DNA of 64,000 nucleotides, taken from an uncultured cyanobacterium (GTDB taxonomy: Bacteria; Cyanobacteriota; Cyanobacteriia; Pseudanabaenales; Pseudanabaenaceae). Positions 1 through 64,000 of the stretch are shown piece by piece. Position 1 is the first letter of the stretch; every line of letters begins with the position of its first letter. The notes beneath the pieces are model-generated. The model ran no database searches. It was not told the DNA's origin and worked only from the letters and a program-made list of their open reading frames with translations. Position numbers and translations under genes: made by a program. The stretch spans positions 1,216,001 through 1,280,000 of the forward strand of contig OY969811.1 in assembly GCA_963703315.1 (NCBI GenBank). Reading direction: 5' to 3'.

Positions 1-809
1 TCTTCAATCATGTCATCTTCCAAGTGATCACGAAATAGCTGCTTCATCTCAGCATAAGATTTGAGATATTCCATACCGCTATAACGGAGTCTTTTTTCAT
101 CGGAAATTAGCTTTCCCGTTTGGATACAGAGCAACGCATCATGGGCTTCTACATCAGAGCAAGAAGTGAAGTGAGAGTCATTAGTAGCTATTACTCTAAT
201 GTCTAATTCACGTGCAATTTTAAAAATCTCAACATTCACAATCCGATCTTCTTGATAGCCATGATCTTGAATTTCTAAATAATAATCATCGCCAAAATGT
301 TCTTTATACCAATTAGCAACCCGCCGCGCTTCTTCGTGATCGCCATTCAAAATTGCCTGTGGCACTTCTCCCGCAAGGCAGCCTGACGTTACCATCAAAC
401 CTTCTTTATATTGCAGTAGGTAATCTTTATTAATGCAAGGACGCGCAAAAATACCTTTGCCTTGAAAGCCTTGCAGATGAGAAATTGTGGTTAATTTAAC
501 TAAATTTCGATATCCCTGTGTATCTTTAGCGAGAACACATTGGTGATATTTTCTTTTTTTTTCTTCTCTCTTATATTGCTTGGTGATATCCCCATTCAAG
601 ACATACATTTCATTGCCAATAATTGGCTTAATACCCTTAGATTTGCAGGTTTTGATTAGCTCGATCGCCCCGTACATCACCCCATGATCGGTCAAGGCGA
701 TCGCAGGCATCCCTAGCTCAACGGCACGACCGACTAGATCAGGAATCTGGCTCGCCCCATCGAGTAAGCTGTATTCAGTATGAACGTGTAGCCCCACAAA
801 TCCAGTCAT
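1..809 (-). CDS. dnaE: DNA polymerase III alpha subunit, N-terminal portion (runs off window start)
   Basis: Manual translation from ATG at 809 gives [21 protein letters not shown]...[12 protein letters not shown], the PHP domain of DnaE. Not in the ORF track because it is truncated by the window. Confidence 0.93.
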
Positions 810-923
810 ATTGATCCGTTAAATCAAATCTAAATAGCTAGATTAACATGATCTGTTAGTAGCGATCGTCATAATCCTGAAGTAGTTGAATGAGGCAAGA
901 GTAATTCATGAATTACTCTTGCC

Positions 924-1841
924 TCAAGACTGTGGCACTCTCTTCAATAACTTTCTTAATTTATAAGAAATATATGGTATGGCAATTAATAATGGATTTT
1001 TGATAAGTTCTGGTATTAATTTTCGATATTTACTTTTCTGCTTTATTGTAGGTATGTCGTAGCCCAATAGGTTTAGCCATTCTCTTTTAGCCTCTATTCT
1101 CCCAATTTCAGAGATCGTAGAACTTTTATTGTAGCTATAACACCGAAAACAGCCAAGATAATCATTTAACTTAAGAAAGTTTCCATGTAAGTACAGCCTT
1201 AAAAAAAATTCTAAATCCATAGCAAATTTTAGTTCCTTTTTAAGAAGACCCACTACTTCCATTGCATTTCTTCGCCAAAATACGGTTTCCGAAGCGATCG
1301 TATAACCAGTTTGCATTGGATTGAATTTTGGCTGAGGAGACCACCCAGTAACATTACTGGCTTGATCAATGAGAATTCTATTCCCATGCACTAGTATGTA
1401 ACTAGGATGATTATGTAGTGCATAAAAAATCTTTTTTAACGTATTTTTTATGTATAAGTCGTCACTGTTAAGCCATCCAATAATAGAACCATTACTTTGT
1501 CTCAAACCTTTATTAATAGCGTCTGATTGACCTTCATCTTTCTCACTAATCCAATAAGCAAGAAATAGCTCATATTTTTTAATGATGTCAACTGAGTTAT
1601 CAGTACTTCCTCCATCAATAATGATGTACTCAAGATTAGGATAGCCTTGTAACAGAACTGAGCGAATTGTCTCTTCTATAAATTCGCCTTGATTGTAACT
1701 AGGTGTAACAATACTAATGAGGGGATATGCAAAGTTATCAGTTGGCTTGTTAGTTAATGGTTCTGATTGCTCTGTCCAAGGCCAGCCTGTTTTCCCCTTT
1801 GGTGGGGCAGGTAAGTCTTTGAGTGTTAAAGTCATACTCAT
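924..1841 (-). CDS. Glycosyltransferase family 2
   Basis: SIVTPSYNQ, IDGGSTD, GQSDAINKG and WLNSDD (DxD) motifs; AT-rich. Confidence 0.9.
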   Translation of the reverse strand: MSMTLTLKDLPAPPKGKTGWPWTEQSEPLTNKPTDNFAYPLISIVTPSYNQGEFIEETIRSVLLQGYPNLEYIIIDGGSTDNSVDIIKKYELFLAYWISEKDEGQSDAINKGLRQSNGSIIGWLNSDDLYIKNTLKKIFYALHNHPSYILVHGNRILIDQASNVTGWSPQPKFNPMQTGYTIASETVFWRRNAMEVVGLLKKELKFAMDLEFFLRLYLHGNFLKLNDYLGCFRCYSYNKSSTISEIGRIEAKREWLNLLGYDIPTIKQKSKYRKLIPELIKNPLLIAIPYISYKLRKLLKRVPQS

Positions 1842-1919
1842 TAATCCTAAAAGCGAGACTATAAGCCATGCTCTATATGTAGCTTATAGTCTCACTCAAA
1901 AATATTAATTATGTTAGTA

Positions 1920-3176
1920 CTATGGATCAACCCAGCGATCGTCGGATTTGATCAGCGCAATCAACTGCTCTACACCTTCAGCTTCAGGTACGCGCTTGAT
2001 TTCTTCTTTGCCACGATAGAGCGAGATGATTCCAGGGGTTTTGCCAACATAGCCATAGTCTGCATCTGCCATTTCCCCAGGTCCATTAACGATGCAACCC
2101 ATTACGGCAATGTCTAGACCAACCAAATGGCTAGTAGCTTCACGGACTTTATGTAGGACTTCTTCTAGGTTGAATAAAGTACGACCGCAGGATGGACAAG
2201 CGACATATTCGACCATCGTTTTGCGGAGTCCGAGGGACTGCAAAATGCTATAGCAAACAGGGATTTCTTTTTCGGGGGCTTCGGTGAGAGAGACGCGGAT
2301 GGTGTCACCAATGCCTTGAGATAATAAGGTGGCAATACCTGCGGTGGACTTGATCCGACCATATTCACCATCACCTGCTTCGGTTACGCCTAAATGTAAG
2401 GGATAGTCCATGCCAAGCTGATCCATGCGCTTGACCATCAGTTGATAGGCGGCGATCATCACAGGAACACGGGATGCCTTCATGGAAATGACGATATTTC
2501 TAAAGTCTAGATCTTCACAAATCCGAATAAACTCGATCGCAGATTCGACCATGCCCTGAGGAGTGTCACCGTAGGTAAATAACATCCGCTCGGCAAGTGA
2601 GCCATGATTTACGCCGATCCGCATAGCTTTACCTTGTTCTTTAAGGCTCAAAACTAAAGGCTTAAGGGTATCACGGACTTTTTCGGCGATTTCGTCAAAT
2701 TCTGATTGGGTGTATTCGGTGCGATTTGCTTTGGGTTTCTCGAATACATATAAGCCGGGATTAATGCGGACTTTGTGAATATGCTTGGCGACTTCGAGGG
2801 CAATTTTCATACCGTTGTGGTGGACATCGGCAACCAGAGGCACATCAAGATAAGTACGTTTGAGCTTTTGACGAATTTCTGAGAGTGCGGCGGCGTGAGC
2901 CATGCTAGGGACAGTGACGCGCACAATTTCGCAGCCAATTTCATGCAAGCGGCGAATTCCTGCTACGGAGCCATCAATATCGAGGGTATCTTCATTAATC
3001 ATCGACTGTACTACTACAGGTGCGCCGCCACCGATGGTGATATTGCCCACTTGTACAGGTCGGGTTTTGCGTCTGACGATTACACCAAGATTTTCGTTGC
3101 CATCGATAATTGGTTCAGCTTGGGCGGGTTGTGTGCCGTTTTGGATGCTTTTTGTATTCTCAGAAACAGTCGTCAT
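1920..3176 (-). CDS. ispG: (E)-4-hydroxy-3-methylbut-2-enyl-diphosphate synthase
   Basis: [44 protein letters not shown] and [10 protein letters not shown] motifs. Confidence 0.97.
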
Positions 3177-3404
3177 AACACTTTTAGTTACTTTCAGTTA
3201 TTAGTTTATCTGAAAGTAGGTAAAATATAGCTTTATTCTTGTCTTTAAATATAAGGATATAAAAGGTGATTGTGCTAATGCCGATCTCGCTATTCACCGC
3301 TAAACTAAAAGTATTGTAAAAATCTGACAAAATTGGGATACGGTCAATACACTCGCCAATTACAGTTCCATTTTAATATTTCAAAAATAAAAGCTAGTAA
3401 AGCC

Positions 3405-6400
3405 ATGTCATCCTCTCCATCACAACCTGCAACTGATTTGCGCGAGGCTTACCGTGTGTGTGAGCCAAAGCCTTTAAATGGAGATGATTTTGAAAAATAT
3501 TATGAGCCTTTATTGGATGAGAATGATTTTGATGCAGTAAAAGCGATCGGGGCTTCTCTATTTGTGCAGGAATTGGGAGAACATAAGACTTTTTTTCTAG
3601 CTGGGCATCGTGGTTGTGGCAAGACAACAGAATTAAATTTGCTTGTAAAGAATTGGGGTGAAGATTATCATGTGATTTACATTGAAACTCTCAATATATT
3701 AGATATTCACAATATCGACTGCATTGATATTTATTTACTCGCTGTATTTTATGTTAATCAACATATAGATAAGTATGAAATTAAAATTGAGATAAACATT
3801 ATCAAACAATTTGAAGATGTTATCACTAGAATTATTCGTTGTGCTACAGGATATTCTAATGGACAAAAACTTGAAGATGAAATTTCTTCGTTAAGATATA
3901 TTGCAGAAAAAGAGGATAGTAGAAGATTAGAGTTGCTAACAGGTTTTGCGTCACTTTTGAATGGAATATTACTTAAAATAAATAGATCAGAAATAATTGA
4001 TGGATTGAATTATTCATCGACTTCAGAGATGTTGAACCATGAAAAAATTACAACGTATAGAGAAGCATTTGCTCATTATAAAGATGAGTTTAGGGATATA
4101 TTTGAAGTGCTTTTAAATGATTTTAATAAAGCACTTAAAAAACAGAACAATAGCTGTAAAGGACTTTTAATTATATTCGATGATATTGATAAATGTGATT
4201 CGGATACAGCTAAGATTCTTTTTCAAAATCAAATAGAAAATCTTTTTGAGATTAGGTGTAATGTAATCTACACTGTTCCAATATTTAGTCTGAATTATTT
4301 GGAGGAAACGCATCAAAATGTTTTCCTTATTCCACTGTTAAACATTTATAAATTTAGAGAATCTGAACTACAGCCACAGATAAATAACTGGACAGTTCAA
4401 AAAATTACAAATTTGTTGAATCGGCGAGTTGATATAAATGTTTTATTTGATTCAGATAAAATTATATACAAACTAATTATTTCTAGTGGAGGTCATTTAA
4501 GAAACCTATTCATGTTATTGCAACTCTCATATATATCTGCAATTGGCAGAGGTAATAAGACCGTTAACGAGATAGATGCTAATTATTCAATTGAACACTT
4601 TCAGAATGATTTTGAACGTTATATTCCTTCTGAATTGTATTATGACATCGCTAACTCTTTCTATACAAAGGCTTTGCAAAATGATTCAGCAGCTTTAGCT
4701 GTGTATGCGGGGGTAATATCGCAATACCGTTATAAAAAAAGAGACTGGTTGTTCCCAAATCCTATTATTTTACAAATTGATAAATTCAAAAATGCGCTCC
4801 GTGAAGTAAAAAAATTATCAACGGAAATTTCAGAATCCAAACAACTAGATTATTCTTGGCGAAACTTGGTGATTGTAGAAATTGAACTTAAAAATATTCG
4901 ATGCTTTGAGAATTTGAAAATAGATTTTACTGAAGCTGATAAACTTTCTGATTGGTTCATGATTTTGGGTGAAAATGCCGCAGGAAAAACGACTTTACTT
5001 AGAAGTATTGCTCTTGGACTATGCGATCAAAGTGATGCTGCTGCTTTAATGTCATCTCTGCGTGGAGATTTAGTACGAGATGGTGCAGATGAAGGCTCTA
5101 TCAAGATCGTGTTGTGTAACAAAGATGCCTCACAAATCCCCCTTTTGCGATCGCAACAACTACGTCGAGCATTACTAAGCGCTTTTCCAACTATCTCTAA
5201 ACTTAAAGCCCTCAAAAATGCTTTACCAGAAGAATTAGGTCAACCCTCACCATATCCTAGCCTTTCCGAACAGATTGTTGAGATGATTGGGCGTGCAAAC
5301 ACAGAAGAAAAGCTTGACGAGTTAATAGCGATCGCTCGTCAACAAAGTCCAGATAATCGATCTTTGCAAAATCTAGACGGAGATAACCAAACAAATACTT
5401 ATACGATTACAACTACGATTACCAAGCAATCGGAAAAAAGTGAAACTCTTACCCAAAAAATTGAGCCAGAAATTGATTTTCTGTGGTCAGATATTTTTGT
5501 ATGTGGTTACGGGGCAAATCGTACTACCCAAACTTACACAAATCATGAAGGCTACCGCAGCCTTGATGCTGTGCAATCATTGTTTACTTCTCAAGTCTCT
5601 TTTCAAGATCCAGAAGTAGTTTTGCGGCGGCGCAGCGATGAAGTCCGCAAGCAGATCGAACAACAATTACTCAAAGTACTGATGCTTGATGACCATGCCG
5701 AATATCAGTTTCATTACAGCGATCGCGGTATCGAAGTCGATGGTCCTTGGGGTAGACAGCCCCTTGCCGCGCTCAGTGATGGCTATCGAAGCACTAGCCA
5801 ATGGCTGCTGGATTTTATTGGGTGGGCTGTTCATGCTAATCGACTTACAGAAAGCGGTAATATCGGCGGCATTCTGCTCATAGATGAAGTAGAACAACAT
5901 TTACATCCTCTTTGGCAACGTTACTTTGTGCAGCGTTTGCATGAGATGTTTCCTAACACTCAAATTATTGCTTCCACGCATACACCTCTAGCAGCTTCAG
6001 GAGTTGCTGATATCGAGAGCGGTCTTCTGGTGAAGCTAGACCGTAGCCCTGAAAACGGTGTTCAAGCTAAGCTAATCAACAAAGAAGAACTATATGGTAA
6101 ACGTGCCGATCAGGTACTGACTTCAGAGGCTTTCGGCTTATTTACCAGTCGTAATCAAGGCAGTTTGACTGACATTGATCGCTACTCTGAACTACTTGGT
6201 CATACTCAACTAACAGCAAAAGAAGAAGACGAATTACAGGAATTACGCGAAAAGCTGCAAGACAGTCTTCAAGATGGTGAAAATGCTACAGAAAGATTAG
6301 TCAGGAGAGAAGTGGAATCTGCTATTGAGAAAACGGCAAGCGATATTACGCCTGAATTGCTGGAGCTAGAAATCGCCAAACACCTACAACAGCTTTCTAA

Positions 6401-6413
6401 TCAGGGGGCTTAG
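3405..6413 (+). CDS. Two-NTPase fusion: N-terminal P-loop NTPase plus C-terminal AAA_21/PtuA-like ABC ATPase with an inserted EAD1-like domain
   Basis: First module: Walker A GHRGCGKT, Walker B IIFDDIDK. Second module: IELKNIRCF, GENAAGKT, LSDGY signature, LLIDEVEQHLHP, STHTP. ATG 3405 preferred over TTG 3333. Confidence 0.8.
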   Translation: MSSSPSQPATDLREAYRVCEPKPLNGDDFEKYYEPLLDENDFDAVKAIGASLFVQELGEHKTFFLAGHRGCGKTTELNLLVKNWGEDYHVIYIETLNILDIHNIDCIDIYLLAVFYVNQHIDKYEIKIEINIIKQFEDVITRIIRCATGYSNGQKLEDEISSLRYIAEKEDSRRLELLTGFASLLNGILLKINRSEIIDGLNYSSTSEMLNHEKITTYREAFAHYKDEFRDIFEVLLNDFNKALKKQNNSCKGLLIIFDDIDKCDSDTAKILFQNQIENLFEIRCNVIYTVPIFSLNYLEETHQNVFLIPLLNIYKFRESELQPQINNWTVQKITNLLNRRVDINVLFDSDKIIYKLIISSGGHLRNLFMLLQLSYISAIGRGNKTVNEIDANYSIEHFQNDFERYIPSELYYDIANSFYTKALQNDSAALAVYAGVISQYRYKKRDWLFPNPIILQIDKFKNALREVKKLSTEISESKQLDYSWRNLVIVEIELKNIRCFENLKIDFTEADKLSDWFMILGENAAGKTTLLRSIALGLCDQSDAAALMSSLRGDLVRDGADEGSIKIVLCNKDASQIPLLRSQQLRRALLSAFPTISKLKALKNALPEELGQPSPYPSLSEQIVEMIGRANTEEKLDELIAIARQQSPDNRSLQNLDGDNQTNTYTITTTITKQSEKSETLTQKIEPEIDFLWSDIFVCGYGANRTTQTYTNHEGYRSLDAVQSLFTSQVSFQDPEVVLRRRSDEVRKQIEQQLLKVLMLDDHAEYQFHYSDRGIEVDGPWGRQPLAALSDGYRSTSQWLLDFIGWAVHANRLTESGNIGGILLIDEVEQHLHPLWQRYFVQRLHEMFPNTQIIASTHTPLAASGVADIESGLLVKLDRSPENGVQAKLINKEELYGKRADQVLTSEAFGLFTSRNQGSLTDIDRYSELLGHTQLTAKEEDELQELREKLQDSLQDGENATERLVRREVESAIEKTASDITPELLELEIAKHLQQLSNQGA

Positions 6414-6415
6414 AG

Positions 6416-7315
6416 GTGAGGAAAATCTTTGTTCAGGAGCCAGATAGTGACATCTGGAAGAAATGGATTCGTGATTGTCAAGAAGAAACCAAAAAGGCAA
6501 TAGATTCAGTTGCTAAAGGAGAAAGACCAATAGTTAACGAGAATCTATACAAGAGAGATAGTATTAAAAAGAGCTATTTTGTTAGTAGAGATGCACCATT
6601 TTATGGGCGTTGTGCCTATTGTGAAACCCCAATTGCTGACACTCAATATATTCAAGTCGAACACTTTCGCCCCAAAGCAGGAATTAAAGATGAGAATGGT
6701 AGAGTGATTAATCTCAAGGATGAGAACGGAATTGATACAGGAAAACCACACCTTGGGTATTACTGGCTAGCTTACGATTGGCGAAATCTACTTCCTTCTT
6801 GTGCAATATGTAATCAGCCGAAAAGCACGGTCTTCCCAGTTGTTGGACGACACGCTCAAATTCCTAGCGAAGAATCAAACGAAAGTCCCCTACTGATTAA
6901 TCCAATCAGCGAATTAGAAAAGGATAATCCAGAGCATCATCTATCTGTTGATATAAACACTGGGATTATGTATGCTGTGAATGAAAGTTTTCGGGGTGCA
7001 ATGTGTATCCAGATTTTCAAACTTAACGAACGTGAACAATTAGTTGATGGAAGAAAAAATATACGAAGAAACTCTAATGCGATGATCATAGAATTTCAGA
7101 ATGCCCACACAAAACTTTCTGATCCAACCTATTTGAAAAAGCAAGCTTATCAAGAAATTATCGAACACTATGAAGAATTAATCGGTGTTTTTGAAGGGAA
7201 GAAGCCCTACACGATAGCTTATTTGAGCATATTGCGGAAACAAGGTTTTTCAATTGAGTGGCTTCAGAAACAATGCCAGATATTTCAAGATCTTCTTTCT
7301 AAACTTGATCACTAA
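6416..7315 (+). CDS. HNH endonuclease (PtuB/retron-effector-like)
   Basis: CAYCE...VEHFRPK...YYWLAYDWRNLLPSCAICN...K; GTG start 2 nt after the ATPase stop. Confidence 0.85.
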   Translation: MRKIFVQEPDSDIWKKWIRDCQEETKKAIDSVAKGERPIVNENLYKRDSIKKSYFVSRDAPFYGRCAYCETPIADTQYIQVEHFRPKAGIKDENGRVINLKDENGIDTGKPHLGYYWLAYDWRNLLPSCAICNQPKSTVFPVVGRHAQIPSEESNESPLLINPISELEKDNPEHHLSVDINTGIMYAVNESFRGAMCIQIFKLNEREQLVDGRKNIRRNSNAMIIEFQNAHTKLSDPTYLKKQAYQEIIEHYEELIGVFEGKKPYTIAYLSILRKQGFSIEWLQKQCQIFQDLLSKLDH

Positions 7316-7408
7316 TAGCGATCGCATGAAAATCATCAACAAAACAAAGGATCTTGGCGATCGCCTACGATGAAGTAACATAATATTGCAAAATAAATAT
7401 ATTTGTCC

Positions 7409-8224
7409 ATGAATTATTTTCCTGCTCATCGATATTTTGCTTACCTTACGTCACCAGCGATCGCCTCTATGCCAGATAAACAAAACGTGGTGATTATTCA
7501 GCCGATGGGGGCGATCGAGCAGCATGGCGCACATTTACCATTAATTGTTGATGCGGCGATTAGTATTGGGGTGTTGGCAAGGGCTTTAGCAAAATTAGAT
7601 CCTGCGATTCCTGCCTATGCTTTGCCGCCTCTGTATTACGGCAAATCGAATGAGCATATTGGTTTTGGAGGAACGATTACGTTGAGTACACAGACAATGC
7701 TGGCGGTGTTAACTGACATTGCTGAAAGTGTGCATCGGGCAGGATTTCGCAAGTTAGCCTTGATGAATTCCCACGGTGGACAGCCGCAAATTTTGGAAAT
7801 AGTGGCTCGGGATCTCCACTCGAAATATCGCGATTTCGAGATCTTTCCGCTTTTTACTTGGCACGTTCCCAATGCCACCAAAGATTTATTAACCGCCAAA
7901 GAGTTAGAATTTGGAATTCATGGCGGCGATGCCGAAACTAGTTTGATGTTGGCGCTTTTGCCTGAACAGGTACAAATGGATAAAGCCGTAACTGAATATC
8001 CCTATGGATTGCCTGAGAATAGTCTACTCAGTATGGAATCTGCGAATCCCTTTGCATGGGTGATGCGTGATTTGACTCGAAGTGGAGTGTTGGGGGATGC
8101 TAAAGCGGCAACTAGAGAAAAAGGGGAAAAGATTCTGGATTCTCTAGTTGATGGTTGGGTGCAATTGATTGAAGATATTTACAAGTTTGAGCAACCAAAA
8201 GCATATGGCAATCATCTCCTCTAA
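7409..8224 (+). CDS. Creatininase family amidohydrolase
   Basis: [26 protein letters not shown] and HGGDAETS motifs. Confidence 0.88.
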
Positions 8225-9425
8225 ACCAAGTCCAAATCCTGAAGGCGATCAGAATCAGCAAACTGCTCAAAATTCTGCATCGGCTTCTGAACAAGTTACT
8301 AGCAAAAAATCAACGCGCCGATCGCCTAAAGCTGCATCGAAAAAAGAAGTATCGCCAGAAATGCAACAGGCGTTAGACTTGTTGCAAGCAGAAGCTACAC
8401 CAGAGGAGAAGTTAGAGGATCAACTTGCCAAAAATGAGGCTAATCCTGCGACACCTGACGTTAATATTCGCCCCAAAAATCTTGCTGACTATATTGGACA
8501 AAAGGATTTAAAAGAACTACTTCATATTGCGATCTCAGCAGCAAAATCCCGCTCATCGGCTCTTGACCATTTATTGTTATATGGTCCTCCCGGATTAGGG
8601 AAGACTTCTCTAGCTTTGATTATTGCTCAGGAAATGGGTGTGCAATGCAAGATTACTTCGGCTCCTGCCCTTGAGCGTCCCCGTGATGTGGCAGGTTTGC
8701 TAGTTTCGTTGCAACAGGGAGATATTCTCTTTATCGATGAAATCCATCGTTTACCGAGTGTAACAGAAGAGATTCTCTATCCTGCGATGGAAGATTATCG
8801 ACTGGATATTACGATTGGGAAGGGACAAGGCGCAAGGATTCGCAGTGTGCAGTTAAATAAATTTACGCTGATTGGTGCGACGACAAGAATTGGCGCGTTA
8901 TCTTCGCCATTGCGCGATCGCTTTGGTTTTGTACAGCATTTTCGATTTTATGAGCAGGATGAATTGACCCAGATTGTGTCGCGGAGTGCCAAGATTCTCG
9001 ATACACCAATTCATGACGATGGGGCTGTGGCGATCGCTGCCAGATCAAGGGGTACGCCTCGGATTGCCAATCGTCTATTAAAACGAGTGCGTGACTATGC
9101 CGAAGTGAAGGCGAAAGGTGAACAAATTACAGGGGCGATCGCAGAATCTGCTCTCGAATTATTTAATGTTGATCCGAAAGGACTCGATTGGATTGATCGC
9201 AAATTGCTTACGGTTTTAATTGAGAACTTCAACGGTGGTCCCGCAGGTTTAGATACTCTTGCGGCGGCGACGGGTGAGGATGCTCACACCATTGAAGAAG
9301 TGTATGAACCTTATCTATTACAGATTGGCTATATCAATCGCACCCCACGCGGTCGGGTGGCTACAGCAGCAGCATGGAAGCATTTAGGCTATTCCGTACA
9401 AACTGCGATCGCAGGAATCCTCTAA
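8205..9425 (+). CDS. ruvB: Holliday junction branch migration helicase RuvB
   Basis: [37 protein letters not shown] and TPRGR motifs; start MAIISSK at 8205 preferred. Confidence 0.96.
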
Positions 9426-9454
9426 AAAAAGGAGTCGCTTAGCGACTCCTTTTT
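9425..9454. terminator. Bidirectional hairpin terminator between convergent ruvB and the NDH-2 gene
   Basis: AAAAAAGGAGTCGC-TTA-GCGACTCCTTTTT. Confidence 0.75.
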
Positions 9455-9456
9455 GA

Positions 9457-10833
9457 TTAGGCAACTTCGACTACTTCCCTTGATTCTAGCGAAAGCCCAC
9501 CCGCACGAATTCCTTCCATTTCTTCTAATACCTGTAAGTATCTACCAGTAATAATTCTCGCGCCACGACGATGGGTGAAATAGTTCCATCCCCATTGAAT
9601 CATGACCAACAATTTATTATCAAATTCAATCAGATAATAAACATGGACAAATGTCCAAATAAACCATGCTAGCCAACCTTTCAGACGTAAGAACTTGAAG
9701 TCCACAACCGCTTCATGACGACCAATTACGGCAAGACTTCCAAAATCCCAATACCTAAATTTTGCAGGTTCCTTTTCCTGCACCTTCGCCTCAATATGAT
9801 GCGCGACATATTCACCCTGCTGCATCGCCACAGGTGCAACCCCCGGAAGTGGGCGATCGCCTTGGTGGGAATAGTTCGCTAAGTCACCAATGACATAGAC
9901 ATTGGGATAATTGGCGATCGACAGATCAGGCTGGACAATCACCCGACCAACTCGATCTAGCTCGGCATTCAGGCGATCGCCTAATACTTTACCCATCGGC
10001 GAAGCCTTTACACCTGCCGCCCAGAGAATTGTTTGCGCTTGAATCTGTTCAACTTGCTCACCACATTTAAAGGTAACGACATGATCTTCAATATTCGTCA
10101 CCATCGCACTAGTTTTGACTTCCACTCCTAACTTCAGAAGGGATTGCTTCGCTGCTTCAGAGAGATCGGCATGGTAGGGAGGCAATACGCGATCGGTTCC
10201 TTCAATCAAGATTATTCGCGCTTTCTTAGTGTTAATATTCGTAAATTCATCACTGAGGGTGCGATGGGCAAGCTCGGCTAAGGTTCCCGCAAGTTCTACG
10301 CCTGTTGGTCCTCCACCGATGACCACGAAGTTCATCAGAGCTTCTTTAAACTTGGGATCATGGGTCTTTTCGGCTGCCTCAAAGGCGCTCAGGATGCGAC
10401 GACGCATATTAATCGCATCTTCAATGGTTTTTAATCCAGGGGCTTGCTCTGACCATTGATCGTTACCAAAGTAATGGTGACTGACTCCTGTTGCCACGAT
10501 CAGCGAGTCATAGCTTATGTCTAAGTGATTTTTTAATTTAACTACCTGCGCTTGGGGATCGATATCTAGCACTTCGCCCATAACGACGCTGGTATTTTTG
10601 TTTTCGGCGAGGACTGCCCGCAATGGTGAGGCGATATCGGCGGGTGAGAGGCTGCCTGTGGCGACTTGGTAAAGTAGGGGCTGGAAGAGGTGAAAGTTAC
10701 GTTTGTCAATGAGGGTGACTTTAAGGGGAACCTTTGATTTGCCTAGCTTTTGGGCGGCATATAGTCCCCCAAAGCCACCGCCAATAATAACAACATGATG
10801 GGGTGCGCTTTCATTTTGAGTACTTAGAGACAT
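9457..10833 (-). CDS. Type II NADH dehydrogenase (NAD(P)/FAD oxidoreductase)
   Basis: IIGGGFGG, FQPLLYQVATG, VIGGGPTGVELAG, WAAGV and VIGD motifs. Confidence 0.92.
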   Translation of the reverse strand: MSLSTQNESAPHHVVIIGGGFGGLYAAQKLGKSKVPLKVTLIDKRNFHLFQPLLYQVATGSLSPADIASPLRAVLAENKNTSVVMGEVLDIDPQAQVVKLKNHLDISYDSLIVATGVSHHYFGNDQWSEQAPGLKTIEDAINMRRRILSAFEAAEKTHDPKFKEALMNFVVIGGGPTGVELAGTLAELAHRTLSDEFTNINTKKARIILIEGTDRVLPPYHADLSEAAKQSLLKLGVEVKTSAMVTNIEDHVVTFKCGEQVEQIQAQTILWAAGVKASPMGKVLGDRLNAELDRVGRVIVQPDLSIANYPNVYVIGDLANYSHQGDRPLPGVAPVAMQQGEYVAHHIEAKVQEKEPAKFRYWDFGSLAVIGRHEAVVDFKFLRLKGWLAWFIWTFVHVYYLIEFDNKLLVMIQWGWNYFTHRRGARIITGRYLQVLEEMEGIRAGGLSLESREVVEVA

Positions 10834-11046
10834 GGCAAGTTTTTAAGTTGGGTGTGATGTTTTTGCTGGTGGCATCTTTAAAAAATTATTATATATGTAA
10901 ATAAAAATATCTTTTTGTATCTTTTTATTTTGGATGGATATTATTGAAAAAACATACCTAAATACACCGATTTAGTTGATTAAACCGAAACTTTCAATTT
11001 AACTATCCTAAAAATGCATCTTACATCGCTTTGCTCTCAAACCAAA

Positions 11047-11097
11047 AACAATAAATTTTAAAAAGCGTTGCAAAGCAACGCTTTTTAAAATTTATTG
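11047..11097. repeat. Long palindrome with AAAAGCGTTGC-AAA-GCAACGCTTTT core
   Basis: Same core recurs at ~48981-49036; a variant lies at ~34543-34577. Confidence 0.8.
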
Positions 11098-11379
11098 TGG
11101 TTCTTTTGATCGAAAACTTATGATGCTATTCTTGATGTGGAGGCTGTCTGTTTTGGCTAAATTTAGCCGTTTAGCTGACTAAATTTGTTGGTGAGCTTGT
11201 TGATTTCTAGTTGTACGTTGATGCTGTCAGAGAAGATTCATCCGAATACCAGATTCAAGGAGAAAAGTGTCTATATGTTTGGTGCTAAGAGTGAGAAACT
11301 GTCAAAGCAAAATGTGATATTTCTTAGTTCGCATCTTGAAATTAAAAATGTTGCGCGTGACACGAGTGAGAGAAAATTT

Positions 11380-11730
11380 ATGACTATTGGTAAGGCTTCT
11401 TTAAAGTTTGCTGCATCTACAGCTATTTTCTCAATGATTAATGGATTTAATGTTCAACTAGCCCATGCCGACCATCTCAACTTCACACTTTATAACGAGT
11501 CCAGCAAAACAATCCGTAACCTCTATGTTGCAGCCGCTCGATCCGACAGGTGGGGACGAGATATTCTTGGTTCTAACGTTTTGGAAAGTGGAGACTATAC
11601 ACGCATCACTTTCCCAAATCAGACTGCTGAAAGCCCCTGTATCTATGATGTAAAGATCATTTTTACAGATAGAACAACAAGTACAGGTCGTCATAATCTC
11701 TGTAAGTTCGACTCGGTCACTGTTCGTTAA
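11380..11730 (+). CDS. Small secreted hypothetical protein
   Basis: Signal-peptide-like N-terminus ending AHA; NFTLYN...WGRDILG; two Cys. ATG 11380 preferred. Confidence 0.7.
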   Translation: MTIGKASLKFAASTAIFSMINGFNVQLAHADHLNFTLYNESSKTIRNLYVAAARSDRWGRDILGSNVLESGDYTRITFPNQTAESPCIYDVKIIFTDRTTSTGRHNLCKFDSVTVR

Positions 11731-11929
11731 CTAATGTAGTGCGATCGCTGATCCTGTAAGGTGCGTTAATGATATTTAACGCACCTTATTTAATTTTAAT
11801 TATGCGATAGCGGAGCGTGACACACCCTGATGAAATCTGATCTTGTTTGATTTTGGACATTATGCGATCGCTACGGTAAAGCCCCAAAAACCATGTCAGA
11901 ATAGTAACAACGTAAAGTACCAAAAAACT

Positions 11930-12667
11930 ATGGTTACTGTACCTTCTCAATACCGTTTGCCAACGGCGGAAGACCTACCCGATTCCGATGAAACGCCTGT
12001 GGATAATGAACTCCAAAATGACATTCCCAATCTTCTATTGAACCTATTGCGAGAGATTTGGAGCGATCGCTCTGATTGGTTTTGGGGTGTGGATATGGGA
12101 GTGTATTACGAGCCAAATATTGAGGAGCCAGCCAAGTCTAAGGTGATCGTTCCCGATGGGTTTCTTGCTTTGGGTGTACCGAAACAAACTGGTGAAGGTG
12201 GACGCTTGAGCTATGTGGTTTGGCAGGAAAAAGTAATGCCAATTCTGGCTTTAGAAGTTGTTTCTAAAAAATATAATGGTGAATACGACACAAAGTTAGC
12301 CAAGTATGCAGAGATAGGAATTCTCTATTATGTGGTGTACAATTCCACGTCTGGTCGCCGATTGTATAAGGATCATCAATCTCTAGAAGTATACAAGTTA
12401 GTCGATGGAAAATATCAACTTTTGCCTACGGTGGTGCTTTTAGCGGAAGGTGGAAGGATGGTATGGATTCCTGAGATTAGTTTGGGAATTGGTTGTGAGC
12501 AGGGTATTTATGATGGTTGGCAACGCGAATGGGTTTATTGGTACGATCGCTCTGGTAAGAGATATCTCACTACTCAAGAACGTGCGAACCTAGAGCGTCA
12601 GGCGAGACTTGAGGCTGATGCGTTATTACAAAAGTATCGTGATCGCTTCGGTGATATCTCTGAATAA
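11930..12667 (+). CDS. Uma2 family (PD-(D/E)xK) putative endonuclease
   Basis: LPDSDETPVDNELQ, IVPDGFL, LALEVVS and K..KYAEIGILYYVVY motifs. Confidence 0.88.
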   Translation: MVTVPSQYRLPTAEDLPDSDETPVDNELQNDIPNLLLNLLREIWSDRSDWFWGVDMGVYYEPNIEEPAKSKVIVPDGFLALGVPKQTGEGGRLSYVVWQEKVMPILALEVVSKKYNGEYDTKLAKYAEIGILYYVVYNSTSGRRLYKDHQSLEVYKLVDGKYQLLPTVVLLAEGGRMVWIPEISLGIGCEQGIYDGWQREWVYWYDRSGKRYLTTQERANLERQARLEADALLQKYRDRFGDISE

Positions 12668-12832
12668 TTAAAAAGGCGATCGCCTTTAGGCGTTGCACAT
12701 ATTGATAATGATCAAATGTCAATGGATATTTCTAGGTAAGAAGCAAAAACACAATACCTACGCATCTAGAGTAATCGCTATACTGGGGAATGATATATTT
12801 GACCAGCAGCGCTTTAGCATCAATGTGTTTCT

Positions 12833-14761
12833 ATGGGCTATGAGCCACTACATCATAAATATCGTCCGCAAATTTTTGCTGATCTAGTTGGGCAAGAGGC
12901 GATCGCCCATACGCTATCTAACGCGCTCAACACTAAGCGGATCGCACCCGCATACTTATTTACTGGTGCTAGGGGGACGGGCAAAACATCAAGTGCGCGG
13001 ATCATGGCAAAGTCACTGAATTGCCTAAGCTCAGATAGTCCAACTCCTCACCCCTGCGGCAAATGTGAGCTATGCCATAGCATTGCCAATGGTAATGCCC
13101 TCGATATTACCGAAATCGATGCGGCAAGTAATACAGGTGTGGATAACATTCGAGAACTCATCGAACGCGCCCAATTTGCACCTGTAAAAGCTCGTTTTAA
13201 GGTTTATATTATTGACGAATGTCATATGTTAAGTACAGCAGCATTTAATGCCTTGCTAAAAACCCTTGAAGAGCCGCCCGATCGCGTAACTTTTATTCTC
13301 GCAACCACTGACCCACAGCGCGTATTACCGACAATTATTTCACGGTGTCAGCGATTTGACTTTCGGCGCATTCCGCTTGACTCAATGGTGAAGCATTTAG
13401 GAAAGATTGCTGCTAATGAGAATATTAATATTCATCTAGAAGCACTCACCTTAGTCGCTCAAATCGCGCAGGGTGGACTACGGGATGCTGAATCTCTGCT
13501 TGACCAGCTAAGTCTATTAGATGGAGAGATTACGGTTGAGGCAGTGTGGGATTTGGTGGGTTCGGTTCCAGAACAGGACTTGTTATCGCTAATTGAGGCG
13601 ATCGCCGCAGACCATTCTACACAACTAATAGATTATGTGCGGCGGATTATGGATCGGGGGCGCGAACCTTTAATCGTGTTGCAGAACTTGGCGAATGTCT
13701 ATCGTGATTTGTTGATTGCTAAAACCGCAAGCGATCGCAGTGATTTGGTTGCAATGACTAGTTCTGGTTGGGAGCGATTGATCCAACTATCTCAGACTTT
13801 ACCAGTTCCGAATATTTTGTTGGGTCAGCAGCATTTGCGAGCAGCCGAGTTACAAATTCGTAATTCCACGCAGCCGCGTTTATGGTTAGAAGTTACCTTG
13901 ATGGGGTTATTACCTTCAGCACAAGGGGCGATCGCGCAATCACAATCTCCTCATCCATCACCAAATCAACCATTCATTCCGCCTCGCAATGTTCCTGCAA
14001 ATACTCCACCAACTCCCCAAATTACCCCCCAAGCTCTTGGCAATAATCCTATTGCGCCAATTCCATCACCACCCAAGATAGAATCTCCACCAGTTTCTCC
14101 AACACCAGTAACGCCAATTCCAAATAACGCTCTCCCAAATCATTCAGTTCCAGAAACACCAATTTATTCTGGAAGTGATGATTTAGAGAATATAGCTGCC
14201 GTTGGTTATGACTTCGATCAGTTGTGGCAAAATGTTCTCTCAATGTTGCCCACACCCACAAAGTCCGTATTTATACAGATCCAAGCGCATATTCTGACGA
14301 TGGATTATAGTAGCATCAAGATTGGGTTGGCGGGAAAACGAGATGAAACCACTAAAAATATTGTGGTGCAGAAGCGCCCCGAACTAGAGCAAGTATTTGC
14401 GAATCTATTGCAGCGCCCTATGAAGGTAATGTTTACCTTTGTATCACCACCGCAAGCTGAGCCAGTACAAGTTACGTCTCCTCTGCCTATTAGTCCTGCG
14501 ATCTCTCCTCCACCGATTACGCCTCCCACGGCGATCGCTAGCCCTCCATTTCCTAATCCTCAACCTGTCACATCTCCTCCCAATTCATCAACGAATTCAC
14601 CATCAACAAATTCACCATCGGCAAACGTTTCACCTGCACCAGTAAAACCAACCCAGCCTAAAGGTTATGTGGGTATGTCAGAAGAGGATATGGTGATCAG
14701 AAATATGGCAGAATTTTTTAATGGACAAGTTGTTGATCTTGATGACACTTCCGAAAGTTAG
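12833..14761 (+). CDS. dnaX: DNA polymerase III subunit gamma/tau
   Basis: KYRPQ, GARGTGKTS, CGKCELC, EIDAAS, IDECHML and SRCQ motifs; Pro-rich C-terminus. Confidence 0.96.
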   Translation: MGYEPLHHKYRPQIFADLVGQEAIAHTLSNALNTKRIAPAYLFTGARGTGKTSSARIMAKSLNCLSSDSPTPHPCGKCELCHSIANGNALDITEIDAASNTGVDNIRELIERAQFAPVKARFKVYIIDECHMLSTAAFNALLKTLEEPPDRVTFILATTDPQRVLPTIISRCQRFDFRRIPLDSMVKHLGKIAANENINIHLEALTLVAQIAQGGLRDAESLLDQLSLLDGEITVEAVWDLVGSVPEQDLLSLIEAIAADHSTQLIDYVRRIMDRGREPLIVLQNLANVYRDLLIAKTASDRSDLVAMTSSGWERLIQLSQTLPVPNILLGQQHLRAAELQIRNSTQPRLWLEVTLMGLLPSAQGAIAQSQSPHPSPNQPFIPPRNVPANTPPTPQITPQALGNNPIAPIPSPPKIESPPVSPTPVTPIPNNALPNHSVPETPIYSGSDDLENIAAVGYDFDQLWQNVLSMLPTPTKSVFIQIQAHILTMDYSSIKIGLAGKRDETTKNIVVQKRPELEQVFANLLQRPMKVMFTFVSPPQAEPVQVTSPLPISPAISPPPITPPTAIASPPFPNPQPVTSPPNSSTNSPSTNSPSANVSPAPVKPTQPKGYVGMSEEDMVIRNMAEFFNGQVVDLDDTSES

Positions 14762-14763
14762 AT

Positions 14764-16062
14764 TTAGGTGATCTTGTTGATTTTTGTCGAACCGCTAAAT
14801 CTCTCTTCATGATATTGCTGCTTTGGAAAGCCGATTCCTTCTAACAAAGACTTTGTACTTTGCATAAAGCCTTCAGAACCATAGACAAACACCGTGCGAT
14901 CGCTCCAATCAGGAGCAATCATTTCCAACATTGCGGGTGTTAATCTACCGCGTAGTCCCATCCATACTTGATTTGGTGTGGGACGAGTGACGGTTATAGA
15001 TAGTTGAAACTTAGGCGATCGCGCTGCCATCATTTCTAGTTCTTGGCGATAGATAATATCTTCTGGACTGCGTACACAATGAAAAAATACGACATCACAA
15101 TCTGAATGCGTATCATAGAGCCAGCGTGACATCGACATCATCGGCATGATGCCACTGCCAGACGAGAGAAACAATAATTTCTGCGAAGGATATTCAAAAC
15201 AAGTAAACTTACCAAATATTCCACTAGCTTGAATCTGACTGCCAATATTGAGATTGTAATATAACCAATTAGACACTAAACCCGCAGGCATAGTTGAGTC
15301 TTCAGGCTGACTAGAAAGAACCCGCTTGACCGTAATTTCTAGAGAGTGTGGTCGGGAAGGAGAAGATGCAATCGAATAAGAGTACAGTACTTCTATGCCA
15401 TCAATTTCTAGTTCTAATGTAATAAACTGTCCTGCTTTATAAATAAATAGATGGGGAGGATTAGTAACAAAACAAAGGGTCTTAATATCGGCGTTTTCTT
15501 CAATGATTTGGACACATTGTAAAGTGAGTTTGCCGATGCTCCAGTGAGGAATCTGGCTAATATCAAGGCTCGCAAGTGGCATATATTGGCTAGGTTCTGC
15601 TTGTATTTCTACATTTGCTGCACGGCGATCGCCAGATGTTTGTACTGTTTTTGCAGAACTATTGATGGACATATTTAACTGCAAAACTGATGGTTCGGTA
15701 GGAAATTCTGCCCCTTCCAAAGATTTTGCTAACTCTGACTCAAAGACAATTTCCTCGATCAAGATCGTAAAATCACCTAGTTGAATAATATCGTTCACGG
15801 AGATCTGACAATCTAGAAATGCTTTACGCTCAATGTTATTAATTTGTGAACCGTTAGTGCTACCTAAATCAATAAAGTGATATTGATTTCCTTCAAAGGA
15901 AATCTTTCCATGTTCTCGACTGACAGTGGCATTATCTAGAATGACATCGCAGTGGGGCGCTCGACCAATCAAGAAATCGTTCTTTTTACTAGTTTCTGTA
16001 GATAGCTGAATAGGCTTTAGTTCTAGAGGAATCTTTGTATTGAAAATCCTAAGTTTTAGCAT
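14764..16062 (-). CDS. FHA domain fused to a ferredoxin-reductase-type FAD/NAD(P)-binding domain
   Basis: FHA: IGRAPHCD...VSREH...DLGSTNG. Reductase: GQFITL, YSIASSP, GLVSNWL, GSGIMP, HEERF. Confidence 0.82.
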   Translation of the reverse strand: MLKLRIFNTKIPLELKPIQLSTETSKKNDFLIGRAPHCDVILDNATVSREHGKISFEGNQYHFIDLGSTNGSQINNIERKAFLDCQISVNDIIQLGDFTILIEEIVFESELAKSLEGAEFPTEPSVLQLNMSINSSAKTVQTSGDRRAANVEIQAEPSQYMPLASLDISQIPHWSIGKLTLQCVQIIEENADIKTLCFVTNPPHLFIYKAGQFITLELEIDGIEVLYSYSIASSPSRPHSLEITVKRVLSSQPEDSTMPAGLVSNWLYYNLNIGSQIQASGIFGKFTCFEYPSQKLLFLSSGSGIMPMMSMSRWLYDTHSDCDVVFFHCVRSPEDIIYRQELEMMAARSPKFQLSITVTRPTPNQVWMGLRGRLTPAMLEMIAPDWSDRTVFVYGSEGFMQSTKSLLEGIGFPKQQYHEERFSGSTKINKIT

Positions 16063-16106
16063 GAATTTACTTAAATAATAAAATGACGATTATCTCAATT
16101 TCTTGA

Positions 16107-16200
16107 TGTAGCACTTTTTAAGCAAGCAAGTTACAGAGGATTATTTCTCCGCCAAAGACGGGGAAATAATCCTTTTCTCCACTAGATTGTAAAACACTAT
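16107..16200. mobile_element. MITE-like element with T(A/G)TAG...CTATA ends and an internal hairpin
   Basis: Internal GGATTATTTCTCCG-CCAAAGA-CGGGGAAATAATCC; a related, internally deleted copy lies at 17473-17527 in the opposite orientation. Confidence 0.55.
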
Positions 16201-16271
16201 AATCTGACAACGTAAATTTGTAGTCAGACTCTCGCAATTATGAATCTGTGAAGTTCGCCCAAAGTTTTATA

Positions 16272-16374
16272 TAAGTAGCTGAACATAATTAAAATCAGAG
16301 CTAAAACCTGTGGCGCACGAGCAGCGTACGCTACAGGTTTTTGGGTTTTAAATTTAATTGCGCTCAGCTACTTA
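16272..16374. mobile_element. MITE-like element, TAAGTAGCT...AGCTACTTA family
   Basis: Terminal inverted repeats and central hairpin; reverse-complement near-copy at 39203-39290. Confidence 0.7.
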
Positions 16375-16419
16375 ACCAAATTCCGTAATCTAGACTATAA
16401 ATTGATTAATTTCATCCCA

Positions 16420-16534
16420 TATAGCAAAAAAAGAGTTAGCTAGTACAAACCAAAATCCAAGAAGCGAGTTGCGGCGCGAAGCGCCGCAACTCATCTTTTG
16501 GTTTCATGTCCTAAGCAAAACTTACTTTGCTATA
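16420..16534. mobile_element. MITE-like element, TATAGCAAA...TTTGCTATA family
   Basis: Terminal inverted repeats; core GAGTTGCGGCGC-GAA-GCGCCGCAACTC; reverse-complement relative at 34393-34505. Confidence 0.7.
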
Positions 16535-16767
16535 TATTGCCAGCCAAGAATTTATTCAAACAATATTTATTTCATTCTCATAGAAAACAAGTAGATATAC
16601 TTATCGTTAAGTGTCCTTAGTCCAGATAATTCTCAAAAAAATAACTAAAAATAATTTTCAGTGTAGAACATATCGTATGTAATTTTGTTCCCATTAGGAC
16701 AAAATTAACCTCAAGATAGAGTTGCGATGCTATGACTCTATCTTGAGTCCTAGTAATTAAGTCTAGA

Positions 16768-16818
16768 TCACAACTTAAAATATGTGGCGCACCGTGCGCC
16801 ACATATTTTAAGTTGTGA
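16768..16818. repeat. Long GC-apex palindrome
   Basis: TCACAACTTAAAATATGTGGCGCAC-C-GTGCGCCACATATTTTAAGTTGTGA. Confidence 0.75.
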
Positions 16819-16853
16819 CAAGTTACTTAGCTATAAATTCATATTGCTATAAA

Positions 16854-17336
16854 TTACTTTAACCACTCTTCGAGACTGGTAGTTAATTTGCCTGTAATTT
16901 GAGCAGTAAGTTGATCGCGCTTTTGTTTACGCAACCATTTGTGAAATTGCTTTTCGTATTCATCACTTTCTGTTTGATAAGTTACCCATGCATCTAGGGC
17001 TACGCCTAATCCCCAAAACAGTAGTGGATAAACTGCCCAGCCAATTTTGCCAGAAGTCACTAGATTTAGAGCTACCAAAAAAGAATTAACGATCGCATAT
17101 TTCAATACATTTGATTGGAAAGATTTCTTTTTATATTTATCAAACTCTAATAGCTCCTTACGCACAGCCTGCGTCGATTGCCATTCTTGGACTGCGGTTA
17201 AGAAATCTGCTTCACTGACACCCATATCAGAAGCAATTTCATATACTTGCTGCTTAGTGAGATTTTGACCATTGGTTCTCTTTGCTAGGGCATAGCGGAG
17301 AATCTGATCAACTTGTTCTTCGGAATAAGTATCCAT
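16854..17336 (-). CDS. 2TM domain-containing protein
   Basis: YSEEQVDQIL N-terminus; two hydrophobic helices ending W..YPLLFWGLG. Confidence 0.75.
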   Translation of the reverse strand: MDTYSEEQVDQILRYALAKRTNGQNLTKQQVYEIASDMGVSEADFLTAVQEWQSTQAVRKELLEFDKYKKKSFQSNVLKYAIVNSFLVALNLVTSGKIGWAVYPLLFWGLGVALDAWVTYQTESDEYEKQFHKWLRKQKRDQLTAQITGKLTTSLEEWLK

Positions 17337-17367
17337 TTGTGTTTTGATACTAGGTTGCTTATATTGA

Positions 17368-17471
17368 TAAGTAGCTCAGCATAGTTAAAACCCAAAATCA
17401 GAGCTTGTGCCGCCCGTTACGCGGGCGGCACAAGCTTCTAGGTTTTAAGTTTACTTATGCCTAGATACTTA
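17368..17471. mobile_element. MITE-like element, TAAGTAG family, with GTGCCGCCCG-TTACG-CGGGCGGCAC hairpin
   Basis: TAAGTAGCT...ATACTTA ends; related to 63536-63640. Confidence 0.68.
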
Positions 17472-17522
17472 CTATAGCGCTTCACCGTCTAGTGAAGTAC
17501 GGGATTGTTTGCTGGAAAAGCT

Positions 17523-18062
17523 CTATAGTGCAGCAATGAAGCGATCGCAGCAATCGCGTAACCAATAGGTATAAGATTCTGGATATTCGCGAATATCCGC
17601 TTGTAAATCTTGTAAATCAATCCATTTCCAGTCTTCTGCTTCTTCAGCATTGAGAACTGGTGCGCGATCGCTATAGCCTACAAACACATGATCAAATTCA
17701 TACTCAGTCAAGTCATTATCTAACTCTGCCTGATAGATAAAACTAAACAATTCCCGCAATTCACAATCAAAGCCCATTTCTTCTTGTAAGCGGCGATGGG
17801 CGGCGAGTAAAGTTGGCTCTTCATGGCGAGGATGACTACAGCAAGTATTTGTCCATAGTCCTCCTGAATGATATTTATGCTTAGCGCGTTTTTGTAATAG
17901 AAGTTGTCCCTGTGAGTTCAGCACAAAGATGGAAAAGGCACGATGCAATAGTCCGTCGCGATGAGCTTGCAACTTTTCGGCGATCCCAATTTGGCGATCG
18001 CTTATATCTACTAAAATGACTTTCTCTTCTAACTGGTTAATTAGTTGTGTTGTAGCAACCAT
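17523..18062 (-). CDS. idi: Type 1 isopentenyl-diphosphate delta-isomerase (Nudix fold)
   Basis: LLHRAFS, LLLQKRA..K, WTNTCCSHP, RRLQEEMG and EYEFDHVF motifs. Confidence 0.95.
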   Translation of the reverse strand: MVATTQLINQLEEKVILVDISDRQIGIAEKLQAHRDGLLHRAFSIFVLNSQGQLLLQKRAKHKYHSGGLWTNTCCSHPRHEEPTLLAAHRRLQEEMGFDCELRELFSFIYQAELDNDLTEYEFDHVFVGYSDRAPVLNAEEAEDWKWIDLQDLQADIREYPESYTYWLRDCCDRFIAAL

Positions 18063-18101
18063 AAATATTTACGATCAAAACTTACGATCAAATTAGCACC
18101 T

Positions 18102-18134
18102 ATAGGCGTGCGCGGCGAAGCCGCGCACGCCTAA
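18102..18134. repeat. GC-apex palindrome
   Basis: TAGGCGTGCGCGGC-GAA-GCCGCGCACGCCTA. Confidence 0.75.
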
Positions 18135-18167
18135 TTATTTACTGGAAATGGAGTATACCTTAAATCA

Positions 18168-20525
18168 TTAACGAAAGTTCCATATTTCATAGCGTCCATT
18201 GCGGAGAGTCAGAATTTGACCTTCAGGATTGCTTGGCAATACATCTATCCATACCCTGCTACCATTCATATCACTGAATATCAGTGAACCATCATTTGCA
18301 AAAGCGATCGCTAAAGGATAATGCCGATCGCCTAAATCAACCTGTTCTCGCTCTATTAGTAATAAATATTCTGACTTACCAACTCCATCAAGATTCACTT
18401 CTGAGAGTGTCCATTGATCTTGTACTAATAAACTAAAATCTTCAAGACTGAGCGAAACTTGACCATTGCGCTGCAACTCACTATACATCGAGCGAATGAT
18501 TCTTTCTATGGTTTTAGGAGAGAGCGATCGCCAATCGATGGGAGTTCCATTGGGAGGATTGAAAGTACCGCTACTTGTGACAAGTGGAGGGATGATACTT
18601 TTGCGAAGTAAGGGCGCAAGGCTAGCCTCACCTGATGCAAGAATCTTTAAACTACCATCGTCACTAACCCACAGAGATTGTGCTGTTAGGGTTACTGCCT
18701 GTGACTTGCCATAGTTATCATACAAAATTACGCCGAGGTTGCTATTCACCGAAAATCCTAAAACTCGCCATAAGAGAATTGAAGAGCGATCGCTAAGTTC
18801 TCGGAAAGGATCACTGCGCCACTGATTACCGTCTTTAATCAAATCAATACTGACTTCATACCATGCTTGATTTGCTTCCAGTTTTGGTGGTGGTAAAAAC
18901 CATTCAGCACTGGGATTACCTTTACCAATATAGGCAACTGTTCCTAATAATTGTTGAGGATTAAGGGAGAGTGGCGCAAGGTCAAGGCGTTGTAGCAATT
19001 GATCAGAATCCTTAGGATCGACTTTTTGCGATCGCAGCCAATGCTCAGCACGGCGCAAGCCATTGCGATGTAAAACTACTAAGCCGCCCCACAGCTTGAT
19101 TTCCTTCGCATCTGTAAAGGTCAGCATGGTCGTAACTCGCTGCCAAATATTGGGATGATATTTTGACAACATTTCGGCAATTCTGTCACCTTTATAGGCA
19201 GGATCGTTAGCGATCGCTAGAGCTTCTGTCCAGCGTCCGTCAATAATATTAATTAAGGCTTTTTCCCCAAGATTAGAATTGGGAGAATTTGCTCGATCAG
19301 CAGTGATTTTGGCGTGTAAAGCAATCAAGTCATATTGTTCTTGGAGAAATGGCGATAGAGTTTTGCCTTGAGATTTCAGATTCTCAACCATCAAATTAAA
19401 TTTGCCTAAAGCAGGAGACCACAATCCCACACTTGCCATGACCAGAGCATCTTGATAGGATTTTGGCTGATTTTTTGCTTCATTCAAATTCACCTGTCGC
19501 AACTGTGCCTTGTTACCAGAGTTAGTCATCACTTCTTCCAGTTGATAGACTAAATACATCGGCTCAAAGGACTGCGTTTGATTAATCACCAATTGTTTAG
19601 AACTAGAATTACTAGCGAGGGCGTTGCGCCAGATCGGAAGCTCGGCTGTCGTACTAGTCCAAGCATTGAGTTCTACTAGTTGCGATCGCTTGTCGGTGAC
19701 AAAATAATAAATTTGTCCATAGGCAATACCATCCACAGTTCCTGAAGTGGTGAACCAAATATAGTTGGGGTTGGGGGCATCGTCTAATAGGGCAAACTTT
19801 TTGAGTGGTAGGCGATTGCGGTCTGGACGGATCCGTTCGGGAATGCCTTCAGGAGCATATTTAAACTTTGGCGATCGCACAAAATATTCATCAATCCCTG
19901 CGATCGTGGTTGTCGTCATTAGTAGCAACTTTTCTTCGCCACGATCGCGAATTGTTTGATAAAGCCGAATTTCGCGAATATTTTGAGTTTCCTTTTCCAG
20001 AACCGTATAGATGATTTCCCCTGTTTTGAGATTATAGTTTTGACCAAGTTTTAGTTGACTTCGAGCCAGTTCTGATTGAATTTGAGGAATGCTTTTCGGG
20101 AGATTCCATAATGAATTTGAATAGAAAGTAGGAGATTCTGAGGAGGCGAGCCAGCTAATTGACAAGGGATTATGTAAATAGATTAGCCCTAGAGTAATCA
20201 AGCTACCAACTAAGGGAATAGACAGAACTATACCGAGATCTGCCCAAGTAAAGTGATCGTTAGGATTTAGATGTGGTTGTAATTTTGGCGAGACTGGATT
20301 GACCTGCGCTTTGGTAACTTGCTCAGAATTTTGATTGGCAAGCGACAATTTGCGATCCGACAATTTGCGATCTAAGTTCATAAGATCGCTTTTGACTAGA
20401 TCACCTTTAACAAGATCGCCTTTGATCAAATCATCGTTCAAAGGCTGATCAAAAGGTTTTGAAGATTCAGGCAAAGATTCCATGCGCGGTATCGCCAATC
20501 TCGTACAGTTGCCATAGGCTAGCAT
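18168..20525 (-). CDS. Hypothetical single-pass membrane protein
   Basis: Long ORF with one hydrophobic segment near aa 95-115. True start uncertain, possibly MESLPE. Confidence 0.7.
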   Translation of the reverse strand: MLAYGNCTRLAIPRMESLPESSKPFDQPLNDDLIKGDLVKGDLVKSDLMNLDRKLSDRKLSLANQNSEQVTKAQVNPVSPKLQPHLNPNDHFTWADLGIVLSIPLVGSLITLGLIYLHNPLSISWLASSESPTFYSNSLWNLPKSIPQIQSELARSQLKLGQNYNLKTGEIIYTVLEKETQNIREIRLYQTIRDRGEEKLLLMTTTTIAGIDEYFVRSPKFKYAPEGIPERIRPDRNRLPLKKFALLDDAPNPNYIWFTTSGTVDGIAYGQIYYFVTDKRSQLVELNAWTSTTAELPIWRNALASNSSSKQLVINQTQSFEPMYLVYQLEEVMTNSGNKAQLRQVNLNEAKNQPKSYQDALVMASVGLWSPALGKFNLMVENLKSQGKTLSPFLQEQYDLIALHAKITADRANSPNSNLGEKALINIIDGRWTEALAIANDPAYKGDRIAEMLSKYHPNIWQRVTTMLTFTDAKEIKLWGGLVVLHRNGLRRAEHWLRSQKVDPKDSDQLLQRLDLAPLSLNPQQLLGTVAYIGKGNPSAEWFLPPPKLEANQAWYEVSIDLIKDGNQWRSDPFRELSDRSSILLWRVLGFSVNSNLGVILYDNYGKSQAVTLTAQSLWVSDDGSLKILASGEASLAPLLRKSIIPPLVTSSGTFNPPNGTPIDWRSLSPKTIERIIRSMYSELQRNGQVSLSLEDFSLLVQDQWTLSEVNLDGVGKSEYLLLIEREQVDLGDRHYPLAIAFANDGSLIFSDMNGSRVWIDVLPSNPEGQILTLRNGRYEIWNFR

Positions 20526-20535
20526 ACTCAGCTTT

Positions 20536-21861
20536 TTACAGCAAAGCTACCGCCCTTTCTGCTAGTTTAGAACGCTCTCCTTTCATCAGGGTAATATGCC
20601 CTGCGATCGGATCATCCTTAAAGCGCTCGATCACATAGGTCAGACCATTGCTAGCTGCGTCAATATAGGGATTGTCAATCTGATTAACATCACCAGTGAG
20701 GATAATTTTGGTGTCTTCTCCTGCACGAGTAAGAATTGTTTTCACCTCATGGGGAGTCAAGTTTTGTGCCTCATCAACAATAAAAAACTGCTTGGGAATC
20801 GTGCGTCCACGAATATAGGTCAATGGCTCGATTTGCAATAGCCCCCGTTGAATCAATTCCTCATGTCCTCTGCGCCAATGAGCCGCTTTACCCGATGGAT
20901 CTTGTGTGCCGAAAATCAAATCAAAATTGTCATACAAAGGTTGCATCCAAGGGGTGAGCTTTTCCTTGACATCCCCCGGCAAAAAGCCAATATCCTTACC
21001 CATCGGAATCACGGGACGGGAAATTAATAAACGGTTGTAAATATGCGTATCGGCAATTTGAGTCAATCCTGCGGCGATCGCTAAGAGCGTCTTGCCCGTA
21101 CCTGCTTGCCCCACTAAGGTGACAAGGGAAATTGATTCCCTTAGCAACAAATCCAAAGCAAATCTCTGTTCGCGATTTCTGGCTTTAATTCTGGATACTT
21201 CTCCTGAAGTTGCCTTCGATAAAGCCAAAATTTGTTTAGCAACGCTGTCAAAAATCCCCAAAGCCGTATGGGAGGGATTGGTGCTGTCCACTAGAGTTAC
21301 CGCTTGATTCGGGAAAAATTCCTGCTTAACAGCGATTGCCCCTTCTTTGTAAAACTGATTGATCACTTCAGGATCTACCAAAATTTCACGATGCCCTGAG
21401 TACAAATCATCAATATCTACCTTATCGGTTTCATAGTCGGCGGACTCTAAGCCCAGAGCATTTGCCTTAATCCGAATATTTGTATCTTTACTGACTAGCA
21501 CGACCCGACATTGACATTGACGCTGCAATTCGAGAGCAACCGCCAAAATCGCATTATCCCCCGTATCTCGCTCTAGTTCCGCAGGTAATTCCCGCAAAGT
21601 CTCCCGCTTACAAAGCGCCACTCGCAAACTACCGCCCTTTGCAAGGGGAATGCCATCAATCAGATGTCCCTGTTGTCCGATCGCATCTAAATTGCGGGAT
21701 ACTTGCCTTGCATTGCGCCCCGTCATTTCTGGCTGCTTTTTAAAGCGATCGAGTTCTTCAATTACGGTGATCGGCAAAACCACATCATTGTCCTCAAATT
21801 GCATCAAGGCATTGGGGTCATGCAACAGCACATTCGTATCAAGCACAAATATTTTTTTCAT
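20536..21861 (-). CDS. PIN-PhoH (PhoH2-type) protein
   Basis: PIN: FVLDTNVLLHD, EELD, DNAIL, SKDTN. PhoH: GQAGTGKT, GFLPG, RGRT, DEAQN, GDVNQID. Confidence 0.92.
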   Translation of the reverse strand: MKKIFVLDTNVLLHDPNALMQFEDNDVVLPITVIEELDRFKKQPEMTGRNARQVSRNLDAIGQQGHLIDGIPLAKGGSLRVALCKRETLRELPAELERDTGDNAILAVALELQRQCQCRVVLVSKDTNIRIKANALGLESADYETDKVDIDDLYSGHREILVDPEVINQFYKEGAIAVKQEFFPNQAVTLVDSTNPSHTALGIFDSVAKQILALSKATSGEVSRIKARNREQRFALDLLLRESISLVTLVGQAGTGKTLLAIAAGLTQIADTHIYNRLLISRPVIPMGKDIGFLPGDVKEKLTPWMQPLYDNFDLIFGTQDPSGKAAHWRRGHEELIQRGLLQIEPLTYIRGRTIPKQFFIVDEAQNLTPHEVKTILTRAGEDTKIILTGDVNQIDNPYIDAASNGLTYVIERFKDDPIAGHITLMKGERSKLAERAVALL

Positions 21862-21890
21862 AAAAATAGTACTCTCTGGCTCGCGCAGAT

Positions 21891-22006
21891 TAATTAAATG
21901 TAGGATGCGTTAGTGCAACGTAACGCATTTATTGGCAGTATTGGCTATTACTGATGGGTTACGCGATCGCTAACCCATCCTACGTTTAATTCCAACAACT
22001 CACTTA
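21891..22006. repeat. REPIN-like element (GTAG...CTAC doublet containing HIP1)
   Basis: GTAGGATGCGTTAGTGCAACGTAACGCAT...GATGGGTTACGCGATCGCTAACCCATCCTAC; arms nearly identical to 51175-51281. Confidence 0.8.
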
Positions 22007-22062
22007 TGGAGTGGCTCTATTGTCGATCTTGCGATCGCTATGTCAGTAAATCAGCAACAAAG

Positions 22063-22078
22063 TGTAACAAGTGATACA
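22063..22078. promoter_or_regulatory. Candidate NtcA binding site
   Basis: TGTA-ACAAGTGA-TACA matches GTA-N8-TAC; lies between divergent phoH-like gene and leuA. Confidence 0.5.
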
Positions 22079-22309
22079 AGGCTTTATATATCACTTTTTC
22101 CTAAAAAATGAGTATAAAATCGATATTTTGCCTGAAAGGAGGATATCCAAGATTAGCTAAACATTGAATAATCTAGGTTTCTTAGACTTACTAATTTCTG
22201 ATAAAAAGGCTAAGATTATGATCACCAGCAAATAGTGAGTATTACATCGCTATATTCGCTTAAAACAACTGTTAAGTTTATCTATCAACCATTCATGAAT
22301 TAAAGCCAT

Positions 22310-23956
22310 ATGTCTACATCAACACCCCAAGAGTCAAATGTTGCTCAGGATCGCATTATCTTTTTTGATACCACACTGCGCGATGGTGAACAGTCACCCG
22401 GCGCAACCCTTAACGTGGAGCAAAAACTGCTAATCGCCCAGCAACTGGCTCGACTTGGTGTAGATATCATCGAGGCGGGTTTCCCTTTTGCGAGCAAAGG
22501 CGATTTTTATGCAGTTCAAGAAATTGCGAAACTCGTTGGCACAGAAACTGGTCCCACGATCTGCGGCTTAGCCCGTGCCACTAAAGGCGATATTGATGCA
22601 GCAGCCGAAGCCGTGAAACCTGCGGCAAAGGGTCGGATTCATACCTTTTTGGCAACTTCCGATATTCATTTGGAATACAAACTTCGCAAAACTCGTGCTG
22701 AGGTTTTGGCGATCGTGCCAGAAATGGTTGCCTATGCTAAATCCAAAGTTGCTGATGTTGAGTTTTCACCAGAAGATGCAGGACGCTCCGATCCTGAGTT
22801 TCTCTATCAAGTATTAGAAGCAGCGATCGCCGCAGGTGCTAGTACTGTAAATATTCCCGACACCGTTGGCTACTTGACTCCATCGGAATTCGGAACCTTG
22901 ATTAAAGGCATCAAAGACAATGTTCGCAATATTGACCAAGCGATTATTTCCGTACATGGTCATAACGATCTTGGTTTAGCCGTTGCTAACTTCCTTGAAG
23001 CGGCAAAGAATGGCGCAAGGCAAATGGAATGCACGATCAATGGTATCGGTGAACGGGCTGGGAATGCCGCCCTCGAAGAATTGGTGATGGCATTGCACGT
23101 CCGTCGTTCCTATTTCAACACCTTCCTCGGTCGTCCTGCGGAATCGACTACACCGCTTTGCAATATCGACACCAAGCAGATTTACAAGACTTCGCGCCTT
23201 GTGTCCAATCTCACAGGAATGTTGGTACAGCCCAATAAGGCGATCGTTGGTGCGAATGCCTTTGCCCATGAGTCAGGTATCCATCAGGACGGTGTATTAA
23301 AAAATCGCCTCACCTACGAAATCATGGATGCTCAATCCATCGGCTTGACAGATAACTTGATCGTGCTTGGCAAGCTCTCAGGACGTAATGCCTTGAGTTC
23401 GCGATTAAAAGAACTTGGATTTGAACTCTCGGAACAGGAACTTAATGCTGCCTTTGTGCGTTTTAAGGAACTTGCCGATAAGAAGCGCGAAATTAGCGAT
23501 CGCGACTTAGAAGCGATCGTCAATGACGAAATCCGTCATGCGCCCGAAGCCTTTAAGCTCGATCATGTCCAAGTAAGCTGTGGCGATCGCGCCATTCCCA
23601 CCGCAACGGTTACAGTTGTGATGCCCGATGGTCAGGAAATCACCGATGCCTCTGTGGGTACTGGTCCCGTAGATGCCGTTTACAAAGCGATCAATCGAAT
23701 TGTGAATGTTCCCAATCAGTTGATTGAGTACTCGGTGCAATCCGTCACCGCAGGTATTGATGCTCTCGGTGAAGTCACGATTCGCCTCAAGCACCCTGAT
23801 GCAGGTACGCTCTCTGGGCATTCGGCAAATACCGATGTAATTGTTGCCTCGGCAAGAGCCTATCTCAGTGCCTTGAATAAGCTCTACTTCGCACTTCAGA
23901 CACCTAGTACAAAGATCAGCGATCGCGACAAGCTCCAGAAAGAAGCCGCATTGTAA
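22310..23956 (+). CDS. leuA: 2-isopropylmalate synthase
   Basis: [34 protein letters not shown] and [10 protein letters not shown] motifs; regulatory domain GTGPVDA. Confidence 0.97.
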
Positions 23957-23966
23957 ATTCTTTCCA

Positions 23967-23998
23967 TAAAAAAGCCGCGCAATGCGCGGCTTTTTTAT
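23967..23998. terminator. Hairpin terminator after leuA
   Basis: ATAAAAAAGCCGCGC-AAT-GCGCGGCTTTTTTAT. Confidence 0.75.
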
Positions 23999-24022
23999 TT
24001 CCGTATTTGTAGCAAATAAATT

Positions 24023-24532
24023 ATGAATCTAAACAAATCACCATTTTGGCTAGAAGAAGAACTAGTAAAACACTCACAGTTATTACTTTACAGCTTTCAG
24101 CATTGGACAAAACATCCGCTACTCCCAATCACCGATCGCCAATCACCAATAGAAGTTGCTAACTCACTATTCCATGCCGATTTTGTGATTGTTTCTCATG
24201 GCACTCAAGCTGATCCAATTCTCAATTATGGTAATCAAAAAGCGTTAGATCTATGGAAAATGGATTGGCAAACTTTTACATCAACACCATCGCGATTTAC
24301 GGCGGAACCTGTCGAACGTAGCGAAAGAGAACAACTATTAGCACAGGCAAAATCTCAAGGCTATATCAATAATTATCGCGGGATTCGGATTGCAAGTACA
24401 GGCGATCGCTTTTATATCAATCACGCAATTATTTGGAATGTAGTGGATAAGGAAGGCAAACTCTGGGGGCAAGCTGCAACATTTCGTGAGTGGGAACCAA
24501 TATCAGAATTGATAACCAAAGCACCGCTTTAA
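24023..24532 (+). CDS. MEKHLA domain protein
   Basis: VSHGTQADPILNYGN..AL.LW...PSRFTAE...YRGIRI motifs. Confidence 0.85.
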   Translation: MNLNKSPFWLEEELVKHSQLLLYSFQHWTKHPLLPITDRQSPIEVANSLFHADFVIVSHGTQADPILNYGNQKALDLWKMDWQTFTSTPSRFTAEPVERSEREQLLAQAKSQGYINNYRGIRIASTGDRFYINHAIIWNVVDKEGKLWGQAATFREWEPISELITKAPL

Positions 24533-24619
24533 GGTTTGAGATTGTATTAAAATTATTAAAGATTAGATAAGATTTACTACAAAATCTTTGCGCCCTAACT
24601 TTTAAATAGAGAAATTACC

Positions 24620-25108
24620 ATGCTAATGACGATCGCAATGCCAGAACCATTAAAAACTGTAGTGACTTTTATTCACCCACTGCTAATGCTCCTCACTCTA
24701 TTTTTAGCAATATATGCAGGTTATATCGGCTGGCAATATCGCAGGATTCGTAGCACTGAGGGAGAAGAGAAAAAAGCTCTGATCGCCAAACGTTATAACC
24801 TTTTACATCATAATCTGGGGTCAATATTTTTGTTGTTGATGGTAGGCGGTGCTGTCGGTGGTATGGCTGTGACCTATATCAACAATGGCAAACTGTTTGT
24901 GGGCGCACATTTAATTGCAGGTTTGGGTTTAGCCTTTTTAGCAGCTTTATCGGCGGCGTTAGCACCCTTACTCCAGCAGGGCAAAGACTGGGCAAGAAGT
25001 ACTCATATTGCCGTTAATACTGTGTTGGTTGGTATTTTTGCATGGCAAACTTGGACAGGTTGGGAGATTGTCCAACGAATTCTTGACCAAATGTCAAAAG
25101 CTTCTTAA
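24620..25108 (+). CDS. DUF4079 membrane protein
   Basis: HP.LM, HHNLG, NNGKLFVGAH and H...N...WQTWTG; four hydrophobic helices. Confidence 0.8.
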   Translation: MLMTIAMPEPLKTVVTFIHPLLMLLTLFLAIYAGYIGWQYRRIRSTEGEEKKALIAKRYNLLHHNLGSIFLLLMVGGAVGGMAVTYINNGKLFVGAHLIAGLGLAFLAALSAALAPLLQQGKDWARSTHIAVNTVLVGIFAWQTWTGWEIVQRILDQMSKAS

Positions 25109-25132
25109 ATGTCGCCATTTATCTTAAAGCCC

Positions 25133-25250
25133 AAAAGAGAGTGGCGGCGCTTTGCGCCGCCACTCTCTTTTTATCAAACCAAAAAGAGAGCTTTGCTCCC
25201 TTTTTGGTTTGATAAAAAGAAGTCCCGCGCTTTGCGCGGGACTTCTTTTT
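25133..25250. repeat. Three tandem hairpins between convergent genes
   Basis: AAAAGAGAGTGGCGGCGC-TTT-GCGCCGCCACTCTCTTTT; ATCAAACCAAAAAG...CTTTTTGGTTTGAT; AAAAAGAAGTCCCGCGC-TTT-GCGCGGGACTTCTTTTT. Confidence 0.8.
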
Positions 25251-25741
25251 TAACGATAGTTAGTGAATTGGAGTGCGAGGGGAAAGTCTTCTGATTTGAC
25301 AAGTTGAATGATTTCTTGGAGTTCATCTTTTGATTTAGAAGTAACTCGTAATGCATCGCCTTGAATAGAAGCTTGAGCTTTTGGGAAAGCATCACGGATA
25401 GTTTTAGAAAGTTTTTTAGCTTGATCTTGCTCAATCCCTTTCTTCAACTTAATTTTCTGCACTACACGATTGCCGCTAGCGGATTCAATTTCGCCATAGT
25501 CAAAGATTTTTAGAGATAAACCACGTTTAATTGCTTTAGATTGCATCACATCAACCACCGATGTGAGTGTCATGTCACTATTAGTGTTGATGGTTATGAG
25601 TTCTTTTTCAAGTTCAACTTCTGTTTTAGTGCTTTTTAAGTCATAGCGACTGACAATTTCACGGCGAGTTTGATCGATCGCATTGACCAGTTCTTGATGA
25701 TCAAAATCGCTAACAATATCGAAGGAATAGCTGGAAGCCAT
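25250..25741 (-). CDS. yajQ: YajQ family nucleotide/c-di-GMP-binding protein
   Basis: [26 protein letters not shown] and LQFTNYR motifs. Confidence 0.93.
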
Positions 25742-25872
25742 AGGTTTATTTTAGATTTTTATGTGATTTGCTTAGATAAGGCTTAGGTGCTTAGCGCCCT
25801 AGCCTTTCTGATGAGGTTAGGCAAGAATAGAGATCTAGAATACCAAAAAATCAATAGGCGAAAATCTATACT

Positions 25873-27000
25873 TTATTCCCATAGACGTTTACCTTCTTCT
25901 CCCTGTAGGCGATCATGAGCGTCACGTAAAAGCTGGGGAATATCTAGGTTCTCTGGACATCTTGGCAAACAATCCCCACAGTCTGTACAACGAATCGCTT
26001 TACGTCCGGGAAACCAATGCCCTGCATTTTCAAACATTTTGTAGCGATATTTGCCAAATTCCACCATATCAAAGCCGATCGCTAAATTCCGCAATCGTAA
26101 TACTTCAGGAATATTAATATCTTCAGGACAAGGCAAACATTCATAGCACTGAGAACAGCGATCGCCTTCTAAAATGCTATAGCGGCGATTCATACAGTCG
26201 AGAACCGCTAATTCTAGTTCTGACATCGGCTCGTCATGATCCCATGCGTCTTGATGGGAATCGACCTCATCGGGATTGGCTGCACCGAGGCTGAGGGTAT
26301 GCACACGGGGATCACTGAGCAAGAAGCGATCGCATATATACAAAGCCGTGAAGGGATAGCTCACACCTGCTAATTCTTCGGAGGGGTTGTATAGCATTCC
26401 GCCTTTATCCGATGGCGAGATGATAAATACACCCATGTCTTTTTCGTGGGCAAGCTGCACGGCTGGGGCGTTGCGCTGATTGAAGTAGTAGTAATGCAGG
26501 TTAACTGACTCAAATAAATCCGTCTTGATCGTGTCGAGAATAACGTTAAGGGGCGCGTGGGTGGAGAAGCCAACATGACCAATCATTTTTTGATCGATCG
26601 CTTCTCTCACTGCTTTCATACAGCCATTGGGATTTGTGACTAGTTCAAGATGTTCATAAAGATTAATCCCATGAATATCGAAGTTATCGATATAGTCCAC
26701 GTTCATCTTTTTGAGGGACTGCTCAATCTGGCGGCGCATCGAGTCTGCGTCTTTAGTAGGGGCGATTTTAGTAGTCAAGTAAAAGCGATCGCGTTGTTTA
26801 CTTAACCCATTTCGCATGGCTTGACCGATGAATTCTTCGCTCTTGCCGTAGCCTTGAGCCGTCTCAATGTGGTTAATGCCAACTTCTAAGGCTCTGGCGA
26901 TCGTTTTTTCAGCATTCTCCGCCGATGCCATATAGCGCATCGCTCCCAAGGAAAACACTGACAGGAGCATTTCAGTTTTGCCAAAACGACGGTAGCGCAT
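25873..27000 (-). CDS. Aldo/keto reductase with C-terminal 4Fe-4S domain
   Basis: YRRFGKT, HIETAQGYG, GFSTH; CxxCxxCxPCP and CTDCGDCLPRCP. Confidence 0.9.
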   Translation of the reverse strand: MRYRRFGKTEMLLSVFSLGAMRYMASAENAEKTIARALEVGINHIETAQGYGKSEEFIGQAMRNGLSKQRDRFYLTTKIAPTKDADSMRRQIEQSLKKMNVDYIDNFDIHGINLYEHLELVTNPNGCMKAVREAIDQKMIGHVGFSTHAPLNVILDTIKTDLFESVNLHYYYFNQRNAPAVQLAHEKDMGVFIISPSDKGGMLYNPSEELAGVSYPFTALYICDRFLLSDPRVHTLSLGAANPDEVDSHQDAWDHDEPMSELELAVLDCMNRRYSILEGDRCSQCYECLPCPEDINIPEVLRLRNLAIGFDMVEFGKYRYKMFENAGHWFPGRKAIRCTDCGDCLPRCPENLDIPQLLRDAHDRLQGEEGKRLWE

Positions 27001-27069
27001 AGTTGATCCAGTAGAAATTCTCGTTAATTAATACAAGAAGAAATAATCGCTTCGCGATTATTTCTTCTA

Positions 27070-27867
27070 TTAGAACTGGCGACGGGCAAAGATAAAAATG
27101 GCGATCGCCAAAGTCAACAAGGCATAGCTCAAAATGTAAATGCCATTGTTAAACATATCGGGCAAGCTTGGCAAAATATTATAAACTGCCTCATTTTTAA
27201 GATTAGCTCGCGACAAATCAGGCAGAATCATGTAAAAAGTGCGGGTTACTGCTTGAAAGCTAGGATTTTTAGAAATCTCTCCTAATAGCAGTAAATCACG
27301 GCTAAAGTTACCGATTAAATAGGCGGCAAGGGTCAGCAAAGAGGCAATCAGTGAACCTGTAAAAGAGCCAAAGAAAATCGCGATCGCCCCTAGCAGCATG
27401 ATTTGCCAAAAGATAAAAAAGTTAGCGGTGAGAATTGCAGGAAGTGGAATCGGAATTTTCTTAACTGCCATCAAAATCACGAAAATTGCGGTCATAATCG
27501 ACACTAGTGCGCCGACCACTGCCGTTAGCCCCAAATGCTTTCCTAGTACAAACTCAGTCCGATGCATGGGCTTAGCAATGAGAATAAAAATGGTGCGTTT
27601 ATCAATTTCCTTATTGATCAGATTTGTGCCAACTAACACCGCCACGATCAGACTGACAATCTCGATCGCTGCAATACCTACATCCACGATCATCTTTGCC
27701 GAGGAGTCATAGGAAAACTCTGGCAACATCAGCATTGCCGACACGACGATCAGGGTATATAGCAAAGATAAATACAGCACCTGTTCGCGGACAGTTTCGC
27801 GAAATACATTGGTGGCGATCGCCCAAACGCGACCTAAACTTAGACTCAGATTTAAGCTCAAGTTCAT
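27070..27867 (-). CDS. ABC-2 type transporter permease
   Basis: FRETVR, KEIDKRT...KP..R.EFVLGK; several TM helices. Confidence 0.82.
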   Translation of the reverse strand: MNLSLNLSLSLGRVWAIATNVFRETVREQVLYLSLLYTLIVVSAMLMLPEFSYDSSAKMIVDVGIAAIEIVSLIVAVLVGTNLINKEIDKRTIFILIAKPMHRTEFVLGKHLGLTAVVGALVSIMTAIFVILMAVKKIPIPLPAILTANFFIFWQIMLLGAIAIFFGSFTGSLIASLLTLAAYLIGNFSRDLLLLGEISKNPSFQAVTRTFYMILPDLSRANLKNEAVYNILPSLPDMFNNGIYILSYALLTLAIAIFIFARRQF

Positions 27868-27950
27868 CGGTCTACAAAATCCTCATACATCCTAATATGA
27901 TTGCATTTTACCGCACAATTAGAGGGGTACGAAGATTGCCCTAAGACACT

Positions 27951-28760
27951 ATGCACAACTGGCAAACAATTCTTCCCTTTATCCAAGAGCTAACTAAACA
28001 AGTGGGAGATCGCCTACTTGCTGATTTTGAACAGGCACGAGTGGCGATCGCGAAGGATGACGGTAGCCTTGTGACCAAAAGCGACCAATGGGCAGATGCC
28101 TATATCAAATCCGCCTTAGAAACAGAATTTCCTGAATATGGAGTTTTAACTGAGGAGTCCACTCAAATTTTGCCCGATCGCGAATGGGCTTGGGTCGTCG
28201 ATCCTTTAGATGGTACGACTAATTTTGCTAGGGGGATTCCGATTTGGGGCATTTCTTTGGGACTCTTGCATCATGGCACGCCTGTATTTGGCTATGTAGC
28301 AATTCCACCTCTACGCCAAAATATTTACGGTTGGTCAGACAATCAAGGTTCCGCAGCATTTTTGAATGGAAATCCTCTCCATTTAGCGGAAACAGCACCC
28401 GATGCTCATGCCCTCGGCAATTACTTTTTTAGTGCTTGTTCTCGCAGTCTCGAAAAAATGGGTCGATCAAAGTTTCCTTTTAAACTGCGAATGTTAGGTG
28501 TTGCTAGTTATAACATTTTGACAGTGGCGATCGGCTCGACCATTGGCGCAGTGGAGGCAACTCCCAAAATCTGGGACATTGCGGCTGTGTGGGTAATTCT
28601 CAGAGCGATCGGTGCGGTCTGGGTTCCCCTAGAGGATTCTCAAAATATCTTTCCCTTAGAAATGGGTAAGGATTATAGTAGTCGCAGTTTCCCAACTTTG
28701 GTAGTGAGTCATCCTCAACTCTTACCGATGGCACAGGAATTGACAAATAATTTTTTATAG
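27951..28760 (+). CDS. Inositol monophosphatase family protein
   Basis: LVTKSD, EE, WVVDPLDGTTNF and WDIAA motifs. Confidence 0.9.
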   Translation: MHNWQTILPFIQELTKQVGDRLLADFEQARVAIAKDDGSLVTKSDQWADAYIKSALETEFPEYGVLTEESTQILPDREWAWVVDPLDGTTNFARGIPIWGISLGLLHHGTPVFGYVAIPPLRQNIYGWSDNQGSAAFLNGNPLHLAETAPDAHALGNYFFSACSRSLEKMGRSKFPFKLRMLGVASYNILTVAIGSTIGAVEATPKIWDIAAVWVILRAIGAVWVPLEDSQNIFPLEMGKDYSSRSFPTLVVSHPQLLPMAQELTNNFL

Positions 28761-28818
28761 CGATACCCAAGAAGCGAGTTGTGGCGCGAAGCGCTGCAAC
28801 TTGTTATTAATATAGTTT

Positions 28819-29625
28819 ATGCAACAAAATACTTACAAAATCCTGAGTCAAACTCAACGCCAACGGGTGAGCGATGGCGCGATCGCCTCAATCTTTGATG
28901 GCTGTGAGTCCAATCAACGCAAATTAATTTTAGTCCTATCCCAATTAGGCGATTTTGATAGTCTCGAATATATTTGGTGGGTTCAAAGAGAAATTGAACG
29001 GATTCAATTGGAAGGAATTGCCGTAAGAGCAATTGGTATTGGCGATCGCCGATCAGGTCAATACTTTTGCAAATTTACAGGCTTTGATCAAAATTGGTTA
29101 TTTGTAGATCCGACAGGCGAACTCCATCGCCAATTAGATCTCTATTCTGGACTAACGACTAAGTTCCCCTTGCTATCATCAGGACAGAGTGCTTGGGTCA
29201 ATTTGATGCTGATGTGTGCAGGGGTTGCTAGCCAAGGCACATTAAAAGAAGTATTTCGAGGCTATCGTGGCGATCGCGATGCCCCCCAACTGATTGCCGA
29301 TGACGAAATCATCAAAGCAGCACCATTACCACCATTAAAAGGTTCTTTCTTTAAATGGGCTGGCGGCAGTGGCTTTCAGCGCCCCTTTGAACTTGCGACT
29401 CTACGACTGCGAAATATGGCAGAAGTTTTAGGAAATTGGAATGCCTATGTCCCAGATGCATCCTACATGACACAGCGTGGTGGTACTTTCCTCTTTGATG
29501 CTCAAGGGGAATTAATTTATGAACATCGCGATCGCGGCATTTTGGGTTTTGCCGCTAATCCTAGCTATCCATTGTCATTTTTGTTTGCCGAGCAGTCAGC
29601 TAAACAAACCCTAAACAATACCTAA
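28819..29625 (+). CDS. Peroxiredoxin-like (AhpC/TSA_2) family protein
   Basis: QLGDFDSLEY, RPFELATLRL and TQRGGTFLF motifs. Confidence 0.75.
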   Translation: MQQNTYKILSQTQRQRVSDGAIASIFDGCESNQRKLILVLSQLGDFDSLEYIWWVQREIERIQLEGIAVRAIGIGDRRSGQYFCKFTGFDQNWLFVDPTGELHRQLDLYSGLTTKFPLLSSGQSAWVNLMLMCAGVASQGTLKEVFRGYRGDRDAPQLIADDEIIKAAPLPPLKGSFFKWAGGSGFQRPFELATLRLRNMAEVLGNWNAYVPDASYMTQRGGTFLFDAQGELIYEHRDRGILGFAANPSYPLSFLFAEQSAKQTLNNT

Positions 29626-30179
29626 GCCTTTTCTTCAAAGTCAGGAGCATAGGCTTGGAGGAGGTTGCTAAGCTGGGAAAGTACCGAATCTTTGTTAACT
29701 GATCCAAAAGCAGCGCGATCGGGGAAGAACTCAGGTCGATCAATATTGCGATCGATCGCTTCTTTGACTTGCTGAGCAATTAAGTGTTGGAGATCCGCAA
29801 GCGCTCTTTCCCTTTGATAATTTGCACCCTGCTCAGTAGTGGCATATAACGGTGGCAAACGATTAAGCGCGTAAGCCGCAATATCCCCCAAATCTAAAAC
29901 TTTATTGCTATTAGCTTCGATCTCAGCGACCCTTGCTACAGCTTCACTTAATACCAACTCTTCCATGACATTGATAAATTGCTTGCGGGGGACAGCAACT
30001 ACTTCCCCTGTAAGCAAAGCCCCCATGAGGCGATCAAGAGCCATGTACTCTTCAACGGATAGCTCAAAGGCGCTATCACAAATTCGCCCCACTTCGGATT
30101 CCATCGCGGGAGTGAGGTAGCCGTCTTGCAAAGCCTGTTCGACAATCGACTCAATGCTGGTTTTTTCTAGCTTTTCCAC
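29622..30179 (-). CDS. ComFB-domain protein, CdgR-like cyclic-dinucleotide receptor
   Basis: IVEQALQDGYLTP, NVMEELV and DIAAYALNRLPPLYAT motifs. Confidence 0.85.
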   Translation of the reverse strand: MEKLEKTSIESIVEQALQDGYLTPAMESEVGRICDSAFELSVEEYMALDRLMGALLTGEVVAVPRKQFINVMEELVLSEAVARVAEIEANSNKVLDLGDIAAYALNRLPPLYATTEQGANYQRERALADLQHLIAQQVKEAIDRNIDRPEFFPDRAAFGSVNKDSVLSQLSNLLQAYAPDFEEKA

Positions 30180-30203
30180 AGTTATCTCTTTAATAACGCA
30201 ACA

Positions 30204-32423
30204 CTAAGGTACTTCAATAGGAATAATCGTATACTCAGGTAGAGACATCTGAAAATGCTCTTTTTGGCTGAGCAGGATCACTAATCTCGCCACAGACTGG
30301 GGTTTGACCGCCAAATCGCTCCAAGGTATAGCCATTTCTAAGCATTGCTCAAAACCTATTTTCGTATGAGTTGCGATGGTTTCCCACTGAAATTTTTCTG
30401 TAGATTCTTGAAGCTGAACTGACTTATCAGCAAAATCGATCGCTAGGTGATGGCGAAATAAATAATTTAGCGGCGATACATCAGGCATATCAAGAAGTTT
30501 TACAGGGCTGTTGGGGTGAATCCGACTCGGATAGAACCACAACAAATGTAATTTACTTTGGGCGATATTTTCTAGATTACTAAATTCTAAGCGCAAGTAG
30601 CAATAAAAATGATCATAACCATACCATAGACGCTTGACGGGTGCAGTTTGATGCATAGTTCCTCGCGCCCCACTAATTTCGATTTTGCCCGCACCTTGCC
30701 AATCATCATTTTCAAATCTGCCATTAATTAACGGCGCGATCATGCTAGTGGGGCGATCGCTAGTGGACACATCGTGGGGTTCGAGGGGGTAAAGCAAGGC
30801 ATGGGGGACTGGCTCATTGAGGGCGCGATAAATCACCTGTAAATGCTCTCGAAATAGGCGATCGAACATGGCATCGTCATTAGAGCTATGTCCCTCCCCA
30901 AACCACCAAAACCAATCGGAGCCTTCAGCAGCCATCAGACTTTCCCATGCTTCAGGGTTGTTTTCGGGCGTGGCTTCTGAGTGCATTGCTAAAATTTGTC
31001 TTGCTTCAGCGAGTAATTCCCATGCCCGATTTTTGACAGGATCGCCGATCCATGTCGTGAAGCTAGAGTCAATCCACGACCCACTATGTAATTGGTGGGG
31101 CGGGATTTTGTCAATGGGTGGGAATTTGGCTAAATATTCTGAGGGCGTAACTAATTTTAGGTTTTGATTATTAGATAAATTCGCGTAAAGCGTTTGTAAA
31201 AATGGGTTGCCATCTTGAGGATAAAACTCCCAACAATTTTCACCATCGAGGGCAATGGTGACTAGCCAAGGCTGACCTTCAGGGTGTTCGGCTAAATATT
31301 CATTTTGCTGTTTTTGAATTGTCATCAGCCGATCGCACAAATCATCACTAGCAGCTTGGGGTAAGAGTGCGCCATAACTAAAGCCAATCAAATCTGAAAG
31401 CAGGCGATCACGGAAAATAATTGCTAAATCACCATGCACAGTTTCAAGGCGATAGGGTTGATAGAGTAGGTGCGGTGCATTGATCGATCCCCGCTCATCA
31501 CGGCGGAAATAATGCCCCAGACTCCAGCCTAATACCCCTTCATCGGAGCATAACCACGAAAATCCCTGTTTAGAAACATGGGGCAAAATGGCAGGACTCA
31601 CAGACTGTTCTGAGGGCCATAAACCTTTGGGATCACAACTAAAATGCTGACGATAGACCTCTTTCGCCTTTTCTAAATGCAGGGTGATGTCTGGCTCATA
31701 GCGAAAGCGTTGATTAGGCAAATACATTTGCGGTACGGCAATGCGTCCTGCTTGCGTATCTGCCAAGAGCGGCATGATCGGATGCATATAAGGCGTTGTG
31801 GTAATTTCCAGTTGCCCATTTTTTTGCATTTGCCGATGTTGGGGCAGAATTCGAGAAATAATCTCACGCTGTTTGCTATAGATTCTTTGGCGATCGGCGA
31901 GGGTAAAATCTTTGCCGCGATCGTACCATTCGGCAAGTTCGGGATCGGTTTCCCTAAATAGGGGATCAATCCATGCCAAGTTATGCCATGCCAATAAATC
32001 GCTAAAGTCGGGCGCTTGCCAATGATTCACACACCACTCGATGCCATAGGCTTGCCTTTGTGCTAATAAGTCAGCATAGCGAGGATATGGCTCAATCATC
32101 GTCTGGTGATTGGCATCAAAAAAATGTTCGACAATAAAATGCTTTTGCGATCGCGTTAACGTATCGACAGGTGTTAAAGTCAGTGCTAAGTAGGGATCAA
32201 ATGCTTTACCTTCTACATAATCTTGCAATTGCAAAATCAATGAAGGCACAAGATTAATCGTTTGATGGAGTTTGGGGTATCTTGACAACATCAACGCCAA
32301 ATCTAAATAATCTTTTACGCCATGCAACCTGACCCAAGGCAAATGATATTTGCCAGCGATCGCGCTTTTGTAAAGAGGTTGATGTTGGTGCCAGATGAAT
32401 GCGATATGTAGAGGAAAAGACAT
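30204..32423 (-). CDS. Glycoside hydrolase family 57 (amylopullulanase-like)
   Basis: WHQHQP, GLWPSE, LDGENCWE and AEGSDWFWW motifs. Confidence 0.92.
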   Translation of the reverse strand: MSFPLHIAFIWHQHQPLYKSAIAGKYHLPWVRLHGVKDYLDLALMLSRYPKLHQTINLVPSLILQLQDYVEGKAFDPYLALTLTPVDTLTRSQKHFIVEHFFDANHQTMIEPYPRYADLLAQRQAYGIEWCVNHWQAPDFSDLLAWHNLAWIDPLFRETDPELAEWYDRGKDFTLADRQRIYSKQREIISRILPQHRQMQKNGQLEITTTPYMHPIMPLLADTQAGRIAVPQMYLPNQRFRYEPDITLHLEKAKEVYRQHFSCDPKGLWPSEQSVSPAILPHVSKQGFSWLCSDEGVLGWSLGHYFRRDERGSINAPHLLYQPYRLETVHGDLAIIFRDRLLSDLIGFSYGALLPQAASDDLCDRLMTIQKQQNEYLAEHPEGQPWLVTIALDGENCWEFYPQDGNPFLQTLYANLSNNQNLKLVTPSEYLAKFPPIDKIPPHQLHSGSWIDSSFTTWIGDPVKNRAWELLAEARQILAMHSEATPENNPEAWESLMAAEGSDWFWWFGEGHSSNDDAMFDRLFREHLQVIYRALNEPVPHALLYPLEPHDVSTSDRPTSMIAPLINGRFENDDWQGAGKIEISGARGTMHQTAPVKRLWYGYDHFYCYLRLEFSNLENIAQSKLHLLWFYPSRIHPNSPVKLLDMPDVSPLNYLFRHHLAIDFADKSVQLQESTEKFQWETIATHTKIGFEQCLEMAIPWSDLAVKPQSVARLVILLSQKEHFQMSLPEYTIIPIEVP

Positions 32424-32426
32424 AGG

Positions 32427-33038
32427 ATGACTGGCAATATGACTGGCGATACTTCTAGAAATTGTGACACACCTGTTCCTAGTTCAATCCAAAGACTTTC
32501 TGTAAAAGTATTCACTTTAGGGCTGAGTCTCTGCCTAATGGGTTGTACTAATGCGCCTGCGATCTCTGATACCAAGCCATCTCCTACGCCCACATCGCCC
32601 CCTACCATCCAAACCAAACCCAAACCAGTTTCAGAACTGGCACAATACTTGTCCATTACCGCTACGGCAACAATTTCAGGTCGTGAGATCCAGCTAGAGG
32701 TTGCCAATACTCCGCAGGAGCAAGCCAAGGGTTTAATGTTTCGTCCTCCCTTAGCCGATGATCGCGGAATGTTATTTCCCTTTACACCTGCGCGTCCCGT
32801 CGCCTTTTGGATGAAAAATACCCCTTCACCTCTTGATATCATTTTCTTGCTTGATGGTGAAGTCAGGGCGATCGCCCGTAATGCCACTACTTGCAAAAGC
32901 GATCCCTGTCCTGTCTATCCTGAAGGTGGTGTGATCGCCGATAATGTCATTGAAGTGAGAGCAGGATTAACCCAAGAAATTGGTTTAAAAGAAGGGGATC
33001 AAATTAAAGTTAAATTCTTGTTGCCAAAAAATCAATGA
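32427..33038 (+). CDS. DUF192 domain protein, probable lipoprotein
   Basis: LEVA.TP...GLMFR...GMLF...FWMKNT..LDIIF; LMGC lipobox-like. Confidence 0.85.
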   Translation: MTGNMTGDTSRNCDTPVPSSIQRLSVKVFTLGLSLCLMGCTNAPAISDTKPSPTPTSPPTIQTKPKPVSELAQYLSITATATISGREIQLEVANTPQEQAKGLMFRPPLADDRGMLFPFTPARPVAFWMKNTPSPLDIIFLLDGEVRAIARNATTCKSDPCPVYPEGGVIADNVIEVRAGLTQEIGLKEGDQIKVKFLLPKNQ

Positions 33039-33161
33039 CCACTATAATTCTAGAGTCGAAAATTTTTAAATTCAAAAATGTTCAAAACTACTTGGTAATT
33101 TCTCTTTAGAAAGTGCTACAAGTAGCAGTGGTGAATCTTGAGTGAAAGAAGAGTTAAAAAA

Positions 33162-33662
33162 ATGACAGCTAGCAGAGCGAGAATGCCTGAACCACAGAGA
33201 TCCCCTCAACCTCTGGATCGTAAGAATAAACGTCTGCAAGCAAGTCGCCCATCAGTCACTAATCGCAATGTGAAGCGGTTACCGCGTACTAACTCTTTTG
33301 CTTTGCCTCTGTGGTTACGAGTTTTGATGACCACACAAAAGTTGTCAATTGTCGCTACGGTCTTGCTTACTGTCTCGGTTTTTGCAATTTACGGCTGGAC
33401 TGTATATGCCCAAGAACAGTGGAACCAGCAATATAAAAAGCTCGAACAACTCAAGCGTCAAGAACGCCAACTGACTAATGCCACAGGTTCTTTTGACAAC
33501 GAAATGATGCAGTCAATCCAAAAAAAGCCTGGGGAACTAGTGCGTGAACGTCCTGAGCAATCAATTTTTTTGCAAGCGGCTCCCCTGCGACCTAAGCGTG
33601 ATGTTCCTGCCACTGTATCCGAATTACCTAAAAATAAATCTAACGAAAGTCTGGGCTATTAG
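33162..33662 (+). CDS. Hypothetical single-TM coiled-coil protein (FtsL-like architecture)
   Basis: Basic N-terminus, one TM, YGWTVY.Q..W followed by a coiled coil. Confidence 0.55.
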   Translation: MTASRARMPEPQRSPQPLDRKNKRLQASRPSVTNRNVKRLPRTNSFALPLWLRVLMTTQKLSIVATVLLTVSVFAIYGWTVYAQEQWNQQYKKLEQLKRQERQLTNATGSFDNEMMQSIQKKPGELVRERPEQSIFLQAAPLRPKRDVPATVSELPKNKSNESLGY

Positions 33663-33676
33663 GACATAGCTATGAC

Positions 33677-33729
33677 AAAAAACCAGTAAAGTGGCGGCGC
33701 TTCGCGCCGCCACTTTACTGGTTTTTTTT
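33677..33729. repeat. GC-apex palindrome / probable terminator
   Basis: AAAAAACCAGTAAAGTGGCGGCGC-TTC-GCGCCGCCACTTTACTGGTTTTTT. Confidence 0.78.
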
Positions 33730-33850
33730 AATATTCAATTGTATAGAATATTCTGTTTGAATTGATATAATTTAAATAATTGGGTAATGTACTTTGTATA
33801 GCCCCAATTATGAAAAAATTTGTTGATAAACCTGTAAATACGATAAAGCC

Positions 33851-34390
33851 ATGACACAAACTACTTCTGTTTCGGTGACAACCCCACTACGTCCTGTCAG
33901 CAAAGATGGTTTAGAGGCACTTGCCGCTAAGGCACAGGCAAATCCTAATGTAATTGGGACATTAAAGGTAAAAACAGTCTGTGAAGGACAATTTCGGAAC
34001 TTGAACTATGTCCGTAACTTACCTGAACACGTTATTGATGAGCCACCCACATTATTGGGGCAAGACACCGCACCTAATCCTTCAGAAGCTTTGTTAGCGG
34101 CTCTTGGTTCTTGTTTGTCAGTTGGTATTCATGCTAATGCAATTATGCGAGGCATTACCCTTTCCAAGCTAGAGTTACACCTTGAAGGTGATATCAACAT
34201 TACAGGGGTTTGGGGCATTGGCGATTTATCTAAGAAGCGCTTGGGAATTAGTGCCGTTAGAGTGAAGGTTGATATCGAGGCTGATGCCACCAAAGAAGAA
34301 CTAGAAGATCTGCTGGAGCATTCAAATTATTGGTCGCCTGTGGCTAATACTTTCCGTAATCCTGTAGATATGGAAGTTTCGCTAGCGTAA
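33851..34390 (+). CDS. OsmC family protein
   Basis: DEPPTLLG.DTAPNPSE.LLAALGSC...SPVANT. Confidence 0.88.
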   Translation: MTQTTSVSVTTPLRPVSKDGLEALAAKAQANPNVIGTLKVKTVCEGQFRNLNYVRNLPEHVIDEPPTLLGQDTAPNPSEALLAALGSCLSVGIHANAIMRGITLSKLELHLEGDINITGVWGIGDLSKKRLGISAVRVKVDIEADATKEELEDLLEHSNYWSPVANTFRNPVDMEVSLA

Positions 34391-34392
34391 AA

Positions 34393-34505
34393 TATAGCAA
34401 AAAAAGTTTTGCTTAGGACACAAAACCAGAAGGAGAGTTGCGGCGCTCTGCGCCGCAACTCTCCTTGGGTTTTAGTTTGTACTAACCAACTATTGCTTTG
34501 CTATA
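34393..34505. mobile_element. MITE-like element, TATAGCAAA...TTTGCTATA family
   Basis: Terminal inverted repeats; core GGAGAGTTGCGGCGC-TCT-GCGCCGCAACTCTCC. Confidence 0.7.
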
Positions 34506-34610
34506 TTTAGGACGCTTGGCGCTAAAACCAGAACCAATAATTTTTTTCAAAGTGTTGCTCCGCAACACTTTGAAAAATCTGTATACAATAGGAATCCGAT
34601 AGGAAAAGAA

Positions 34611-35756
34611 GTGATGCAAGTTAGTGACACCAGACTCAATCAATCTCCAGAAAAACTGCTCACTGATGAAGCATTAATGCAGAGCTTGAAAGTGGCGATC
34701 GCCCAAAAATTAGCGCCTAATGTCATCAAAATTGACCAGCAAGGTGTTTATCCTGAAGAATTTTTGCAATATATTGGCAGCCTCGGCGCGTATGGTCAGG
34801 GTGTTTCGGTTGAGTCTGGTGGTACGGGGCGTGGTGTATTGCCTGCATTGAAAGCGATCGAAATGGTGTCCGAGACTTGCTTAAGTACTGGGTTTATGGC
34901 TTGGTGTCACAATGCCTGTTCTTGGTATTTACAAAATACCGATAATCCTTTTCTGCGAGAGCAAATTCTGCCTCAAGTCGCTGTGGGGAAATTGCTAGCG
35001 GGAACTGGTTTGTCCAACCCGATGAAACACTTTGCAGGGATCGAGAAAATCAAGATTATCGCTACGCCCTGTGAAGGTGGTTATATTCTCAATGGCACAT
35101 TGCCTTGGGTATCTAATCTTGGCGACAAGCATCTATTTGGAATATCTGCCCAAATACAAGGAACTGACGACTATTTAATGGCGATCGCCCAAGGTGGGAT
35201 GACAGGACTAGAGCTAAAACAAGATGTGCATTTTATTGCGCTCGAAGGTACGAATACCTTTAGGTGTCTATTCCGTAATGCTTTTATTAGTCATGATTGG
35301 ATTTTAGCTGCACCTTGCGATCGCTATGTCGAATATATCAAACCCGGATTTATCCTCATGCAAGTGGGGATGGGTTTAGGATTAACCCAGAATTGTATTG
35401 ATCTGATGCGAAGGATTGATAAAACTAAGCATCATGTTAATCAATATCTTGACGATCGCCCCGATGAAATGGAAAGCGAATTAGAATCACTGCGCCTAAA
35501 GTCCTACCGATTAGCGGAAGCGATCGGGCATGGACGCGAACTATTTAGTACAGAGGTGATAAGAGAAGTCATTGAGGCAAGGGCGGCGGCTTCTGAGCTA
35601 TCTCTAAGAGCTTCACAGTCATTGATGCTCCATGCGGGGGCGATCGCCTATGTGCATGGCAGCATTTATGAGAGACGCTTGCGAGAGTCATATTTTGTAG
35701 CAATAGTGACACCTGCACTTAAACATTTACGCAAAGTTTTAATAGGGATGCGATAG
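34611..35756 (+). CDS. Acyl-CoA dehydrogenase-like flavoprotein
   Basis: GTGLSNPMK, NGTLPWVSN, ALEGTNT and RRLRESYFVAIVTP motifs. Confidence 0.85.
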   Translation: MMQVSDTRLNQSPEKLLTDEALMQSLKVAIAQKLAPNVIKIDQQGVYPEEFLQYIGSLGAYGQGVSVESGGTGRGVLPALKAIEMVSETCLSTGFMAWCHNACSWYLQNTDNPFLREQILPQVAVGKLLAGTGLSNPMKHFAGIEKIKIIATPCEGGYILNGTLPWVSNLGDKHLFGISAQIQGTDDYLMAIAQGGMTGLELKQDVHFIALEGTNTFRCLFRNAFISHDWILAAPCDRYVEYIKPGFILMQVGMGLGLTQNCIDLMRRIDKTKHHVNQYLDDRPDEMESELESLRLKSYRLAEAIGHGRELFSTEVIREVIEARAAASELSLRASQSLMLHAGAIAYVHGSIYERRLRESYFVAIVTPALKHLRKVLIGMR

Positions 35757-35861
35757 CTATATTTGTCGCCATTAGACGAGTTGCGGCGCGAAGCGCCACT
35801 ACTCGTCTAATGGCAAGGCTTTTACCATCTATAAATTCAAAACTAATGAGCTAAAAATAAT

Positions 35862-36308
35862 ATGACAGTTGAATTTCCTGCTTTTACTCAAACTTTACTA
35901 GCTGCCAAAAAAGCCAAAGGTTTAAGCTTTGCAGATCTCGAAAGTCTCTTAGGACATGATGAGGTCTGGATTGCTTCTCTTTTTTATGGTCAGAATAGCA
36001 CTAGCCCTGAAGAAGCGAAAAAAGTGGCTGATGTGCTTGGTTTGGGGGAAGATATCATCGCTGCCTTGAGTGCTTATCCTAGCAAGGGTTTAGGACCGAT
36101 TGTGCCGACTGATCCACTTATTTACCGATTCTATGAAATCATTCAAGTCTATGGTTATCCGATTAAGGAAATCATTCATGAAAAATTTGGTGATGGCATT
36201 ATGAGTGCCATTGACTTCACCCTTGACATCGACAAAGTAGAAGATCCTAAAGGCGATCGGGTCAAGGTGACTCTAAACGGTAAATTCCTTCCTTACAAAA
36301 AATGGTAA
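35862..36308 (+). CDS. cynS: Cyanate hydratase (cyanase)
   Basis: [24 protein letters not shown] and GKFLPY motifs. Confidence 0.96.
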
Positions 36309-36363
36309 AACCAAAAAAATAAAGGTGTGGCGCAAAGCGCCACACCTTTATTTTTTTGGTTTT
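36307..36363. terminator. Long palindromic terminator after cynS
   Basis: AAAACCAAAAAAATAAAGGTGTGGCGC-AAA-GCGCCACACCTTTATTTTTTTGGTTTT. Confidence 0.75.
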
Positions 36364-36369
36364 TAAGCC

Positions 36370-36439
36370 TTTCATAATCGTTTCATTTTTCTTTTTATAT
36401 GGTATATTTTAAAAAATGAAACGATTATGAAAAGTAATC
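36370..36439. promoter_or_regulatory. Inverted pair of ManR-like boxes upstream of mntC
   Basis: Perfect 21-bp inverted repeat (36370-36390 / 36412-36432). Each arm carries AATGAAACGATTATGAAA, similar to the ManR site TATGAAAAGAATATGAGAA as recalled. Confidence 0.65.
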
Positions 36440-37432
36440 ATGAATTATCAATCTAGTTTTAAGCAGTTTTTTATTCACTCAAAACAATATCTGGTTAGTT
36501 TCTCTAGCCTGTTATTAGCAGTGAGTATAAATGCTTGTAACTTGCAGACCACACCAAGTCAAAGCGAAAGTGCTAGACCGATTGATGCCTCTACTCGCAA
36601 AAATAAGCAAGGTAAGAAAGTAATCCTGACCACGTTTACGGTGCTGGCAGACATGGCGCAAAATGTGGCGGGGGATAAGGCGATCGTGGAGTCCATCACA
36701 AAGGTGGGGGCAGAGATTCATGGTTATGAACCGACACCTAGTGATTTAGCGAGAGGTCAGGAAGTCGATCTGATTTTAGATAATGGATTGAACTTAGAAC
36801 GGTGGGCGGAGCGTTTTTACAATAGTTTACCGAAAGTGGCGCGACTGACTATCAGTGAAGGAGTACAGCCCGTTAACATTACCGAAGATACCTATCAAGG
36901 TAAGCCCAATCCCCATGCATGGATGTCACCTCAAAATGCATTGATATATGTGGAAAATATTCGCAAAGCGCTCACTAAAATCGATCCTGTGAATGCCGCA
37001 GCCTATAACGCTAATGCTCAAAACTATAGCCAACAAATTCAAGCCCTCGATGCCAAACTCAAACAGGCGATCGCTGTAATTCCCCCTGACAAACGCTACA
37101 TCGTCAGTTGTGAAGGCGCATTTTCTTATATTGCCCGTGATTATGGCTTGAAGGAAGTTTATATCTGGTCAGTCAATGCCGAGCAGCAAGCCACTCCTAA
37201 ACAAGTGCAGAAAGTAATTGAAGCAGTGAAGGCTAATCAAATTCCATCTGTGTTTTGTGAAAGCACCGTCAGTGACAAACCGATGCAACAGGTAGTCAAA
37301 GAAACTGGAGCAAAGTATGGAGGCGTGTTTTATGTGGATTCTCTATCTCCTCCCAATGGACTCACCCCGACCTATCTCAAACTACTGGAATATAACGTCA
37401 ATACTTTAATTAAAGGCTTGCAAAGTAAATAA
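36440..37432 (+). CDS. mntC: Mn2+ (metal) ABC transporter substrate-binding lipoprotein
   Basis: INAC lipobox-like; EIHGYEPTP, NPHAWMSP, CEGAFSY, ESTV and YVDSLS motifs. Confidence 0.88.
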   Translation: MNYQSSFKQFFIHSKQYLVSFSSLLLAVSINACNLQTTPSQSESARPIDASTRKNKQGKKVILTTFTVLADMAQNVAGDKAIVESITKVGAEIHGYEPTPSDLARGQEVDLILDNGLNLERWAERFYNSLPKVARLTISEGVQPVNITEDTYQGKPNPHAWMSPQNALIYVENIRKALTKIDPVNAAAYNANAQNYSQQIQALDAKLKQAIAVIPPDKRYIVSCEGAFSYIARDYGLKEVYIWSVNAEQQATPKQVQKVIEAVKANQIPSVFCESTVSDKPMQQVVKETGAKYGGVFYVDSLSPPNGLTPTYLKLLEYNVNTLIKGLQSK

Positions 37433-37492
37433 GTTATAGGTTCGGTACTTCACACAGAACATCCCAAAATCCAAGATGAACGGAGAAAATTT

Positions 37493-38266
37493 ATGACACT
37501 TAGTATTGACATTGAGAATGTGACCGTTGCCTATCATGGCAAAGTTGCTTTACATCGTGCTTCACTGCAACTGCATTCGGGAACGATTTGCGGCTTAGTC
37601 GGGATGAATGGTGCAGGTAAATCTACCCTCTTTAAATCGGTGATGGGATTTGTGAAACCTATCAGTGGCAGAGTCTTGATTAATGGCTTACCGATTCGCC
37701 TTGTGCAGAAAAACAATCTTGTTGCCTATGTTCCTCAATCGGAGGAAGTCGATTGGAACTTCCCTGTGAGTGTGCATGATGTGGTGATGATGGGACGCTA
37801 TGGCTATATGAACTTTTTACGGATGGCGCGATCGCTTGATCAGCAGATCGTGCGTGAGAGTTTAGAGCGTGTGGAAATGTGGGAAATGCGCGATCGCCAA
37901 ATTGGAGAGCTATCGGGTGGTCAAAAGAAACGGACATTTTTTGCGCGGGCTTTAGCACAGCAGGGTAAAGTGTTGCTCCTCGATGAGCCATTTGCAGGGG
38001 TGGATGTTAAGACGGAGAAGCTGATGATTAATCTGCTGATGGAACTTCGGGATGCAGGTTATACGATTCTAATTTCTACCCATGATCTTGATTCCATCAC
38101 CACTTTTTGTGATCAAGTGGTCTTAATCAATCGCACGATTCTCGCCTATGGGGAGACTTCTGAAGTATTTACCGAAGAGAATCTTTCGCGTACCTTTGGC
38201 GGTTCTGTAATCGATTTATCACGTTCAAAAAGCCATCTAATTAAAGGCAAACAGGAGAATCAGTAA
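37493..38266 (+). CDS. mntA: Mn2+ (metal) ABC transporter ATP-binding protein
   Basis: [21 protein letters not shown] and LLLDEPF motifs. Confidence 0.88.
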
Positions 38267-39120
38267 TGGAATTATTAAATTGGTTTACTGCCCCCTTGCA
38301 GTATGGGTTTATGGTGAAAGCAATTTTGATTAGTGCTTTGGTGGGATTGGTCTGCTCAGCGCTGTCTTGCTTCATGATTTTGAAAGGATGGGCGTTAATG
38401 GGCGATGCCGTGTCCCATGCGGTATTACCGGGGGTGGTACTAGCCTACGTGATGAATATTCCTTTTGCGATCGGGGCGTTTGTCTTTGGAGTGGGTTCGG
38501 TAATCGCGATCGGATTTATCAAAGCCAACACTCGCATTAAAGAAGATACGGTAATTGGATTGGTATTTACAGGATTATTTGCTTTCGGAATTGTGCTAGT
38601 TTCCAAAGTTAAAAGTACGGTCGATTTAGGACATATTCTGTTTGGTAATGTGCTGGGAATCGCAGATAGTGATATTGTCCAAACTGTGATTATTAGCGTT
38701 ATTACCTTAGTAACACTGGTTCTATTACGCAAAGATTTAATTCTGTTTTGTTTTGATGCTACCCATGCGCGATCAATTGGATTGAATACGACATTTCTCT
38801 ATTATGTCTTGCTCTCTTTACTCTCCCTGACGGCTGTGGCAGGACTTCAGACGGTGGGAATTATTCTAGTTGTGGCGATGTTGATTACTCCAGGGGCAAC
38901 TGCCTATTTATTAAGCGATCGCTTTGACCAGATGGTGCTAATTGCGATGGCTTCGGGAATGTTTTCCAGTGTGATGGGAACCTATATTAGTTATCACATT
39001 GACGGTTCAACGGGTGGTTGTATTGTGGTTCTGCAAACTCTATTATTTTTAGTGGCGATGATTTTTGCACCGAAGCATGGACTGTTAGTGCGATCGCGCC
39101 AACAAATTACTGAGCCTTAG
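38266..39120 (+). CDS. mntB: Mn2+ (metal) ABC transporter permease
   Basis: LMGDAVSHAVLPG, EDTVIG and ILFGNVLG; multiple TM helices. Confidence 0.88.
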   Translation: MELLNWFTAPLQYGFMVKAILISALVGLVCSALSCFMILKGWALMGDAVSHAVLPGVVLAYVMNIPFAIGAFVFGVGSVIAIGFIKANTRIKEDTVIGLVFTGLFAFGIVLVSKVKSTVDLGHILFGNVLGIADSDIVQTVIISVITLVTLVLLRKDLILFCFDATHARSIGLNTTFLYYVLLSLLSLTAVAGLQTVGIILVVAMLITPGATAYLLSDRFDQMVLIAMASGMFSSVMGTYISYHIDGSTGGCIVVLQTLLFLVAMIFAPKHGLLVRSRQQITEP

Positions 39121-39202
39121 TTAGTATTCTCATAAAACAGCATTCCATAACTTTCTCCTTCTCAATACTATCTCTTATTTCTTAACAGGTCTATTATAAA
39201 GC

Positions 39203-39290
39203 TAAGTAGCTGGGCGCATTAAATATAAAACCCAAAAACCTGTGGCGCACGCGCAGCGTGCGCCACAGGTTTTAGCTCTGATTTTTAATG
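39203..39290. mobile_element. Truncated TAAGTAG-family MITE-like element
   Basis: Reverse complement of 16272-16374 lacking one end; core AAAACCTGTGGCGCACGC-GCA-GCGTGCGCCACAGGTTTT. Confidence 0.7.
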
Positions 39291-39303
39291 AGGAATTGAA
39301 GTT

Positions 39304-42300
39304 ATGCAACTTACTCTTCGCTATGTATGTATTTCTGGCGCGATCGCAATTAGCTATTTTACGGCAGTATTTCCTACTATGGCTCAGATTGTGACCGATC
39401 AAACTCTGCCAGTAAACTCTACAGTAACTACAAGTGGATTAATACATACAATTAATGGTGGTACGGCGAGGGGCGTTAATCTCTATCATAGTTTTCAAGA
39501 TTTCTCAGTTCCCATAGATAATACTGCCTATTTCAATAATGCTTCCAATGTGCAGAATATTTTAACGCGAGTGACAGGAAACTCTGTCTCGAATATTGAG
39601 GGCATGATTAAAACAAATGGAAATGCTAATTTATTTCTGCTCAATCCTCATGGGATTACATTTGGAGCAAGTGCCAAGTTGGATATTGGCGGAACTTTTG
39701 TGGGCAGTACAGCCAATAGTCTTAAGTTCGCTGACGGTAGCGAATTTAGTGCCACCAATCCCCAAACACCGCCTTTACTGACAACAGATATTACGCTAGG
39801 GTTGCAATATGGTACGAGTAATACAGGAGCAACGATCGCCAATCGCGGCAATCTCTCCACTGGACAAGATTTAATTCTCAATGCTGACCAACTAGACTTA
39901 CAAGGGCAATTACAAGCAGGGCGAGATTTAACTTTGCGATCGCCTAATCCGATTATCGGTGATGCCCATTTCTATGCGAATGGAAACTTAAAATTTGAGA
40001 ACGTGGATGGAACCCTCGGAAATCTGATCAGCCCTAACGATCCCGTGATTTTAGCTGGTGGGAATGTGGCTTTAGGCAACTATACAGGCGCATCGCTGCA
40101 TATTTTAGCAGGAGGCAGCGTTACCCTCGGTAATGTCACAATCAACGCTACAGGAGCAGTAAATACTACAATCAATCCCAGTAATACAGCGCTATTTAAT
40201 GCGACGAAAAGCTATGCAGATTTGGCAACATTTTATTTGACAGACTATCAAGCAATTAAAAATGGTGATGGCTCAGTTCAGAATATTGTACCGATCCAAA
40301 TTCCGATCACGATTAATGGAAATAGTCAAGCAACTTTGGATGTGCGAACAGGAGTAGACTGGTCACAGTTAGGTGGGTTACCCTCTAGTCCCATCGTCTC
40401 AGGGGCGATCGCTTCTACCCCAACCTATGTCAATCCTCCTACTAGAGCCGATATTACCGTAAATGGAACTATTCGCGTAAACCAGCCTAGCGGATTAGTG
40501 TTATTGACCAACCAGTTCATGCCTAATACCTTGCAAGGCAAAATCTCTACTCAAGAAATTAATACGGGTACGAGTGTAGTCGGAGCTAATGCTGGTGATA
40601 TTCGCATCTATGGACGTGGCGATATTGTCATAAATTCCAACTTGATTGCGTATGCAGAACCAAACACGGGTAATGCAGGTAATGGTGGCTCCGTTGCTAT
40701 TTCTTCTTACGCTGGTAATATTCGGATGAGTTCTGACTTGTATACTGATTCTTTCACTCTCATTGGAAATACAAGTAATGGCGGCAAGATATCATTCTCT
40801 TCCTATTTAGGTAATATTCTATTAGATAATATGTATTTTGAATCGTCCTCCTTCGCTTACGATGGCAACTCAGCGAATGCAGGAGATGTTTCTCTTACCT
40901 CTCACTCTGGCAATATTACAGTCACTCGTCCAATCTGGAAATCACCCTCAGTTTCATTAGCATCAGGTTATTCGGGTAATGGGGGAGCAGTTTCTTTTGC
41001 TACTTATTCTGGCAATATCACCATTAAAGATGTCCAGAGCTTCTTTGGCGATACTGGCACTTATTTAGATACTGGAACTTATTCAGGCTCTAAATCCTCT
41101 GGAAATGGAGGAGCATTTTCGTTAGCTTCCAACTCTGGCAATATTTCCCTAACTAATGCACCGTTAAATTCCTCCACTGCTTCCTATTCATCTTCAACAT
41201 TAGATTCTGCTGGCAATGGCGGCGCAATCTCTTTAGCGACTGGTTCTGGAGATATTACGCTAAATGATTTGACATTGTATTCGTACTCCTTTGCTCAATC
41301 GGCTAATTCGCGCAATGGCGGCGCAATTTCTCTATATTCTGGATCTGGGAATATTAAGCTGAACAACTCCACATTATCAGCTTACTCATTTGCTCCTGCT
41401 GCTAGCTCTCAGAATGGCGGAATGGTATCTATATCTGCGCCCAATGGCAATATTATCAGTGACTTAACTAGCTACATATTGTCATTCTCAATTTCTAAGT
41501 TAGGTTCCCAAAGTGGAAATGGTGGTGAAATTAACCTCGTCGCCAAAAATCAAATTAATAATCTTGCTCTGTTTACATCATCGGCTTTTGGGCAAGCAGG
41601 AACTGTAAATATCAATGGATTAGGGGACTTAACAATCTCCAATCTACAAATTATTACCAGTAAGACCGTCAACTTTCCTAAACGTGACTACGATATTAAC
41701 GACCCAAATACTTTCATCACCACGATTTTTGGTGCTGGACAAAATGGGCGATCGGGAGATGTGGTAATTACAGGCTTAGGGAATCTTACGTTTGACAATA
41801 CGCTGATTTTAAGTACGACTCAAGGAACTGATTCTGCTGGCAATATTTTGATCACTAGTCCCAACTTGATTACTTTCCAAAATAATAGTCAAGTCCTCAG
41901 TAATACCAGTAGCAAAGGCAATGCGGGGAATATCAATGTTGTTGCGGGACAGGCTATTACCTTCAAACAGAATAGTCAAATTACTGCTCAAACCAGTAGT
42001 GAGGGAAAAGCTGGCAATATTGATCTCAACGCAGGAAATTCGATTCTTTTTACTGCGGGTACTGGCTTATTTGCCAATACCACCCAAGGTTCTACAGGCG
42101 ATGGCGGTAATATTACGATCGATCCGCAATATGTCACTCTTCAAGATGGCGCAGCGATCGCTGTTGGTAGTCTCGGATCTGGCGTTGGCGGCAATATTAG
42201 CATATTTGCCAATTATCTCTCGCTGATTAATGGATCTTCTATTACTGCCTCAACTGCTAGTACAAATGGAGGAAATATCAACTTGACCATTCCCTCAATA

Positions 42301-42960
42301 TTAATGATGCGTTATGGTAGCCAGATTAGCACCACCGCAGGGACAGCAAACGCAGGTGGCAACGGTGGCAACATCAATGTTAATGCGGGTTTTATCATTG
42401 GTGTGAAGGGAGAGAATAGCGATATCTTTGCGAATGCGTTTACGGGCAATGGCGGTAACATAAATATTAGGACTAATGGCATTTACGGTTTAGAGTTCCG
42501 TTCTCAACTGACACCTTTTAGCGACATTACCGCTAGTTCTCAATTTGGTTTACAAGGAAATGTAATTGTGACTACTCCATCGCTCGATCCTAGTCGAGGA
42601 TTAACCAATTTACCTGTCAATCTTACCGATCCATCGAAGCAGATTAGTCAAAGCTGTGGCGTTGGTGGTAAATTGTCGGGTCGTGATAATAGCTTTACAG
42701 TTTCAGGTAGAGGTGGTTTACCCAAAAGTCCGAGTGATGAGCTTTCCAGTACTCAGCCTTTAGTGGAATTAGCAGAACTTGTACCAAGTAGCGCTAATCA
42801 AGTCTCAGTAATAGAACAGAAGCAGGAGGTAATTAAGGAATCTCCAAAAGTTATTGTGGAAGCAAATGCGATCGCTAGAGATAGAGACGGCAAACTCCGA
42901 TTAATGTCAGATTCTAATCCTCTCAGTCCCGCGATACCTCAGCTTTCCTGTGTTAGATAA
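39304..42960 (+). CDS. Filamentous haemagglutinin N-terminal (TPS) domain exoprotein with beta-helix repeats
   Basis: Signal peptide ending AQI; NLYHSF..FS, RVTG..S.I.G and LFLLNPHGI; GNGG.I repeats; C-terminal F..SGRGGLP motif. Confidence 0.9.
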   Translation: MQLTLRYVCISGAIAISYFTAVFPTMAQIVTDQTLPVNSTVTTSGLIHTINGGTARGVNLYHSFQDFSVPIDNTAYFNNASNVQNILTRVTGNSVSNIEGMIKTNGNANLFLLNPHGITFGASAKLDIGGTFVGSTANSLKFADGSEFSATNPQTPPLLTTDITLGLQYGTSNTGATIANRGNLSTGQDLILNADQLDLQGQLQAGRDLTLRSPNPIIGDAHFYANGNLKFENVDGTLGNLISPNDPVILAGGNVALGNYTGASLHILAGGSVTLGNVTINATGAVNTTINPSNTALFNATKSYADLATFYLTDYQAIKNGDGSVQNIVPIQIPITINGNSQATLDVRTGVDWSQLGGLPSSPIVSGAIASTPTYVNPPTRADITVNGTIRVNQPSGLVLLTNQFMPNTLQGKISTQEINTGTSVVGANAGDIRIYGRGDIVINSNLIAYAEPNTGNAGNGGSVAISSYAGNIRMSSDLYTDSFTLIGNTSNGGKISFSSYLGNILLDNMYFESSSFAYDGNSANAGDVSLTSHSGNITVTRPIWKSPSVSLASGYSGNGGAVSFATYSGNITIKDVQSFFGDTGTYLDTGTYSGSKSSGNGGAFSLASNSGNISLTNAPLNSSTASYSSSTLDSAGNGGAISLATGSGDITLNDLTLYSYSFAQSANSRNGGAISLYSGSGNIKLNNSTLSAYSFAPAASSQNGGMVSISAPNGNIISDLTSYILSFSISKLGSQSGNGGEINLVAKNQINNLALFTSSAFGQAGTVNINGLGDLTISNLQIITSKTVNFPKRDYDINDPNTFITTIFGAGQNGRSGDVVITGLGNLTFDNTLILSTTQGTDSAGNILITSPNLITFQNNSQVLSNTSSKGNAGNINVVAGQAITFKQNSQITAQTSSEGKAGNIDLNAGNSILFTAGTGLFANTTQGSTGDGGNITIDPQYVTLQDGAAIAVGSLGSGVGGNISIFANYLSLINGSSITASTASTNGGNINLTIPSILMMRYGSQISTTAGTANAGGNGGNINVNAGFIIGVKGENSDIFANAFTGNGGNINIRTNGIYGLEFRSQLTPFSDITASSQFGLQGNVIVTTPSLDPSRGLTNLPVNLTDPSKQISQSCGVGGKLSGRDNSFTVSGRGGLPKSPSDELSSTQPLVELAELVPSSANQVSVIEQKQEVIKESPKVIVEANAIARDRDGKLRLMSDSNPLSPAIPQLSCVR

Positions 42961-42997
42961 TACCGTGGCGGCGCTTCGCGCCGCCACGGTATTATCT
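42955..42997. repeat. GC-apex palindrome overlapping the TPS gene stop codon
   Basis: AGATAATACCGTGGCGGCGC-TTC-GCGCCGCCACGGTATTATCT. Confidence 0.78.
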
Positions 42998-43035
42998 GGT
43001 ATAAAATACTAACATTGCTTCTCGGAGTGAAATCT

Positions 43036-43620
43036 ATGACCGCTTATACAGTCAACCTCGATCCGATTGTAAAACTGACCAGAGAGCAGTTTTATGAATT
43101 ATGTGCGGCAAATCCAGAACTCAAACTAGAACGAAACCCTAATGGAGAACTCGTAATTATGTCCCCCACTGGTGGCGAAACAGGTGCTTGGAATTCTGAA
43201 ATCAATCTTGATTTAGGGCTTTGGAACCGTCAAAGCGCTACAGGAAAAACCTTCGACTCATCAACTGGATTTGCTTTACCTAAAGGTAGCGATCGCTCTC
43301 CTGATGCGGCATGGATACCGATCGCTAAATGGAATGCGCTGACACCTGAACAACGCAAGAAGTTTTTACCCTTATGTCCTGACTTTGCGATCGAGTTATT
43401 ATCGCCCAATGACTCATGGATAAAAGGCTTAGCGAAAATGCAAGAATATCAAGATAATGGTTGTCGTCTGGGTTGGCTGATTGATCCTGAAAGCAAGCGT
43501 GTGGCTATTTATCGTTTGGGGAAGTCCGTTGAAATTCTCGAAGCTCCCGCAAGTTTGTCTGGAGAGGATGTGCTAGTAGGATTTGTGCTGAATTTAGAAC
43601 ATATCTGGTTGTCTGAATAG
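43036..43620 (+). CDS. Uma2 family putative endonuclease
   Basis: ERN..GEL.IMSPTG, FDSSTGF, RSPDAAW, PDFAIELLS and GWLIDP motifs. Confidence 0.9.
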   Translation: MTAYTVNLDPIVKLTREQFYELCAANPELKLERNPNGELVIMSPTGGETGAWNSEINLDLGLWNRQSATGKTFDSSTGFALPKGSDRSPDAAWIPIAKWNALTPEQRKKFLPLCPDFAIELLSPNDSWIKGLAKMQEYQDNGCRLGWLIDPESKRVAIYRLGKSVEILEAPASLSGEDVLVGFVLNLEHIWLSE

Positions 43621-43653
43621 AATCACAAAAAACAAAAACCATAGGAAAAATTC

Positions 43654-46308
43654 ATGCTCTCTTGGGATTCTCTCTTCAATCTAAAACCCAAAAGTAGTAA
43701 ATTCCTACGCTATATCGGAATGGGAACTTGTGTGGCTATTCTTACCCTGTTGTTAGGATGGAATGCTCAGCCTAGTATTGCTAATAATTCGGTAAAGGGC
43801 ATAACCAATGCAACGGATATTACTCAATCCCTATCCAATAATCCTGTAACTCTCGTACAGACAGGGAAACAATATTATCAAGCAGGACAATATGCTCAGG
43901 CGATCGCCAACTGGCAACAAGCCGCTAACATTTACGCACAACAAGGCGATCGCCTCAATCAAGCCGTTGTATCTCAAAATCTTGCCTTAGCCCACCACCA
44001 ACACGGTCATTGGCTAGAAGCAGAGCAGTTAATCTTACGCAGTTTAGAAATTTTACAAGCTAATTCCCAACAGCCTAAATTATTAGCGCAAGCGCTCAAT
44101 ATTCAGGGCAGCATTCACATCGCACAGGGTAAAGCTCAAGACGCATTAACGACTTGGCAAAAGGCAACAGGAATTTATGAACAGGTCGGTGATCAAGACG
44201 GAGTTATTCGCAGCAAGATTAATCAAAGTCAGGCAATGCGATCGCTCGGTCTATATCCCAAAGCCAAAGACATCCTTAAACAAGTGCAATTGGAACTCAA
44301 AGCACTTCCTAACTCTTCCCTGAAAATTTCTAGTTTGATCAATCTTGGCGATACTCTCCGCCTCAATGGAGATTTCACCGAAGCAACAACTATTTTGCAA
44401 GAAAGCCTAGCGATCGCCAAACAACTCAAGGATACAAACACAATTGCCGAGATTCTCCTCAGTTTAGGAAACATTGCCTCTAGTCAACAACAATCCGCTA
44501 GTGAAGGAAATATTGCCTATCGCAAACAAAAGCGTTCTGAGGCGATCGCCTATTATCAACAGGTTGCCCAAATCGCGACTCAGCCGATTCCCAAAGTAAA
44601 AGCCCAACTAAATCAATTGCGACTGGAGATTGAGTTAAACCAGATGGAGTCAGCAAAGATTCTATTACCAACGATCCAAGCCCAACTGCAAAAGCTGCCC
44701 CCTAGCCGCGCTACGGTCTATGCAAAAGTAAATTTTGCCCAAAGCTTGATGAAGTTAAATCCAGATCTTAGCGATCGCCAAGTCGCCTCCCAATTACTTG
44801 CTAATGCTGCCCAACAAGCAAAAGAGATGGGCGATGCTAGATCTGAATCCTACGCGATCGGCTATCTGGGAGAACTCTACGCCCAATCACAACAACTTCC
44901 CGAAGCACAAGAACTAACCGAAAAAGCACTGATCCTTGCCCAGAAATATAATGCTTCGGATATTGCCTATCGCTGGCAGTGGCAATTGGGAAGAGTTCTT
45001 AACTCTCAAGGCAAACCTTCCCAAGCGATCGCCGCCTATAGCGAAGCTGTCAATACCCTAACTTCAATTCGTGGTGATCTTGTCTCTAGCAATGCTGATA
45101 TTCAGTTTTCCTTTCGTGATAGTGTCGAGCCAGTCTATCGTCAGCTTGTAGCCTTACTCCTCAGCACTGAGAATGGTACACAAGTTAGTCAAAAAAATCT
45201 GATTGCTGCGCGTAAGGTAATCGAATCTCTGCAACTAGCCGAATTAGATAACTTCTTTAAAGAGGCTTGCCTGATAGGACGCACTACTCAAGTTGATCAA
45301 GTCGATCCGCAAGCAGCCGTAATTTACCCCATCGTTTTACCAGAAAGTTTAGAAGTGATTATTTCACTTCCAGATCGTTCCCTTCTGCACCATAGCACCC
45401 CAATTTCTCAAGATAAACTAGAAAATCTGTTGAGCGAACTGAGGCGATCGCTACGGCGCACATCCCTTGAGACAGATATTCAATTAACTTCAGAGAAAGT
45501 CTACAATCTCCTTATTGACAAAGAGATAGAGGCTGCCCTAGCCGCAAATAAAATTAAAACTTTGGCATTTGTACTGGATGGTTCTTTACGAAATTTGCCT
45601 ATGTCAGTTCTCTATGATGGGAAACAATACTTGATGGAGAAATATAATCTGGCAATCACACCAGGGTTACAACTTCTCGATCCCCGTCCGCTCCAACGTC
45701 AGCAACTAGAAGTATTTGTTGGTGGCTTGAGCAAAGAAACCCAAGACTTTAACGCATTACCCAATGTCGAGAGAGAAATTCAGCAAATTGCGGCGGTGGT
45801 AAACACTCAAACCCCATTACTCAATGAAACGTTTATTAGCGAATCCATCCAAAAACAAATTAGTAAAATTCCCTTTAGAGTAGTTCATCTAGCTACTCAT
45901 GGAGAATTTAGTTCTGACGCTGAAAAAACCTTTATTTTGACTTGGAATAACCGTCTTGGAGTCAAACAGTTAGGAGAATTACTGCAAACTAGGGATCAAG
46001 ATCGGCGAACTCCCATTGAGTTATTAGTTCTCAGCGCTTGTAAAACTGCCAAAGGAGATAATCGTGCCGCGTTAGGGCTAGCAGGAATGGCAGTGCGATC
46101 GGGAGCGCGGAGTACGATCGCCAGTTTATGGTCAGTCGAAGATAGTGCCACCGCGACATTTATGGCAAATTTTTATCAAGAATTAGCAATTGTCGGCACT
46201 ACCAAAGCTGATGCTTTACGCAAGGCACAGATTAGTCTTTTAAAAAACCCACAATTTACTCATCCCTTTTACTGGTCGCCATTCGTACTAGTCGGCAATT
46301 GGCTATAA
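43654..46308 (+). CDS. TPR-CHAT (caspase-like) domain protein with N-terminal signal peptide
   Basis: TPR repeats; VVHLATHG (His) and LVLSACKTA (Cys) dyad; ASLWSV and HPFYWSPFVLVGNW. Confidence 0.92.
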   Translation: MLSWDSLFNLKPKSSKFLRYIGMGTCVAILTLLLGWNAQPSIANNSVKGITNATDITQSLSNNPVTLVQTGKQYYQAGQYAQAIANWQQAANIYAQQGDRLNQAVVSQNLALAHHQHGHWLEAEQLILRSLEILQANSQQPKLLAQALNIQGSIHIAQGKAQDALTTWQKATGIYEQVGDQDGVIRSKINQSQAMRSLGLYPKAKDILKQVQLELKALPNSSLKISSLINLGDTLRLNGDFTEATTILQESLAIAKQLKDTNTIAEILLSLGNIASSQQQSASEGNIAYRKQKRSEAIAYYQQVAQIATQPIPKVKAQLNQLRLEIELNQMESAKILLPTIQAQLQKLPPSRATVYAKVNFAQSLMKLNPDLSDRQVASQLLANAAQQAKEMGDARSESYAIGYLGELYAQSQQLPEAQELTEKALILAQKYNASDIAYRWQWQLGRVLNSQGKPSQAIAAYSEAVNTLTSIRGDLVSSNADIQFSFRDSVEPVYRQLVALLLSTENGTQVSQKNLIAARKVIESLQLAELDNFFKEACLIGRTTQVDQVDPQAAVIYPIVLPESLEVIISLPDRSLLHHSTPISQDKLENLLSELRRSLRRTSLETDIQLTSEKVYNLLIDKEIEAALAANKIKTLAFVLDGSLRNLPMSVLYDGKQYLMEKYNLAITPGLQLLDPRPLQRQQLEVFVGGLSKETQDFNALPNVEREIQQIAAVVNTQTPLLNETFISESIQKQISKIPFRVVHLATHGEFSSDAEKTFILTWNNRLGVKQLGELLQTRDQDRRTPIELLVLSACKTAKGDNRAALGLAGMAVRSGARSTIASLWSVEDSATATFMANFYQELAIVGTTKADALRKAQISLLKNPQFTHPFYWSPFVLVGNWL

Positions 46309-46309
46309 C

Positions 46310-46424
46310 TATAGCCATAGCCAAGCAAGTTAAGACATAAAACCCAAAAGAGAGGTGCGGCGCAAAGCGCCGCACCTCTCTTTTGGGTTTTGGTTTTGTC
46401 CTAACATAGCTAACTACAGATATA
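46310..46424. mobile_element. TATAGC-family MITE-like element
   Basis: AAAACCCAAAAGAGAGGTGCGGCGC-AAA-GCGCCGCACCTCTCTTTTGGGTTTT inside an AAGACAT/TGTCCTAA scaffold similar to the 16420 and 34393 copies. Confidence 0.62.
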
Positions 46425-46478
46425 TCAAAAAACGAGTAACATATTCATCATCAGTCACTCCTTCTAGGAAATAAGGCT

Positions 46479-47231
46479 ATGCTTCACAAATTGTTGTATC
46501 CAAACTATGCGATTTTGGCGATCGCTACACTCTCGCAAATAAGCACATCTTCTGTTTTTGTAGTCGGTGCTAACGCTCAAACCTTTGAGCCGCCTGTAAG
46601 TAACCCCTCTCCCCCCATAACTATTGGCGGCGGCAGACGGGGTGGTGATGGACAATGCTTAAAAGATCGAGATCTTCAGCGAAAAGATGTCAAGTTGAAA
46701 CATTCTTTAGAGCAACAGCTTACTGCGTTACTCCCTCCTAACAAATTCGGTCTTACCATCTCATCTCATCCGCAATTTTTTGCCTATATTCCCAAAACTA
46801 ACGCGATCGCTGTCGAATTTACCCTTGAGAATCCACAAGGTAAAGGCATTGCCCGCAAAAGATTAGAACTCACAAGTACTCCTAGTATTGTGAATGTTCA
46901 ATTTGACCAAATACCTCTAGAAGTTGGCAAAGACTATAAATGGCTAATTTCTGTAGTATGCAAGACTGGCGATCCTGAAGATCTGTTTGCTGAGGGTATC
47001 ATTCGGCGCATCAAACCAGAGCCAACTCTGCTCAAGCAATTGGAACAGGCAACTGCGATCGAAAAAGTATATATATACGCCAAGTTTGGAATTTGGCATG
47101 AGGCGATCGCTGACCTTGCCAATTTGCGGCGCACCCACCCCAATAGTGCGGATCTAAAGACTAATTGGCTGAACTTACTTAAGTCCTCCAACCTCGAACC
47201 TCTAGCCAATATCCCCCTCAAAAAGCTATAG
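46479..47231 (+). CDS. DUF928 domain protein
   Basis: Signal peptide; GGGRRG..C, LTALLP...GLT....P.FF.YIP, Y.W...C and YA..GIWHEA motifs. Confidence 0.85.
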   Translation: MLHKLLYPNYAILAIATLSQISTSSVFVVGANAQTFEPPVSNPSPPITIGGGRRGGDGQCLKDRDLQRKDVKLKHSLEQQLTALLPPNKFGLTISSHPQFFAYIPKTNAIAVEFTLENPQGKGIARKRLELTSTPSIVNVQFDQIPLEVGKDYKWLISVVCKTGDPEDLFAEGIIRRIKPEPTLLKQLEQATAIEKVYIYAKFGIWHEAIADLANLRRTHPNSADLKTNWLNLLKSSNLEPLANIPLKKL

Positions 47232-47298
47232 CCAGTGATGTTAAGACAAAACCACAACTCTCTCTTGCTATAATCCAAATTTAGTCATAAAAAGCAAA

Positions 47299-48978
47299 AT
47301 GTCTACAGATCCTGATGAACTAATTTTCTTAGAGGAAGATGAAGAGTTATCTCTTGTAGATGAAGATGCAGACAGATACTCTATTGTAGAAAGTCGAAAC
47401 GATGCATCTTTAGCCATTCATGAATTTAGCTCCTTACACAACAGATCAACATGGAAAGTCTTAATTTGTGATGATGATCGCTCTGTTCATAAAGTTACGA
47501 AGCTGGCTCTAGATGGATTTAAGTTTGCAAACAAAAAATTAGAGATAATGTACGCTTCCTCTGGTGCTGAAGGACTCAAAATCATCGAGCAGCATCCTGA
47601 TATCGCGGTGATTTTTCAAGATGTAATCATGGAGACTAATAACTCAGGATTACAAGCCATCAAATATATTCGGGAAGTTCTGCAAAATCAATTGGTACGC
47701 ATTATTCTGCGTACAGGACAACCAGCAGAATTTCCTGAATCTTCGGTGATTCTGAACTATGACATCAATGACTACAAGTCAAAAACAGAACTGACTGAAC
47801 AAAAACTTTTTACAACACTAATTTCGAGTTTGAGAGCCTATAGCTCGCTACTAAGTCTTTCTGAAAGCCGCCAGCAGTTGTCTATATTAAATACTCAACT
47901 TCAAGATTTTAATCAGAACTTAGAGAAAATCGTCCAAGAGCGCACTATTGAACTTGCGATCGCGAAAGAAGCCGCAGATAGTGCTAACAAAGCTAAAAGT
48001 CAGTTTCTCACCAATATGAGTCATGAACTGAGAACTCCTCTCAATTCAATTCTTGGTTATGCTCAGGTTCTCCAGATGAGTGATGATCCCATTAATCATC
48101 AAAAGGGATTAGATGTCATCCAAAGTAGTGGTAACCATCTGCTATCACTGATTAATGACATTCTTGATCTTTCCAAAATTGAAGCTGGTAAATTAGAAAT
48201 TGATTATGAACCGTTCTATTTAGATGGACTTCTTACTGATCTCATCGATTCCTTAAAGATTCAAGCTAACAATCAAGCAGTAGAAATCCTCTATCAGCCA
48301 AGCGGAAAGATTCCCAAATTTGTTTATGGTGATGCGAAAAGGTTGCGCCAAGTAATATTTAACCTCATGGGTAATGCCATTAAGTTTACGAAAAAAGGTA
48401 CGGTGTCTTTAGTTATACAAAGCCTAAGCCATAACAAAATTCGCTTTGATATTACTGACAGTGGTATTGGTATTGCATCAGAGAACCTATCTAAAATATT
48501 TGAATCCTTTGAACAGGTTGGCAATCCTGTAGATCGGCAATCAGGTACAGGCTTGGGTTTAGCGATTAGCAAAAAGCTGGTGGCGATCATGGGAGGAGAG
48601 CTAAATGTAGAAAGCACTTTAGGTAAAGGGAGTAATTTCTGGCTAGAGATTGATTTACCTACCTATGTAAGTGCAACACCAATTAATTTAGACTTAGAGC
48701 ATAAATATCATGATGCTGTTCCTACGGCGATCGCCTCTCATCTATCTGCAACAGTCACTAATGCAGAGGGTAATCCAGAGGCTACTCTCATACCCGATCG
48801 CCACATTGTATTAGAACTATTGGAACTCACCAAAGTAGGCGATATCCAAGCTTTACAAGAACGTGTCAAACAATTAGAACAGTCTGATCCCAGATTACAA
48901 ATGTTTAGTGGAGAAATCTTGAAGTTGATCAAGAGCTTTCAACTTCGTAAAATCTTAAGTTATCTCAACTCTCTTTAA
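47299..48978 (+). CDS. Response regulator-histidine kinase hybrid
   Basis: REC: VLICDDD, DVIMET, RTGQP. HisKA: MSHELRTPLN. HATPase: NAIKFT, DSGIGI, GTGLGL. Confidence 0.92.
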   Translation: MSTDPDELIFLEEDEELSLVDEDADRYSIVESRNDASLAIHEFSSLHNRSTWKVLICDDDRSVHKVTKLALDGFKFANKKLEIMYASSGAEGLKIIEQHPDIAVIFQDVIMETNNSGLQAIKYIREVLQNQLVRIILRTGQPAEFPESSVILNYDINDYKSKTELTEQKLFTTLISSLRAYSSLLSLSESRQQLSILNTQLQDFNQNLEKIVQERTIELAIAKEAADSANKAKSQFLTNMSHELRTPLNSILGYAQVLQMSDDPINHQKGLDVIQSSGNHLLSLINDILDLSKIEAGKLEIDYEPFYLDGLLTDLIDSLKIQANNQAVEILYQPSGKIPKFVYGDAKRLRQVIFNLMGNAIKFTKKGTVSLVIQSLSHNKIRFDITDSGIGIASENLSKIFESFEQVGNPVDRQSGTGLGLAISKKLVAIMGGELNVESTLGKGSNFWLEIDLPTYVSATPINLDLEHKYHDAVPTAIASHLSATVTNAEGNPEATLIPDRHIVLELLELTKVGDIQALQERVKQLEQSDPRLQMFSGEILKLIKSFQLRKILSYLNSL

Positions 48979-48980
48979 AA

Positions 48981-50404
<1,424 letters not shown>

Positions 50405-50407
50405 AGT

Positions 50408-50488
50408 TTCTTTAATGATGAACCGCACTTCGTGCGGTTCATCATTAAAGAAACAAAAAAGGAGCGCTTTGCGCTCCTTTTTTGTTTC
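50408..50488. terminator. Two consecutive hairpins after ahcY
   Basis: TTCTTTAATGATGAACCGCAC-TTC-GTGCGGTTCATCATTAAAGAA and GAAACAAAAAAGGAGCGC-TTT-GCGCTCCTTTTTTGTTTC. Confidence 0.72.
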
Positions 50489-50542
50489 CATATCTAGTGT
50501 CTGCTATGATGTTTAGTGGAAATTTAAACACTAGATTTGTTT

Positions 50543-51145
50543 ATGGTGGCTCAAATTAAGACGGCTCAGACCAAAGCGCATCAGACAGGGACTAATCAAA
50601 TCCAGACCACGCATTCTCAGCCAAAATCTTTAGATATTAACCCTTCAAAATCTTTAACTCGCGTGACCCCAATCCAAGGTAATATTCAGGTTTTCATCGC
50701 GCCCCATCGTAATCTTCACGCTGATATTATCGCTCAAGCCATGCGCGTTGCTGGTCAAGGCACAAAAGTATTACTAGTGCAGCTTTTTCAAACAGGGATC
50801 AATCAAGGTTTACAAAATCCCAGACGTTTGGTTGAAAACCTAGAATGGTTACGTTGTGATGCTCAGCGTGATCTCTCCAAAAATGAGATTGAGCTAACTG
50901 ATGTGGAAAAAGCGGCAGTACTAGAAATCTGGAACTATGCCAAGACTACGATTAAATCAGCCAATGCTAGTTTAGTTGTACTAGATGAAGTGAATTTGCT
51001 AGTAGAGCGATCGCTGATTACAGAGGCAGAATTGCTAGAGGTGCTAGAAACGCGATCGCCTAAAGTCAATATCATTTTGACAGGTGATTCCATGCCTGAC
51101 AGTATTTCTAACCATGCTGATCAAGTCACGCATCGACGTAACTAA
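50543..51145 (+). CDS. CobA/CobO/BtuR-like protein with degenerate P-loop
   Basis: MRVAGQG.KVLLVQ, LVVLDEV, IILTG and ADQVT; no GKGKT Walker A. Confidence 0.72.
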   Translation: MVAQIKTAQTKAHQTGTNQIQTTHSQPKSLDINPSKSLTRVTPIQGNIQVFIAPHRNLHADIIAQAMRVAGQGTKVLLVQLFQTGINQGLQNPRRLVENLEWLRCDAQRDLSKNEIELTDVEKAAVLEIWNYAKTTIKSANASLVVLDEVNLLVERSLITEAELLEVLETRSPKVNIILTGDSMPDSISNHADQVTHRRN

Positions 51146-51174
51146 ATCAAGAAAGCTCGCTCAGTGGGAAAGCT

Positions 51175-51281
51175 TAATTAAATGTAGGATGCGTTAGTGC
51201 AACGTAACGCATCAATTGTGTCTCAATGATGGGTTACGCGATCGCTAACCCATCCTACGTTTAATTCCAACTACTTACTTA
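51175..51281. repeat. REPIN-like element (second copy)
   Basis: Arms nearly identical to 21891-22006 with a different spacer; sits between the halves of an AAAGCTCGC...GCGAGCTTT stem. Confidence 0.8.
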
Positions 51282-51296
51282 AGCGAGCTTTATTTT

Positions 51297-51650
51297 CTAA
51301 GAACCAAGTTTAAACGCTTCTAGAAATAGTCCGTAGGTTATGCCTAGCTTGAAAAAATTTAACATTTCGATAGTCAATGCTCTGGGGGCTAACCTACCAT
51401 CCGCAAGAGTGGCTCGTCTGGGACTATAGACAAAACGATTAATTAGTTCAACCACGAACACAGTAATTGCGGCAATCACGACATCTTGCTCAGATTTTGC
51501 CCCTGAAACCGTAGAAAGCACTGATGCGAAAAAAAATCCCAACAATACGCTAATCAAGATCAAAGACGTTCGCCGCCAAGGGTTACTCGACCATCTCGAT
51601 AACCGTCCAACACTGACATTCACAATAGTACTGAGACGAGTATTCTGCAT
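51297..51650 (-). CDS. ycf20: Ycf20 / DUF565 protein
   Basis: MQNTRL, NPWRR.S and FK.G..YGLFLEAFKLGS motifs. Confidence 0.92.
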   Translation of the reverse strand: MQNTRLSTIVNVSVGRLSRWSSNPWRRTSLILISVLLGFFFASVLSTVSGAKSEQDVVIAAITVFVVELINRFVYSPRRATLADGRLAPRALTIEMLNFFKLGITYGLFLEAFKLGS

Positions 51651-51693
51651 AATTGGAAAATGACTAATTTTTGGGTGAGTTAGCCATAAGCTC

Positions 51694-51842
51694 TAGGACT
51701 TACGCAACGCAACCAAGAACTAAAGTTCTTGGCTTAAAGCTAAAGTCAGCTAAAGCAGACTAAAGAGTCACTATGGTCAACCCGTTTCAACGGGCTTACG
51801 CAATAGCCCTGTAATAAATTACGGGCTATTGCGTAAGCCCTA
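51694..51842. mobile_element. MITE-like element with TAGGACTTACGCAA...TTGCGTAAGCCCTA ends and four internal hairpins
   Basis: 14-bp terminal inverted repeat with one mismatch. Internal stems: CCAAGAAC/GTTCTTGG, AGTC.GCT/AGC.GACT, CCCGTT/AACGGG and GGGCTTACGCAATAGCCC/GGGCTATTGCGTAAGCCC. Confidence 0.68.
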
Positions 51843-51958
51843 AGAGGATTAGGCTTCAATAGATTTTAAACATTTATCATAATTGCTAGTAATGTTAAAA
51901 CAAAAGGGGATTGCAGCGTTTCGCGCTAATCTTCTACTTGGCAGAGAACAGATCCCAA

Positions 51959-53710
51959 ATGAGTGACAAGCTATATAGGTTACTTTTGATTGATAGCGAT
52001 CGCATTTTTCGGATGGGAATGCGATCGTGGTTAGCACAATTTTTGGATTTGGAAATAGTTTTTGAGGCAGATACGGCGGAAGATGCTTTAGTTTTTTTAG
52101 GCAGCGATCGCCGTGAAATTGATCTGGTAATTCTCGATTTCCAGTTAGGATTTACGAGTTCAGAGCAGTTATTAGAACAGTTAAAATCTCAATATCCTAA
52201 GTTACCAATTCTGTTGTTAAGTTCTCCCCAGAATCTCGAATTAGTCGCAACTACCTTGCGTAGTGGGGTGGAAGGTTTTTGTTTTAAGGGGGCTAATCCT
52301 GAAGAGTTAATCACAGCGATTCGTCAAGTTGCATCAGGAAATCGCTATATAGATCAGCAGTTGGATCAGTATCTAAGCGATCGCTACAGACTACAAGCAA
52401 AGCAAAATAAGTCTTTAGTCGATCAGCCTGTAAGTGTTGTGGCGATCGTGAGGCAAAACTTTTATGTGTCGGGACTGAAACGCATTGACAAAACACTCAA
52501 TGAGGTCAAGGCAAGTTTAAGGCATCCCAATAATCAAATTAGCGATCGCCTAGCCAAAATGGTGTTAGAGGGTCAGGCTCGTGAGTTACAAGCAGCGCGT
52601 TGGCTGATCGATCAACTTTGGGGAACGACAAAGCGCGTACAGGCTATTTCGCCAGAAAGTTCTGTCCCCAATATCGCCGAGGAAATCGCTAGTCCTGATG
52701 TCGAAATAAGCGATCGCGCTGATAGTAATTCCCATCAACAGGCAAATATCTTAGCGGTGCAAGCTAGTCTATGGGATCGGACAGTTGCCAAGCTGCAAGC
52801 AAATTTATCTAATTTGAGCAAAACGCCTTTAGAAATTGATATTTTAAAAGACGAGAAAAAACGTGAGCTTTTTTATATTGCTTTGCGACAAATAGAACAA
52901 AGTTTAACTGAATTGCGCTTTTCCCAAATTCAACCATCGCAGTTAGAAGAGAAAATCCCTGAGATTTTAAAAGATATTTGGCAGGAAACTGTAATTAGTT
53001 TTTTTGGGAAATATTATGTAATTAACAATATAAACAATAACGAATATGAGATTAATATCGTTGATACTTTACTCAAAGACGCAGAAATTGTTCAGACTGA
53101 ATTTTTAGACAAGATTCCTCAAATTGATAATTTCTTGTCACATCTATTGTTTGAAACAGAGTTAGTAATTGATAATTCAAAAGCTGCTGTGGGAACACCT
53201 GAAGCTATGCAGCGCGTGGAATTAATTTTAGACAATCTAATTATTCAAATTGCCAATGGGGTAATTCAGCCTCTTTTAAATAATTTTGCCAATATTGAAG
53301 AAATTAAACAAAAATTCTATCGCTATAATTTACTGGCTACTCGCGAAATCGAGCGATTTCGTAATGATTTATCTTGGAAATATCGTCTAGAAAAATATAT
53401 TACTGACCCCCAATTAATTTTTGAAAGTCGTCAGGTTTTATGGACTTTTGCTGACTTTGGCATTAAAAAAATTAGTATTTACTCACCCCGCAGTCAGGAG
53501 CTACAGCAACTAGAAGGGGTGCAGCTTGCAGTCACTCTCGCCCTAGAACTACAGGATGCGATCGCCCCTCGACTGCGATCGGCGATCACCTTTATTGGTA
53601 GTGGGTTTGTATACGTGCTAACCAATGTGATTGGACGTGGCATTGGTTTAATTGGTCGCGGTGTGGTGCAGGGTATTGGCAATGCTTGGCAGGACAGAAA
53701 AAGCAAGTAA
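51959..53710 (+). CDS. ycf55: Ycf55-like response regulator (REC + DUF3685)
   Basis: N-terminal REC; STRE-like ATREIERFRN.LSW, P..IFESR and IGRGIGLIGRG motifs. Confidence 0.85.
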   Translation: MSDKLYRLLLIDSDRIFRMGMRSWLAQFLDLEIVFEADTAEDALVFLGSDRREIDLVILDFQLGFTSSEQLLEQLKSQYPKLPILLLSSPQNLELVATTLRSGVEGFCFKGANPEELITAIRQVASGNRYIDQQLDQYLSDRYRLQAKQNKSLVDQPVSVVAIVRQNFYVSGLKRIDKTLNEVKASLRHPNNQISDRLAKMVLEGQARELQAARWLIDQLWGTTKRVQAISPESSVPNIAEEIASPDVEISDRADSNSHQQANILAVQASLWDRTVAKLQANLSNLSKTPLEIDILKDEKKRELFYIALRQIEQSLTELRFSQIQPSQLEEKIPEILKDIWQETVISFFGKYYVINNINNNEYEINIVDTLLKDAEIVQTEFLDKIPQIDNFLSHLLFETELVIDNSKAAVGTPEAMQRVELILDNLIIQIANGVIQPLLNNFANIEEIKQKFYRYNLLATREIERFRNDLSWKYRLEKYITDPQLIFESRQVLWTFADFGIKKISIYSPRSQELQQLEGVQLAVTLALELQDAIAPRLRSAITFIGSGFVYVLTNVIGRGIGLIGRGVVQGIGNAWQDRKSK

Positions 53711-53814
53711 CCGCGTGCGGTTACTTGCCTAAATTTATCTACATGGATAGACCGATGCTATGGCTAACTGTGCGATGATAAATTGCACTATCTTGCCGTT
53801 AGGTTTTGTTGACT

Positions 53815-54516
53815 GTGAATACCGTTCGTACTGTTTCTGATACTAAAAAAGATTTTTATTTAGCCTTCCCGAAGCCAGTTAACCAAGTCTATCGACGGGT
53901 TGTCGATGAGCTTTTGGTGGAAGTACATTTATTAAAAGTCAATCAAACATTTGTTTATGACTCAATTTTTGCCTTAGGGTTTGTGACAACTTTTGATCGC
54001 TTTACAGTTGGTTATAAGCCTGAAACCGATCGCTTTGCGATTTTTCATGCTCTATGTTCAGCGCTTCAGTTTGACTCTGATCGGATTCGCCAAGATGCAA
54101 CTACTTTAAGTGATCTTGCTAAAAATGCACCGAGTCAGATTAAGCCTCTATTGACTACCTTAGATTCTGGAATTAGCCTCGAACCTCTGTCTGGTCAACT
54201 ACAGACGATCGCTAACAAAGAAAATTTTAAATATAGTCGTCTGTTAGGTGTCGGACTATACGCCTTACTAGAAATTAGCGAGTCTGATGCGATCGCTGAT
54301 AATGCTAAGCGGGAAGAAGTAATCAAGTTAGTGGGCGACAACCTCAAATTTGGTAGCGATCGCCTGTTAAAAGATATTGACCTATATCGCTCTAATCTTG
54401 ACAAGCTAGATCAAGCGCGTCAAATGATTGCCGATATGGTAGAAGCTGAGCGCAAAAAACGCAGTCAAAAGGAAGCCGCAGCAACTACTAGTGATAGTTC
54501 TGAAGCTAAGCCATAA
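53815..54516 (+). CDS. psb29: Photosystem II biogenesis protein Psb29/Thf1
   Basis: RTVSDTK..F, YRRVVDELLVE.HLL, FKYSRL and KDIDLYRSNLDK motifs; GTG start assumed. Confidence 0.93.
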   Translation: MNTVRTVSDTKKDFYLAFPKPVNQVYRRVVDELLVEVHLLKVNQTFVYDSIFALGFVTTFDRFTVGYKPETDRFAIFHALCSALQFDSDRIRQDATTLSDLAKNAPSQIKPLLTTLDSGISLEPLSGQLQTIANKENFKYSRLLGVGLYALLEISESDAIADNAKREEVIKLVGDNLKFGSDRLLKDIDLYRSNLDKLDQARQMIADMVEAERKKRSQKEAAATTSDSSEAKP

Positions 54517-54553
54517 AAGAAAGCTACCGCGCCAAGCGCGGTAGCTTTCTTTT
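54516..54553. terminator. Bidirectional terminator hairpin
   Basis: AAAAGAAAGCTACCGCGC-CAA-GCGCGGTAGCTTTCTTTT. Confidence 0.75.
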
Positions 54554-56960
54554 ACAGACTTACCGCGATCGCAATCTCTTCAGCTTCATATTTAGCCAGA
54601 TCGATCAACTTCCCTTCTACAACCTCACCATTAACTAGCATCTGATTGACATCGCTATGATTAGTTACGGTTAGAGAAAGAACCTTACCGCGAAACTTAC
54701 GCTGAGCCGTAAAGCCAGACCATTCCGCAGGGATTTTTGGATCGATAATCATTCCCTCAAAGGTGGGTTGGAATCCTAAAATATAATCGATACCAATGCG
54801 TAGCATCCACACCGCCGTACCCGTCAACCATGAATGGCTAGCTTGTCCTTGAGTTTCATGATCAGGACTGGTGACGTACTCAGGATAGACATAGGGTTCG
54901 GTTTCAAAGCGATCGCACTTATTATCAGTTGCCTGTGACGAATTAATCGGCATCATGCGGCGATAGATTTCCCATGCAAATTCTGTGTCACCATTGAGAA
55001 TGGAGGCAAGTACAAACCAAGAAGAAGCATGATTAAATACTGCACCATTTTCTTTCTTTCCGGGAACGCAACGACTAATCAAACCAACCGTATCGTCAAT
55101 CTCGGTGAATGATGGCGCGACAATCTGCATTCCAAAAGGTGTCGCTAGATATTCGCGACTGCTTGCCATTGCCTTATCAGCGCGTTCTTTTGGCGCAAGT
55201 TCCGAAATCACCGCCCATGATTGCGCGTTCAAAAAGATTTTGCCCTGACTTGCTGAAGATACGCCAATCGGTTCGCCATTGTCACGGAAGGCGCGTAAAT
55301 ACCAGTTACCATCCCAACAGATATCATTAGTTACTTGACGTAGATGCTCATAGAATTTTTGGAATCTATCGAGAGCTTTGCGATCGCCTTGATGTTCACA
55401 GACAGGTAATGATTTATTCAACACATAACCCAAGAAGAAAGCTCCCCAAGTAGTTTCGCCCTTGCCCTGTGAGCCAACATGGTCAAGCGTGTCATTCCAA
55501 TCTCCTGTAAAGATACGAGGCATTCCGCGCTCACCTGTATTGGCGATCGCAAAATCCAGCGCCCTCACCAAATGCTCATAGACTGTGCCTTCAGTCTCGT
55601 CATGGTAAGGAACCACCTCTTCTAAAATCGAGAAATCACCAGTTTCTTTGAGATATTCGACAATGCCAAAGGGAATCCAAAGCGGTGTATCAGAATGGTT
55701 AGTACGCTCACCTGTATTGGTCAGCACAAAATAATTATGTAAAGTCGAACCATCCTTAAATTGGAAGTTGAGCGCCTTAATCAATCGCTCTCGCACTCGC
55801 ACAGGATCGACCATCACCACGCCGAGAATATCTTGGAAGCGATCGCGCATCCCCGTCCCAAACAACAAACCACCGTGATAATAGCCCGAATTTCGCGCCA
55901 TATCGAAGGTGACAGCCGCCTGATACTGATTCCAGACATTGATCATGGCATTGAAAGCTGCATCTGGTGTTTGCACCTGCACACAGGACAAATGCTGATC
56001 CCATTTTTGTTTGAGTTGAAGGAATTGGCGATCAAGACCCTCACCCCCAGCCCCTCTCCCATTGAGGGAGAGGGGAGTAAGAGAAGGCTTTTCATTTTTC
56101 GGCGCAATTTCTAAAACCACCGCAAAATCAACAGAACTATTCGCCTCTAGACTAATCTTCGATTGCAAAGCTACCACAGGATCACCTGCCGTAATCTCTG
56201 TATTTCGCATCACCCCCGTCTCCACTGCCACAGGATTCGCTTCCGATCGCCATCTACCAATGAAAGTATCGAGACTGCTATCGAAACCAGCGATCGGTAA
56301 ACTCTGCGAGAAATAAATTTGATACTTCCAATCAATATTCGGCTGCTTCACAGAAACACCCTTATTCAGCACCCAATAGCGGCGGGTGGCTACCAAGGCT
56401 TGCAAATCTTGATCAAAATGAATATCCGTGAAATGTTTGTCATTCGGTTGATTGATCTGGTCATTTAACGCATTCCCCATCAACAATTCCAAGAAAGAAT
56501 AAACTTCTAAATCTCGCGTCTGTCCTGAGAGTTCCGTTAACTTCACGCGCCAAATCTCAGCATTAGTATCGGTCGGGACAAAGTAAGTAACTTCGCCACG
56601 AATGCCATTGATTTCAGTCGTAATTTTCGTGTAGCCTTGACCATGCCGACATTCATAGAAATCATAGTTTAAATCAATCGTGGGAGCCCAACTCAATGAC
56701 CAATATTTCCCCGTTGCCGTATCTTTGACCATCACATAGCGCCCTGGACGATCCCAAGGGAGGCAGTTATAGCGCATTCGACTGATGCGGTTATCGCGTG
56801 GCGATTCCAAGAAGCTAAAGCCGCCACCTGTATGGGAAATTAGCCCAGCGTACTGGCTATTCCACATATAGTTAAACCAAGGGCGCGGGGTGCGCGGATC
56901 TGTAATCACAAATTCCCGATAATCTTCGGTGTAATAGCCATATTGGTTTGCGATCGCCAC
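54552..56960 (-). CDS. GH94 glycoside phosphorylase (cellobiose-phosphorylase-like)
   Basis: TPRPWFN, CRHGQGYT, G.RD..QD, GDWND (catalytic acid), KENGAVFNH and SWLTGTA motifs. Confidence 0.88.
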   Translation of the reverse strand: MAIANQYGYYTEDYREFVITDPRTPRPWFNYMWNSQYAGLISHTGGGFSFLESPRDNRISRMRYNCLPWDRPGRYVMVKDTATGKYWSLSWAPTIDLNYDFYECRHGQGYTKITTEINGIRGEVTYFVPTDTNAEIWRVKLTELSGQTRDLEVYSFLELLMGNALNDQINQPNDKHFTDIHFDQDLQALVATRRYWVLNKGVSVKQPNIDWKYQIYFSQSLPIAGFDSSLDTFIGRWRSEANPVAVETGVMRNTEITAGDPVVALQSKISLEANSSVDFAVVLEIAPKNEKPSLTPLSLNGRGAGGEGLDRQFLQLKQKWDQHLSCVQVQTPDAAFNAMINVWNQYQAAVTFDMARNSGYYHGGLLFGTGMRDRFQDILGVVMVDPVRVRERLIKALNFQFKDGSTLHNYFVLTNTGERTNHSDTPLWIPFGIVEYLKETGDFSILEEVVPYHDETEGTVYEHLVRALDFAIANTGERGMPRIFTGDWNDTLDHVGSQGKGETTWGAFFLGYVLNKSLPVCEHQGDRKALDRFQKFYEHLRQVTNDICWDGNWYLRAFRDNGEPIGVSSASQGKIFLNAQSWAVISELAPKERADKAMASSREYLATPFGMQIVAPSFTEIDDTVGLISRCVPGKKENGAVFNHASSWFVLASILNGDTEFAWEIYRRMMPINSSQATDNKCDRFETEPYVYPEYVTSPDHETQGQASHSWLTGTAVWMLRIGIDYILGFQPTFEGMIIDPKIPAEWSGFTAQRKFRGKVLSLTVTNHSDVNQMLVNGEVVEGKLIDLAKYEAEEIAIAVSL
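56038..56075. repeat. Short dispersed repeat inside the GH94 coding sequence
   Basis: CCCTCACCCCCAG-CCCCTCTCCC-ATTGA-GGGAGAGGGG; reads PLSLNGRGAGGEG in frame. Confidence 0.72.
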
Positions 56961-57100
56961 AGTTTAAAATATCCCTTATTTGTATAATAATTAGGATCTT
57001 CGCGGCTAAGCCACAAAAAATCTTAACTAGATTGCGACATAGATTATCTCAACTTTTTCTGCTCTTTTTTGGCTCTTTCAAAACTGCTTCACCTAAAACT

Positions 57101-57664
57101 ATGGCAAATGCAATTATTTCTAGATTGGGAATTGGGTTCACTTCACTAGGTGTAGTACTTAGCGCGGTTTTTCTCAATCCACAGTCTGCCCATCCTCAGC
57201 TTCAGACCTCTACACCAATTGTTCAGACCTTTAGCCATACCCTTCTTGCAAAAGCTCCTGTCCCTAAGCGACTTACAATTAATCAAACTCACATCTTTCA
57301 AGGGGAAATCAATAGAAAGGGGCTAGCAGTCGGTTATCATCATCGACCTAATGGAAAGGATGCCAATAATGCGAGATTGAGTAAACTTACTGGCTTACCC
57401 AATACTCAAGGTGTGTATATCGGTCGTGTCGAAATCCGTAATCCTGCTAATGGTCAATGGGTGAGCAAATTGTCTAGTTCTACTTTTTTCCCCGATCGCT
57501 GGTCACAGGCTCAAGTTTTGACAGAAATTCAAGGTGCTTTTGCCTCGGCAAATAAAAATCAAGAGCCTTGGCAAGGTACTTCACCAAGTGGACTAAAAAT
57601 TCAGGGTTATTATAATAAAGCCACCAATACAATTACCACTGCTTATCCAATTTATCGCCGATGA
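57101..57664 (+). CDS. Secreted bacterial EndoU-type ribonuclease toxin
   Basis: Signal-peptide-like N-terminus; HIFQGE...GYHH, K...STFFP..WS, G.SPSGLKIQGY and TAYP. ATG 57101 preferred. Confidence 0.82.
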   Translation: MANAIISRLGIGFTSLGVVLSAVFLNPQSAHPQLQTSTPIVQTFSHTLLAKAPVPKRLTINQTHIFQGEINRKGLAVGYHHRPNGKDANNARLSKLTGLPNTQGVYIGRVEIRNPANGQWVSKLSSSTFFPDRWSQAQVLTEIQGAFASANKNQEPWQGTSPSGLKIQGYYNKATNTITTAYPIYRR

Positions 57665-57990
57665 TTAACATCAAATTTTATGAAGACAATGAAGGTTATT
57701 TTAAGGCTGACACTGATGGGCAGTATCGATTGCTAGGTCAATACTTGGAGACAGAAGTTCAAGGTGTCGCTGAGATATGTCAAGACCTTTTAGAAACTAT
57801 TAAAGAGATTGAATCAGGCGATAGATCTCAACTAGAGGGTGTCGGTAATGCTTATGGTCTCAAAATCACATCGCAAGGAGTGACTATCTGGAATGAGTTT
57901 ACAGAAATTGAACAAATTTTAGACCTCTCTCTCTCTGACTTTCAGCAAGCTTTAGAAAACTGCTTGATCTTTTTACAAACGATGAGTTGA
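57661..57990 (+). CDS. Small acidic protein, YacL/UPF0231-like; putative EndoU immunity protein
   Basis: ATGA overlap with the toxin stop; LGQYLETEVQG, GN.Y.L.I and L.DF..AL. Confidence 0.55.
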   Translation: MINIKFYEDNEGYFKADTDGQYRLLGQYLETEVQGVAEICQDLLETIKEIESGDRSQLEGVGNAYGLKITSQGVTIWNEFTEIEQILDLSLSDFQQALENCLIFLQTMS

Positions 57991-57995
57991 TAATT

Positions 57996-58406
57996 ATGGG
58001 AACTTGGGCTGTTGATTCCTTTGGAAATGATGATGCTTGTGACTGGAGCTATGCACTTGAAAAAGTTAATGACCTTTCGCCAGTTGAAGATGCTCTAAAT
58101 GCAGTGATTAATGCTGGTGAAGAAGGTGTTGAATCCTCTGAAGCGGCTGAGGCGATCGCAGCGATAGAAGTTATTGCTCGCTTACAAGGTAATTGGGGTA
58201 ACCGTAGTGCTTATTCCGAGAGAGTTGACGATTGGGTTGAAACCAATAAAATTCAGCCATCAACCTCTTTGGCACAGAAAGCTTATATAGTAATTGAGCG
58301 TATTCTTGCCGAAAATTCTGAATTAAAAGAATTATGGCAAGAAAGTGAAGACTATAAAGCTTGGTTAGACTCTGTTGCTGACCTCAAGAATCGCATTAAT
58401 TTATGA
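57996..58406 (+). CDS. DUF4259 domain protein; putative immunity protein
   Basis: MGTW...FGNDDACDW, AIAAIEVIA and SELKELW motifs; acidic. Confidence 0.75.
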   Translation: MGTWAVDSFGNDDACDWSYALEKVNDLSPVEDALNAVINAGEEGVESSEAAEAIAAIEVIARLQGNWGNRSAYSERVDDWVETNKIQPSTSLAQKAYIVIERILAENSELKELWQESEDYKAWLDSVADLKNRINL

Positions 58407-58494
58407 CATTATCCTGCCAAAGTATATATTGAGATACTCACAAAAAGCTTTATCCTAGAATGTCGCCTTAGCCCCCATAGCCTTTTTTGTGTGA

Positions 58495-59625
58495 ATGTAT
58501 CTCAAATCCCTCCACATCAAGCAGTTCCGCAACTATATCGATCAGGAAGTTAACTTTACTGCACCCAAAACGGTAATCGTTGGTAACAACGCTCAAGGTA
58601 AATCTAACTTGCTGGAAGCCGTTTTATTGTTGGCAACGCTGCGATCGCATCGAGTTAGTAAAGATCGTGACTTAGTGCGAAATGGTGAGGCGATTGGTGA
58701 AATTACCGCTATCTGCCAGCGATCGCGATCGCCTGAAAGCTATCCTGTGGAATTAGGAATGCGAATGCGCTCTAGTGGTAAGCGCACTTTAACTGTAAAT
58801 GGCGTGAATCAGGCTAGACATTTAGATTTTTTGGGAAATCTGAATGCGGTCATGTTTTCTAGTTTAGATTTAGATTTGGTGCGCGGTAGTCCTGAAAGTC
58901 GCCGCAATTGGTTGGATACAGTGTTAATTCAATTAGAGCCGATTTATATCAATCTATTGCAGCAATACAACCAAGTTTTGCGACAACGGAACGCTCTACT
59001 CAAATCAATTAAGCAAGGACAAATCCAGTACGAGCCTCAACAAATGGCACTCTGGGATGCTCAATTAGTGACAGCAGGGACAAGATTAATTAGAAGGCGA
59101 TCGCGTTTATTAGAACGATTAACCCCGATCGCAAGGCATTGGCATCAAGCAATTAGTGGTGGTAGTGAACATTTAGAAATTACTTATGTTCCGAAGTTTG
59201 CTTTTACACCAACTGACACAGTTGAAAATATTCAGCAAGCTTTTTTTGAGGCAATTTTACAGAAAACAATTATTGAACAACATCAGGGTACAAGTTTAGT
59301 CGGCCCCCATCGTGATGAAGTCTCTCTCACGATTAATGCTACTCCTGCAAGGGAGTATGGCTCTCAAGGGCAACAACGTACGTTAGTATTAGCCCTAAAA
59401 CTTGCCGAGTTAGAATTGCTAGAATCAGTAATTGGAGAACCACCATTGTTGTTATTAGATGATGTACTCGCTGAACTTGATTTACAAAGACAGGATCATC
59501 TGTTAAATGCGATCGGCGATCGCGTCCAAACAATTATTACGACAACCCATCTTGGCTCGTTTGATGCTCAATGGTTAAACTCTGCCCGAATTTTTCAAGT
59601 AGAAGGCGGTAAAATTTCATTTTAA
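58495..59625 (+). CDS. recF: DNA replication/repair protein RecF
   Basis: FRNY, GNNAQGKSNLLEA, GPHRD, GSQGQQR and LLLLDDVLAELD motifs. Confidence 0.97.
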   Translation: MYLKSLHIKQFRNYIDQEVNFTAPKTVIVGNNAQGKSNLLEAVLLLATLRSHRVSKDRDLVRNGEAIGEITAICQRSRSPESYPVELGMRMRSSGKRTLTVNGVNQARHLDFLGNLNAVMFSSLDLDLVRGSPESRRNWLDTVLIQLEPIYINLLQQYNQVLRQRNALLKSIKQGQIQYEPQQMALWDAQLVTAGTRLIRRRSRLLERLTPIARHWHQAISGGSEHLEITYVPKFAFTPTDTVENIQQAFFEAILQKTIIEQHQGTSLVGPHRDEVSLTINATPAREYGSQGQQRTLVLALKLAELELLESVIGEPPLLLLDDVLAELDLQRQDHLLNAIGDRVQTIITTTHLGSFDAQWLNSARIFQVEGGKISF

Positions 59626-59670
59626 ACAATAAAAAACAAGCTTGCTTAGCAAGCTTGTTTTTTATTGTTT
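59624..59670. terminator. Bidirectional terminator palindrome
   Basis: AAACAATAAAAAACAAGCTTGC-TTA-GCAAGCTTGTTTTTTATTGTTT. Confidence 0.78.
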
Positions 59671-60049
59671 ATTCGTCGTCGTCTGCACCAACTTGACGCA
59701 GATGAATATGTTTGCGTCCGAGGCGAATTTCTAATTCATCACCAGCCTGTAGACCCATCAGTTGTGTGTAAGCAGAGCCAATTAGTAGGTTGCCATTTTT
59801 TTGGACACTAACGCGATAACTCGCACTGCGTCCGCCTTTGCCACTACCTTTTGCTTCAAGCTCAACCCCATCAGCTTCCATCAAAGCATTGTAAAACTTC
59901 ATCAAGTTAACACGAGCTTGATTGTTTTTGGTAATGGTTGCGTATCCACAAGCTTTAGCTTTTTCTTCTTTCGACAGATGCTCTAGTTCTTTGACTTTCT
60001 GTAATAATGCTTCACCAGAGAGTTGGACAGGTTGTTTGATTTTTGCCAT
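59669..60049 (-). CDS. Cyanobacterial AbrB-like transcriptional regulator (cyAbrB)
   Basis: L.G.ALL.KVKEL, AKACGY and GR.ASYRVSVQKNGNLLIGSAYT..MGL..GDE.EI.LGRKHI motifs. Confidence 0.92.
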   Translation of the reverse strand: MAKIKQPVQLSGEALLQKVKELEHLSKEEKAKACGYATITKNNQARVNLMKFYNALMEADGVELEAKGSGKGGRSASYRVSVQKNGNLLIGSAYTQLMGLQAGDELEIRLGRKHIHLRQVGADDDE

Positions 60050-60625
60050 AGGTTTCTAACAGTTTTGTATCTAATAATTGTATTTTAGTATCTAAGATAA
60101 ATGTACTATTCGTCAAATTTTTTAGCTAAATCTATAAGCTATTTATTTTTATAGATCACTACCATCAATTTCTAATTATTGAAAGAAATCAATAGTCAAG
60201 TATTATTCTGTTAAATCATCTAGTTCAAATACTTTAAGCCTATAATTTCTTAGGAAATCTATATAAAAATCAAGTATATTGCTAGCAATTTCATCCAAAT
60301 ATAAAATTATGTCGAGATAAGTAATTCCCCTTAGAAAAACATTGTTTTATGATAGTCATTGCTGTGTCTTTACTTCTCAGAGCTTGAGTACAAGAGCTTA
60401 CCTGCAAAGACAGTTGCTGAAACAATTCTCAGGATTACCAACCAAATTTGATGAAGACGTAAAACCCAAATAAATGGTAGAGGCGCTATTTATTTGGGTT
60501 TTGATTAGTCCCAACTCACTCAAGCATTGCGATATTCGTGTTATCAGCTACAGTCGCAATGTCATCTATAGCTCACAATAGTTGCAATAGTCTATGAGTA
60601 GCGATCGCTTTCGCCCAAATAAGCA

Positions 60626-62317
60626 ATGAAACCCCGCATTATTATCTGTGGTTTAGATCGAACGGGTTACAAAATTTTAAGTCTGCTCAAACAGCAAGGC
60701 TGTCTTGTGGTGGGTATTCACGATCGCCCGATCCATCAAGCTGATGCGGAAATTATTATTGGCGATTTGGCGGCGGCAGAAACTCTATTAGCTGCTGGAA
60801 TTCGCGATGCTCAAACCTTGATTTTGGCAGGGGCTGATGAGACTCGCAATCTCACAATTTTAATGCAAGCACGGGTTCTTAATCCGAGTGTGAGAATTAT
60901 TAATCGTTTGTTTAATTCTAGTTTGGGAATACGCCTAGATTTAACTTTACCCAATCATCTGACTATGAGTGTGGCGGCTCTGGCTGCGCCTGTATTTGCT
61001 TTTAGTGCGATGGGTAGCCAAGCGATCGGGCAGTTGAGACTCTTTAATCAGACTTGGCCAATTCACGAAGAATACATTGATGAGCGCCATCCTTGGTTTG
61101 GAAAACCCCTATCGGACTTTTGGGAAGATCGCACGAGGATGTTGATCTATTACCTACCCTACGACGAGAGCAAAGTTGATCTGGTGAGTGCGGTACTAAG
61201 TGGTCGGACATTGCAAATCGGCGATCGCCTATTACTAGGTACACAGCCCAGTGTGAGAACGGCATCACGCCCGATCTTACAAAAAATATCCAAGCTATTG
61301 ATGAGCTTTCGCCACTTTCATGAGCATGGCAAAGCGGTGTTATTTACCGCGATCACGTTACTCTTAACGATTTTTTCGGCAACTGTGGTCTATACCAGCT
61401 TTCAGATGAAAGTTTCCTTAGTAGATGCGCTCTATTTCTCCGTGGGAATGATTACAGGGGCGGGGGGGAATGAAGGCGTAGTCGAATCTTCACCTGACAG
61501 CATCAAGGTTTTTACAATTATCATGATGTTGATTGGAACTGCGGTAATCGGCATTTTCTACGCGATTTTAAATGATTTTATTCTCGGCTCGCGGCTAAGA
61601 AACTTCTGGGATGCAGCGCGAGTGCCACAACGCAATCATATTGTGATTTGTGGTTTGGGAAGTGTTGGTGTCCAGACTGCACTGCAACTAGTCAGCTATG
61701 GTTACGAAGTTCTTGTCATTGAACGTGACTTAAATAATCGTTTTTTAGATACGGTGCGATCGCAAAATATTCCTGTCATTCATGGTGATGCGAGTTTGCC
61801 TACCACACTCAAAGCGGCAAATCTTGATAAAGCCGAAAGTTTACTCGCTGTCACCAGTAACGATACAGCCAATCTCGAAATTGCCCTGAATGCCAAGGGA
61901 ATCGCGCCCCGTTGTCGGGTAGTCGTGCGTTATGACGATCCTTACTATGCAAGCATGGCACAGGAAGTATTTGATTTTGAAGCAGTTCTCAGTCCTCCTG
62001 AAATTGCGGCTCCAGCCTTTGCTTCTTCGGCTCTCGGTGGGCGCATTCTTGGCAATGGTATCGTCGCTGATAGTCTCTGGGTAGCGATCGCCACCATGAT
62101 TACGCCTAATCATCCATTTTGTGGAAAACCTGTCTGTGAAGCCTCGATGACTGCGGATTTTGTGCCTCTTTATATTGAAACCGCCTGTCAAACTATTCAT
62201 GGATGGAGCTTGCTAGAAGCTTCTCTCAGTGCAGGAGATATCCTCTATTTGACGATGCCAGCAGCTAAATTAGAACAACTCTGGCGAGTCGCGCCTTTTC
62301 AAGTAGCAGTTGGCTAA
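60626..62317 (+). CDS. TrkA-domain (RCK) ion channel family protein
   Basis: Two TrkA_N domains (IICGLD, ICGLGSVG) flanking a channel segment DALYFSVGMITGAGG. Confidence 0.85.
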   Translation: MKPRIIICGLDRTGYKILSLLKQQGCLVVGIHDRPIHQADAEIIIGDLAAAETLLAAGIRDAQTLILAGADETRNLTILMQARVLNPSVRIINRLFNSSLGIRLDLTLPNHLTMSVAALAAPVFAFSAMGSQAIGQLRLFNQTWPIHEEYIDERHPWFGKPLSDFWEDRTRMLIYYLPYDESKVDLVSAVLSGRTLQIGDRLLLGTQPSVRTASRPILQKISKLLMSFRHFHEHGKAVLFTAITLLLTIFSATVVYTSFQMKVSLVDALYFSVGMITGAGGNEGVVESSPDSIKVFTIIMMLIGTAVIGIFYAILNDFILGSRLRNFWDAARVPQRNHIVICGLGSVGVQTALQLVSYGYEVLVIERDLNNRFLDTVRSQNIPVIHGDASLPTTLKAANLDKAESLLAVTSNDTANLEIALNAKGIAPRCRVVVRYDDPYYASMAQEVFDFEAVLSPPEIAAPAFASSALGGRILGNGIVADSLWVAIATMITPNHPFCGKPVCEASMTADFVPLYIETACQTIHGWSLLEASLSAGDILYLTMPAAKLEQLWRVAPFQVAVG

Positions 62318-62372
62318 AGAACCAGATTTTTAGTGGCGCGGCAAAGCCGCGCCACTAAAAATCTGGTTCTTT
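62317..62372. repeat. GC-apex palindrome / probable terminator
   Basis: AAGAACCAGATTTTTAGTGGCGCGGC-AAA-GCCGCGCCACTAAAAATCTGGTTCTT. Confidence 0.78.
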
Positions 62373-62434
62373 TCTGTATAATTCAACAAAGGCGTTGTAT
62401 AGCAACATCTTTGTTGTTAATTAGATAAAACTTC

Positions 62435-62974
62435 ATGACTGAGCTTTGTGCGATCGCCCTCGGTAGTAACTTAAGCAATGAAATCGGGGACTCCCAAAAA
62501 ATTGTCAGAGCCGCGATCGCGCAACTCGCAAACCATCCAGAGATTGAGGTGGTGCGGGTGTCGCGTTGGTATCGGACTAAGGCGATTACCTTGCCAAATT
62601 CTGCACCACAGCCTGACTACATTAATGGTTGTGCAGTTTTAAAAACAATCCTGAATCCCTTGCAGCTATTACAAGCGCTATTTTATACAGAGCAGTTTTT
62701 TGGACGCGAACGCCGCGAACGTTGGGGCGCCAGAACGCTCGATCTAGATTTATTGCTTTATGGTGATCGCCTCATGGATACGCCCGAATTAGTTCTGCCC
62801 CATCCGCGCATGAGCGATCGCGCCTTTGTACTGTTACCCCTAGCCGAGATTGCCGCCGATTGGATGCATCCTTTAACGGGGATGACAATTTCGCAATTAG
62901 CCAAAAATCCTCCTGATTTAGATTTGAGCTATCCAATCGCCATTGAGTCTGAAGATTTATATGCGATCGCTTAA
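62435..62974 (+). CDS. folK: 2-amino-4-hydroxy-6-hydroxymethyldihydropteridine diphosphokinase
   Basis: IALGSNL, QPDYIN, RWGARTLDLDLL and LPHPRM..RAFVL.PL motifs. Confidence 0.95.
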   Translation: MTELCAIALGSNLSNEIGDSQKIVRAAIAQLANHPEIEVVRVSRWYRTKAITLPNSAPQPDYINGCAVLKTILNPLQLLQALFYTEQFFGRERRERWGARTLDLDLLLYGDRLMDTPELVLPHPRMSDRAFVLLPLAEIAADWMHPLTGMTISQLAKNPPDLDLSYPIAIESEDLYAIA

Positions 62975-62989
62975 TCGTTTTTAGTCAAA

Positions 62990-63250
62990 TCAATCATAAA
63001 CTTCTCTTCTATGCCTAATTCGATTAATAAAAATTATCTTTTCTTCTCGGTCAAATTCATAAATTACTCGATAATCGCCAACTCTTAATTTATAGAAACC
63101 TGACAAGTTAGCCGTTAAGGCTTGGGGTATGATTTCGTCAAATTTATCAATTAACCAATCAATTTTTTTGGTAATGTGAGCTTGCACTGTTTGAGTTAGT
63201 TTCTCTAAGTCTGCAAATGAGCTTGGACTATATTCAACAAAATAGGTCAT
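62990..63250 (-). CDS. RelE/ParE family type II toxin
   Basis: L.G.YKLRVGDYRVIY...I..I.HRREVY. Confidence 0.88.
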   Translation of the reverse strand: MTYFVEYSPSSFADLEKLTQTVQAHITKKIDWLIDKFDEIIPQALTANLSGFYKLRVGDYRVIYEFDREEKIIFINRIRHRREVYD

Positions 63251-63465
63251 TTGACCGTTAATCCCAGTCTTTCTTTTACTTCTGCTGATGACATATTTTT
63301 ACTTCCTTCCTGTCTTTGCTTGCGAGTTTCTAATAGCTCTTGTTGAAATTGTGACTTGACCATTTTTTCGGCATCAGGATCTGGCAAAAGATCTTCTAAT
63401 GATTCGATAACGGTTTCGCGAATTACAGCTTTTAGTTCTTCAATGGTGAGATCTTTAACTTGCAT
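63247..63465 (-). CDS. Putative cognate antitoxin
   Basis: 72 aa; MQVKDLT.EELK..IRE; 4-nt overlap directly upstream of the toxin. Confidence 0.75.
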   Translation of the reverse strand: MQVKDLTIEELKAVIRETVIESLEDLLPDPDAEKMVKSQFQQELLETRKQRQEGSKNMSSAEVKERLGLTVK

Positions 63466-63535
63466 AATTAAGTTACGGCTCGACGTGGTGGTTATTTAAG
63501 TATGCCATAAAAAATCAGCGAGATCGCTTTGTCAT

Positions 63536-63640
63536 TAAGTAGTTAAGCATAAGTAAACTTAAAACCCAAATTGCCGTGCCGCCCGCGTAGCAGGCGGTAC
63601 GGCAATCTGGGTTTGGTTTATAACTATACCAAGCTACTTA
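63536..63640. mobile_element. TAAGTAG-family MITE-like element
   Basis: TAAGTAGTT...AGCTACTTA ends; internal ATTGCCGTGCCGCC/GGCGGTACGGCAAT stem; related to 17368-17471. Confidence 0.68.
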
Positions 63641-63727
63641 ACTATATTCAGTCTCTTTCTATCCTGAGCAACTAGGCGATCGCCCAGCCAAAACATCAAA
63701 CAAACTAAAGATGAGATCTTAACTCCT

Positions 63728-64000
63728 CTACTGCTCAGCGATGTTATCAATTTTCTCGCGAATTGATAGTTGGATAAGGGAGCGCAGCAAAGAAAAGCCA
63801 CAGAAACCCGCACCGACAAAGGCAGCGATCGCCCAACTCGTATAAGTACCATTAATACCCACTAAAAGAATTGCTCCAGCTAAGACAAAGAATCCTGTTA
63901 AACAAGCATAGATCAGCGCTTTTACGGCAATGTTAATGCGTTTAAGCGTGCGATCGCTTTCAGTAGACTTAACCTGAATCATTAACTCACCGCGTTCAAT
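63728..64000 (-). CDS. 3' end of a gene running off the window, probably an ABC1/AarF/UbiB kinase
   Basis: Frame open to the window end; ERGEL...V...ESDR.L.R followed by two TM helices, typical of cyanobacterial ABC1 kinase C-termini. Confidence 0.6.
   Translation of the reverse strand: MERGELMIQVKSTESDRTLKRINIAVKALIYACLTGFFVLAGAILLVGINGTYTSWAIAAFVGAGFCGFSLLRSLIQLSIREKIDNIAEQ

Follow-up and report, generated by a model that had tools for sequence, protein, structure and literature searches.

Established work on Septu has shown that oligomers of PtuA, an ABC ATPase, hold the HNH nuclease PtuB via their C-terminal helices. The nuclease is restrained by ATP binding, and infection releases cleavage of DNA or tRNA. 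There is no agreement on the signal that stand-alone Septu responds to during infection; both a drop in ATP and tail-fibre triggers have been proposed (PMC12819146, PMC12673091). In type I-A retrons (Ec78/Eco7, Ec83/Eco4), the same effector pair is regulated at the PtuA N-terminus, where an extension binds the RT (PMC12819146). EAD1-coupled conflict systems have been described in multicellular bacteria (PMC7159879, PMC8195603). The second source also describes the nSTAND2 system, which has two STAND genes, one of them inactive, and GT4/HEPN effectors (PMC8195603).

In this study, we analysed a 64,000-nucleotide stretch of DNA from an uncultured cyanobacterium of the Pseudanabaenaceae, referred to as a whole as the window. 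The sequence-only reading had described a two-gene operon with a 2-nt gap between ispG and a creatininase gene; the coordinates agree, and every motif it named in both genes was located in the translations. The features of the locus are as follows.

1920-3176, minus strand: ispG, one flank of the operon (named from reading the sequence, not from a library match)
3177-3404, plus strand: upstream intergenic region, 93-94% identical to relatives with an NTPase+TPR pair or another fusion allele in the slot
3405-6413, plus strand: gene 1, NTPase-PtuA(EAD1) fusion, ATG start, 1002 aa (ORF, profile matches and homologues)
3405-4820, plus strand: AAA+/STAND-like NTPase (aa 1-472) built from a P-loop core and helical lid, with a C-terminal subdomain where a winged helix would sit (model pLDDT 89)
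3717-4145, plus strand: helical insert (aa 105-247) from Walker A to Walker B, the most divergent part, AT-rich (model and alignment)
4866-6413, plus strand: PtuA ABC ATPase (aa 488-1002), which has both Walker motifs, the LSDGY signature, the D-loop and the H-loop (PADLOC PDLC00292, E 3.2e-68; Foldseek)
5154-5375, plus strand: EAD1 (aa 584-657) between two beta-strands of the ABC N-lobe (29.7 bits, cut-off 24.2)
6165-6398, plus strand: PtuA C-terminal helical extension, predicted PtuB dock (model helices 921-998; role from PMC12819146)
6416-7315, plus strand: gene 2, PtuB HNH nuclease with zinc-finger cysteines, GTG start, 299 aa (PADLOC PDLC00339, E 7.1e-41; Pfam HNH 22.2 bits, cut-off 21.4)
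7318-7364, no strand: right edge of the variable slot, with two GCGATCGC repeats, where identity to G028 picks up again
7403-8224: creatininase-family gene, the other flank (Pfam PF02633, E 1.5e-72)

The upstream ORF listed from TTG 3333 is in frame with gene 1, and homologues start at ATG 3405. Of 36 other genomes from the genus, 8 have the same arrangement of fusion gene, 2-nt gap and HNH gene (59-86% identity), and at least 17 full-length fusion clusters were present among the 120 matches listed. The copy in G021 carries an in-frame TAG at codon 504. A sequencing artefact, named beforehand as a possible refutation, is ruled out by these clusters and relatives, as are mis-assembly and chance. 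The EAD1-marked gene was present in 11 of 48 genomes of the genus, and a contig search with one protein as query gave 10 close relatives. A search with aa 666-1002 of gene 1 (E ≤ 1e-40) had no match in 400 other genomes of the phylum, one of which is from the same genus. The proposed search for homologues and their island context recovered the same fusion and no defence islands; the loci are single insertions amid housekeeping genes.

PADLOC, a check the first reading had proposed, called both PtuA and PtuB. PDLC00304 also matched PtuA (E 3.5e-52 over 489-971), and the best PDB sequence match of PtuA was E. coli Septu PtuA (8EE4, E 2.4e-16), so that the label "Septu-like" stands. The ABC motifs GENAAGKT (522-529), LSDGY (790-794), LLIDEVEQHLHP (824-835) and STH (857-859) were intact and invariant or nearly so across 27 aligned rows. 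All 9 aligned copies of PtuB retain the HNH and zinc residues (C66/C69, E82-H83, N124, C129/C132/N133). A sequence search of the PDB with PtuB gave no match at E ≤ 0.1. An HNH gene lay immediately 3' of PtuA at all 73 clade loci with room for one. The C-terminal helices have been described as the part on which PtuB docks (PMC12819146, section 9). In the full-length model of gene 1 (pTM 0.50), the two ATPases had no confident placement relative to each other. Judged from their sequences, these results show that both PtuA and PtuB are complete and evolve under purifying selection, and the gene pair is a real two-gene module of known Septu type, with a presumed anti-phage role.

Septu type I (8EE4, 8EE7, 8EEA, 8SUX; EcB88 in PMC13096335) resembles the window in its ABC ATPase followed by an HNH gene, all ABC motifs, the C-terminal helices and the lack of an RT. 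The signature is LSDGY in the window and has Leu in E. coli Septu, and neither has the Gln of Ec78. However, PtuA of the window is twice as long, with a 472-aa NTPase in front and EAD1 in the ABC N-lobe. Type I-A retrons share the effector pair and a regulator at the PtuA N-terminus, whereas here a protein switch, fused to PtuA, would act as the regulator. The remark that no RT lies nearby holds genome-wide, as PF00078 gave 0 matches in the whole genome (99.67% complete); the same search gave matches in 3 of 14 control genomes. The NCBIfam Ec78 profiles scored 90.9 bits on PtuA (cut-off 500) and 41.3 on PtuB (cut-off 150). Retron identity is ruled out, since there is no RT either adjacent or genome-wide.

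The first reading had seen two NTPase modules in gene 1; both are present, and the EAD1 inside the second was overlooked. EAD1-coupled systems are similar in that EAD1 of the window is over its cut-off and sister forms share the TIR, PNP, caspase, trypsin and calcineurin-like set (PMC7159879, PMC8195603). In contrast to those systems, EAD1 here is internal and has no second copy in the operon or genome; it was the sole match in the genome-wide search (34 bits). Of the 11 carrier genomes, some of which are drafts, 10 have one copy of EAD1, and G020 has two further copies in a MoxR-vWA-type operon. The dN/dS of EAD1 was 0.07-0.19 in 7 of 8 pairs, one pair being saturated. Recruitment of a second EAD1 protein was rejected because the genome lacks one, and for the same reason EAD1 most likely pairs with EAD1 of adjacent PtuA subunits.

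The N-terminal NTPase had been put at about 490 aa. The NTPase is confirmed, but it spans about 472 aa, and a 15-aa linker comes after it; its motifs are GHRGCGKT at 67-74 and IIFDDIDK at 256-263. The model aligned with Cdc6 (Z 15.3, rmsd 3.2, 243 aligned), TnsC (Z 14.7, rmsd 4.3, 286 aligned) and SSO1545 (Z 13.2, rmsd 4.4, 289 aligned, over 17-462), and Foldseek returned RdrA and Cdc6. In the model, the P-loop core, the helical lid and the subdomain after it, features of the STAND/Cdc6-Orc clade, are all present. Pfam KAP (PF07693, cut-off 20) scored 22.5 bits on aa 1-485 and 18.7 on the entire protein. PADLOC gave nothing on the NTPase alone (best E 0.0055), and Pfam profiles for TPR, WD40 and LRR had no match in gene 1; the same-chain sensor of classical NLR-like/Avs proteins is absent.

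The donor is a cyanobacterial two-gene family in which an NTPase gene ('P-loop NTPase fold protein') is followed by a TPR or WD40 partner gene. The family comprised 2657 clusters at E ≤ 0.001 among 8000 scored. By tblastn, the genome itself has six stand-alone NTPase paralogues, five with a TPR or WD40 gene after them. It also has seven partner-domain genes, two without a neighbouring NTPase. A partner gene adjoined all 16 stand-alone NTPase loci and none of the 16 fused ones. Identity to the nearest stand-alone NTPases was 33-36% for this fusion and 68-72% for the other fusion allele. The partner head had no match to the NTPase in a profile comparison (probability 0.15), and its Atlas matches were unnamed clusters only. 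The NTPase of the window belongs to the same family as these pairs, but is fused to a nuclease module and has no adjoining partner. The nearest described pairs are the nSTAND2 two-gene operon and the MNS-clade pair Npun2340/2341 (PMC8195603). The latter may be kin; the nSTAND2 Pfam profile had no match to the NTPase at E ≤ 0.001. By homology, these results show that the NTPase of gene 1 was taken from a probable split-STAND-like pair, in which it is the leading gene and codes for the active NTPase, while the second gene codes for a docking domain that bears TPR or WD40 repeats.

In G031 and G028, the ispG-creatininase slot is occupied by the NTPase+TPR pair. G067 has the other fusion allele there, and its NTPase shares 73% identity with that of G028. 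The states of this one slot form a series: empty, the pair, and two fusion alleles. In the PtuA tree, 20 NTPase+EAD1 rows formed one clade (99) within TIR+EAD1 rows (99), and the NTPase family joined PtuA in at least three places. The N-terminal slot of the clade holds mostly TIR, and also PNP, SIR2, calcineurin-like, protease, Roc-COR and STAND domains; further unrelated occupants are RR-GGDEF, sigma-54 activator and UvrD. These comparisons show an interchangeable slot, in which the NTPase took the place of TIR on an EAD1-bearing PtuA. A linear order from young to old fusion was not established: the two 5' alleles are as unlike each other (ABC N-lobe 62%, EAD1 48% identity) as they are to a TIR sister (62%, 51%). 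Their NTPases were grouped with support 78 in one tree, and a second, quick tree does not resolve the grouping. Bare PtuA/PtuB pairs made up 49 of 150 clade representatives. Since such pairs are common, the NTPase is dispensable at the level of the clade, and nothing need stand in for a retron; the proposed role of a retron is kept as an analogy, the Ec78 Gln also being absent.

Our tentative reading, to which we give somewhat less than even weight, is a Septu variant of abortive defence gated by a captured split-STAND switch in the N-terminal slot of PtuA. The NTPase would bind nucleotide and change state when a partner domain docks in trans, supplied by one of the seven partner-domain genes. 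The docking domain would offer an invariant Arg, Arg129 in the G031 partner, near the nucleotide site. The change of state may then remodel the PtuA oligomer and free PtuB. When the window NTPase was modelled in complex with the partner domain of G031, the score was 0.64 (best of three controls 0.00). Among benchmark pairs, 116 of 157 solved ones came up to the mark, as did 2 of 215 mismatched ones; as family alignments were used as input, the pass suggests family likeness and is not proof that the window copy binds. At least 70% of contacts were shared between runs, the partner had a pLDDT of 70-74, and close cousins also pass. The 12 conserved interface positions were 98% kept in conserved-type fusions versus 84% elsewhere (five closely related rows), 57% versus 49% in diverged fusions as a group, and 42% versus 51% in the window allele. 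The window allele has not preferentially retained the partner surface, and the trigger may have been retuned because this surface is remodelled. The first reading had called the NTPase a built-in sensor or regulator. We infer such a role from the donor family, repeated fusion, purifying selection and the complex model, which together make it plausible.

The lack of preference for this surface also fits an account in which the NTPase is a direct sensor of the invader, freed from its partner, which keeps its core, diversifies its insert and surface to bind a phage protein or DNA, and activates PtuAB without a TPR protein. We consider this unlikely, although aa 1-100 and PtuA were 83-97% identical versus 31-50% for aa 101-470 in most copies, and the fold resembles DNA-binding initiators of the Cdc6/TnsC type. 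A 5' block of 2 kb was exchanged between alleles at one slot, with DNA identity of 39-65% at 3401-5400 versus 81-97% on either side. Identity was 23-70% in aa 101-230, where GC is 28%, and 83-90% in aa 1-100 in 7 of 8 copies; the NTPase DNA has 31% GC versus 42%. However, dN/dS was above 1 in no segment, and dN and dS were both raised, which fits drift or import too. For the NTPase, dN/dS was 0.20-0.48 in 36 of 36 pairs, a rough value because dS was often above 1. Drift is central to another account that we find improbable, namely that a Septu cassette recombined into an NTPase+TPR operon, which gave promoter, start and recombination anchor, and that the domain is a tolerated passenger in slow decay. 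The locus would then be an ordinary Septu carrying baggage. The upstream DNA and 5' gene end are the same as in the NTPase+TPR operon, the stem branch to the diverged fusion clade has 1.7 substitutions per site, and the sequence drifts to AT. About half of the family-invariant columns are gone (63-72 of 128 retained in diverged fusions, 110-113 in conserved-type fusions), R40 and E440 being lost in 12 of 12 diverged fusions. The unrelated occupants of the slot and the TAG-broken copy also fit decay. Against it, 470 residues stay in frame across the 17 or more full-length clusters with no large deletion, and the nucleotide motifs (Walker A, Walker B, R341 and SGG) are retained in 12 of 12 diverged fusions. 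In aa 1-100, dN/dS was 0.10-0.25, and the family was fused independently at least three times.

A second effector or primer, comparable to TIR, PNP, SIR2 or calcineurin-like domains, would burn ATP once triggered, so that the restraint on PtuAB falls and the nuclease is released. We consider this very unlikely. Switch-type STAND/Cdc6 folds hydrolyse ATP slowly, and the likely turnover residues erode, with R366 lost and E76 changed to Q each in 8 of 12 diverged fusions. On the other side, the slot holds mostly effector-type domains, and Septu DNase is enhanced by low ATP (PMC12673091; PMC12819146 Fig. 6).

To return to the captured switch, these results suggest that the type, Septu, is known and that the variant, with a captured NTPase switch and a small adaptor domain, may be new. 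Calling the locus a new system was an overstatement, as this is one of several architectures in a PtuA clade whose N-terminal slot is interchangeable. A wider reading is possible but doubtful. In it, NTPase + TPR/WD40 pairs would be split NLR-like immune sensors, and the PtuA clade a nuclease platform whose open N-terminal socket is repeatedly filled by TIR, PNP, protease, Roc-COR or STAND. The fusion would be the first visible output of these pairs, a Septu nuclease on the switch half, read in trans by the host panel of TPR/WD40 proteins, with the docking domain giving a catalytic arginine. If the switch controls the nuclease, this would be the first testable output for such a sensor pair. 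The locus also offers a large NTPase/TPR family of cyanobacteria, without known function, a read-out by nuclease activity, and a way to test the role of a lone EAD1. The slot series and the TIR-, PNP- and bare sister forms open Septu sensing to domain-swap tests.

Among the titles and abstract openings searched, none describes an NTPase-PtuA(EAD1) fusion; the ABC ATPase classification by Krishnan et al. in 2020 and a 2023 paper on calcineurin-CE/HD-CE effectors may already include ABC+HNH pairs whose N-terminal domains vary. The main texts of PMC7159879 and PMC8195603 contain no instance of the term 'ABC'. A promoter and terminator scan gave no evidence (18 sites versus 15.5 +/- 3.9 by chance, and 4 versus 2.5 +/- 1.7). 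The GCGATCGC repeats at the slot edge, which we take to be HIP1, were given no weight because the repeat is common (1.8 per kb). Three metatranscriptome contig sets (two studies, word share 0.06-0.07) gave no evidence of transcription; their contigs cover the ptuA-ptuB genes of relatives at 85-99% identity, and intergenic DNA too.

Both ORFs of the operon, the 2-nt gap between them, their neighbours and every motif quoted in the sequence-only reading were found at the positions that reading had given. Its NTPase and ABC ATPase modules in gene 1 also stood, and an EAD1 insert that it had overlooked was added. The features are as follows.

3405-6413, + strand: gene 1, NTPase-PtuA fusion with EAD1, 1002 aa
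Gene 1, aa 1-472: NTPase
Gene 1, aa 488-1002: PtuA-type ABC ATPase (PADLOC E 3e-68; closest PDB entry by sequence, Septu PtuA 8EE4)
Gene 1, aa 584-657: EAD1, inserted in the PtuA-type ABC ATPase
6416-7315, + strand: gene 2, ptuB

Gene 2 was assigned as PtuB by PADLOC. Every testable Septu feature was found in the gene pair, which is predicted to work as Septu does; that it is a working Septu at all is highly likely. The reported lack of a nearby reverse transcriptase extended to the whole genome, which gave zero matches, and a retron identity was rejected on this basis. No description of the NTPase-PtuA-EAD1 fusion was found in the literature searched, mostly at the level of titles and opening lines of abstracts.

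The fusion is real and mobile. The architecture was carried by 20 of the 120 homologous proteins listed (17 full length, 3 fragments); by the named homologue among them, the window belongs in or close to the cyanobacterial genus Pseudanabaena. Among 36 further genomes of the genus, 8 had the full gene, each time directly followed by ptuB, and the surroundings of these copies differed except for two with a common upstream gene. One copy in the genus had an in-frame stop, and in a ninth genome the gene was split over two contig pieces. The gene was not found in 400 genomes sampled across the phylum, one of them of this genus (query aa 666-1002, E <= 1e-40). Of 48 genomes belonging to the genus, 11 contained EAD1, and 10 of these had it solely within the fusion gene. 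EAD1s have been proposed as homotypic adaptors acting in two or more copies (PMC7159879, in excerpt); the lone conserved EAD1 within an oligomeric ATPase suggests a hypothetical self-pairing.

The N-terminal position on PtuA is a socket for varied domains. By precomputed Pfam hits for TIR and PNP, the 120 PtuA proteins listed comprised 65 with TIR, 24 with this NTPase, 12 with PNP (TIR present or not) and 19 with other domains. Among the best 150 PtuA representatives at 50% identity, 95 had an N-terminal extension and 49 lacked one, the other 6 being partial proteins; caspase, trypsin, SIR2+NACHT, calcineurin-like, HD-CE, Roc-COR and receiver domains were among those in 30 representatives scanned. 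Of 80 metagenome loci (three being near copies), 73 had space for a following gene, and in all 73 an HNH gene came directly after PtuA, as detected by a profile that took gene 2 as its seed and was built on these same loci. On the FastTree tree, the NTPase family joined PtuA in at least three places, one a long branch. The NTPase took the place of TIR on EAD1-bearing PtuA, because the NTPase+EAD1 clade (support 99) is nested within TIR+EAD1 proteins (99).

The ispG-creatininase interval was examined at 30 ispG loci from the 48 genomes of the genus. Towards creatininase it was empty in 4, and 19 had other neighbours. At three loci (L079:4656-5812, L080:1530-2674 and L047; creatininase seen in two) it held a small two-gene pair, by its motif a putative PIN toxin-antitoxin. 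An NTPase+TPR pair filled it in two relatives, intact in G031; in G028 a 10-nt tandem duplication near the start of the stand-alone NTPase shifts the frame (L026:6400-6480). The fusion occupied it in the window and in the relative G067. The 5' block of the fusion is swapped as a single unit between alleles, since these two share only 39-65% identity over 3401-5400 vs 81-97% in the flanks and from 5401 onward.

The NTPase was modelled as an AAA+/STAND-like fold (pLDDT 89) whose Walker motifs are separated by a helical insert; the nearest structures were Cdc6/Orc, TnsC and SSO1545, and also RdrA. Its family is large, with stand-alone members of ~450 aa encoded as the first gene of a pair, the second encoding an unnamed head domain with TPR or WD40 repeats. 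A partner-head profile, built partly from 14 of the 16 stand-alone NTPase loci on which it was scored, matched next to the NTPase in all 16. It matched at 0 of 16 fused loci (two being the same stretch, one partial) and nowhere in the window. The window's own genome has seven partner-head genes, two without an NTPase neighbour. Two large proteins of this genome (C1:3660743-3666172 and 3905377-3910374) have the partner head, Walker A motifs and WD-like repeats, with no adjacent NTPase gene.

When the window NTPase and the partner head of G031 were modelled as a complex, both supplied as family alignments, the score was 0.64, and that of the best control 0.00; the same mark was attained by 116 of 157 solved pairs and 2 of 215 mismatched pairs. 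Contact agreement over three runs was at least 70%, with partner pLDDT 70-74. The modelled interface joined NTPase residues beside the nucleotide site (69, 100-102, 260, 263) to residues 126-131 of the partner, which surround an Arg that is invariant across all 14 sequences. This Arg may be an arginine finger, with residue 129 absent from the named contacts. Conserved-type fusions kept 98% of 12 interface positions vs 84% elsewhere. The window allele kept 42% vs 51% elsewhere, its interface not being set apart, and the passing score reflects family likeness.

Excerpts of published work describe PtuB sandwiched by PtuA C-terminal helices and an N-terminal extension by which retron PtuA attaches its regulator (PMC12819146), ATP restraining stand-alone Septu (PMC12819146, PMC12673091), and one Septu that cuts tRNA-Tyr and requires its Walker and HNH motifs (PMC13096335). 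The fused NTPase would be an extra gate at the PtuA N-terminus, the position where retron PtuA attaches its regulator, and would originally have been read in trans by partner proteins. We favour this reading tentatively, at somewhat below even chances; sensor wiring in trans is itself doubtful.

The fused NTPase was in frame and without deletion in all full-length copies, its dN/dS was 0.20-0.48 (36 of 36 pairs; aa 1-100, 0.10-0.25), and nucleotide motifs were retained in 12 of 12 diverged fusions. Together with repeated capture, these points were counted for a functional NTPase. Counted against it were the far tighter constraint on PtuA (dN/dS 0.06-0.18), the AT-rich NTPase DNA, the stem branch to the diverged clade (1.7 substitutions per site) and the loss in diverged fusions of about half of 128 family-invariant columns. 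Among rivals to the gate reading, it is unlikely that the NTPase is a passenger, and equally unlikely that it senses directly; that it serves as an ATP sink is improbable.

Other PtuA fusions, at L112, L131, L134, L144 and L145, were seen with TIR-NB-ARC-TPR, UvrD, sigma-54 activator, receiver-GGDEF and cold-shock domains. Bare PtuA/PtuB of the clade formed a recurrent operon (L152:5001-8975; L156:4258-8921; similar in L146-L148, L153, L155 and L159-L163; contigs 34-66% GC), in which a 4-HFC-P synthase gene (PF04476) precedes the pair and is matched on the downstream side by genes for a SAM-decarboxylase-like protein (PF02675) and DUF3326 (PF11805), Pfam labels being from L152 and L156 only. 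This is possibly a larger undescribed system. In the relative G020, two EAD1 proteins were encoded in a MoxR-vWA-type operon (L164:915-7744) that directly adjoined Tn7-like TnsB/TnsC/TniQ-type genes, names other than EAD1 being read off the sequence. In the window's own genome, another ABC ATPase gene and the 234-aa gene that comes after it (C1:849647-851688) resembled an unrelated second Septu-like pair.

Follow-up and report, generated by a model that had tools for sequence, protein, structure and literature searches.

An EAD1 domain nested in the ABC head of a Septu-like PtuA ATPase from an uncultured cyanobacterium

Results

Organization of the locus

The window analyzed here is a stretch of 64,000 nucleotides from an uncultured cyanobacterium of the Pseudanabaenaceae (assembly GCA_963703315.1, contig OY969811.1, positions 1,216,001 to 1,280,000, forward strand), whose genome consists of a single contig and is 99.67% complete. 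The locus comprises two adjacent genes, encoding a P-loop NTPase fused to a PtuA-like ABC ATPase and a PtuB-like HNH nuclease. Its features, numbered from the first letter of the window, are:

3405..6413, plus strand: P-loop NTPase and PtuA-like ABC ATPase with nested EAD1, 1002 aa (PADLOC PtuA, E 3.5e-68)
3405..4862, plus strand: N-terminal P-loop NTPase, with Walker A GHRGCGKT (3603-3626) and a Walker B-like LIIFDD
4863..5114, plus strand: ABC head, part 1, with strands, Walker A GENAAGKT (4968-4991), helices and a strand ending in IKIVL
5115..5399, plus strand: enlarged beta-hairpin loop of 95 aa, composed of a 10-aa linker, EAD1 and an 8-aa linker
5145..5375, plus strand: EAD1 domain of five helices (Pfam PF19955 match; Death/CARD-like predicted fold)
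5147..5154: HIP1 octamer in the codons of helix 1, present in 3 of 12 insert genes; incidental
5328..5335: HIP1 octamer in the codons of helix 4, present in 8 of 12 insert genes and absent from those of L027, L029, L033 and L035; incidental
5400..6110, plus strand: ABC head, part 2, with CGYG..R, signature LSDGY (5772-5786), Walker B ILLIDE (5871-5888), QHLHP and STHTP
6111..6410, plus strand: C-terminal helical region, helices in the AlphaFold2 model
6416..7315, plus strand: PtuB-like HNH nuclease, 299 aa (PADLOC PtuB, E 7e-41)

The reading frame of the ATPase is open from a TTG at 3333, but the ATG at 3405 was taken as start because relatives start there; the PtuA-like ABC ATPase part begins at residue 505 of the fusion protein. 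The PtuB-like gene begins 2 nt past the stop codon of the ATPase gene and its HNH motifs (CAYCE, EHFRPK and W.NL.P.C..CN) are all intact. An HNH gene lies next downstream in all 11 insert-bearing loci and in 62 of 79 loci overall. Close relatives carry the name Pseudanabaena, and the ATPase/HNH pair is patchily distributed (9 of 36 genomes of the genus), with different neighbors at most loci. Here it is flanked by a putative ispG-like ORF (1920-3176, minus strand) and a putative creatininase-like ORF (7403-8224). A promoter scan gave 18 matches versus 15.5 expected. A 917-base RNA-library contig of a relative spans 4933-5849 and reads straight through the insert; this speaks against its removal by splicing and is not proof of transcription.

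The first-pass annotation of this DNA, made from the letters alone, had described the host protein as Septu-like, which is borne out by the PADLOC matches to both PtuA and PtuB and by the fold matches of the modeled ABC head, the top ones all being PtuA structures. The best solved sequence match is 8ee4_A (Septu PtuA, E 2.8e-17). As in Septu type I (PtuA and PtuB; E. coli 8EE4, 8EEA and 8SUX), an ABC ATPase gene is followed by an adjacent HNH gene, and Walker A and B, signature and His motifs are all present. The locus differs from Septu type I by its 486-aa N-terminal P-loop NTPase, by EAD1 inside the head and by the signature LSDGY, and its relatives swap TIR, nucleoside phosphorylase (PNP), caspase, Roco and other N-terminal modules. 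With 98 of 500 bits, the protein falls short of the NCBIfam equivalog specific for Ec78. According to the ORF list of the window, no reverse transcriptase-sized or other long ORF adjoins the pair, and the upstream reverse transcriptase that, together with msr-msd, marks Septu type II and retron I-A is not seen here. By analogy with Septu, the locus is probably an anti-phage defense unit. In Septu PtuAB, as described in the available sections of PMC12819146, PMC12673091 and PMC13096335, a nucleotide-controlled oligomer holds or releases the HNH nuclease, which acts on DNA or tRNA. The C-terminal helices of solved PtuA bind PtuB (available text of PMC12673091 and PMC12819146), and the helices encoded at 6111..6410 would by analogy do the same.

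Identity and position of the insert

A segment resembling EAD1 had been reported between IKIVL and YTITT; it lies in frame, and both its place and its coordinates agree with our analysis. Taken alone, 5145-5375 matches Pfam EAD1 (PF19955) with 34.6 bits (E 2.7e-8, model positions 9-84 of 90) against a curated cut-off of 24.2 bits, and the score within the whole protein is 29.7 bits. On a custom profile built from 41 ordinary cyanobacterial EAD1s, the insert scores 44.5 bits. Like other EAD1s it is small and all-helical, with five helices and no enzymatic motif. The hairpin loop between IKIVL and YTITT counts 95 aa here versus about 11 aa in insert-less relatives, and the junctions lie within 5115-5144 (left) and 5376-5399 (right). 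The AlphaFold2 model (43 sequences, mean pLDDT 83.8) places the five helices between ABC strands 82-91 and 184-195. The comparison of homologues and the model thus agree with the insertion into the ABC head that had been proposed. An ESM Atlas query with the insert gave a best score of 0.82, which is chance level, and nothing named.

The alternative that the segment is the ordinary helical insert of AAA_21 ATPases, already named in the first-pass annotation, is rejected because of its position. In retron PtuA, with Walker A at 93, the helical element occupies residues 255-310 (available text of PMC12673091) and therefore sits later in the chain, about 160-215 residues after Walker A, whereas the EAD1 loop lies about 50-145 residues after it, before the CGYG strand. 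The helical flap or coiled coil of retron type I-A PtuA (Ec78/Eco7) is likewise an added helical element, and such insertions reshape oligomer state and ligand binding, as stated in the available part of PMC12819146. We conclude that 5145-5375 is a genuine EAD1 insertion, which expands a beta-hairpin within the ABC head. Its site is unusual. EADs typically take a terminal position, and this one is nested between two ABC strands. The positions tabulated in the available portions of PMC7159879/PMC8195603 are N-terminal in 133 cases, middle in 66 and C-terminal in 45, so that 66 of 244 lie between domains.

Predicted fold of the EAD1 domain

The model of the 79-aa EAD1 domain (pLDDT 91) has five helices, not six as in the Death fold. 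With VIA-align, 44 of the top 50 rows are CARD, DED, PYD or DD by title, none of them reaching a Z of 8, so that all remain under the caution level of the tool. The best match is the CARD of NLRC4 (Z 7.5, rmsd 2.9, 76 aligned), and the bacterial death-like domain of Azospirillum (8ss1) gives a Z of 6.9 (rmsd 2.5, 75 aligned, 15% identity). Foldseek returned no match at E ≤ 0.001 for the EAD1 model; its six best PDB rows are all Death-fold. The predicted fold thus appears Death/CARD-like, a kinship that is already in print: supplement 7 of PMC8195603 links the EAD1 and bDLD2 profiles with a p of 1.1e-7. The bacterial CARD-like domains of gasdermin systems (available text of PMC10312443; 8ss1) place a Death-fold bundle in a defense protein, but they are N-terminal on proteases, whereas here five helices with 15% identity are nested in an ATPase. 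Self-assembly of EADs is proposed in section 12 of PMC8195603, as far as the available text goes. Predictions of an EAD1 homodimer, scoring 0.30 and 0.28, stay below the mark of 0.42 and count neither for nor against pairing.

A fold of this kind might act as a decoy or sensor, in which the Death-fold insert baits phage proteins that jam CARD or EAD adaptors and their binding triggers the nuclease. The likeness to 8ss1 fits this reading, as do the retention of the domain without a partner in the host (see below) and a phage CARD-only protein that inhibits a bacterial CARD system, described in the available text of PMC10312443. Yet no viral relative was detected in two scans of viral contigs (exact-word patterns, of low reach), by phage tblastn with an ordinary EAD1 or in BFVD at E ≤ 0.001, and a host without an EAD network would give phages little reason to carry such inhibitors. 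We regard a decoy as distinctly unlikely.

HIP1 sites

Two HIP1 octamers had been described near both ends of the domain and were suggested to have helped it move in. Their positions (5147 and 5328) hold, while 'near both ends' is loose, as both sites are inside the domain and the second is 41-64 nt away from the right insert junction. The genome contains 8231 HIP1 sites, one per 555 bp; among 200,000 random stretches of 231 bp, 5.9% contain at least two sites and 1.9% contain one near each end. Both sites occur in only 3 of the 12 insert genes and neither occurs in 4, including the sole TIR-type gene examined at the DNA level. The empty hairpin of all seven insert-less genes studied lacks HIP1, four of these genes being located in HIP1-poor DNA. 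HIP1-driven entry is therefore rejected: the sites are not at the junctions, are not conserved in carriers and are absent from empty hairpins. The most plausible reading is that they arose later, at places where the codons permit them.

Distribution and history of the insert

The homologue search found 235 proteins, of which 120 were listed, including the protein of the window itself. From Walker A to CGYG..R, 31 of the 120 listed proteins, the carriers, count 175-186 aa, whereas 88 count 88-104 aa and one, P0034, counts 113 aa. The insert-less relatives share 50-58% identity. When the search was repeated with the insert as target region, 39 matches came back, 33 with full coverage and 6 to the flank only. 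In a profile search against 1.84 billion representatives at 50% identity, 2 of the best 150 of 51,418 matches align through the insert. Among these best 150, 133 proteins were new. Walker A was recognized in 125 of them, and no row was marked as long-loop, a flag that covers only rows with both motifs. A phylum-wide search with the ABC part yielded 0 of 400, a weak result as at most three candidates were scored per listed genome.

In a tree built without the insert, the carriers and P0034 form one clade (SH-aLRT 99; 111 of the 120 listed proteins, 9 near-copies or fragments being left out), which is supported at 100/100 in a 30-row subset tree. With midpoint rooting, insert-less relatives fall outside the clade, TIR-bearing carriers branch off outside within it and carriers with a P-loop NTPase are nested. 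The simplest order of events would therefore be a TIR-PtuA, insertion of EAD1 and replacement of TIR by the NTPase. P0034 is nested inside the carrier clade with a support of only 90 and 80/91, and its loop is still 18 aa longer than the short form. This looks like a loss of the insert, and recombination could also account for its placement. The two NTPase-type subgroups are 89% identical 3' of the insert, while in the 5' half identity is 35% for the NTPase, 64% for the first ABC part and 47% for EAD1. This block-wise difference points to recombination and suggests that the trees are dominated by the 3' half. A separate gain of EAD1 in this ATPase family, N-terminal in this case, is seen in P0097 and P0103, which belong to another branch.

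As 88 of 120 homologues and P0034 lack the insert, the system can exist without EAD1. This leads to the main rival of the interpretation given below, namely that EAD1, perhaps once a trans adaptor, entered a permissive loop as a passenger without a defense role and was kept only because a misfolded insert harms the ATPase. The insert-less relatives and the apparent loss in P0034 fit such a passenger. Against this, only one of the 32 listed clade members is insert-less, despite divergence down to 36% insert identity, and the insert outlasted the change of the N-terminal module. Weighing this together with the selection data below, we place a mere passenger on the unlikely side, though it deserves serious weight.

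Selection and residue changes

In the subgroup of the window (7 genes, 21 pairs), the insert is under purifying selection with a dN/dS of 0.13, compared to 0.08-0.18 for the ABC parts (0.08 for the second part of the head); the need to fold may by itself account for such selection. Of all parts of the protein, the N-terminal NTPase varies most (53% identity in 7 close relatives, dN/dS 0.32; GC 0.31). The low insert value speaks against a passenger. It also speaks against a decoy, which should vary fast, whereas this insert matches the ABC core in conservation. For the insert of the second subgroup (3 genes, 3 pairs), dN/dS is 0.63, as a passenger would allow.

The identity of inserts between subgroups is only 36-48%. 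Nevertheless, Arg13, Thr21 and Ser79 (profile columns) are found in all 17 chosen inserts, versus 7%, 7% and 2% of the 41 ordinary EAD1s, and Lys24 and Arg71 in 88% of the 17 inserts versus 15% and 2%. These clade-specific polar residues, invariant in inserts and variable in ordinary EAD1s, also argue against a passenger, although they may be helix caps or common by descent. Conversely, EAD1 consensus residues have been replaced in the subgroup of the window (Trp56 to Arg, Gly61 to Glu, Ile40 to Pro), which reaches 31-48 bits with the ordinary-EAD1 profile, versus 40-87 bits for the TIR types, a decay that agrees with a passenger. Overall, judging from these alignments, the insert seems to be exchanging the old EAD1 signature for a new one.

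Search for partner EAD1s

EADs are proposed to couple proteins by homotypic EAD-EAD binding, with copies on core and effector (available text of PMC7159879), a proposal resting on the genomic pattern as far as the accessible parts of PMC7159879 and PMC8195603 go. On this principle, the first-pass annotation had suggested that the insert may connect a Septu-like nuclease with EAD1-tagged partners from other loci, which would tie Septu into an EAD1 network. The listing of other EAD1 proteins that it had proposed returned only the inserted copy: no second EAD1 was detected in the host genome with Pfam, phmmer, a profile of the inserts or the profile of 41 ordinary EAD1s, the next-best matches having an E of 0.76, 0.24, 2.7 and 2. 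Among 36 genomes of the genus, EAD1 occurs in 8, always in a PtuA-like gene, and 28 have no EAD1 match at all. Only one of the genus genomes, G020, has further EAD1s. Three further carrier genomes, including the TIR-type L035, have one EAD1 copy each; two others searched with them duplicate the genus genomes G002 and G018 and add nothing to the count. Altogether, no EAD1 other than the insert turned up in 11 of the 12 carrier genomes, which are 73-99.7% complete where given, comprise several MAGs (73-97% or not given) and are not independent, being kin. As a control, 301 genomes of the class were searched, of which 29 have EAD1; outside the genus, 18 of 25 have at least two copies and 7 have one. 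The arrangement that the coupling principle calls for, with EAD1 on both core and effector and hence at least two copies in a locus or genome, is not observed here.

The extra EAD1s of G020 belong to an EAD1-VMAP and EAD1-trypsin locus. They are 33% identical to each other and only 17% and 25% identical to the insert of G020, so that even where other EAD1 proteins exist, they resemble the insert less than each other. A trans adaptor draws on the published principle, on G020, on the independent N-terminal gain in P0097 and P0103 and on the TIR-type inserts, which are nearest to ordinary EAD1 (up to 77 bits) and for which this may be the original role. A partner with a different Death-like domain, or one hidden in the less complete MAGs, is conceivable. 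Given the orphan state of the domain, which includes one TIR-type genome, we consider a present role in trans very unlikely. The lack of a detected EAD1 partner in the genome suggests that the domain may have been repurposed for its own complex.

N-terminal modules

The N-terminal P-loop NTPase had gone unmentioned in the first-pass annotation. The first 486 aa of the fusion protein have weak KAP, ATPase_2 and AAA_14 matches, all under or near cut-off. The genome encodes five weaker paralogues of this NTPase; the two closest are 27-28% identical to it and 46-50% identical to the P0018 type, and they precede genes for TPR proteins. This layout may correspond to the Npun2340/2341-type STAND pair, reportedly described by Leipe in 2004, in which an active P-loop NTPase gene is said to be followed by a gene for a degenerate STAND with repeats. 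The N-terminal NTPase may be the link to partners elsewhere, if any exists.

Pfam scans of the N-termini of 29 chosen homologues and of 59 of 70 representatives with long N-termini revealed TIR, PNP, caspase, trypsin, CHAT, calcineurin-like phosphoesterase and Mrr modules, as well as Roc-COR (Roco) with or without TIR, AAA_16 with or without TPR, TPR-S, receiver, receiver-GGDEF and sigma-54 activator modules. Many of the scanned N-termini have no Pfam match.

Discussion

We tentatively favor, at a little less than an even chance, a domestication of EAD1 in cis, by which the domain would link an exchangeable N-terminal module to PtuA assembly. The two genes would form a Septu-like anti-phage unit in a clade whose PtuA ATPases bear exchangeable N-terminal modules. 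An ancestor with an N-terminal TIR would have acquired EAD1 within a beta-hairpin at the surface of the ABC head; the insert would have been retained, later passed into Pseudanabaena-like hosts with no further EAD1 detected, and stayed on when a P-loop NTPase replaced TIR. Most likely, EAD1 no longer recruits other proteins. Instead, docked to the ABC head next to the N-terminal module, it would expose a Death-fold surface through which the state of this module is transmitted to the assembly or disassembly of PtuA dimers, a change that would release the PtuB nuclease upon infection.

The position is deduced from the strand order of Rad50/SMC heads, by which the hairpin holding EAD1 would adjoin the start of the first ABC strand; this would bring EAD1 close to the N-terminal module and place it at the outside of the dimer. 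All of its contacts are likewise presumed. In favor of domestication in cis, the two subgroups diverge over their whole 5' half (P-loop NTPase, first ABC part and EAD1) as one unit, although this co-travel of EAD1 with the N-terminal module might be plain linkage. The orphan state of the domain, its low dN/dS in the subgroup of the window and the polar residues invariant in the inserts also favor it, and the insertions in retron PtuA and the proposed self-assembly of EADs serve as precedents.

A bolder version, which we think unlikely, sees EAD1 as a polymerization or tripwire switch. Its outer faces would chain PtuA dimers in an inflammasome-like manner, or catch phage anti-CARD proteins, and cluster the N-terminal module of the time, be it TIR or NTPase. 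The clade would then represent a Septu platform built from modules, with a dozen or more interchangeable sensors or effectors at the N-terminus, joined to the EAD/Death-domain network.

The insert shares with the published EADs (2020, PMC7159879; 2021, PMC8195603) its match to PF19955, small size, all-helical structure, lack of an enzymatic motif, probable Death-like kinship and association with a conflict system in a cyanobacterium. It differs from them in being nested inside another domain, in its single copy per genome, in its ABC ATPase host and in its new invariant polar residues. The term ABC does not occur in the main texts of PMC7159879 and PMC8195603, and the available supplements of PMC8195603 list no EAD1+ABC or TIR+ABC architecture. 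The architecture of EAD1 in PtuA was not found in the searched literature, and Krishnan et al. 2020 or the source data of PMC7159879 may list it. Within the literature searched, a Septu variant with EAD1 nested in the PtuA head thus appears new.

The locus provides a natural exception to EAD pairing, with a conserved EAD1 that has no detected partner and is nested in an enzyme. The Septu host clade with its exchangeable N-terminal modules is perhaps the larger finding. The enzyme family of the host offers solved structures and simple assays, and natural controls are at hand in the insert-less relatives, P0034, the TIR and NTPase versions and the separate fusion of EAD1 to the N-terminus. Swapping the loop in a construct of the two genes would thus be a way to learn what EAD1 does in this family.

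Variability and possible origin of the N-terminal NTPase

The N-terminal NTPase region of the PtuA-like fusion protein (window 3405-4862) has a GC content of 0.31, compared with 0.42 for the genome, and no HIP1 site was found within it. This domain shows just 53% identity among relatives that share 83-90% elsewhere, with a hypervariable stretch located in the interval from Walker A to Walker B. The domain is a candidate sensor. Two paralogues in the same genome are a likely source of the NTPase domain fused to PtuA:

L109 4529-7840: NTPase paralogue, then a gene whose product has TPRs at its C-terminus and no annotation for its N-terminal region
L110 4496-7589: NTPase paralogue, then a gene of the same type

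Genomic site and possibly altered copies

The fusion and HNH gene pair occupies the same site, from ispG-like to creatininase/ruvB-like genes, in the window (1920-9425) and in locus L027 (3755-11208), where it belongs to a different subgroup (ABC part 80% identical, other NTPase allele). The ispG-like and creatininase-like labels of the window neighbours are presumptive, given from their sequences. Elsewhere, the pair is flanked by different neighbours in most loci.

In genome G021, the fusion gene (L030 6552-9563) is split into frames of 505 and 484 aa by one stop codon close to where the ABC head begins. The HNH gene at L035 6590-7102, 3' of a TIR-type carrier, encodes only 171 aa versus 259-302 aa in relatives and is possibly truncated. 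In P0034, the insert-less clade member, an apparent Gln lies opposite the likely TIR catalytic Glu of carrier P0024 (a single case, read by eye from a pairwise alignment).

Other EAD1 domains and N-terminal module exchange

P0097 and P0103 carry EAD1 at the N-terminus (residues 4-89 and 5-90, respectively) in an EAD1-TIR-PtuA architecture and lack the insert in the ABC head; these fusions reflect a separate gain of EAD1. Apart from the inserts, the only EAD1s seen among the 36 genus genomes are in an ordinary VMAP-type locus:

L023 175-3226 (genome G020): consecutive genes for EAD1-trypsin, a small membrane protein and EAD1-VMAP

N-terminal modules are widely exchanged in the PtuA clade hosting the insert. 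Pfam scans of selected homologues among P0035-P0122 and P0136-P0268 matched TIR, PNP, caspase, trypsin, CHAT, phosphoesterase, Mrr, Roc-COR, AAA_16/TPR, receiver, GGDEF and sigma-54 activator modules, and many N-termini had no match. A literature search on Septu/PtuA fusions, including Roco, found no published account of such swapping. This module-swapping clade may merit separate study.
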